Positions 1-32,000 are shown, numbered from the stretch's first letter. The stretch is DNA of 32,000 bases from Crocosphaera subtropica ATCC 51142 (GCF_000017845.1 NC_010546.1:2160001-2192000), one strand, 5' to 3'. Notes: generated by a model from the letters alone, not told the origin. Program-made: numbers and translations.

Positions 1-117
1 TCTCCTAATTTTCTTACAAACTCTCCATTATATAATCTATAGGCCCTGGGGTGCGGATTTGGGGATTTTGTAATCTTTCTTTTGTCTTTGAAAATGAAGG
101 AACTTTTGTTATTGCAA

Positions 118-585
118 TTAACTCGGATTTACCCACATCAAGGTTTGACCATATTCGACGGGTTCCCCGTTGGCTACTGCAATCTCCATCACTTCTCCAG
201 TGACTTCGGCTTCAATTTCATTCATCAATTTCATCGCTTCGATAATACAGACGGTTTGGGTATTACTGACGCGATCGCCCACATCTACAAAAGGCGGTTC
301 ATCGGGGGCAGGAGCGCGATAAAAAGTTCCTACCATCGGAGAAGTAATAGCCACCCATTTTTTCTCTGCTGGAGAGGGGGGGGTTTCTGGGGGTGGGGTA
401 GGTGTGGCAGGGGCTGAAGGTGGGGCTACGGTTTCTGGGGCGATGGGGCTTAACAGTTGAGTGGTGTGGGCAACGTCTCGACGGACATTTAACTCAAAGG
501 TTTCTGTTTTCAGGCTAACTTCGGCAATATCGGTGTGAGCGATCGCCCCTAACAAATCTCGTAGTTCATTAAAATTAATTGACAC
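118..585 (-). CDS. accB: Biotin carboxyl carrier protein of acetyl-CoA carboxylase
   Basis: 155 aa. C-terminal biotinyl domain with [15 protein letters not shown] (EAMKxMN biotinyl-lysine motif). Pro/Ala-rich linker [21 protein letters not shown] start. Lies directly downstream of efp. Confidence 0.9.
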
Positions 586-650
586 AGATTATCTATCCCA
601 TAATCGTTGATCAAACAGAGGCTGTCTCCCTAGGGACAACCGTTCGGGCT

Positions 651-1211
651 TTAAGTTTCTCGTCCTAAATAGGAACCATCACGGGTATCGACTTTAATTT
701 TTTCTCCAATGGAAATAAACAGAGGTACCATCACTTGCGCTCCTGTTTCGACAATGGCGGGTTTGGTTCCCCCGGTTGCCGTATCCCCTTTTACCCCTGG
801 ATCGGTGTCGGTTACTTCTAAAATCACTGAGGTGGGCAGTTGTACCTCTAAGACTGTATCGTTCCAGAAGAGAACATCGGCTTCCATTTCTTCTTTGATA
901 TAGTTGACCGTTGTTCCCATTTGTTCAGGGCTTAAACGCACTTCTTCATAGGTTTCCATATCCATAAAGACGTATTGTTCCCCTTCTTTATAGGTATGTT
1001 GCATGGTGCGTTTTTCTAAAGTGGCTTGGGGAACGGTTTCTCCTGCACGAAATGTCCGTTCAACGACACTACCTGTCTGAGCGTTTTTTAATTTGGTTCG
1101 CACGAAGGCAGAACCCTTACCTGGTTTGACGTGCAGGAATTCAACGACGCGCCATACTGAACCATCTAATTCAATGCTGGTACCAGTCCGAAAATCGTTA
1201 CTAGAAATCAT
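651..1211 (-). CDS. efp: Translation elongation factor P
   Basis: 186 aa. Typical EF-P N-terminus [43 protein letters not shown], including the KPGKG loop. Length and three-domain layout fit EF-P. Confidence 0.95.
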
Positions 1212-1296
1212 GAAAGGCTTTTAGAGCTTAGAAAGTCAAGATTTATTTTACAAGAGTTTGGCAACCCTGAGGTTAATTACCTCATATCTATTAACA

Positions 1297-2262
1297 TTAT
1301 TGAGACACTCTAGCGACGATCGCCCGATGTCTAGGACTGATAGGGGTAATTTTCGGGGGGTTAAACCCTGCTTCTTGTAGGGCTGTTTCTATATCTAAGG
1401 CAAAATATTGATCGAGATAGGGTTCGGTGCTTTTGAGTAGGGTTAAGATGTAGGGGGGCATTTTTTGGTAGGCTTCGGCACGGGGGTTCATGTCCATCAT
1501 GGTAAAGTATCCCCCAGGTTTAAGGAGGCGACGGGCTTCTTTAAAGATGGCGATCGCTGCTGTTTGGGGGAGTTCGTGGTACAACAAAAAGGCTGACACG
1601 AGATCAAAAGAGGTTTCGGGTAAGTTGGTGGCTTCGGCTGCCCCGTGTACCCAGTCAATAGCTAGGTTCCGTTCTTGACTACGGTAATGGGCAACGGCTA
1701 AATGATAGGCTGATAGGTCTAATCCTGTTACCTTTGCGTCGGGGTACATTGCTTGAAGGGGGAAGGTACTCATGCCAACACTACAACCCATGTCTAAAAT
1801 CCTCTGAGGTGTTGAGGATAGCTGTTGTTTCAGAATTTCATGATAATTGTGTCGTAAACGGGGATCTCCATTTACCCCTGCTCCTGGCCAAATACTAGCA
1901 TGAACGGCATAAGCAGCAGATTCTACTTCCAGGGCTGACTCCCAACTTAAATTTCCTGTTTCATAACCATGAAAGGAACACACATAATAATCAGGATAGA
2001 CCAAATTGGGATTTTGAACTTTTTCTAGTTCTTCTTCCCAGTTATGGTTACTCAGTTGACGGACATTATCTCGCCAGGGAACCCCTATTTTTTCTGCCCG
2101 ATTAATGATCATGTTACGGGCTTGATATTTGGCTAGTTTTGCTAAGGGTTTGACAGATAAAATACCATTGATTACACGGGAAGCTAAACTGGGTTTCGAT
2201 GGAAAGGGGGTAGCAGTCATAAAATTTTCTAGATATCGATTATGATAGTAACCAAGTCGCAT
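1297..2262 (-). CDS. Class I SAM-dependent methyltransferase (substrate unknown)
   Basis: 321 aa. Motif I ILDMGCSVGMST, post-I VTGLDLS, and LKPGGYF. An alternative start at Met15 (coordinate 2220) is possible. Confidence 0.7.
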   Translation of the reverse strand: MRLGYYHNRYLENFMTATPFPSKPSLASRVINGILSVKPLAKLAKYQARNMIINRAEKIGVPWRDNVRQLSNHNWEEELEKVQNPNLVYPDYYVCSFHGYETGNLSWESALEVESAAYAVHASIWPGAGVNGDPRLRHNYHEILKQQLSSTPQRILDMGCSVGMSTFPLQAMYPDAKVTGLDLSAYHLAVAHYRSQERNLAIDWVHGAAEATNLPETSFDLVSAFLLYHELPQTAAIAIFKEARRLLKPGGYFTMMDMNPRAEAYQKMPPYILTLLKSTEPYLDQYFALDIETALQEAGFNPPKITPISPRHRAIVARVSQ

Positions 2263-2678
2263 CGATGGTTACTCAATAATTTTCCTTTTTGATTTTATCA
2301 TTAACTGCTATATGAAACTTATGTGAAGATACCAACCAATTGCCTAATGGGAGAATTCAACACTGTCAACTCATTAATCGATATAGAACGAGTTATGTTT
2401 TTCTATCCAATTCACTAAGAAACAAACTAAGATAACCATCGAAACCAGATAACAGATCAGTAAACAATTTTCTAGCATTAATATCAGCCCTTGAAGTTCC
2501 TATGATGATTTCAAGTATGCTAGAGTAATCTGAAACTGTTGTGACAGGATTATGAATGAATGATAAGAATTCATTTAGTTATCTGAGAAGTTTATTTTTC
2601 AGTTGCTATTCAACCCTTTGCAGATGTTCCCGATCGCCTTATAGTGATAGGTGATCCCCAGTTTAATAATGCAGTATC

Positions 2679-3875
2679 GTGAAAAAGATTTCTCTTCTTG
2701 GCTCCACTGGTTCCATTGGCACCCAAACCCTTGATATTGTCAACCAATACCCCGATCAATTTCAAGTGGTGGGTTTGGCAACTCGTTCTAATGTGGAGTT
2801 ATTAGCCACCCAAGTCCAACAGTTTCGTCCTGAGATTGTAGCGATTTGTGATGAGAGCAAACTAGGAAGCCTCAAAGATGCGATCGCAAGTATGGACTAT
2901 TCTCCCCTTATTTTAGCAGGAGAGCAGGGTGTAGCAGAGGTTGCCCGTCACGGGGATGCTGAGAGTGTGGTAACCGGTATTGTGGGATGTGCCGGCTTAT
3001 TACCAACCATTGCAGCCATAGAAGCCGGAAAAGATATTGCTTTAGCTAATAAGGAAACTCTGATCGCAGGGGGTCCGGTGGTCCTGCCTTTAATCGAAAA
3101 ACATGGGGTCAAATTATTACCAGCCGACTCAGAACATTCGGCGATTTTTCAATGTTTACAAGGGGTTCCCGATGGGGGGTTACGACGCATTATTTTAACC
3201 GCTTCTGGGGGTGCATTTCGTGACTGGCCGGTAGAACAATTAAAGTATGTTACGGTACAAGATGCCTTAAAACATCCTAACTGGTCAATGGGTCAAAAAA
3301 TCACCGTTGATTCTGCTACTTTAATGAATAAAGGGTTAGAGGTGATTGAAGCCCATTTCTTGTTTGGAATGGACTATGAAAATATTGATATTGTTATTCA
3401 TCCTCAAAGTATTATTCACTCTTTAATTGAGGTGCAAGATACGTCAGTTTTGGCACAGTTGGGATGGCCAGATATGCGTCTTCCTTTATTGTATGCTTTA
3501 TCTTGGCCTGAAAGAATTTATACTGATTGGGAACAACTGGACTTAGTAAAAGCTGGTAGTTTAACCTTTAGAGAACCCGATCATGATAAATATCCTTGTA
3601 TGCAGTTAGCTTATGCTGCAGGGAATGCAGGAGGGGCAATGCCGGCAGTTTTAAATGCAGCTAATGAGCAAGCGGTTGCCTTATTTTTAGCAGAAAAAAT
3701 CGCCTTTTTAGATATTCCTAAAGTCATTGAAAAAACTTGTGATAATTTCAGAGATCATAACCGTTCTCAACCCAGTTTAGAAGATATTTTAGAAGCAGAT
3801 AAATGGGCAAGAGAAGCTGTTTTGATGGCTGCTGAAGGGCTAGGAACAGAAAATAAAGTTGTTTCTCTAAAATAG
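2679..3875 (+). CDS. dxr: 1-deoxy-D-xylulose 5-phosphate reductoisomerase
   Basis: 398 aa. NADPH motif [13 protein letters not shown], plus [25 protein letters not shown] and [13 protein letters not shown] start. Confidence 0.95.
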
Positions 3876-3911
3876 TGACTGTCACAGTCTGGAAGAATAT
3901 ATTTGTTGGAG

Positions 3912-3932
3912 AGGCTTAATATTATTAAGCCT
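3912..3932 (+). terminator. Hairpin downstream of dxr (9-bp stem aggcttaat/attaagcct, 3-nt loop) followed by tcttgtgtt
   Basis: Perfect palindrome read directly from the sequence, 37 nt after the dxr stop. The T-rich tail is interrupted. Confidence 0.5.
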
Positions 3933-3976
3933 TCTTGTGTTATGGTAGAACTATTTTATAGATTAAACTTGATAAT

Positions 3977-4198
3977 ATGCCCATCAATTTAATTCTATTT
4001 ATCGCTGCTTTATTAGTGTCTTGGCTCGTATTTCGTTGGCTTTTTACCTTCGTTAAGTCAACGGCTACGACCGCCTTAACTATAGCAGTTATTATACTAC
4101 TATTACAAGTTGGTTTTGGCATTGATTCTCAAGATTTATGGAGAGAAATGATTAATCTCCCCAAAACACTCCAAGAACTGTTACCAATGAATAATTAA
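3977..4198 (+). CDS. Small hypothetical membrane protein (two predicted TM helices)
   Basis: 73 aa with two hydrophobic stretches (LILFIAALLVSWLVF and ALTIAVIILLLQVGFG). No recognised family. It competes with an antisense ORF at 3940-4122. Confidence 0.4.
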   Translation: MPINLILFIAALLVSWLVFRWLFTFVKSTATTALTIAVIILLLQVGFGIDSQDLWREMINLPKTLQELLPMNN

Positions 4199-4401
4199 TT
4201 AACTCTTGATTGATACTTAATGGTTAAAGCTACACCCAAAACACCAAAGGCTATCAGGGTTAAATTTGAACTCGGTTCTGGTACGGAGATTCCTGTTGGT
4301 TGTTCTACATTAATACTGACTATTGTTGCTGGATCTAAAGCTAGAGACTGACCTAAAGTATTGGTTACAAAAAGTGATGGAATACTAAAAAGTTTGGACA
4401 A
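4195..4401 (-). CDS. Possible mini PEP-CTERM-anchored protein
   Basis: 68 aa. The C-terminus VPEPSSNLTLIAFGVLGVALTIKYQSR fits the PEP-CTERM sorting-signal pattern: PEP, then a TM helix, then a basic tail. The N-terminus is weakly signal-peptide-like. TTG start, no ATG, and no obvious SD. Confidence 0.3.
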   Translation of the reverse strand: MSKLFSIPSLFVTNTLGQSLALDPATIVSINVEQPTGISVPEPSSNLTLIAFGVLGVALTIKYQSRVN

Positions 4402-4498
4402 GCGAAGAGAAAATTTAGTCTAGATTTAGTTAAAACCAAGCTAAAAGAAACTTCAAAAACTGCTATTGCTATTACATTTTTAGTAGTTAATCTTTCCC

Positions 4499-4520
4499 AA
4501 CTGCTTCGGCAGTTATTTTT
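4499..4520 (+). terminator. Orphan terminator-like hairpin aactgc-ttcg-gcagtt followed by attttta
   Basis: 6-bp stem with a UUCG tetraloop and a T-rich tail on the + strand. It sits about 300 nt after the nearest + strand stop at 4198. Confidence 0.35.
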
Positions 4521-4656
4521 ACTTCTTTTGTCATTTTCTTTTATTAATAAAACACCATATTGAACTCAGGTTTTCTAAGGGTTCAGCCATCAGTAGTCAG
4601 CGATATTCTTACAACCCTGACTGCTGAACCCTAAATGCTTACACTATTCTGAAAAC

Positions 4657-5190
4657 TTATAACCAACGAGCTAACTTTTCTTGGGATTGAGCATCAAGAC
4701 AATTGAAGAGTAAACGTCCTCGACTGCGTTTATTGCTGCGTTGTTTACGCTTAACTTGGGAACGAGAGGATTCAATATCTTTGGCTAACACCTCTACTGA
4801 CATCCATTCTGCACCGTAACCCATTGCGGTCAAATATTGATCTCGATCCGATGTAGCAACGATAATACGGTTATAGTTAGTTTGTTGACGACGGAAAAAA
4901 CCAGCACAGACCTTTTCTATGTAGGTATCAGCAGTCTGGGTCCAAGCGGTAAAGTAAATGGAAAGATGGGTAGAGTGATGTTCGATAGAAGAGGGAGTCT
5001 TCTGGTATTGAGAATCAAAGACAACCTGAGTCTTGTAGCCTTTATGAACTGTGTAATTAATTAACGTCTCTACTAATTCGTACCGCGCTTGTTCTAAGCC
5101 GTGGCGATCGCAGGTGCTTTTGAGTGGAGACCATGAGCCGATAATATTATAGCCGTCGACGAGTAATAAGGGTGCAATAGGAGAAGACAT
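4657..5190 (-). CDS. NYN-domain (YacP/Rae1-like) predicted ribonuclease
   Basis: 177 aa. The N-terminal LLLVDGYNIIGSW is typical of the YacP-like NYN/PIN fold. Later acidic motif VATSDRD. Basic C-terminal tail. Confidence 0.7.
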   Translation of the reverse strand: MSSPIAPLLLVDGYNIIGSWSPLKSTCDRHGLEQARYELVETLINYTVHKGYKTQVVFDSQYQKTPSSIEHHSTHLSIYFTAWTQTADTYIEKVCAGFFRRQQTNYNRIIVATSDRDQYLTAMGYGAEWMSVEVLAKDIESSRSQVKRKQRSNKRSRGRLLFNCLDAQSQEKLARWL

Positions 5191-5374
5191 TTTTCTTAAG
5201 AGTGATCATAAATTGTTAACATTTTTAAGGCAAACATTTCATAATATTAACAAAAAATTCACCTTAATGGGAATCTCAAGATGGTGATCTCATGAAACTG
5301 ACAACTTTCCTATTTTCAGGAAAACCTCTACCATAGAAAGGAGAAAGCTTGCAAAGTTACTAATAACTGTCATT

Positions 5375-5632
5375 ATGGATACAATTATTGATGCGATCGC
5401 TTCGCTGCCTCAAGATACCCTAATTGTTGCTGTGTTGTATTTGGGGTTAAGTCTTCTCTATCTCTTGATCATCCCTGGATTTGTCTATTTTTATCTCAAT
5501 AGTCGTTGGTATGTGGCCAGTTCCTTTGAACGAGCCTTTATGTACTTTCTGATGTTCTTTTTCTTCCCTGGGGTTCTCCTGTTAAGTCCGTTTCTTAACT
5601 TTCGTCCCAAACGCCGTCAAGTTAATTCTTGA
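5375..5632 (+). CDS. ndhL: NAD(P)H-quinone oxidoreductase (NDH-1) subunit L
   Basis: 85 aa, two TM helices, core PGFVYFYLNSRWYVASSFERAFMYFLMFFFFPG resembles cyanobacterial NdhL. The ndhL-DUF3007-trpA order is recalled from memory as a common cyanobacterial arrangement. Confidence 0.75.
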   Translation: MDTIIDAIASLPQDTLIVAVLYLGLSLLYLLIIPGFVYFYLNSRWYVASSFERAFMYFLMFFFFPGVLLLSPFLNFRPKRRQVNS

Positions 5633-5672
5633 GTCGGGTTAGAATAAAAACACTAGAACCTTGTAGGCCATC

Positions 5673-5972
5673 ATGAGACGCATCGATGTTATCACCATTA
5701 GCTTAGGAATATTTGCGACGGGGGGCATTATTTACCTCGTATTTCAAGCCATTGGGTTCGATGGCCTCTCCGCAGGGGTTTGGAGTCAAGCTTTATTAGT
5801 AATAGGGGTTTTAGGTTGGACATTAACCTATCTATTCCGAGTAGCTAACAAAGATATGACCTACAATCAACAACTGAAAGACTATGAAGACGCAGTGTTA
5901 CAAAAACGCCTCGAAGAGATGACCCCCGAAGAACTCGAAAAATTACAAAAAGACATGGAAGAAGAATCATAA
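5673..5972 (+). CDS. DUF3007-family small membrane protein
   Basis: 99 aa. Two N-terminal TM helices followed by a charged helical tail (LKDYEDAVLQKRLEEMTPEELEKLQKDMEEE). Sits between ndhL and trpA. Confidence 0.6.
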   Translation: MRRIDVITISLGIFATGGIIYLVFQAIGFDGLSAGVWSQALLVIGVLGWTLTYLFRVANKDMTYNQQLKDYEDAVLQKRLEEMTPEELEKLQKDMEEES

Positions 5973-6061
5973 TCCGAAGTTAGTAGAAATCTTAAAGATC
6001 AGAGAATTAAGACCAATTCAGGGTAAATTGAAAAATGGTAATCTAGCTTGAGTAGACCATA

Positions 6062-6856
6062 ATGACATCGGTTTCTGAGTGTTTTCAATCCCTACGCGAT
6101 CGCAAACAATGCGGACTTATTCCCTTCATTACTGCAGGTGATCCGGATCTTGAGACAACAGCGAAAGCGTTACGGGTTCTCGATGCGTCAGGGGCTGATC
6201 TTATTGAACTCGGTGTCCCTTATTCTGATCCGTTGGCCGATGGACCTGTAATCCAAGCGGCCGCTAGCCGTGCTTTACGTCGAGGGGTAAAGTTAGAAGA
6301 TGTCTTAAATATTGTCAAAGGGGTTCAAGGAGATATTAAAGCTCCTATTATTCTCTTTAGCTACTATAACCCGATTTTTTATCGTGGTATTGAAGCTTTC
6401 TTAGAACAAATTAAGTCTGCTGGGGTCAAAGGGTTGGTGGTTCCTGATTTGCCCCTCGAAGAAGCGGAAACGTTATTGAAACCGGCTGCTGAAATGGGCA
6501 TTGAAGTGACTTTATTAGTTGCCCCCACCAGTCCTATCGAACGGATTAAGGCGATCGCTCATCAGTCTCAAGGGTTTATTTATCTCGTCAGTGTTACAGG
6601 GGTAACTGGTATGAGAACCCAGGTAGCTACTAGAGTCGAAGACCTGCTGAAAAGTCTTCGTAATACAACGGATAAGCCCATTGGGGTCGGATTTGGCATT
6701 TCTGAACCTGAACACGCCTTACAGGTGAAAAATTGGGGATCGGATGCGGTCATTGTGGGCAGTGCTTGCGTCAAAAGGTTGGCTCAAGGAACCCCAGAAG
6801 AAGGATTAAAAGCAGTGGGCGAATTTTGTCAGCGTCTTAAACAAGCTATTCAATAG
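6062..6856 (+). CDS. trpA: Tryptophan synthase alpha chain
   Basis: 264 aa. Motifs [31 protein letters not shown] and [13 protein letters not shown]...GVGFGIS are canonical TrpA. Confidence 0.95.
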
Positions 6857-7220
6857 GATCATAAATCACTTAAGATCCTTGTTTTAAGGGGAGGGATGGG
6901 AGAAAGATATTAAGCCAGCCTGAGTTCGGGATAAGCTGAAAGCCTAATAAAACCGTTGGAGAAAAAGACGTTTTTTTTATGAAAAATTATTGAACACCGA
7001 ACTCAGGTTAAGCCAATGCAACGTTTTAAGTTTTATTAACGGCGGTTCTTTTTGCGTGATCGTCTTACTTTTGAGAGATGAATTTTTGAAGTCATTTACT
7101 ATGCAATAAAAGCAGTCGGATAAAGCTGTGGGGAAATCTTTAAGAAAATAGGCAGAAGATAAATGATTATTCGTGCCTTAATTAACGGTTTTTGTCCCAT
7201 CATATTAGGAAAAGTTAGAG

Positions 7221-7760
7221 ATGTCTCAACAATCATCAGTATCATCAACTCAATTATCGTCTACCTGGGGAAAATTTCCCAATCTATCAGCAGCCAAAGA
7301 AACCAAAAAAAAATTAGAAGAAGCAGGAGTTGCCCCAAACCAAATTACAGTAGAAGTGGAAAACTTTGATCCTCCCTTAAAACTTAAACAAACCCAAGCG
7401 ATTAATAATCTGAGAACAGGTGCGATTACAGGGACAATCTTGGGTGCGTTAATCGGTTTATTAATCAGTTTAATCGTGACAGACTTTGCTCATTTAGGAT
7501 TGGGTGCTTTGAACAACTTTCAAGCCATACATTATGCCAGTCCTTTGATTGCTGGTGGTATTGGTGCAGTCGGAATGAGTGTAATTTTGGCCATAAGTGG
7601 GGCTAAAGTGCCTAAATTTGATAAAGAAATAACAGATGGTGAGAATCAGACCTTACCGAAACTATATTTAATCGTCGTCGAAGGAACACCCAAAGAGATT
7701 GAGCTTGCCAAAAAAATGATTGTTCAACAGTCGGGATTTATCGAAGCAGAAGATAGATAA
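7221..7760 (+). CDS. Hypothetical membrane protein with glycine-zipper-like TM segments
   Basis: 179 aa. Soluble N- and C-terminal parts flank Gly-rich hydrophobic segments (GAITGTILGALIGLLISLIV and PLIAGGIGAVGMSVILAISG). Family not recognised. Confidence 0.5.
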   Translation: MSQQSSVSSTQLSSTWGKFPNLSAAKETKKKLEEAGVAPNQITVEVENFDPPLKLKQTQAINNLRTGAITGTILGALIGLLISLIVTDFAHLGLGALNNFQAIHYASPLIAGGIGAVGMSVILAISGAKVPKFDKEITDGENQTLPKLYLIVVEGTPKEIELAKKMIVQQSGFIEAEDR

Positions 7761-7846
7761 ATCATACTTTTTTCAATGAGAATTAAAGCAATTTTTCTGT
7801 CATTAATTTTTAGTTCTTTAAACCCTAATCACTTATTATAGGAGTA

Positions 7847-8530
7847 ATGGATATGACTAGAGTAGCAATTAATGGTTTAGGCCGAATTGGTAGAAGTGAA
7901 GGGATCGACATGATCGTCCCTGGTGTCAGCGACGTATCAGATAATCACAATAATACTCTCGTGTCCTGTGCCAGTTGTACCACTAACTGTATTGCTCCCG
8001 TGGTGGAAATTGTTAATCGCAGAGTCGGGATTAAAAAAGCGATTATGACTACCATTCACGCTTATACCGCCAGTCAAGGTCTTGTAGATCAACCCAACAA
8101 AAAATTTAGACGAGGACGTGCTGCTGCGGCCAATTTAGTGACCACCACCACGGGGGCGGCGATCGCCACAACCCAAATTTTACCCGAATTAGAACAAAAA
8201 TTTGATGGCGTAGCGGTCAGAACCCCTGTACCTGTTGGTTCGGTCAGTGATATTATTTTGCTGAGTGGGCGAGAAACCAGTAGAGAAGAGATTAATCAAA
8301 TTTTCCGTGAAGAATCACAAACGGAGCAGTATCAAGGCATTGTCAGCATTTCCGAAGATCCCATTGTTTCGTCTGATATCATCGGTGACGCGCATGGATC
8401 TATTGTTGATCTCACCATGACGCAAGTGGTTGATCATGATTTAATCAAAGTAATGAGTTGGTACGATAATGAATGGGGTTATGCGAATCAAATGATTCGG
8501 GGATACTTTAAACATTTAGAAACCACTTAA
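7847..8530 (+). CDS. GAPDH-like protein with in-frame loss of most of the NAD-binding domain (possibly a decaying paralog)
   Basis: 227 aa versus ~335 for type I GAPDH. INGLGRIGR is followed after 23 aa by SCASCTTNC. The rest of the catalytic domain appears intact (TTIHAYTASQ, TTTGAA, WYDNEWGY). Confidence 0.8.
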   Translation: MDMTRVAINGLGRIGRSEGIDMIVPGVSDVSDNHNNTLVSCASCTTNCIAPVVEIVNRRVGIKKAIMTTIHAYTASQGLVDQPNKKFRRGRAAAANLVTTTTGAAIATTQILPELEQKFDGVAVRTPVPVGSVSDIILLSGRETSREEINQIFREESQTEQYQGIVSISEDPIVSSDIIGDAHGSIVDLTMTQVVDHDLIKVMSWYDNEWGYANQMIRGYFKHLETT

Positions 8531-8533
8531 TCT

Positions 8534-9433
8534 TTAATTTTCTGGGGCTTTACGAATTTGAAAACAACACCATTGTTTTCGTTTCCATAAAGCAGCGACG
8601 ATCCATCCTTCTTGTTCTAGGGTATCAGCGATCGCCTGAGATTGTTCTAACAAAATACCACTTAAAATCCCCCAAGTATTTGGCCTAGCTAACTTAGAAA
8701 ATTGGGGAATTAGCTCAATAATTACCTCAGCCAAAATATTACAAACGATTCCATCAACACCGTCACTGACTAATTCTAATAATTCCGTCAAACTGCCTTG
8801 ATTAATCACTAAATGATCAGGATGAATTTGATTAAGATGACGGTTTTCTCTGGCTGCTTTGACGGCTAAGGGATCGATATCTACCGCATAAGCTTTCTTT
8901 GCCCCTAATAAAATTGCCCCAATGGAGAGAATACCCGAACCCGAACCAATATCAGCAATAACAACATTTTCTGGAGATTTTGATAAGCGCATTTCAAGGG
9001 ACTCTAAACACAACTGAGTGGTGGGGTGGGTTCCGGTGCCAAAGGCAACCCCTGGATCAAGCCGTAGAATCAGTTTATCCGTTTGTTCAGGAGGGGTTAA
9101 CCAAGCCGGATAAATAATAAAGCGATCGCCCACCTCTGTTGGTTCCCAGTGTTCTTTCCAACTACTAGCCCAGTCTTCTTCATCAATTAATTTCCAACGG
9201 GTTAGGGGTTGAGGTAAATTCAACACCAAAGCATCTTGTTGTAACCACAAAGATAGTGCAGATATATCTAAGGACTGGTACTGTATTTGTGGCGCATAAG
9301 CTTGAATAATGTATGATTTTCCTTTAATTTCCCGTGAGGTTCCTGAACAGCCAAACTTATCTAACCGCCAAGTAATCGATTCTTCTAGATGAGGATGACA
9401 CAAAATGGTGATTTCCCACCAACTGTTAGACAT
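8534..9433 (-). CDS. prmA: Ribosomal protein L11 methyltransferase
   Basis: 299 aa. Motif [19 protein letters not shown] followed by SAM motif [15 protein letters not shown], typical PrmA layout. Confidence 0.9.
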
Positions 9434-9476
9434 AAGACTTTGTTATCAATAAAAGGACTGGGAGACTAGGATAGGG

Positions 9477-9512
9477 GGAGATGGGGGAGCAGAGGGAGAT
9501 GGGGGAGCAGAG
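9477..9512. repeat. Tandem 18-mer ggagatgggggagcagag x2
   Basis: Two perfect adjacent copies (9477-9494 and 9495-9512) in the serA-prmA intergenic region. Confidence 0.9.
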
Positions 9513-9549
9513 GAAGAAAAATGTTCATTTTCTTTCTAATCTTCTCAGT

Positions 9550-9578
9550 CTTCCCACACTTCCCACACTTCCCACACT
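9550..9578. repeat. Tandem 9-mer cttcccaca x3 (plus a partial copy)
   Basis: Perfect copies at 9550-9558, 9559-9567 and 9568-9576. Confidence 0.9.
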
Positions 9579-9593
9579 CTTTAGCCTTCTCAC

Positions 9594-11171
9594 TTAAAGT
9601 TTGACGGTATAAGCGTCTCGAATACCAGACACTTTAGTAATTTCGGTCAAGAGTCCTTCTGGTAAGGGATCGTCCAAACTGAGAGCCATGACTGCATCTC
9701 CCCGTACGATTTTGCGTCCCACTTGCATACTGGCAATGTTAACGTTAAAACTGCCTAACAGGGAACCAATTTTACCAATAATCCCCGGCATATCACGGTG
9801 AACGGTAAATAACATATAGTTACTGGGAGGTACATTAATGGGGAACCCATCCACATCGGTAATGCGAATTTCACCGTCACTTAACAACGCCCCAGTCACG
9901 GAATGTTCTCCTAACGATCCCTGTGCCGAAAGATGCAAAGACCCAGAATAGTCCCGAATGGAAGCGTCACGGGTTTCAATGATGCGGACACCCCGTTCTT
10001 TGGCTTCGATGGCTGCGTTGACGTAATTAACCCGTTCTCGCAAGGCTTGAGAGAGTAATCCTTTAATGGAAGCCACCACAATGGGTTGACCTTTGGTACT
10101 GGCCAATTCCCCTTGTAAGCGAACCGTTAAGCGTTCAATGCGTCCACCGGCTAATTGACCCACTAAATTACCCAAGGTTTCGGCTAATTGCAGATAGGGG
10201 CGCATTTTTTCCATGACATCCGGAGTCAGTCCTGGGATATTCACTGCAGAACGGGCCGGGAGTCCTAATAAAACATCCCTAATTTGTTCAGCCACATCGA
10301 CCGCTACATTGACCTGTGCTTCTGCGGTTGAAGCCCCTAAATGGGGGGTTAAAATGATGTTGTCATAGTTTCTGAGTTTAGATTCTCCGAGGGGTTCTTC
10401 TTCAAACACATCTAAAGCGGCCCCTGCTATTTTACCTTCGGCGATCGCTTCTGCTAGGGCATCTTCGTCAATAGTTCCCCCCCGCGCACAGTTAATAATG
10501 CGGGCTGTGGGCTTCATTTTCCCTAAAGCTTCTTTATTAATGAGGTGGGTGGTTTCGGGGGTTTTGGGGATGTGTAGGGTAATATAATCGGATTCAGCAA
10601 AAAGGAGATCGAGATCCACTAGGGTACACCCTAATTGATCGGCTCGTTCTTTAGAAATAAAGGGATCATAAGCTAATAATTTCATGCCCATAGACTTGGC
10701 CACGTTAGCCACATGGGACCCAATTTTTCCTAAACCGACAACCCCAAGGGTTTTCTTATAGATTTCTGCCCCAATAAAGCGTTTACGTTCCCATTTGTTA
10801 TTTTTAACGGATTGGTTGGCTTCGGGAATGTGGCGAGAGAGGGATAACATCATGGCCAGGGCGTGTTCGGCTGCAGCGATGGTATTTCCTTCTGGGGAAT
10901 TAACCACCACAATACCCTGACGAGTGGCGGCCGGCACATCAATGTTATCAACACCAACCCCTGCCCGTCCAATAATTTTCAGTTGGGTCCCGGCTGCAAT
11001 AATTTCTTTGGTGACACGGGTTCCTGAACGCAGCATCATGGCATCGTATTCAGGGATAATTTTTACTAATTCTTCCGGGGGTAATCCCGTTTTAACATCC
11101 ACCTGCGCCACTTGTGAGAGGATATCAATACCAACTTGGTCAATGGGGTCTGATACAAGAACTTTTGCCAT
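9594..11171 (-). CDS. serA: D-3-phosphoglycerate dehydrogenase
   Basis: 525 aa. NAD motif GVVGLGKIGSHVA. 2-hydroxyacid dehydrogenase catalytic region (NCARGG, DVF..EP, TPHLGAST). C-terminal ASB and ACT-type regulatory domains. Confidence 0.95.
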   Translation of the reverse strand: MAKVLVSDPIDQVGIDILSQVAQVDVKTGLPPEELVKIIPEYDAMMLRSGTRVTKEIIAAGTQLKIIGRAGVGVDNIDVPAATRQGIVVVNSPEGNTIAAAEHALAMMLSLSRHIPEANQSVKNNKWERKRFIGAEIYKKTLGVVGLGKIGSHVANVAKSMGMKLLAYDPFISKERADQLGCTLVDLDLLFAESDYITLHIPKTPETTHLINKEALGKMKPTARIINCARGGTIDEDALAEAIAEGKIAGAALDVFEEEPLGESKLRNYDNIILTPHLGASTAEAQVNVAVDVAEQIRDVLLGLPARSAVNIPGLTPDVMEKMRPYLQLAETLGNLVGQLAGGRIERLTVRLQGELASTKGQPIVVASIKGLLSQALRERVNYVNAAIEAKERGVRIIETRDASIRDYSGSLHLSAQGSLGEHSVTGALLSDGEIRITDVDGFPINVPPSNYMLFTVHRDMPGIIGKIGSLLGSFNVNIASMQVGRKIVRGDAVMALSLDDPLPEGLLTEITKVSGIRDAYTVKL

Positions 11172-11716
11172 AGTGATTCGTCTTGGTAGGGGTGATCGCT
11201 TTTATTCTTTGATCTCATGGTTGCAGTAGCTTATTGTAGCGGTCAATGTCCCCCTAAACCTTAAATCGTTAAGAAGTTTTCCAGTTTCCTGTTTTAGATA
11301 GCACCTAAAACAAAATTAGCCTTTTGCGATCGTAGCATTTCAAAAGGGTTTGTAAATTCAACACCCAAACCTTGACAAGCATTAGGGATTTTAATTTTTT
11401 TCTTTGAGTTAATTGGTCTTTCATGAGTTACCATCGTCATTTGATTTCCTAAAGCATGACAGACTAAATAATAGTCTCCCACACTTAAAAACTGATTAAT
11501 TGCAGCTTGTTGATAATCTTGACTCATTGCCCAATTACTGACGACGGGAAATTGAGATACTGTTTCGCTATCAAGTGATAAAAAGAAATTGTTTTTATAT
11601 AATTTTGCCCAAGTAGATAGATCGTCATTCCCATCAGTAAGCTCTTTATAAACTGCTTGCTCATCATTCTTTTGAATTAACCAATCCCAGAAAGCTGGAC
11701 AAAAATCAAATCCATA

Positions 11717-11836
<120 letters not shown>

Positions 11837-11882
11837 CTATTCTTTGCCTCAATAAAAACATTAGTATCTAACAAATATTGCA

Positions 11883-12998
11883 TTACCCCTCCGTTAAATT
11901 ATTGGCAATGTTATAGAAGGCTTCTGATTTCTTAATGCCTAACAATCGAAAAGCATCTCGAAATAAGGTTTTTCCTTCTAAGGTACTAGATACTAATGCT
12001 TGCAAAAATTGATAGCCCATTTTAGCATTTAGATTACGATAAAAATCTCCACCATCTTTTTTTTTCTTTTGTTTTCTTGATAGCTGAAAATCATCTAATT
12101 CTTGTTCATAAATATTTCTAAATTCTTGATAATCATAGACCTTTAAATCATAAAGGCGACGGGTAATTACTAATGAACTAACCTGATAAATTTTAGCAAG
12201 TCGTTTTAACTCATCTTCTAAAGGAACCAGTAATTCTGCGGCTACTTGATTACACCAAATCTCATGAGCATCTTGATTCCTAACATCAGCTATCTCAATA
12301 TTAGATATGCCTTCACTTCCTAACCAAATATGAGCTAATTCGTGGGCTAATGTAAAAATTTGTGCTGATTTTGTATCCTTACCATTAATAAAAATTAAAG
12401 GAGAAAAGCGATCAATTAAAACAAACCCACGAAACTCATCGGGGTCAAGAGAACGATAGGTATTATTGCCAACAATACCACTAATAATTACTAATATATT
12501 TAACTTTCTGACTTGTGCAATAAAAAATCGTCGTGTATCTTCTAAATTAGTCAGTTGTTGACGTTCCTCTAGACTAAAACTAACTACATCACGAATGTTT
12601 TGGGCGACCTCAGTTACACTATTCTCTATCGTTACACACCCAACAAATTCATTTTCATTAAAGCCATTATCTCTTAAATGTTGAGAATACCACTCTTGTA
12701 TTTGTTGACATAAATAAATTGTTTCTAATAGATTCTGACTCGGTTCATTAATGTTATTATTTTTGATCGTACGGAAGTCTGCAATAGGAAGTTTTTCAAC
12801 TGGTGGAGAAGGTAAAAATAACATTCCCAGAGGAACACGATTTTTTTGAGCAAATTTTTCTAGTTGCTTTAAGGTAGGTTGACTCTTTCCCTCCTTCCAT
12901 TCTGGGAGTTTAGGAAATGCACTCAGCAAAGTCTCATCGTCAAGTCCGCCTCGACGACAAGCCCATTCTAATAGTGTTGCTTTGACTTCAACCTTCAT
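11883..12998 (-). CDS. HTH (XRE-like) plus ImmA/IrrE-family zinc metallopeptidase (COG2856/DUF955-type)
   Basis: 371 aa. N-terminal HTH-like PTLKQLEKFAQKNRVPLGMLF. HEXXH motif HELAH (H219-H223, nt 12344-12330) in the context FTLAHELAHIWLG. Confidence 0.85.
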   Translation of the reverse strand: MKVEVKATLLEWACRRGGLDDETLLSAFPKLPEWKEGKSQPTLKQLEKFAQKNRVPLGMLFLPSPPVEKLPIADFRTIKNNNINEPSQNLLETIYLCQQIQEWYSQHLRDNGFNENEFVGCVTIENSVTEVAQNIRDVVSFSLEERQQLTNLEDTRRFFIAQVRKLNILVIISGIVGNNTYRSLDPDEFRGFVLIDRFSPLIFINGKDTKSAQIFTLAHELAHIWLGSEGISNIEIADVRNQDAHEIWCNQVAAELLVPLEDELKRLAKIYQVSSLVITRRLYDLKVYDYQEFRNIYEQELDDFQLSRKQKKKKDGGDFYRNLNAKMGYQFLQALVSSTLEGKTLFRDAFRLLGIKKSEAFYNIANNLTEG

Positions 12999-13081
12999 CT
13001 CTTAATGATTATCAGCTTCGAGATTAAATCTTTTGTTCTAATTAGTTATATCATATCTACACTATAATAAGCAATTCTAAA

Positions 13082-14542
13082 CTATTTTCTTAAACAATTA
13101 TCACAATGTCCACAGTTAAAGTTTTTGGCTTCTTTGATAAATCCAAAAGCGTTTAAGATATATTGCCAACGACAAGCACGAGTCATTAAATATTGTTTCA
13201 TTTGTTGTGATTCTTGTTGAGATTTTTTACTTATTTGACTTATATTTAAGTCTGATAAATTAGAGGTTAATTCATAATTAAACGGATCTATCCATTTTAG
13301 CTTTTTCCAACGATATAATAAGGATAAAATTATTTCAATTTTAGGTATTTCTTCTTTAAGATTAATAAGATTTCCTTGTTGGGGTATCTGTTTAAAATAA
13401 TGTTTTGCTTGTTGATAGTTTTTCTGTAATTGTTGCAGGAAATATTGATTTCTTTTTTGATCACTGGGATCAAGCCATCCTGTCGGTTCACTAATTAAAG
13501 TGAGGGTTTTTGCTAACTTTCCATCTCTTCCCCCTCGTCCAATTTCTTGTAAGTATTCCGATAATAAAAAGGGTGTTTGATAATGAATAATCCAACGGAC
13601 ATCAGGTTTATTAATTCCTAAACCAAAAGCTGAAGTACAAACCACAAATTGTAATTGATCTTCTAACCATTTATCCTCAATTTCTCGTCTTTGTATAGGA
13701 CTTAAACCAGCATGATAAGCAGCTACTTTATAATTTAATTCTTGTAACCATTGACTTAATTTTTCACTATCTTTACGAGAACGAATATAGACTAAACCAC
13801 TTTGTTTTTGTTGCTGTTTAATAAAGTTGAGAAGTTGATGATGACGACAGCGAGGAGTCCAGGCAATTTTGATAGCTAAATTGAGATTTTTTCGGTAGGG
13901 ACTAATGGAAAAAATTTGGGGATTTTTTAACTGTAAACTGTTTTTGATAATGTTTTGTGATTTTGGGTCTGCTGTGGCTGTAAAGGCTGCGATCGCTATT
14001 TTTTGATTAGTGGGTTTATTCTTCAATAATGCGTCTCTAACTGCACCTAAACGACTATAACTAGGGCGAAACGTTTCCCCCCATTGAACTAAACAATGGG
14101 CTTCGTCTAAAATTAGTCCATTAATCTCAATATGGGGTTTAATTAATAAGTTCCAAACGGGAAGACTTAATAAGGTTTCGGGGGAAAGATATAATAATCT
14201 AAGTTGTTGTTTATTAATCTTATTTAAGGTCTGTTTTCGTTGCTGTCTAGGGATTTCATTATGTAATAAGTCTACAGCTAATTGTTTATTTTTTAAGTCA
14301 TTGACTTGATTTTCCATCAAAGCAACTAAGGGAGAAATAACAAGGGTTAATCCTTTTTTTAGTAAAGCAGGAAGTTGAAAACAGATAGATTTTCCCCCAC
14401 CGGTTGGCATAATAATTAAAGCATCTTGTGCTTTTAATAAACAGTGTATAACCTCTTTTTGTGGAGGTCTAAATTCTTTGTAACCCCATATTGTTTCAAA
14501 GGTATGATAAATATTAATCCATTTTTGATTATCATAATCCAT
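13082..14542 (-). CDS. recQ: RecQ-family ATP-dependent DNA helicase (short form, no HRDC)
   Basis: 486 aa. Motif I MPTGGGKSICFQLPA, DEAH box LDEAHC, then TATA, GINKPDVRWIIHY and QEIGRGGRDG. C-terminal Zn-type motif CGHCDNC. Confidence 0.9.
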   Translation of the reverse strand: MDYDNQKWINIYHTFETIWGYKEFRPPQKEVIHCLLKAQDALIIMPTGGGKSICFQLPALLKKGLTLVISPLVALMENQVNDLKNKQLAVDLLHNEIPRQQRKQTLNKINKQQLRLLYLSPETLLSLPVWNLLIKPHIEINGLILDEAHCLVQWGETFRPSYSRLGAVRDALLKNKPTNQKIAIAAFTATADPKSQNIIKNSLQLKNPQIFSISPYRKNLNLAIKIAWTPRCRHHQLLNFIKQQQKQSGLVYIRSRKDSEKLSQWLQELNYKVAAYHAGLSPIQRREIEDKWLEDQLQFVVCTSAFGLGINKPDVRWIIHYQTPFLLSEYLQEIGRGGRDGKLAKTLTLISEPTGWLDPSDQKRNQYFLQQLQKNYQQAKHYFKQIPQQGNLINLKEEIPKIEIILSLLYRWKKLKWIDPFNYELTSNLSDLNISQISKKSQQESQQMKQYLMTRACRWQYILNAFGFIKEAKNFNCGHCDNCLRK

Positions 14543-14661
14543 GATTTCGTCATTAATAATTATTCATTTTAGCTTTCCTGGAAAAAAGATATAGCGTTCT
14601 TCACTTTCATAATGATATAATAGTCTTTGAAAGAAAATCTGTTCCAAGATTGACAAAAACC

Positions 14662-14847
14662 ATGAGCGAATTAAAATTTGGAGAAAGTCCCCGTTGGACT
14701 CAAGAAGCACAACGAAAACTTAAAAATATTCCCTTTTTTGTTAGAACTCAAGCCCGTCAAAGAATTGAAGAATTAGCTAGAGCAACAGACTCAGAAGAGG
14801 TTACCGTAGAAATGGTAGAACAAGCCCGCTTAGAATTTGGTCAATAA
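14662..14847 (+). CDS. PCP-reductase-domain mini-protein (resembles the ChlB/BchB C-terminal domain)
   Basis: About 61 aa from the ATG at 14662; the ORF track starts at a TTG at 14650. The sequence [29 protein letters not shown] resembles the protochlorophyllide reductase 57 kDa C-terminal domain family. Confidence 0.6.
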
Positions 14848-14956
14848 GATGAGTGAGCAGTTACCAGTTACCAATGATTAAAAACTGATAAAACGTTAAC
14901 TGATAACTGCTTTAAAAACATTGTATTACCCCATTAGTTTATCTCATCATTAACGG

Positions 14957-16627
14957 TTAGGATTCTCGTTCAAAAAAGGCAAAGGCAAAAGGTCCCATTT
15001 CAATCATTCTTTGACCATTACCTAAATTGGTGGTAGGAAAGTCGTGACTTTCAGAACTAACAATGGGTTTACCGTAACGGAAAGAAACAAAATAAGAGCG
15101 ACTGTGTTCACTGAGATTAAAGACACACAGTAACTCTTGTAAAGGAGTGCGACGTAGAAAAGCTAATATGTCTTCACTCGCTTCTACTAATTCGATCGCT
15201 CCATATTTTAATGCCGGTTGTCGGTTACGCCATTTGACAAACCAACGGAAAAAATTGAGTAAAGAGTCAGGATCATGTTCTTGTTTAGCAACAGACAATA
15301 ATTCAAAACTTTCGTCAATTCCTAACCAAGTTTCATCACTCTCACTAAAACCAAAATTCTTTTGATCCGGTTCCCAAGGCATGGGGGTACGACAACCATC
15401 CCTTCCCGAAAAATACGGATAGAAATAAATTCCGTAAGGATCTTTCATTTTCTCAAGGGAAATGGAACTTTCGGTTAAGCCTAATTCTTCTCCTTGGTAA
15501 AAACACACTAATCCCCGTAAACTAGGCAATAAGGCGATCAAGATTCTTTCGAGATGGGGGGTTAAAGATTGATCATTCGGGGCCCATCGTGACTTAGCGC
15601 GGGGAAAATCATGATTACTGGTGGTTAGACAGATCATTTCCCTTTCATCGGCTTCAAGATGCAAAGATAAATCTTCAATGAGATCAGCCACTAATCTCGG
15701 CGTTAGCTTTTTATTAACTAAGAGGGAACAATTATAAGCGGTGTGTAATCGGCGATCGCCACGAATGTATTCCACCGTTTGTCGCATGGGTTCGCTCGTT
15801 ACAACGATTTCCCCCATAGACATGGTACCAGGATATTTTTCGAGGGTTTTACGAATCCGTCGCAGAGAGCGAATATTCTCCACTTGATCCATATTATGGA
15901 GGTGAATATACTGGGCGTAAGGATTCATGGGAGATACCCCGTCAAGTTCTGGCATTCCCTCGGTACGTCGGGGATTATCCACTAGATTCTGGTCGTGCAT
16001 ATAATAGTTACAGGCATCTAAGCGAAAGCCATCCACACCTTTTTCTAGCCAAAATTCCCCCACCTTCATGATCTCTCGTACTACATCGGGGTTATGCCAA
16101 TTGAGATCGGGCTGGGTTTCGAGGAAGTTGTGAAAATAGTATTGTTTGCGATCGGGATGCCATTTCCAGGCGGTTCCTCCGAAAATAGACAGCCAATCAT
16201 TGGGTTTTCTACCGTTTTTGCCGTCTGACCATACATACCAATCTGCTTTAGGGTTATCTCGGCTTGAAGAACTTTCGATAAACCAAGGATGAATACTAGC
16301 CGTATGACTCCACACTTGATCAATAATAACTTTTAAGTTACGGGCGTGGGCTTCTTCAATCAAGGCTTCAAAATCGTCTATGTTTCCAAAACGGGGATCA
16401 ACTGCATAAAAATCAGAGACATCATACCCAAAATCTTCCATAGGAGATTGGAAAAAAGGGGTGATCCAGATAGCATCAATGGGTAAGGAGGCTAAGTAGT
16501 CTAACTTTTCAATAATACCCCTCAAATCGCCGATTCCGTCTCCATTACTATCGTAAAAACTGCGGATATAAATTTCGTAAATGACGCATCCATACCACCA
16601 AGGATATTCTGGTTGTACGCTTACCAT
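14957..16627 (-). CDS. GH13 alpha-glucosidase / oligo-1,6-glucosidase-like glycoside hydrolase
   Basis: 556 aa. GH13 regions present: DGIGDLRGIIEKLDYL, VIIDQVWSHT, GVDGFRLDA, MGEI and NHDFPR. Exact substrate not inferable. Confidence 0.85.
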   Translation of the reverse strand: MVSVQPEYPWWYGCVIYEIYIRSFYDSNGDGIGDLRGIIEKLDYLASLPIDAIWITPFFQSPMEDFGYDVSDFYAVDPRFGNIDDFEALIEEAHARNLKVIIDQVWSHTASIHPWFIESSSSRDNPKADWYVWSDGKNGRKPNDWLSIFGGTAWKWHPDRKQYYFHNFLETQPDLNWHNPDVVREIMKVGEFWLEKGVDGFRLDACNYYMHDQNLVDNPRRTEGMPELDGVSPMNPYAQYIHLHNMDQVENIRSLRRIRKTLEKYPGTMSMGEIVVTSEPMRQTVEYIRGDRRLHTAYNCSLLVNKKLTPRLVADLIEDLSLHLEADEREMICLTTSNHDFPRAKSRWAPNDQSLTPHLERILIALLPSLRGLVCFYQGEELGLTESSISLEKMKDPYGIYFYPYFSGRDGCRTPMPWEPDQKNFGFSESDETWLGIDESFELLSVAKQEHDPDSLLNFFRWFVKWRNRQPALKYGAIELVEASEDILAFLRRTPLQELLCVFNLSEHSRSYFVSFRYGKPIVSSESHDFPTTNLGNGQRMIEMGPFAFAFFERES

Positions 16628-16722
16628 AAACTAGAGTAACTCCTAGAACCAATATCATAATTTTACTAACAAAGAGTGACCCCTGAAAACTTTTTTATCA
16701 ATCAACAAGACTTAATTCTTAA

Positions 16723-17484
16723 TTATTTTTCTAAAATTAATTCGTATTCGTAGAGGGCAACGGGACGATTAATGGCTTTAAAATAGTCAGGATCTTCAGG
16801 GGATAAATAAATAGCGGTGACCTGTTTAGCCTTCACTTTCTTAGGATTAATAAATTGATAATCTGTAGTGGTTTCTACTTCATTGAGATAAATACTAGAG
16901 GGTCTTTGAAAGAGTTGTTGGGTGATTTCTGTGGTTAAAAATTCTTGAGGATTGGGCTTTTCTTGACCTCGACCGGTTACCGTAGCAATGAGTTGATTAT
17001 TGTCGGCTAAAAAGGTAATTTGACGATTAGGATTATCAGGAGTCACTTTAACTGAAAGCACTTGTTTCTCCCCTAGATAAGCTTTAGCAATATTTTCTCC
17101 GTTGAAAGGGCGATCGGCAACAATTAGATTTTTTTGAGAGGACAAAGAGGAGAGAGACAGGATACTTGGATTTGATAGGTTTTGTGGTTTAAAGCGGACT
17201 TTAAAGGTAAAGGGTTGATTTAAGTATTTTTTGTTTTTTTCAAAGCCTGGAGTCACGATTTCTGGGGCTAGAGGGGCTTTTTGTTCCCTTAATATACTGG
17301 TTACTGTCCAGGTTCCCTCCATCCATTTAGGATAAAATAAATCCCTGTCTGGTTGACTGATATTAGGTTTACTGTTCCAGTTAGGATAAACAGTGAATCT
17401 ATCAGCTATTTCTGCAGCTTGACTGATGTGAGGATAAACTAGAATTAAGAGTAAATTGAGAAGTAAAAGTACAACAAGTTTCAT
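16723..17484 (-). CDS. Secreted hypothetical protein
   Basis: 253 aa with a clear N-terminal signal peptide MKLVVLLLLNLLLILVYPHISQA. Begins 22 nt after the TRAP SBP gene on the same strand. Family not recognised with confidence. Confidence 0.5.
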   Translation of the reverse strand: MKLVVLLLLNLLLILVYPHISQAAEIADRFTVYPNWNSKPNISQPDRDLFYPKWMEGTWTVTSILREQKAPLAPEIVTPGFEKNKKYLNQPFTFKVRFKPQNLSNPSILSLSSLSSQKNLIVADRPFNGENIAKAYLGEKQVLSVKVTPDNPNRQITFLADNNQLIATVTGRGQEKPNPQEFLTTEITQQLFQRPSSIYLNEVETTTDYQFINPKKVKAKQVTAIYLSPEDPDYFKAINRPVALYEYELILEK

Positions 17485-17506
17485 TTTGTTCAGTTATCAG
17501 TTAATT

Positions 17507-18607
17507 TTACTTAAATACAAAATTAGTGTAACTGAGTTCATTAATTTTATTCCATTGGATAATTTCTTGTCTAAATTTATTCCAAGATTCATATACTTCT
17601 TTAAACGTAGCATCTTGACTGGCATTTTCTTCGTATAAATCAAAGGCAATGGTCTGGGCTGCGGTTAAAATTTCATCAGAATAAGGAATTAATTGAGTGC
17701 CTCCTTGCAGTAAAGATTGCAAAGCAACTCGATTTTGAGCATCGTATTGACTTAACATATTTAAGTTAGCTTCCATCGCTGCTGCTTGTAAAATAGCTTG
17801 ATATTCTTGGGGCAATTGATCCCAGGCGTTTCTATTAATTTGTAAGTCTAAAGTTGCTCCAGGTTCCCACCAACCCGGATAATAGTAATAATTCGCTGCT
17901 TTATTTAAGCCTAATTTTTCATCATCATAAGGGCCGACCCATTCGGCGGCATCAATAGCCCCAGTATCCAACGCCAGAAAAACCTCCCCTCCAGGTAATA
18001 CTTGCACATTGACCCCTAAGCGACTCATCACCTCACCTCCCAAGCCAGGAATCCGCATTTTTAAGCCTTTGAGGTCATTAACGGAGTTTACCTGCCGTTT
18101 GAACCATCCTCCCATCTGCGCGCCGGTATTTCCCGCCGGAAAGTTGATCACGTTAAAATCTGCATAGAGTTTGTGCATGGTTTCGAGGCCACCACCATGA
18201 TAAAACCAAGCGTTTTGTTGTTGGGCTGTTAAACCGAAAGGCATGGCGGTTCCGAAGCCTAAGGCCGGATTTTTCCCTACGTAATAATAACTTGGAGAGT
18301 GGCCACATTCGACGGTTCCCTGTTGGACTGCGTCTAACACTTCTAACCCTGGTACGATCTCTCCTGCAGCATAAGGGGTAATGGTGAACTTTCCGCCAGA
18401 CATGGCTTTAACGCGATCGCAAACGGTTTGGGCCCCACCAAAAATGGTATCGAGGGACTTGGGCCAACTGGTTTGCATTTTCCAGCGAAGGTTAGGTAAA
18501 CTCGAACCGCCTCCGTTTCCTTCTACGGACTGGCTTTGACACGAACCAAGAACGGTGGCGGTAGTTGCCCCTAATGCTGCATTACTGAGAAAGTGACGAC
18601 GTTTCAT
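17507..18607 (-). CDS. TRAP-transporter solute-binding protein (DctP-type), Tat signal and possible lipobox
   Basis: 366 aa. Twin-arginine leader [23 protein letters not shown] with an LGSC lipobox-like site. The body resembles DctP-family periplasmic binding proteins. No dctQ/dctM in the window. Confidence 0.8.
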
Positions 18608-18758
18608 CGTTTACATGAGAAATTTTAGGTCATGTATCAAAATAGCAGATTCTAGGAGCAGGAGACAGGAGGGTTAATGGTCGTTAACATAACATCTATT
18701 CGTGATCAAAGCTACTTTAGAATTAAGATCAATGAAACTTTAAACTCCTATTCAAGTT

Positions 18759-19028
18759 ATGACTTTAACTTTAAATCTTACCCCTGAAATTGAACAATGT
18801 CTCAGACAAAAAGCCGCAGAATTAGGATTATCCATAGAAGATTATACTTTAAAATTACTCGCTGATCTGGTTTTCAAGTCAGAAAAATCTCTTAATTTAT
18901 CAGATTCAAGACTGAAAGCTTGTGATCTAGTGACTGCCCTTGATCAAAGATTCTCTCATATCGATAATATTGAATTACCCGAAATTTCTAGAGATGCAAT
19001 GCGAGATATTCCAACGTTTACAGAATGA
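18759..19028 (+). CDS. vapB: VapB/FitA-like antitoxin
   Basis: 89 aa. Its stop overlaps the PIN toxin start (ATGA). The N-terminal LTPEIEQCLRQKAAELGLSIEDY looks like a ribbon-helix-helix-type antitoxin. Confidence 0.6.
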   Translation: MTLTLNLTPEIEQCLRQKAAELGLSIEDYTLKLLADLVFKSEKSLNLSDSRLKACDLVTALDQRFSHIDNIELPEISRDAMRDIPTFTE

Positions 19029-19450
19029 TTATTTTAGACACTAACGTATTATCTGAATTGATGAAACGTAATGGTTCAGAAAAAGTCCGAACTTGGGCTT
19101 CTCAATATCCTATAATAACTTTATGGACAACGACTATTACTCAAGCTGAAATTTTGTATGGGATAGCCCTTCTTCCTGAAGGAAAACGTCATGATGATTT
19201 ACAAAAAGCAGCTGAATTAATGTTTTTAGAAGAGTTTGCAGGACGGGTTTTATCCTTTGATGAAAAAGCAGCAATTGCTTTTGCTGAGATCGCTTTTCAA
19301 AGAAGACGTAACGGTAAACCAATTTCTCAAGCAGATGCTCAAATTGCAGCGATTTGTCGTGCTAATAAAGCTACTATTGCTACTCGTAATGTAGCAGATT
19401 TTGAAGACTGTGGTATTGAGATTATTAATCCTTGGAAATGGGAAAATTAG
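19025..19450 (+). CDS. vapC: PIN-domain toxin VapC/FitB-like
   Basis: 141 aa. MIILDTNVLSELMK carries the first PIN acidic residue. Conserved acidic positions later in the protein, and RNVADFE near the C-terminus. Confidence 0.85.
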   Translation: MIILDTNVLSELMKRNGSEKVRTWASQYPIITLWTTTITQAEILYGIALLPEGKRHDDLQKAAELMFLEEFAGRVLSFDEKAAIAFAEIAFQRRRNGKPISQADAQIAAICRANKATIATRNVADFEDCGIEIINPWKWEN

Positions 19451-19483
19451 TCTTATTATACAACAGCAAAAAGCAATGATCAA

Positions 19484-19514
19484 GACGAAAGAGCCAATAT
19501 TTGCACCTTTCGTC
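19484..19514. terminator. Hairpin gacgaaag-N15-ctttcgtc between convergent genes
   Basis: 8-bp perfect stem read directly. Lies between the vapC stop (19450) and the stop of the 83-aa minus-strand ORF (19546). No strong U-tract. Confidence 0.35.
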
Positions 19515-19545
19515 GGATTATAAATAAAAATAAGTTGTCAGTTTG

Positions 19546-19797
19546 TTAACTCTTCCAATGTTCTTTAATTGCTTTGATTAAAGATAAGGTTGGATGTTCG
19601 ACACTGGTGTAAGATACCCACTTTAACCACGCATTAACAGCAGAAGGGAGTCTTTCAGGATAGTCTTTTGCAACTGTCTGTAATTGTTGATTTTGAATAT
19701 TTACCCCCTGTTGTTGTAATTCTGAAGATCGAGGGAAAGCAAAAATAAGTTCATCGGAACTACTATAAGGAACAATCTCATTAATACCGACAGTCAT
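19546..19797 (-). CDS. Hypothetical protein (83 aa)
   Basis: ATG preceded by AGGAG. No recognisable family. It is in frame with the upstream 31-codon ORF, separated only by TAG-GAG. Confidence 0.35.
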   Translation of the reverse strand: MTVGINEIVPYSSSDELIFAFPRSSELQQQGVNIQNQQLQTVAKDYPERLPSAVNAWLKWVSYTSVEHPTLSLIKAIKEHWKS

Positions 19798-19800
19798 CTC

Positions 19801-19896
19801 CTATTTTTCCGCTAAGGAACGAATTGATTCGAGGATTTCTAAAGCATGGGGATGTTGCATGGCCATAGCAGCCACATCTAGAGGGTTTTGGGACAT
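19801..19896 (-). CDS. Possible 31-aa ORF (MSQNPLDVAAMAMQHPHALEILESIRSLAEK)
   Basis: Found by manual translation; it is below the ORF-track length cutoff. It ends with a TAG that is in frame with the 83-aa ORF. Confidence 0.2.
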   Translation of the reverse strand: MSQNPLDVAAMAMQHPHALEILESIRSLAEK

Positions 19897-19930
19897 TTTG
19901 ATATTCCTCAAAATTTGTACTTTTACAATA

Positions 19931-19976
19931 TATCACATTTATTTTTGCGTGTGATTAAAATTTCAAGCGTGTGATA
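19931..19976. promoter_or_regulatory. Operator-like repeats: gcgtgtgat twice, exactly 20 bp apart, plus an inverted tatcaca
   Basis: gcgtgtgat at 19947-19955 and 19967-19975. tatcaca at 19931-19937 is the reverse complement of tgtgata at 19970-19976. Located in the divergent intergenic region upstream of the DGQHR gene. Confidence 0.4.
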
Positions 19977-20010
19977 AACTTGAATTACTGTTTTTAGAGC
20001 AATCATAACG

Positions 20011-21291
20011 ATGGATAGTATTTTCTCTGACTCCAAAACAATCAATAACTCCTCTGATGTTTTTTCGGGAAATATCTCTGATTTAGTCAATTCTGAACTG
20101 GTAGAGTCCATTCAACAGAGTATTCAACCCATCATGGTCAAGGGATACAGAAAAGGACAAACCTTCTTAGCTGTTGGTTCGCAACATGGTAAACGGTTGA
20201 TGCTACAAATTAATGTTCATGCCAGCGAAATACCCACATTACTAACATCAAGAAACGTTCCAGAAGATAGTAATAACCCCAATTCTGGAAAAAACCGTCC
20301 TATCAACGATAATCATGTTAGAAAAATTAAAAATTATATTAAAGAAAGGATTAAAGCGGATAATAAATGGATTTTAGGGACAATTACAGCAAATATTGAT
20401 CCTGAACCCACCAAAATTTTGTATCAAAAGATTTGGGGAGATTTATATGTTGCTTTCATTTTCAATAGTACGTCTTTAGAAATAACAGACGGACAGCATC
20501 GTAAAAAAGCGATCGAACAACTCCTAAGTGAAGATCGAGATTTAATGGCTGATATTACATTTCCTGTTAATTTAGTATTAGAAGGGGATTTAAGCCAATG
20601 TCAAACGGATTTTCGAGATATGGCTCAAACTTTATCCATCCCTCAATCTCTTCTGGTTGCTTATGGTGGATATGGAAAAGATGCGATCGCTAAGGAAATA
20701 GTTGAACAGGTTAACCTCTTTCGTAACAAAACCCAAAAAATTAAGTCTACACCTGGATCGAAAACAGGTTATATCTATACGATTAACTATGTTGCGAAGT
20801 TAGTTAGTTGTGCTTTTACAGGGAAGTCAACGGATAAGCTTTCTGAAATTAATACAGATGAGTTAGTAGAAGCGAGAGCAAAAGAATTAAGTGAATGTCT
20901 TAACTATTTCTTTTATCACTATGCTCAAATAGCAAATGATTTTGATAAAGATAGTCATTGGCGAAAAATGGCAAAATTGACAGGGGAAATTATTGAAAAA
21001 GAAAAAGTACATTGGAAAGTTGCCACAGATTTTCGAAAAAATTGTATTTTGGGTATTAGTGTGGGTTTAGAAACTTTAGGTGACTTACTCTTTTCTACTC
21101 TTGATCGTGAAAGTAATCAATTTGATCGCAATAAAGTTAAACAACTAGCAGAATCAATTGATTGGTCAAGACAAGGAAATTGTTGGCAAGATACATTAAT
21201 TTCTCCTGACGGGAAAGGAGGTATTAAACTAAACACTAGCCGCAAATCAGTTAAGGTTGCCGTAGAACGTTGTCTTGAAGTCTCAACTTGA
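20011..21291 (+). CDS. DGQHR-domain protein (DndB-like, ParB/Srx-fold superfamily)
   Basis: 426 aa. Exact DGQHR motif at D160-R164 (nt 20488-20502) in the context LEITDGQHRKKAIEQL, followed by QTDFRDMAQ. No SD before the 20011 ATG, so the true start may be Met42 (nt 20134). Confidence 0.8.
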   Translation: MDSIFSDSKTINNSSDVFSGNISDLVNSELVESIQQSIQPIMVKGYRKGQTFLAVGSQHGKRLMLQINVHASEIPTLLTSRNVPEDSNNPNSGKNRPINDNHVRKIKNYIKERIKADNKWILGTITANIDPEPTKILYQKIWGDLYVAFIFNSTSLEITDGQHRKKAIEQLLSEDRDLMADITFPVNLVLEGDLSQCQTDFRDMAQTLSIPQSLLVAYGGYGKDAIAKEIVEQVNLFRNKTQKIKSTPGSKTGYIYTINYVAKLVSCAFTGKSTDKLSEINTDELVEARAKELSECLNYFFYHYAQIANDFDKDSHWRKMAKLTGEIIEKEKVHWKVATDFRKNCILGISVGLETLGDLLFSTLDRESNQFDRNKVKQLAESIDWSRQGNCWQDTLISPDGKGGIKLNTSRKSVKVAVERCLEVST

Positions 21292-21384
21292 GATAATTAT
21301 AACTATTCAGGTTAGGAATTTTTAAGAATTGGAACAGCATTAAAATTTAGATTCTAAATCATTGATTTTCATTTTAAGCTGTTC

Positions 21385-21454
21385 CTTAACCTAGTTAATG
21401 ACTTGAGTCAGGAGAATGTTGTTATAATACAATAATAATTTGTTCAATCGATAC
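21385..21454. repeat. Direct repeat copy A: degenerate copy of the Uma2 gene 3' end
   Basis: 56 of 70 positions identical to 22199-22268 by manual alignment; 41 of the first 47 match. Confidence 0.75.
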
Positions 21455-21593
21455 AATGAAAAATTAATAGCTGAATGACTATCACTCACTTAAAACTTGA
21501 TAATCTGCCTCTTTTATACCCGTTTTTTATTTTGTTATGTCAGAATTATAATTGTCATGTTACAATTCCAACTAAATCTTAATCTTTATTTCT

Positions 21594-21863
21594 ATGGTAA
21601 TGATGATGGATGCTTTAGTAGAGAAACTTAATAACAAACTACATCAATGGAAACCGGACATTGCTGAACAAGTTAGACAATATATTACAGAGATTATTGA
21701 ATTAGCAGACCAAGATGGCTTAGAATTACTTCATTCTAGAATTAGTGAACAGGAAATAGAACACAAGCTAGAAACTGAAGCTTTCATGAAACTCGCAGAA
21801 ACAGGTTTTCCAGAATGGAATGACCCAGAAGAAGATATTTACGAAGATCATAACAATGTCTAA
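21594..21863 (+). CDS. Putative antitoxin of the MazF/PemK-like toxin
   Basis: 89 aa, acidic C-terminus (NDPEEDIYEDH). Its 3' end overlaps the toxin ATG by 8 nt. Family not recognised. Confidence 0.5.
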   Translation: MVMMMDALVEKLNNKLHQWKPDIAEQVRQYITEIIELADQDGLELLHSRISEQEIEHKLETEAFMKLAETGFPEWNDPEEDIYEDHNNV

Positions 21864-22203
21864 TCCCAAAACTAGGGAAATTTGGTTAGTTCGGTTTCCT
21901 TTTAGCGACTTGACTGCTACTAAACTAAGACCTGCGCTAATTTTAGCAGTACATAGAGAAAAGCAAATTATCTTGGGAGTCTTTTCTAAAATTCCCCTTG
22001 GAAACTGGCGAGAAACTTGGGTCATAATCAGCGAAAATCATCCTAATTTCTCACAAACAGGTTTAAAAAAGACCTCTGTAATCAGAACTGATAAAATTGC
22101 AACAGTTAATCGGTCTGTTTTTCAACGGAAATTAGGCATTCTACCCTCAGATATTCTAAATCAAGTGCAAACTGCTCTCAAAAAATCTTTAAATATTTCT
22201 TAA
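21856..22203 (+). CDS. MazF/PemK-family toxin endoribonuclease
   Basis: 115 aa from the ATG at 21856. REIWLVRFPFSDLTATKLRPALIL and SVIRTDKIATVNRSVF fit the PemK/MazF SH3-like fold pattern. Confidence 0.8.
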   Translation: MSNPKTREIWLVRFPFSDLTATKLRPALILAVHREKQIILGVFSKIPLGNWRETWVIISENHPNFSQTGLKKTSVIRTDKIATVNRSVFQRKLGILPSDILNQVQTALKKSLNIS

Positions 22204-22268
22204 CCTAATTAATTACTTGAGTCAGAAGACTGTTGTGATAATATAGTCCTAACTTGTTCAACAGATAA
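22199..22268. repeat. Direct repeat copy B (the 3' end of the Uma2 gene and its flank)
   Basis: Partner of 21385-21454. It covers the MazF stop codon and the last ~17 codons of the Uma2 gene. Confidence 0.75.
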
Positions 22269-22940
22269 ACTCAAAGCATCTGCTATCTGTTCTAAGGTTA
22301 AGCCTAATTCTTGAAGACGAATAACTGCTAATAATTGATTATTTTCTAAATCCTTGACCTTTTCTTGAGGGGTTAAAACTAACTCTTCTTCAGGAGTAAA
22401 ATAACGTAATTTTCCGTCATGAATTCCTAAATATAATTCTAATTGATCACTCCATAAATACCCTTTCTCATTAGGTTGAATCGGTTCATATTTTCCTTGA
22501 GATAACCTAAATCCTTGAAACTCTAAACTAACAGGATCAAACCAGAAATAATTAGGGGTGCGAAAGATATTTCGATAGAGTTCTTTTTTCTTTGTTCTAT
22601 CAACTTTTGCCGTAGAATCTGACAGAATCTCTACAATTACATGAGGATATTGACCATTTTCTCCCCAGACAACCCAACTTTTACGAGGTCGTTTTTCGGT
22701 ATTTAACACCACAAAAAAATCAGGTCCACAAAAATCCCGTTTTTTCAGTTGTTCGGTATTGTAATAAATCGTTAGATTGCCTGTTGCATAATAATCATTT
22801 CTATCTGACCAAAAACTCTCTAAACAGCTTAAAAGTAGAATAATTTGTTGTAAATGAAGATCACTTTCCAAGGGAGGTTCATCACTCCATAAGTCTGTAG
22901 GAGGACAAATAACATCAGAGGGAACATTTAGGGTCGTCAT
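22209..22940 (-). CDS. Uma2-family (DUF820) PD-(D/E)xK-like endonuclease with a C-terminal helical extension
   Basis: 243 aa. Core PDFFVV...PHVIVEILSDSTAKVDRTKKKELYRNIFRTPNYFWFDP matches the Uma2 pattern (D...E-x-K, then K..Y). Confidence 0.8.
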   Translation of the reverse strand: MTTLNVPSDVICPPTDLWSDEPPLESDLHLQQIILLLSCLESFWSDRNDYYATGNLTIYYNTEQLKKRDFCGPDFFVVLNTEKRPRKSWVVWGENGQYPHVIVEILSDSTAKVDRTKKKELYRNIFRTPNYFWFDPVSLEFQGFRLSQGKYEPIQPNEKGYLWSDQLELYLGIHDGKLRYFTPEEELVLTPQEKVKDLENNQLLAVIRLQELGLTLEQIADALSLSVEQVRTILSQQSSDSSN

Positions 22941-23158
22941 ATAGTTTAAACCCTTAGTTTAGACAAGCTTATCATAACACAATTAAAGTAATCAGTTATC
23001 AGTGACCAATCACCAGAAAATCAAAAATATTGTCTTAACTCAGAAGTCACGTTAATAAAAGTTGAATTATTGGGAACTCTTAAAGTAGCAAGCTATTAAT
23101 CGACATTTAGTTTGTTACACACTATAAATATTTTGCAACATTTGATGTTGCTTTTTGT

Positions 23159-25477
23159 ATGACAAACACTTCTAGAAAATCATTATCCTTATTTCAACAA
23201 TTCCGTCAACAAATTAAATCCGCCCCTCCTCTAAAAACAGAAGAGTCTGCTATCTTTCGGATTTTAGTACAATGTTTAGTTATTGTGGGAATTATTGCCA
23301 CTGATATTGCTGCTGGAACTCAGATGAGTTTTTGGGCAATTCCTTTAAGTATTATAGGGGGTGTTTGGAGTTGGTATCGTCGTAAACATCGCAATATTAC
23401 CCTTAAATTTTTCTTGGCTATAGGGATGTTAGCGGTACTTTCTTTCTTCTTACTTCATTTAACCCAAAACCTTAATGATAGTCGTTTAGTCTTAGCAGAA
23501 TTATTAGTTCAATTACAAGTTTTACATAGTTTTGATTTACCCAGACGCAAAGATTTAGGGTATTCAATGGTCATTGGTTTGATTTTATTAGGAGTTGCTG
23601 GAACCATCTCTCAGACGATCGCTTTTGCACCTTGGCTATTATTGTTTTTAATTTTAGCTATTCCTACTTTAGTGTTAGATTATCGATCACGCTTAGGTTT
23701 AGAAGCCGTTGATCAAAGCTTTAAACTACCGTTTAAATCTCGTAAAGCATCTCGAAACCCTATTAAATATTCTCCCATTTCTTTCAAAAGTATTACTGTG
23801 TTAATTGCCATTACTTTAGTGTTTGGCTTATCTATTTTTACTCTGATGCCACGCTTTCCAGGGTATCAATTACAAACCTTTCCCGTTGATAGTCCTTTAG
23901 ATGCAGATAGTCAAAAATTTAGTGGGCAAAATAAGGGAATTGTTAACCCAGGATATAACAATCAAGAAAATGGAACAGGAAGTAACGGACAAGGAACTAA
24001 TAATAATGTTTCTCAAGGACAAGGAGAAGTTGATGATACTTATTATTATGGATTTAATACTAAGATAAATCAAAACTTACGGGGAGAAATGAAACCCAAA
24101 ATTGTGATGAGAGTGCGATCGCAATCTCCTGGGTTTTGGAAAGCCTTATCTTTTGATCATTATACGGGCCAAGGATGGGAAATTACTAATGATAAAGACT
24201 TCGATACTATTAGACGGGACCGTTGGTCTTATAAGTTCTTTTTGCACCTGCCAAATAGTGCAATGAAAACCAAAAAAGTAATTCAAAGTTATACAGCAGT
24301 TGCTGATTTACCTAATATTATTCCTTCTCTTTCTTCGCCAAAACATCTTTATTTTCCGGCACAAGAAATCGGAATTGATGATCTTAATAATTTGCGATCG
24401 CCTGTCGGTTTAGTGGAAGGGTTAACGTATACAGTGGTGTCAGATGTTCCTTATCGAGATCGAACAGCATTACAAAAATCTCCCCCTGAATATTCTGACA
24501 AAATTAAAGAAACTTATCTCGATGTTCCCCTAGACATTGAAGAGAAAGTTCGAGAAAAAACCCTAGAGATTTTAAATCGTAGCGAAAAACCACTCAACTC
24601 ACCTTATGAAGTCGCCTTATTTTTAACCCAAGCAGTTAAACAAAAATATGCAATTCAAGAGGAGTTACCGTTTTTTGATAAGGATGAAGACTTAGTTGAA
24701 TCGTTCTTGTTTAAATATGAAGGAGGTATTTCTGATCACTTTTCCACTGTTTTAACTATCATGTTACGTTCTGTAGGTATTCCTGCTAGATTAACGGTTG
24801 GTTTTGCCCCAGGGAAATTCAATCCTTTAACTGGGTTTTATGTGGTTAAAAACACCGATGCTTATGCCTTAACTGAGGTTTATTTTCCTCATTTTGGTTG
24901 GTATCCGTTTGATCCTATTCCTGGCCATGATTTATTTCCAGCCTCTTTAGAAGAAGACCAAACTTTTAGCGTTTTAAAGCAATTTTGGAATTGGATTGCT
25001 GGTTGGTTACCTTCCCCAGTGGCTAACTTTTTCAACATTATTTGGACTAAAATTATTGTTGGCTTTATTAGCTTCTTAGGATGGTTATGGCGGTTTTTTT
25101 CTAGTGGTTTAATAGGTACATTGGTAGGACTTTTATTAGCAGTTGTTTTAGGGTTATTAGGTTGGTTAGGTTGGGGACAATTAAGAAAATTAGGTTATTA
25201 TCATCGCCTGACAAAATTACCCCCAATGGTACAATTATACGAAAAGATGTTAGGGGTACTGAAATCAAAAGGATATCCGAAACATTACGCTCAAACTCCT
25301 CTAGAATACGTTGAAATATCCTATCAACAACATCGAGACGAGCAAGCAGAAATTATTGATGAAATTTCTCATGCTTATGTTAGTTGGCGATATGGAGAAA
25401 ATGGCCAAAACCTTAACTATTTAAAGCAACAACTGAAGGTTTTAGTAAAGAGTTTAAACCGCAGAAATGCTTCTTAA
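23159..25477 (+). CDS. TgpA-like membrane protein (DUF3488 N-terminal TM region, transglutaminase-like core, C-terminal TM/DUF4129-like region)
   Basis: 772 aa. About six N-terminal TM helices. Core GGISDHFSTVLTIMLRSVGIPARLTVGF...DAYALTEVYF...FDPIPG aligns to the transglutaminase-like Cys/His/Asp region. C-terminal TM helices. Confidence 0.8.
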   Translation: MTNTSRKSLSLFQQFRQQIKSAPPLKTEESAIFRILVQCLVIVGIIATDIAAGTQMSFWAIPLSIIGGVWSWYRRKHRNITLKFFLAIGMLAVLSFFLLHLTQNLNDSRLVLAELLVQLQVLHSFDLPRRKDLGYSMVIGLILLGVAGTISQTIAFAPWLLLFLILAIPTLVLDYRSRLGLEAVDQSFKLPFKSRKASRNPIKYSPISFKSITVLIAITLVFGLSIFTLMPRFPGYQLQTFPVDSPLDADSQKFSGQNKGIVNPGYNNQENGTGSNGQGTNNNVSQGQGEVDDTYYYGFNTKINQNLRGEMKPKIVMRVRSQSPGFWKALSFDHYTGQGWEITNDKDFDTIRRDRWSYKFFLHLPNSAMKTKKVIQSYTAVADLPNIIPSLSSPKHLYFPAQEIGIDDLNNLRSPVGLVEGLTYTVVSDVPYRDRTALQKSPPEYSDKIKETYLDVPLDIEEKVREKTLEILNRSEKPLNSPYEVALFLTQAVKQKYAIQEELPFFDKDEDLVESFLFKYEGGISDHFSTVLTIMLRSVGIPARLTVGFAPGKFNPLTGFYVVKNTDAYALTEVYFPHFGWYPFDPIPGHDLFPASLEEDQTFSVLKQFWNWIAGWLPSPVANFFNIIWTKIIVGFISFLGWLWRFFSSGLIGTLVGLLLAVVLGLLGWLGWGQLRKLGYYHRLTKLPPMVQLYEKMLGVLKSKGYPKHYAQTPLEYVEISYQQHRDEQAEIIDEISHAYVSWRYGENGQNLNYLKQQLKVLVKSLNRRNAS

Positions 25478-25503
25478 GCGTAACTGTCTTTGACTAAGTA
25501 GTA

Positions 25504-25522
25504 AGGTGGGTAATTCCCACCT
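25504..25522. terminator. Hairpin aggtggg-taatt-cccacct between convergent genes
   Basis: 7-bp perfect stem between the TgpA-like stop (25477) and the methyltransferase stop (25538). Confidence 0.4.
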
Positions 25523-25537
25523 GAACAGGAATATCAA

Positions 25538-26167
25538 TTAGGAAAAATTAGGACTTGCTGTAAATATCATTAAACCCCAAACCCAACTAAAACTAAATTT
25601 AGTGTTGTCAATAATTTGTAATTCTGTAGAGGCTAAAAATTGACTTAATTCTGTTTGTGTATAACAATTTTTATGACTGGCATCAAATAGTGTTAAAATT
25701 AAGTCGCAGATTTTCATGGTTAAATAATCTCGACACCAATCTAATATTATAATTTGACCATCAGGTTTAACCAGTCGTTTCATTTCCTTTAAGGCAGTGA
25801 TAGGATCATCAAAATAATGAAACGCATTGGCACAAATTACATAGTCAAAATTATTATTCTCAAAGGGTAAAGAAGTGACGGAAAATTGATGAAATTCAAC
25901 ATTAGAATAATTCTGACATTTTTCTTTTGCTATCTTTAGCATTTCTGAGGATATATCAACCCCAATGATCTGTAAATTAGGCTGATCTTGAAGTAACATT
26001 TCTGCAAAAATTCCCGTCCCACAAGCCACATCGAAAACAGTAGATTGAGCAGAAATATTAACCCAATTTTTCAAAAAAGATAAACTATTACTATGATAAT
26101 GATGCCAGCGCTTGTCATAGATATTAGCAAGTTTATTATATTGAGAACGGATAGTATGTTCATTCAT
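25538..26167 (-). CDS. Class I SAM-dependent methyltransferase (type 11-like)
   Basis: 209 aa. Motif I VFDVACGTGIF, then GVDIS and VKPDGQIIILDW. Begins 6 nt downstream of mutS on the same strand. Confidence 0.8.
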   Translation of the reverse strand: MNEHTIRSQYNKLANIYDKRWHHYHSNSLSFLKNWVNISAQSTVFDVACGTGIFAEMLLQDQPNLQIIGVDISSEMLKIAKEKCQNYSNVEFHQFSVTSLPFENNNFDYVICANAFHYFDDPITALKEMKRLVKPDGQIIILDWCRDYLTMKICDLILTLFDASHKNCYTQTELSQFLASTELQIIDNTKFSFSWVWGLMIFTASPNFS

Positions 26168-26173
26168 AGCAGT

Positions 26174-28828
26174 TTAAAAATCATCAAAAATATCTAATTG
26201 TTCAATTAATTCTGCTTTATTATTTTTATTGTTTTTAGGATTAATTTGACTAATGCCTTCTCTCAACCCTAACGCAATTTTACTGTGAGTTTCTATCTGG
26301 TTCATAACTTGTTTTGCCCGACTAATAACCGAAGCAGGTAAACCGGCTAATCTTCCCGCTTCAATGCCATAAGATTTATCAGCCCCACCCGGTCTAACTT
26401 GATGTAAAAAGACAATTTCATGGGGTAATTCTTGCACCGTCACTTGATAGTTAGCTACATTAAAAAGAATAGAAGCAAGTTCATTTAATTCATGGTAATG
26501 AGTCGCAAAAATAGTTCTTCCTTGTACTTCTGTGGCGAGATATTCTGCTACCGCCCAAGCAATAGAAAGTCCGTCAAAAGTAGCGGTTCCCCTGCCAATT
26601 TCATCTAATAAAATTAAAGATTTTTCGGTCGCATGATTTAAAATATTGGCTGTTTCATTCATTTCTACCATAAACGTTGATTGTCCCGTGGCTAAATCAT
26701 CTACTGCACCTACACGGGTAAAAATGCGATCGCTAATGCCTAATTTTGCCTCTGTAGCAGGGACAAAACTCCCCGTCTGGGCCATTAATTGAATCAGTCC
26801 AACTTGTCTTAAATAACAGCTTTTTCCACTGGCATTAGGACCGGTTAAAATGATTAAATCGGGGCTAGTTTCTCCTTCATTGCGTCCCATGTTAGTGGAG
26901 TTGGGAACGAATAAACCAAACCCTAAAGATTGTTCTACTACAGGGTGTCGACCGTCTGCGATTTCTATTAAGCGACTATCTAAAATTTCGGGGCGACAAT
27001 AGCCTTGAAATACAGCAATTTCTGCAAATCCTGATAAGACATCAATGGCAGCCACTGCTTTAGCAATTTTACGAATTTCTTGGGCTTTTTCTGCTACTTT
27101 TAAACGCAATTCTACAAAAATTTCATACTCTAATTTATTGAGGTCATCTTGTGCGGTTAAGATACGGGTTTCTCGTTCTTTTAATTCTGGGGTAATATAC
27201 CGTTCTTCGTTGGTTAATGTTTGTTTTCTGACGTAATTATCCGGTGCTTGTTCTGCTTTACTGCGAGGCATACTTAAATAGTAGCCAAAGGTCTTATTAT
27301 ACCCAACCTTTAAGTTAGAAACGCCCGTTCTTTCTCTCTCGCTAATTTCTAAATTAGCTAACCATTGACGGTCATCTTCTAACCGTTTTCGCATGGTATC
27401 TAAATCAGCATTAATACCATCCCTGATAACACCACCATCTTTTAAATGTAAGGGAGGAGATTCCACTAAATGATCGATAACATAATGCCCTAATTTTTCT
27501 AAATCTGGGGGAATATTTTGTAAGGCTTTTAAATATAATGATTCCCCTTGTTGTGCTAATTCTGCTAACTCTTTTAACTTAACTAATGATTCCGCTAAAG
27601 ATAATAAATCCCGTGCATTAGCTGTTCCGGCTCCCACTCTTCCGCTAATTCTTTCTAAGTCATAAATACTGCGTAACAACTGTCTAATTTCTTGCCGTAA
27701 GGTAGGATTATCAATTAACTCTTGTATGGTGTTTTGTCTAGCAATAATTCCTTTAATGCTGATCAAAGGTTCTAATAACCAACGACGTAAGGCACGGCCT
27801 CCCATTGCTGTACAGGTGCGATCTAACGCCCATAACAAGGAACCATGAAAACTCCCATCTCTAACGGTTTGAGTTATTTCTAAATTGCGACGGGTTTGAT
27901 AATCTAAAATAAGAAAGTCAACTTGGTTATAAGTGCGTAATAATTGTAAGGGGACTTGATGGGCTTTTTGAGTATCTTCTATGTATTCTAATAAGCCGCC
28001 GGCTGCTCGAATCGCTAGGGGTAAATGTTCACAGCCAAACCCTTCTAAAGACCGAACTCGAAAGTTAATTAAAAGCTTACTTTTTGCCTCATTTAGAGTA
28101 AAAGGCGTTTGCGATCGCAGGGAATAACAAAAACAGTCAGGTAACACATCTGCTAAATATTGAGATTTTTCCCCAGGACGCAATAAACTGTTAATATCAG
28201 GGGCATTAGTAGGGATTAAAATCTCTGCTGGTTGTAGCCTTAATAACTCTAGATTGAGATTGGTTAATTCTTTTGATTGGGTAGTAAAAAATTCTCCTGT
28301 GGAGATGTCAGCGTAAGCGAGTCCCCAATGTTCGCCGGCAATGACAACTGCAGCTAAATAATTGTTCTGTTTCGCTGATAGCATTCCCTCATCTGTTAGG
28401 GTTCCTGGGGTCAAAAGTTTGGTAATTTGTCGCTCTACCATTCGCCCTTGGGCCGCAGCTTGGGCGGAGTCTTCTACTTGGTCACAAATCGCCACAGCAT
28501 AGCCTTTTTCTACTAATAAACGACTATAGCGATCTAAGGCATGATGGGGAACCCCAGTCATAGCAACCCTACCTATTTCTTTTCCCCCTTCTTTACTGGT
28601 TAACATTAACTCTAATTCTTGGGAAATGGTAACAGCATCTTGAAAAAAACATTCAAAAAAATCACCAACTCTGTATAGTAATAAAGCGTTAGGATACTGT
28701 TGTTTAACTTTTACATAATGTTGATACATTGGGGTTAATTTCTTAACCTCCAAGGGACGATAATCAGTATGAGGAGATTTACTGGTAGCAATATTAGGAT
28801 TAAGGTTTGATTCTGAATAACTGAACAT
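26174..28828 (-). CDS. mutS: DNA mismatch repair protein MutS
   Basis: 884 aa. N-terminal mismatch-binding [31 protein letters not shown], Walker A GPNASGKS, plus STFMVEMNE and [12 protein letters not shown]. Confidence 0.97.
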
Positions 28829-29021
28829 TGATAATCAGTGGTTGGAAAGTAATATTATAGTTTAGATAAGCAGGGTAATAGGGAGTAGGGAAAGGGGGAA
28901 TAACTTATTTACATTTCTTAAGATAATTCATTGTATTGATGTTTAAAGTCAGTCCATTATAAACTATCTTAGAGGATGAGTTTAGTAGGGTGGGCATTGC
29001 CGACCTTACAGTAATGTCATG

Positions 29022-29054
29022 AAAAAAAGGGTTAACTAACTAAGTTATTACCCT
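29022..29054 (-). terminator. Rho-independent-type terminator oriented for minus-strand transcription
   Basis: The hairpin at 29028-29054 has agggt/accct plus taac/gtta pairs with one bulge. On the minus strand it is followed by seven consecutive T (29022-29028). On the plus strand the tail is only ttaatcttt. Confidence 0.55.
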
Positions 29055-29113
29055 TTAATCTTTGTATTTAATTTTTATTAACTCATATTTTCTATTAAGG
29101 AAAAAAGAGCTTT

Positions 29114-29144
29114 TATTCAACTAGGTTCTCCTGTTCGGAGAAAG
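29114..29144. repeat. 31-bp direct repeat, copy 1 (tattcaactaggttctcctgttcggagaaag)
   Basis: Identical to 29185-29215. Contains the hairpin ttctcc-tgttc-ggagaa. Confidence 0.9.
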
Positions 29145-29184
29145 CTGAGTCAACAATTATTTGACGAGTATTTTGCGATGTTTC

Positions 29185-29215
29185 TATTCAACTAGGTTCT
29201 CCTGTTCGGAGAAAG
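29185..29215. repeat. 31-bp direct repeat, copy 2
   Basis: Perfect copy, 71 bp downstream of copy 1, leaving a 40-bp spacer. Confidence 0.9.
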
Positions 29216-29255
29216 AGTTCGTCTGAGAGCCTTTACCCAGAGCGAGTTTCGAGGC

Positions 29256-29402
29256 ACAAATCGACGCAACCCATGTAATAATCATACTACAGCCATCAAT
29301 ATTCGACAACTCGTAACCCTCAAATCCAGGCCAGGTAAGGCATCGACGCAGTTCGACGAAAGAATGGGGGTTTTGACGATTTTGGGGATTGCGTCGATTT
29401 GT
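29256..29402. other. GC-richer 147-bp element bounded by a perfect 14-bp inverted repeat: candidate structured RNA, operator array or MITE
   Basis: acaaatcgacgcaa (29256-29269) is the exact reverse complement of ttgcgtcgatttgt (29389-29402). A third atcgacgca lies at 29342-29350. Further (t/c)gacg motifs are at 29353, 29374 and 29163. An internal 8-bp helix 29315-29322/29365-29372 needs one G-U pair if read on the + strand. Confidence 0.5.
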
Positions 29403-29439
29403 CATCACTTAGATAAAATGAGAAAAAAAGGAGAATACA

Positions 29440-30501
29440 ATGGTCAAAAAAATTGCTTTATTTAATCATAAAGGTGGAGTTAGTAAAACAACCACAACCT
29501 TTAATTTAGGTTGGATGCTGGCAACTAAAGGATATAGAGTTATTTTAGTAGATACTGATCCTCAATGTAATTTAACAGGAATGGCTTTAGGAGAAGCGAC
29601 AGAAGAGGATGAAGATAGAATCGAGAGAATTTATAATACGAGGTCAAATATTAAGACCGGTTTAGCCCCTGCATTTGAGTCGCAACCCAGAGCAATTGAA
29701 GCAGTAGATTGTATTCAGATAGGTGATCAAGAGGGATTATTTTTATTACCTGGCCATGTGGGATTTGCTGAATATGAAGTAACACTAGGAATAGCACAAG
29801 AATTGAGTGGATCAATTCAAGCTTTGAAGAATTTACCAGGTTCTATCACGGACTTATTGAATAAAACAGCTACTAAATTTAATGCTGACTATATTTTAAT
29901 TGATATGAGTCCCAGTTTAGGAGCGATTAATCAAAACTTATTGATGACCAGTGATTTTTTTATAGTTCCTACCACGGCTGACTTCTTTTCTTTAATGGCA
30001 ATTGATTCTTTATCTAATATTTTACCGAAATGGTATAACTGGGCTAAAACAGCAAGTTCTTTACCAATTTTGAAAGAAGCAAGTTATCCCTTTCCTGATG
30101 TGACTTTAAAGTTTTTAGGCATTATTGTTCAGAATTTTAGAATTATTCGTGGTAAAGAAACCGTTGCTTTTGAAAAGTGGATTATTAAAATTCAAGAAGA
30201 TGTTTATAATAAATTAGTTCCTATTTTACAAAAACATAATATGATGTTTCCCGAAACTATTTATCATGAGCAAGGAATGAATGATAGTTATTGCTTAACT
30301 AAAATTGCTAATTTCAACAGCTTAATTGCTCTATCTCAAGAGCATAGAACGCCAATTTACGATTTAACTTCACAACAATTAGGACAAGGAGGTGTAGTAT
30401 TACAAAAAAGTCAACAAAAACAAGAAGAATTTAGAGAAACTTTTTCAGAATTAGCGGATAAAATAATTAATTTAACGTCAGCTTATGCAGTCAGCCATTG
30501 A
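29440..30501 (+). CDS. ParA/MinD-superfamily P-loop ATPase (long form, no ParB partner)
   Basis: 353 aa. Deviant Walker A KGGVSKTT (nt 29470-29493), VILVDTDPQCN and Walker B YILIDMSPSLG. AGGAG lies 6 nt before the ATG. Confidence 0.85.
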   Translation: MVKKIALFNHKGGVSKTTTTFNLGWMLATKGYRVILVDTDPQCNLTGMALGEATEEDEDRIERIYNTRSNIKTGLAPAFESQPRAIEAVDCIQIGDQEGLFLLPGHVGFAEYEVTLGIAQELSGSIQALKNLPGSITDLLNKTATKFNADYILIDMSPSLGAINQNLLMTSDFFIVPTTADFFSLMAIDSLSNILPKWYNWAKTASSLPILKEASYPFPDVTLKFLGIIVQNFRIIRGKETVAFEKWIIKIQEDVYNKLVPILQKHNMMFPETIYHEQGMNDSYCLTKIANFNSLIALSQEHRTPIYDLTSQQLGQGGVVLQKSQQKQEEFRETFSELADKIINLTSAYAVSH

Positions 30502-31234
30502 TCAATTTAGAATTAGTATCCAAAGGGTTAGGGATCTAATTTCACTGCATAATTCGATTAAAGTTCAATCAACCTCTGCGCTGGATTTATCGGATATATT
30601 AAGAGCAGCTTTAGTATTAACAGTAAGTGCATTAGATTACTATATTCATGAAGTGGTTGTATTGGGAATGTTAGAAATTTATCGAGGACAACGGAGTGAA
30701 CCTAACCCCTCTCGTAATACCTCTAAATCAGCTTTTTCTCGCTTCAAAGTGTCTTTAGGTGGAGCAAGTCAAGAGAGACAAATAGCTTTAGATATTGCCA
30801 ACTGGTTAGAAACGGAAATTCAAAAAAACTATGGCTCTGAATTTCTCCAACAATCTTATAATCTTTCTCAGTTATTACCTATGATATCTAATAGTATGAT
30901 TAATAGACTGAATAATACCAGTTGGTTAGAAGCTGAAATTAGAGAAACGTTAAGCTATCAAAGTTTTCAGCAACCTGATAAAATTGCTGATGCGATTCGA
31001 TTAATTTCTGATAAAAAGTTATGGGACGAAGTAGGAAATAATATGAATAAACCAGCAAAAGATATTAAACAACAACTCACTTTAATTGTTGATCGTAGAA
31101 ATAAAATTGCTCATGAAGCAGATATTGATCCAACTTATAATATAGGAAATCGTTGGCCCATTGATGAAATTTTAGTCAGTGAAACCGTTGATTTTATCGA
31201 GGAAGTGGTTGAAAATATCCATCAAATTTTATAA
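30485..31234 (+). CDS. HEPN-like predicted RNase (Rx4H motif), possibly MAE_28990/MAE_18760- or RiboL-PSP-type HEPN
   Basis: 249 aa and helix-rich by composition. R205-N-K-I-A-H210 (nt 31097-31114) sits in the context LIVDRRNKIAHEAD near the C-terminus. The N-terminal helix LRAALVLTVSALDYYIHE is typical of the first HEPN helix. The ATG overlaps the ParA-like ORF by 17 nt. Confidence 0.65.
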   Translation: MQSAIDQFRISIQRVRDLISLHNSIKVQSTSALDLSDILRAALVLTVSALDYYIHEVVVLGMLEIYRGQRSEPNPSRNTSKSAFSRFKVSLGGASQERQIALDIANWLETEIQKNYGSEFLQQSYNLSQLLPMISNSMINRLNNTSWLEAEIRETLSYQSFQQPDKIADAIRLISDKKLWDEVGNNMNKPAKDIKQQLTLIVDRRNKIAHEADIDPTYNIGNRWPIDEILVSETVDFIEEVVENIHQIL

Positions 31235-31239
31235 ATAAA

Positions 31240-31259
31240 GGGTCAACAACCGTTGACCC
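31240..31259. terminator. Hairpin gggtcaac-aacc-gttgaccc between the convergent HEPN and eno genes
   Basis: Perfect 8-bp stem with a 4-nt loop. It is followed by a T/A-rich run (tttattta) on the minus strand, so it most likely terminates eno and may also stop the + strand operon. Confidence 0.6.
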
Positions 31260-31270
31260 CTACATGAAAA

Positions 31271-32000
<730 letters not shown>

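Follow-up and report, generated by a model that had tools for sequence, protein, structure and literature searches.

The two plus-strand genes that lie between mutS and eno in Crocosphaera subtropica ATCC 51142 belong, judged by their sequences, to a two-gene module of wide distribution, for which a toxin-antitoxin role was predicted in 2013 and in which a ParA-family ATPase is locked to a predicted HEPN RNase over approximately 1000 sequence clusters and several phyla. What is new here is the occurrence of Walker-A-dead ATPase alleles beside an intact HEPN gene, and the replacement of a block comprising the ATPase gene and the 455 nt upstream of it. The window, that is the whole 32 000-nt stretch of DNA that was analysed (NC_010546.1:2160001-2192000), carries the features listed below, with positions counted from its first nucleotide. 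ORF calls gave the two genes, flanked by mutS and eno, the same coordinates and lengths as the initial annotation, which had been made from the sequence alone.

26174..28828, minus strand: mutS, left neighbour of the pair
28985..30484, no strand assigned: recombinationally replaced block, 455 nt of upstream DNA and the whole ATPase gene, stopping exactly at the HEPN start codon
29430..29433, plus strand: Shine-Dalgarno-like GGAG, 6 nt 5' of the ATPase ATG (sequence reading)
29440..30501, plus strand: long ParA/Soj-type ATPase (SIMIBI, deviant Walker A), 353 aa, GenBank ACB51504.1
29470..29493, plus strand: deviant Walker A KGGVSKTT, aa 11-18, with signature lysine K11 and P-loop lysine K16
29551..29565, plus strand: Walker A'/switch DTDPQ, aa 38-42 (sequence, alignment)
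29893..29913, plus strand: Walker B ILIDMSP, aa 152-158 (sequence, alignment)
30485..30501, plus strand: 17-nt gene overlap, with the HEPN ATG inside the ATPase 3' end (sequence reading)
30485..31234, plus strand: RiboL-PSP-family HEPN protein, 249 aa, predicted metal-independent RNase, GenBank ACB51505.1
30602..30649, plus strand: N-terminal conserved cluster LRxxLVxxVSALDYYIH, aa 40-55 (alignments A1 and A2)
30782..30922 (approximate), plus strand: helical insertion of ~50 aa, ~aa 100-146, in the long cyanobacterial subtype only (alignment A1)
31097..31114, plus strand: HEPN Rx4H motif RNKIAH, R205-H210, within the invariant VDRRNKIAHEAD (sequence, alignment)
31238..31261, no strand assigned: GC-rich hairpin GGGTCAAC...GTTGACCC between the convergent HEPN and eno genes (terminator scan and sequence)
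31271..>31993, minus strand: eno, right neighbour of the pair

The hairpin at 31238..31261 is probably a terminator shared by the HEPN gene and eno, as a match to the consensus suggests. An Rfam scan for RNA elements in 28700-31400 returned a single chance-level match, a 34-nt repeat region folded no better than its shuffles (z = -0.5), and a 74-aa antisense ORF carried no Pfam domain above cut-off.

The two proteins and their pairing

The product of the first gene is a member of the ParA/MinD/Soj deviant-Walker-A (SIMIBI) family by its motifs, by Pfam and by Foldseek, in agreement with the class assigned to it earlier. Both AAA_31 (E 2.8e-31, 109 bits) and CbiA (E 1.3e-14, 54.6 bits) were matched above their cut-offs, and KGGVSKTT, DTDPQ and ILIDMSP, as well as RNKIAH of the second protein, were all found at the expected residues. 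K11, G12, T17 and T18 do not vary among 35 canonical homologues, in which conservation of G13, S15 and K16 is 90% or higher. In GenBank the protein is annotated as 'putative regulatory protein cII'. Its AF2 model (pLDDT 73.5) has the Soj/ParA fold by Foldseek, with E-values of 1.5e-11 to 8e-11 and a probability of 1.00 for H. pylori Soj, T. thermophilus Soj and 3pg5, E ~1e-11 for 8jml, 2bek and 6iub, and a match to Cyanothece McdA (6non). The TM scores against Soj/ParA structures are just 0.5-0.7, a consequence of the greater length and moderate confidence of the model. The nearest solved structure by sequence is 3pg5, the uncharacterised 361-aa protein DIP2308 (E 3.6e-20 over aa 3-324). As had been remarked before, the ATPase is longer than Soj/ParA proteins, exceeding the solved ones (243-264 aa) by ~100 aa, owing to an insert at approximately aa 50-100 and a C-terminal helical extension, neither of which contains a Pfam domain above cut-off.

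ParA-family ATPases are familiar as motors for positioning and segregation, and the window ATPase shares with the Soj/ParA partition ATPases and McdA the deviant Walker A with its signature lysine, the DxDPQ switch and the Soj fold. It could be envisaged as a true segregation ParA, with the helical partner acting as a non-catalytic ParB substitute that stabilises plasmids or other episomes, for instance the replicative form of Pf. The match to PHROG 164, 'ParA-like partition protein' (E 3.8e-48), weak sub-threshold NCBIfam matches to RepA/ParA models, and the presence of the module on plasmids and inovirus genomes replicating as episomes are consistent with such a role, which we nevertheless regard as highly improbable. 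The NCBIfam partition equivalogs all scored far under cut-off (65 bits vs 348 for TIGR03453, 61 vs 180 for NF041546 (ParA_partition) and 35 vs 725 for SopA) and, unlike Soj/ParA and McdA, the longer window ATPase has no ParB- or McdB-type partner. Its constant neighbour, as first noticed in the window, is instead a HEPN protein lacking any HTH, RHH or ParB match, whose catalytic motif is invariant over approximately 1000 sequence clusters. The ancient chromosomal residence of the pair at varied cyanobacterial loci and the retention of catalytically dead ATPases (see below) also argue against partition.

The second protein is, by sequence, a member of the HEPN superfamily, as had been proposed from its Rx4H motif, and specifically of the Pfam family HEPN_RiboL-PSP (PF18735), which it matched over profile positions 4-189 of 191 (50.4 bits, cut-off 28.4; E 3.4e-13) and which was matched by all 36 of the diverse relatives searched. 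The suggested membership of the MAE_28990/MAE_18760 family (PF18737) did not hold up: the score of 19.8 bits falls under the cut-off of 26.8, and just 6 of the 36 relatives matched that model at E <= 0.01 (best E 7.1e-05). An alignment of 36 sequences reaching down to 28% identity shows no variation at R205, I208, H210 and D213; R205 and H210 are also invariant in alignment A2 (67 sequences), and R40, D51 and H55 are invariant family-wide in alignments A1 and A2. The AF2 model is all-helical (pLDDT 86) and places the Rx4H motif at the end of helix 191-209, with lower pLDDT (66-84) in the ~50-aa insertion. This insertion is missing from relatives of 199-206 aa, and most relatives align with aa 1-80 and aa 140-249 of the query as two separate segments. 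Foldseek searches of PDB and BFVD with the model gave nothing significant (best E 0.55 and 0.21), with E ~4 for the known HepT (7ae8) and 3.9 for a MAE_28990-like phage HEPN protein; a profile search of PDB sequences reached no better than E 0.26. The PHROG match was to family 13503, of unknown function.

The pairing of the long ParA-type ATPase with this HEPN protein is essentially obligate. Of 80 genome loci, 78 have the ATPase gene immediately 5' of the HEPN gene and in the same orientation, as do 18/18 viral contigs with a HEPN match and every metagenome locus with upstream room, down to 25-30% HEPN identity. The 17-nt overlap, from which coupled expression had been deduced, is no start-codon artefact: the ATPase TGA stop arises from the codons for Ile and Asp in MQSAID, the HEPN N-terminus, the same overlap was found in 72 of the 75 cyanobacterial loci measured and also in Terriglobia, Phormidium and another 6-Mb genome, and across phyla the genes retain an overlap, either of 17 nt or of 1-8 nt. 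Pairwise identities of the ATPases and of the HEPN proteins are correlated (r = 0.80). Together these sequence features support genes that are translationally coupled, strictly co-inherited and co-evolving. The compact, overlapping two-gene unit, with the putative toxin accompanied by its putative antitoxin, has the form of a type II toxin-antitoxin system, with one exception (L077), where an IS element has replaced the ATPase and an intact orphan HEPN gene is kept. If it is expressed there, this orphan argues against a constitutively lethal toxin.

An old cyanobacterial resident with an exchanged ATPase allele

The initial annotation had suggested acquired DNA, and on that reading the pair would be a foreign defence islet that entered this strain recently at the site between mutS and eno. 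While 3.2 kb without HIP1, a low GC content, and an ATPase gene and upstream 455 nt sharply unlike those of the sister strains would fit such an event, the reading is scarcely credible, and is already contradicted by synteny. The order mutS-pair-eno is common to C. chwakensis and Crocosphaera MAGs, and HEPN identity in these (93, 93, 89, 88 and 85%) falls with that of MutS (98, 95, 94, 92 and 92%). There is indeed no HIP1 octamer between 28118 and 31310, but its absence is uninformative, as two of the 20 such gaps in the window exceed this one of 3199 nt and the probability of finding no site is ~0.31 for 1.8 kb and ~0.12 for 3.2 kb. The AT-richness was likewise confirmed (GC 0.32-0.33), but the GC3 of the pair (0.21) lies inside the range of the window, four other ORFs having GC3 of 0.21-0.23. 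Recent acquisition was thus rejected on the Crocosphaera synteny, on the ordinary HIP1 gap and GC3, and on cross-order synonymous sites that are saturated (pS 0.66-0.84, against pN 0.12-0.17, with the proteins 75-80% identical). The phylogeny of the pair follows taxonomy in cyanobacteria. Rather than inserted DNA, the cyanobacterial pair is a long-standing part of the chromosome that has passed down mostly by vertical descent and is held under strong purifying selection.

An allele, not the locus, has been exchanged. In comparisons of the window with two sister loci (L001 and L002) per 100 nt, the flanks were 88-100% identical (mostly 92-97%), against 20-82% within the block at 28985..30484, and pS was 0.48 for the ATPase gene versus 0.17 for the HEPN gene and 0.31 for mutS. 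The segment 28829-28980 is common to the window and the sister strains; 28985-29439 had essentially no match in any other locus, with one marginal 27-nt match in L042. The ATPase allele and promoter region found here are therefore the product of an exchange by homologous recombination, and it is the ATPase allele and the upstream 455 nt alone, and not the locus itself, that look exchanged from the sequence.

Relatives on mobile elements and comparison with known systems

Relatives were confirmed at no fewer than 363 sites in genome contigs, which is a lower bound because the scan used exact peptide patterns. Across the module the ATPase measures ~345-355 aa, and both long and short HEPN subtypes are present among cyanobacteria. 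In Proteobacteria the module is carried by filamentous prophages and conjugative plasmids, adjoining the integrase in Pf-type inoviruses and residing on conjugative plasmids in Burkholderia; the ATPases of the Burkholderia plasmid and of a Pf-like phage are 36% identical to the window ATPase over their full length (E ~1e-85). In this Pf-like phage, WX-TY, the HEPN gene overlaps the ATPase gene by 8 nt and its product is 27% identical to that of the window. In AY324828, a Pf1-type prophage of Pseudomonas aeruginosa, a HEPN match at 426-935 lies directly 3' of, and overlaps, Orf317, which is annotated there as 'similar to Soj (ParA)', the HEPN ORF itself being unannotated. From shared annotation and position we infer that PA14_49030 of prophage Pf5, annotated as 'putative regulatory protein', is the equivalent of Orf317; a functional test of either was not found in the literature. 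The Pf-type copies differ from the window pair in belonging to integrative filamentous phages, in their short HEPN protein (~200 aa) and in an overlap of a few nt, and on plasmids and phages we found no close copies of the window pair, just relatives of ~25% identity.

Toxin-antitoxin and restriction genes occur near the module elsewhere: in Terriglobia it lies beside MazE-PIN and HTH/ImmA-like genes, and in another genome a Type ISP restriction enzyme is encoded ~6 kb away from it and an RtcB RNA ligase 1 kb away. A census of 829 ORFs at 78 cyanobacterial loci detected no defence-island context, the flanks showing synteny at genus level only and consisting of ordinary genes (ABC transporter, Uma2, aldo-keto reductase, U32 peptidase, LysR). 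Against PADLOC-DB v2.0 the HEPN protein had no match, and the ATPase matched just PDC-M28B (E 7e-7, over 38 aa at the Walker A region) and PtuB (E 0.012). The proposal of a defence module thus drew no meaningful PADLOC match for either protein and no defence-island setting in cyanobacteria.

An alternative, which we hold to be rather unlikely, is that the cyanobacterial pair is a domesticated housekeeping module, a conserved regulatory or RNA-processing device in which the ParA ATPase would link a site-specific HEPN RNase to the state of the nucleoid or of cellular ATP, and that it has ceased to be a conflict system or was not one at any time. Physiological roles are known for HEPN enzymes such as Las1, Ire1 and RNase L. 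The ancient, mostly vertical inheritance, with the pS and pN given above, a tree that follows taxonomy, ordinary neighbours, the lack of a PADLOC match, a HEPN length of 249 aa that is constant across orders, and 45% of HEPN columns conserved at 95% or more in 78 loci would all suit such a device. However, filamentous phages and conjugative plasmids carry this very module, complete with a full-length homologous ATPase; it also adjoins toxin-antitoxin genes elsewhere, and relatives are found at the many genome-contig sites counted above. Moreover, it is dispensable or decaying in some lineages, through frameshifts, a deletion fusion and IS replacement, and the closest relatives carry ATPase-dead alleles.

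Anantharaman, Makarova, Burroughs, Koonin & Aravind 2013 (Biol Direct 8:15, PMC3710099) described a dyad of a ParA/Soj ATPase and a HEPN protein and predicted it to be toxin-antitoxin, the ATPase serving as the antitoxin through either a change of conformation that depends on nucleotide or phosphorylation. As in the window, a ParA/Soj-like SIMIBI ATPase lies directly 5' of a small HEPN protein with an intact Rx4-6H motif. The dyad was placed there in the MAE_18760 family, with RiboL-PSP-HEPN listed as 'fused to L-PSP; operon with ParB', whereas the window protein and its 36 relatives are RiboL-PSP by Pfam; the two are set apart by family label and may be the same clade. The earlier statement that no experimentally characterised ParA-HEPN system is known stands in so far as a literature search on ParA-HEPN pairs, RiboL-PSP HEPN and DIP2308/3PG5 found no functional or experimental study, but the dyad itself had already been predicted. 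In a Pf cheater-phage preprint, text matches to 'ParA' were merely words starting with 'para'.

The likeness drawn in the initial annotation to Septu PtuAB, PARIS AriAB and Gabija GajAB extends to general logic alone, an NTPase and a nuclease effector in a two-gene operon. Septu, PARIS and Gabija use ABC/OLD-type ATPases. The window ATPase, in contrast, has the ParA/Soj (SIMIBI) fold, and no homology to these systems was detected, the PtuB score given above being meaningless. The type VII system HepT-MntA (PMC3710099; PMC11586414; PMC13000451) has a similar layout, with a small HEPN RNase toxin and a nucleotide-using partner at the antitoxin position in a tight two-gene operon. However, the partner in the window is a ParA-fold ATPase and not a minimal nucleotidyltransferase; it gave no match to NTP_transf, and the HEPN protein had no significant sequence or fold match to HepT.

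How the ATPase may control the RNase

Four genomes of sister Crocosphaera strains (L001-L004) encode an ATPase whose Walker A, A' and B motifs are destroyed: Walker A reads EFGFSQEI, including K11E, G12F and K16Q, and DTDPQ is degraded to DANPT/DADSN. The ATPase ORF is nevertheless still full length, with the same overlap and an omega of 0.27-0.41, and the neighbouring HEPN gene retains every catalytic residue (omega 0.11-0.21). By these measures the Walker-A-dead alleles remain under purifying selection beside an intact HEPN gene. This bears directly on an enzymatic, type VII-like antitoxin, in which the ATPase would covalently modify the HEPN protein with ATP, for example by phosphorylation. 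The models for such an antitoxin are the BY-kinases of the same fold, the AMPylation of HepT by MntA, and the second option of PMC3710099. The ATPase occupies the position held by MNT in MNT-HEPN modules, a kinase option has been proposed (PMC3710099), the Walker motifs are invariant in canonical alleles, and a conserved Tyr pair adjoins H55 of the HEPN protein (LDYYIHE), all of which would accommodate covalent modification. If catalysis were required, however, the genotypes of the four sister genomes should be lethal or their HEPN genes decayed, and neither was seen. The ATPase motifs are also ParA-like (DTDPQ), and the tyrosine cluster of BY-kinases was not seen by eye in the C-terminus. Thus, we consider enzymatic neutralisation very unlikely; with the motifs destroyed, the ATPase ORF constrained and the HEPN gene intact, the natural ATPase-dead alleles lead instead to the prediction that neutralisation is by binding and activation by ATP.

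We favour, as an even call, a toxin-antitoxin or abortive-infection-type switch in which binding of the ATPase would keep the RNase in check and the ATP cycle of the ATPase would permit its release. The HEPN protein would be a metal-independent RNase whose composite active site requires dimerisation. The conserved gene overlap would lead to the ATPase being made in a fixed ratio with the HEPN protein, and the ATPase would hold the RNase back through stoichiometric binding without enzymatic modification. The ParA-type cycle of ATP binding and dimerisation, possibly together with binding to nucleoid DNA, may then act as a switch, freeing or licensing the RNase in response to a trigger, for which attack by phage or mobile elements and energy or nucleoid collapse are candidates, and the released RNase would cleave RNA and cause growth arrest. 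A conflict-type switch of this kind is consistent with carriage by phages and plasmids, toxin-antitoxin and restriction neighbours, the long and short cyanobacterial subtypes, the ATPase allele swap seen here, and the earlier, independent ParA/Soj-HEPN toxin-antitoxin prediction (PMC3710099). On the other hand, PADLOC matches none of it beyond the Walker A region, the intact HEPN of L077 persists without an ATPase, the HEPN fold has no significant Foldseek match, and the cyanobacterial module is unlike typical toxin-antitoxin or defence genes in its 75-80% identity across orders, taxonomy-tracking tree and ordinary neighbours.

A further reading, to our minds unlikely, is that the long-form pair of cyanobacteria is an anciently domesticated ParA-gated RNase switch, drawn from a stock shared with the mobile, phage- and plasmid-borne toxin-antitoxin version, and now a near-core regulator that reads ATP or nucleoid state by way of ParA dimerisation cycles and answers with site-specific RNA cleavage by HEPN. 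If true, this would be the first ParA-family ATPase to control an RNase instead of positioning cargo, and the Walker-A-dead alleles of Crocosphaera would be ready-made separation-of-function mutants. The mobile proteobacterial copies, set against the ancient and constrained cyanobacterial ones, offer a test case for the domestication of conflict systems. Even a plain toxin-antitoxin or abortive-infection module would fill a gap in the defence catalogue, because PADLOC misses the pair. The module is also tractable, consisting of two small genes, occurring in many culturable cyanobacteria and having a Pf-type prophage record in Pseudomonas aeruginosa, where Pf5 of strain PA14 carries it by annotation, and the invariant R40, D51, H55, R205 and H210 mark residues for mutation.

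Gene layout and pairing of the ATPase and HEPN genes

In this DNA of Crocosphaera subtropica (Cyanothece) ATCC 51142, both genes were found exactly where the initial annotation had placed them between mutS and eno, as ORFs of 353 and 249 aa, and all the motifs quoted there (KGGVSKTT, DTDPQ, ILIDMSP and RNKIAH) were recovered.

Features of the locus
26174..28828 (-): mutS, one flank of the pair
29111-29144 and 29182-29215: direct repeat of 34 nt in two copies (71 nt apart), both with a TTCTCC..GGAGAA hairpin
29184-29408 (-): 74-aa ORF with a GTG start, antisense, in the strain-specific intergenic region
29256-29272 / 29386-29402: 17-nt inverted repeat, in the 455-nt strain-specific stretch that precedes the ATPase gene
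6 nt upstream of the ATPase ATG (+): GGAG, read from the sequence
29440..30501 (+): ATPase gene, 353 aa, ACB51504.1, GenBank name 'putative regulatory protein cII'
30485..31234 (+): HEPN gene, 249 aa, ACB51505.1, GenBank name 'unknown'
31238-31261: GC-rich hairpin between the HEPN gene and the convergent eno
31271..31993 (-): eno, 3' part, the other flank, convergent with the HEPN gene

The two copies of the direct repeat also lie inside the strain-specific 455 nt. Neither the 34-nt nor the 17-nt repeat occurs elsewhere in the window or in the compared loci, and the repeat region folds no better than shuffles; these repeats could be operator sites or the scar of a small mobile element. The antisense ORF (29184-29408) has no Pfam match and is probably spurious.

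When one genome per species was scanned, 363 sites encoding relatives came up. The best 80 of these were all cyanobacterial, and in 78 of the 80 the ATPase gene lay immediately upstream on the same strand, overlapping the HEPN gene by exactly 17 nt in 72 of the 75 measurable cases. The TGA of the ATPase gene is supplied by the codons of the HEPN N-terminus, M-Q-x-A-I-D/E, which accounts for the overlap; its length was again 17 nt in Terriglobia, Phormidium and the genome carrying loci L184-L187, where the ATPases are of 349-351 aa. Searched exhaustively, 1.84 billion representatives yielded 979 clusters (50% identity) at E <= 1e-3. Distant HEPN relatives (about 25% identity) were encoded by conjugative plasmids of Burkholderia glumae and by Pseudomonas Pf-type filamentous phages, each preceded by an overlapping ATPase of 341-343 aa with 36% full-length identity to the window ATPase, and the module is mobile in Proteobacteria. 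When viral and metagenome contigs were scanned with a diverse alignment, an ATPase abutted the HEPN gene in each of the 18 viral contigs that matched HEPN and, where there was room upstream, in every metagenome contig, the ATPase always being the better-conserved partner. The pairwise identities of the two proteins are correlated (r = 0.80), and the two have co-evolved. The two genes form an obligate module of wide distribution, joined by adjacency and overlap, and their pairing lies far beyond chance.

A few loci depart from this layout. The sole clear orphan HEPN gene was seen in an uncultured Stigonema MAG (L077), where an IS-type transposase-like ORF (5021-5809, -) stands where the ATPase gene belongs and the HEPN gene (6001-6753, +) is intact, differing only by E211Q. 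In L160 (3876-4366) a deletion has joined ATPase aa 1-41 straight to HEPN aa 128-249, and frameshifts were present in the HEPN genes of L152 and L157 and in the ATPase gene of L071, a MAG of 3x coverage; this deletion and these frameshifts mean either that the module decays now and then or that the assemblies contain errors.

Family assignment of the two proteins

The window ATPase matches Pfam AAA_31 (E 2.8e-31) and CbiA, both past cut-off. Except for one weak WipA_N match below threshold, every Pfam and NCBIfam match was to a P-loop NTPase, and the name 'putative regulatory protein cII' (29440-30501) found no support in these scans. Its AlphaFold2 model (pLDDT 73.5) matched Soj/ParA structures in Foldseek at E about 1e-11. 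The protein is an ATPase of ParA fold whose nucleotide motifs are intact; it is about 100 aa longer than Soj through an insert at about aa 50-100, poorly predicted in the model, and a C-terminal helical extension. The closest solved structure is DIP2308 (361 aa; PDB 3pg5; E 3.6e-20 over aa 3-324), itself uncharacterised. The NCBIfam partition, MinD and BcsQ equivalogs all fell far under cut-off for the window ATPase, and we regard a partition system with the HEPN-like protein as its adaptor as highly improbable.

The HEPN family named in the initial annotation, HEPN_MAE_28990 (PF18737), scored under its cut-off (19.8 bits against 26.8) and was replaced by HEPN_RiboL-PSP (PF18735), matched over nearly the whole model with 50.4 bits where the gathering score is 28.4 and likewise matched by 36 of 36 diverse aligned relatives. 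Eight columns (R40, D51, H55, W180, R205, I208, H210 and D213) are invariant down to 28% identity and make up the Rx4H helix and a second cluster, LR..SALDxYIHE. AlphaFold2 predicts an all-helical protein with confidence (pLDDT 86); Foldseek searches with this model against PDB and BFVD gave no significant match, so it is from the profile match and the invariant motif that the protein is assigned to the HEPN family. Most relatives are of about 200 aa and match the 249-aa cyanobacterial query in two stretches, and the latter therefore carries an insertion of about 50 aa.

When P0427, P0440 and L190 were compared with P0033, two subtypes of the module were also seen within cyanobacteria, a long one with the 249-aa HEPN and a short one of 201 aa, 58-60% identical. 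Since 'unclassified Microcoleus' is given as a source of both, two paralogues may coexist in some genomes.

Residence in cyanobacteria and exchange of the ATPase allele

The proposal that the pair is inserted, acquired DNA was contradicted by synteny and saturated synonymous sites, and found no support in composition or HIP1 statistics. The window has the order mutS-pair-eno in common with Crocosphaera MAGs and C. chwakensis CCY0110, HEPN identity drops in parallel with MutS identity across Crocosphaera, and the nearest neighbours in the pair phylogeny are mostly of the same genus or family. The GC3 of the pair (0.21) is equalled by four other ORFs of the window. HIP1 over-representation is usual in cyanobacteria, and the octamer GCGATCGC occurs at 21 sites in the 32 kb against 0.09 expected from shuffles; the HIP1-free stretch at the pair is the third largest of the 20 gaps between them (P about 0.12-0.31). 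Cross-order cyanobacterial comparisons gave a saturated pS of 0.66-0.84 with a pN of only 0.12-0.17, and the 75-80% protein identity therefore points to ancient residence: by these substitution rates the module in cyanobacteria is an ancient resident under strong purifying selection. A recently acquired islet, suggested by the missing octamers, is scarcely credible.

Around the pair, cyanobacteria carry ordinary genes whose conservation does not reach beyond the genus, which does not bear out a defence-island setting. A domesticated physiological RNase switch would suit this constraint and these neighbours, and we rate it an unlikely but serious alternative; the non-cyanobacterial contexts are more conflict-like. 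There the pair is carried on conjugative plasmids, adjoins an inovirus integrase, has MazE-PIN and an HTH/ImmA-like gene as neighbours in Terriglobia, or, in L184-L187, lies with a Type ISP restriction enzyme about 6 kb upstream.

In L184-L187 an RtcB RNA ligase gene (9617-11071, -) also lies 1 kb downstream of the pair. RtcB reseals the 2',3'-cyclic-phosphate ends left by HEPN RNases; this proximity may be coincidental. An enolase gene is again found within 6 kb of the pair in Terriglobia, an unrelated phylum (L188, 361-1650), accompanied by the MazE-PIN and an HTH/Peptidase_M78 gene, and is probably there by coincidence. A 'Chroococcales' MAG pair (L024) is almost identical to that of Fortiea of the Nostocales (L019; pS 0.17-0.23), and a Microcoleaceae MAG pair (L041) is close to a Leptolyngbyaceae one (L069; pS 0.31-0.37), and these cases mean either sporadic horizontal transfer among cyanobacteria or mis-binned MAGs.

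Between the window and C. chwakensis, identity is 98% for MutS, 99% for Eno and 93% for HEPN, and only 60% for the ATPase. The divergent DNA begins near 28,985 and stops exactly at the HEPN start (30,484); its flanks are 88-100% identical per 100-nt block, mostly 92-97%. Since pS for the ATPase (0.48) exceeds that for mutS (0.31) and HEPN (0.17), the comparison indicates an exchanged allele at this locus, rather than mere acceleration. The window allele is of the canonical type: its median identity over all other alleles is 77%, and it reaches 90% with that of Crocosphaera sp. XPORK-15E.

Walker-dead ATPase alleles in sister Crocosphaera strains
L001: 4956-6014
L002: 3483-4541
L003: 4685-5758
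L004: 4968-6014

In these alleles, which belong to Crocosphaera chwakensis and Crocosphaera MAGs, Walker A has been lost (NHKGGVSKTT to NYEFGFSQEI), together with A' and B, and L103 carries a further Walker-dead allele. The L001-L004 ATPases are still full-length, with the 17-nt overlap and omega of 0.27-0.41, and the adjoining HEPN proteins keep all catalytic residues (omega 0.11-0.21). Judged from sequence, the sister-strain alleles are natural pseudo-ATPases.

A putative RNase switch and earlier reports of the dyad

A coupled module of toxin-antitoxin or defence type, as the initial annotation had proposed, stands as the leading reading, and we give a switch of toxin-antitoxin or abortive-infection type about an even chance; the family assignment, the recency and the novelty of the architecture did not hold. 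The HEPN protein would be an RNase that needs dimerisation for activity, and the ATPase, produced in fixed ratio, would keep it inactive through binding. The ATP-driven dimerisation cycle of ParA could then act as the switch that licenses the RNase upon some trigger, and growth arrest would follow. Neutralisation by binding is favoured chiefly by the persistence of dead-ATPase genotypes beside intact HEPN.

The ParA/Soj-ATPase and HEPN dyad has already been reported, with a toxin-antitoxin role predicted and phosphorylation raised as an alternative (Anantharaman et al. 2013, PMC3710099), and the architecture is thus not new. That dyad was placed in MAE_18760, whereas the window clade is RiboL-PSP-HEPN by current Pfam, and the two may differ as clades. 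A type VII-like enzymatic antitoxin, which would modify the toxin, for instance by phosphorylation, is improbable, as the dead-ATPase genotypes count against it.

PADLOC holds no model for the pair, the PHROGs entry for HEPN is of unknown function, and full-text literature searches found no experimental or functional study of the pair, Pf copies included. The interest of the module lies in the obligate coupling of a ParA protein to a predicted RNase, in its deep cyanobacterial conservation, in the existence of natural separation-of-function alleles (the Walker-dead ATPases), and in the copy carried by a Pf-type P. aeruginosa prophage and, as its annotation indicates, also by Pf5 of strain PA14. 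Publications on Pf describe the ATPase only as a 'putative regulatory protein' (PA14_49030 in Pf5), and AY324828 calls it Orf317, 'similar to Soj'. In this last sequence, a Pf1-type prophage (L183), the dyad occupies 2055-3008 and 3001-3510 at the prophage end and the HEPN ORF is unannotated; in phage WX-TY (L082, 2477-4109) it likewise lies at the prophage end, beside the integrase.
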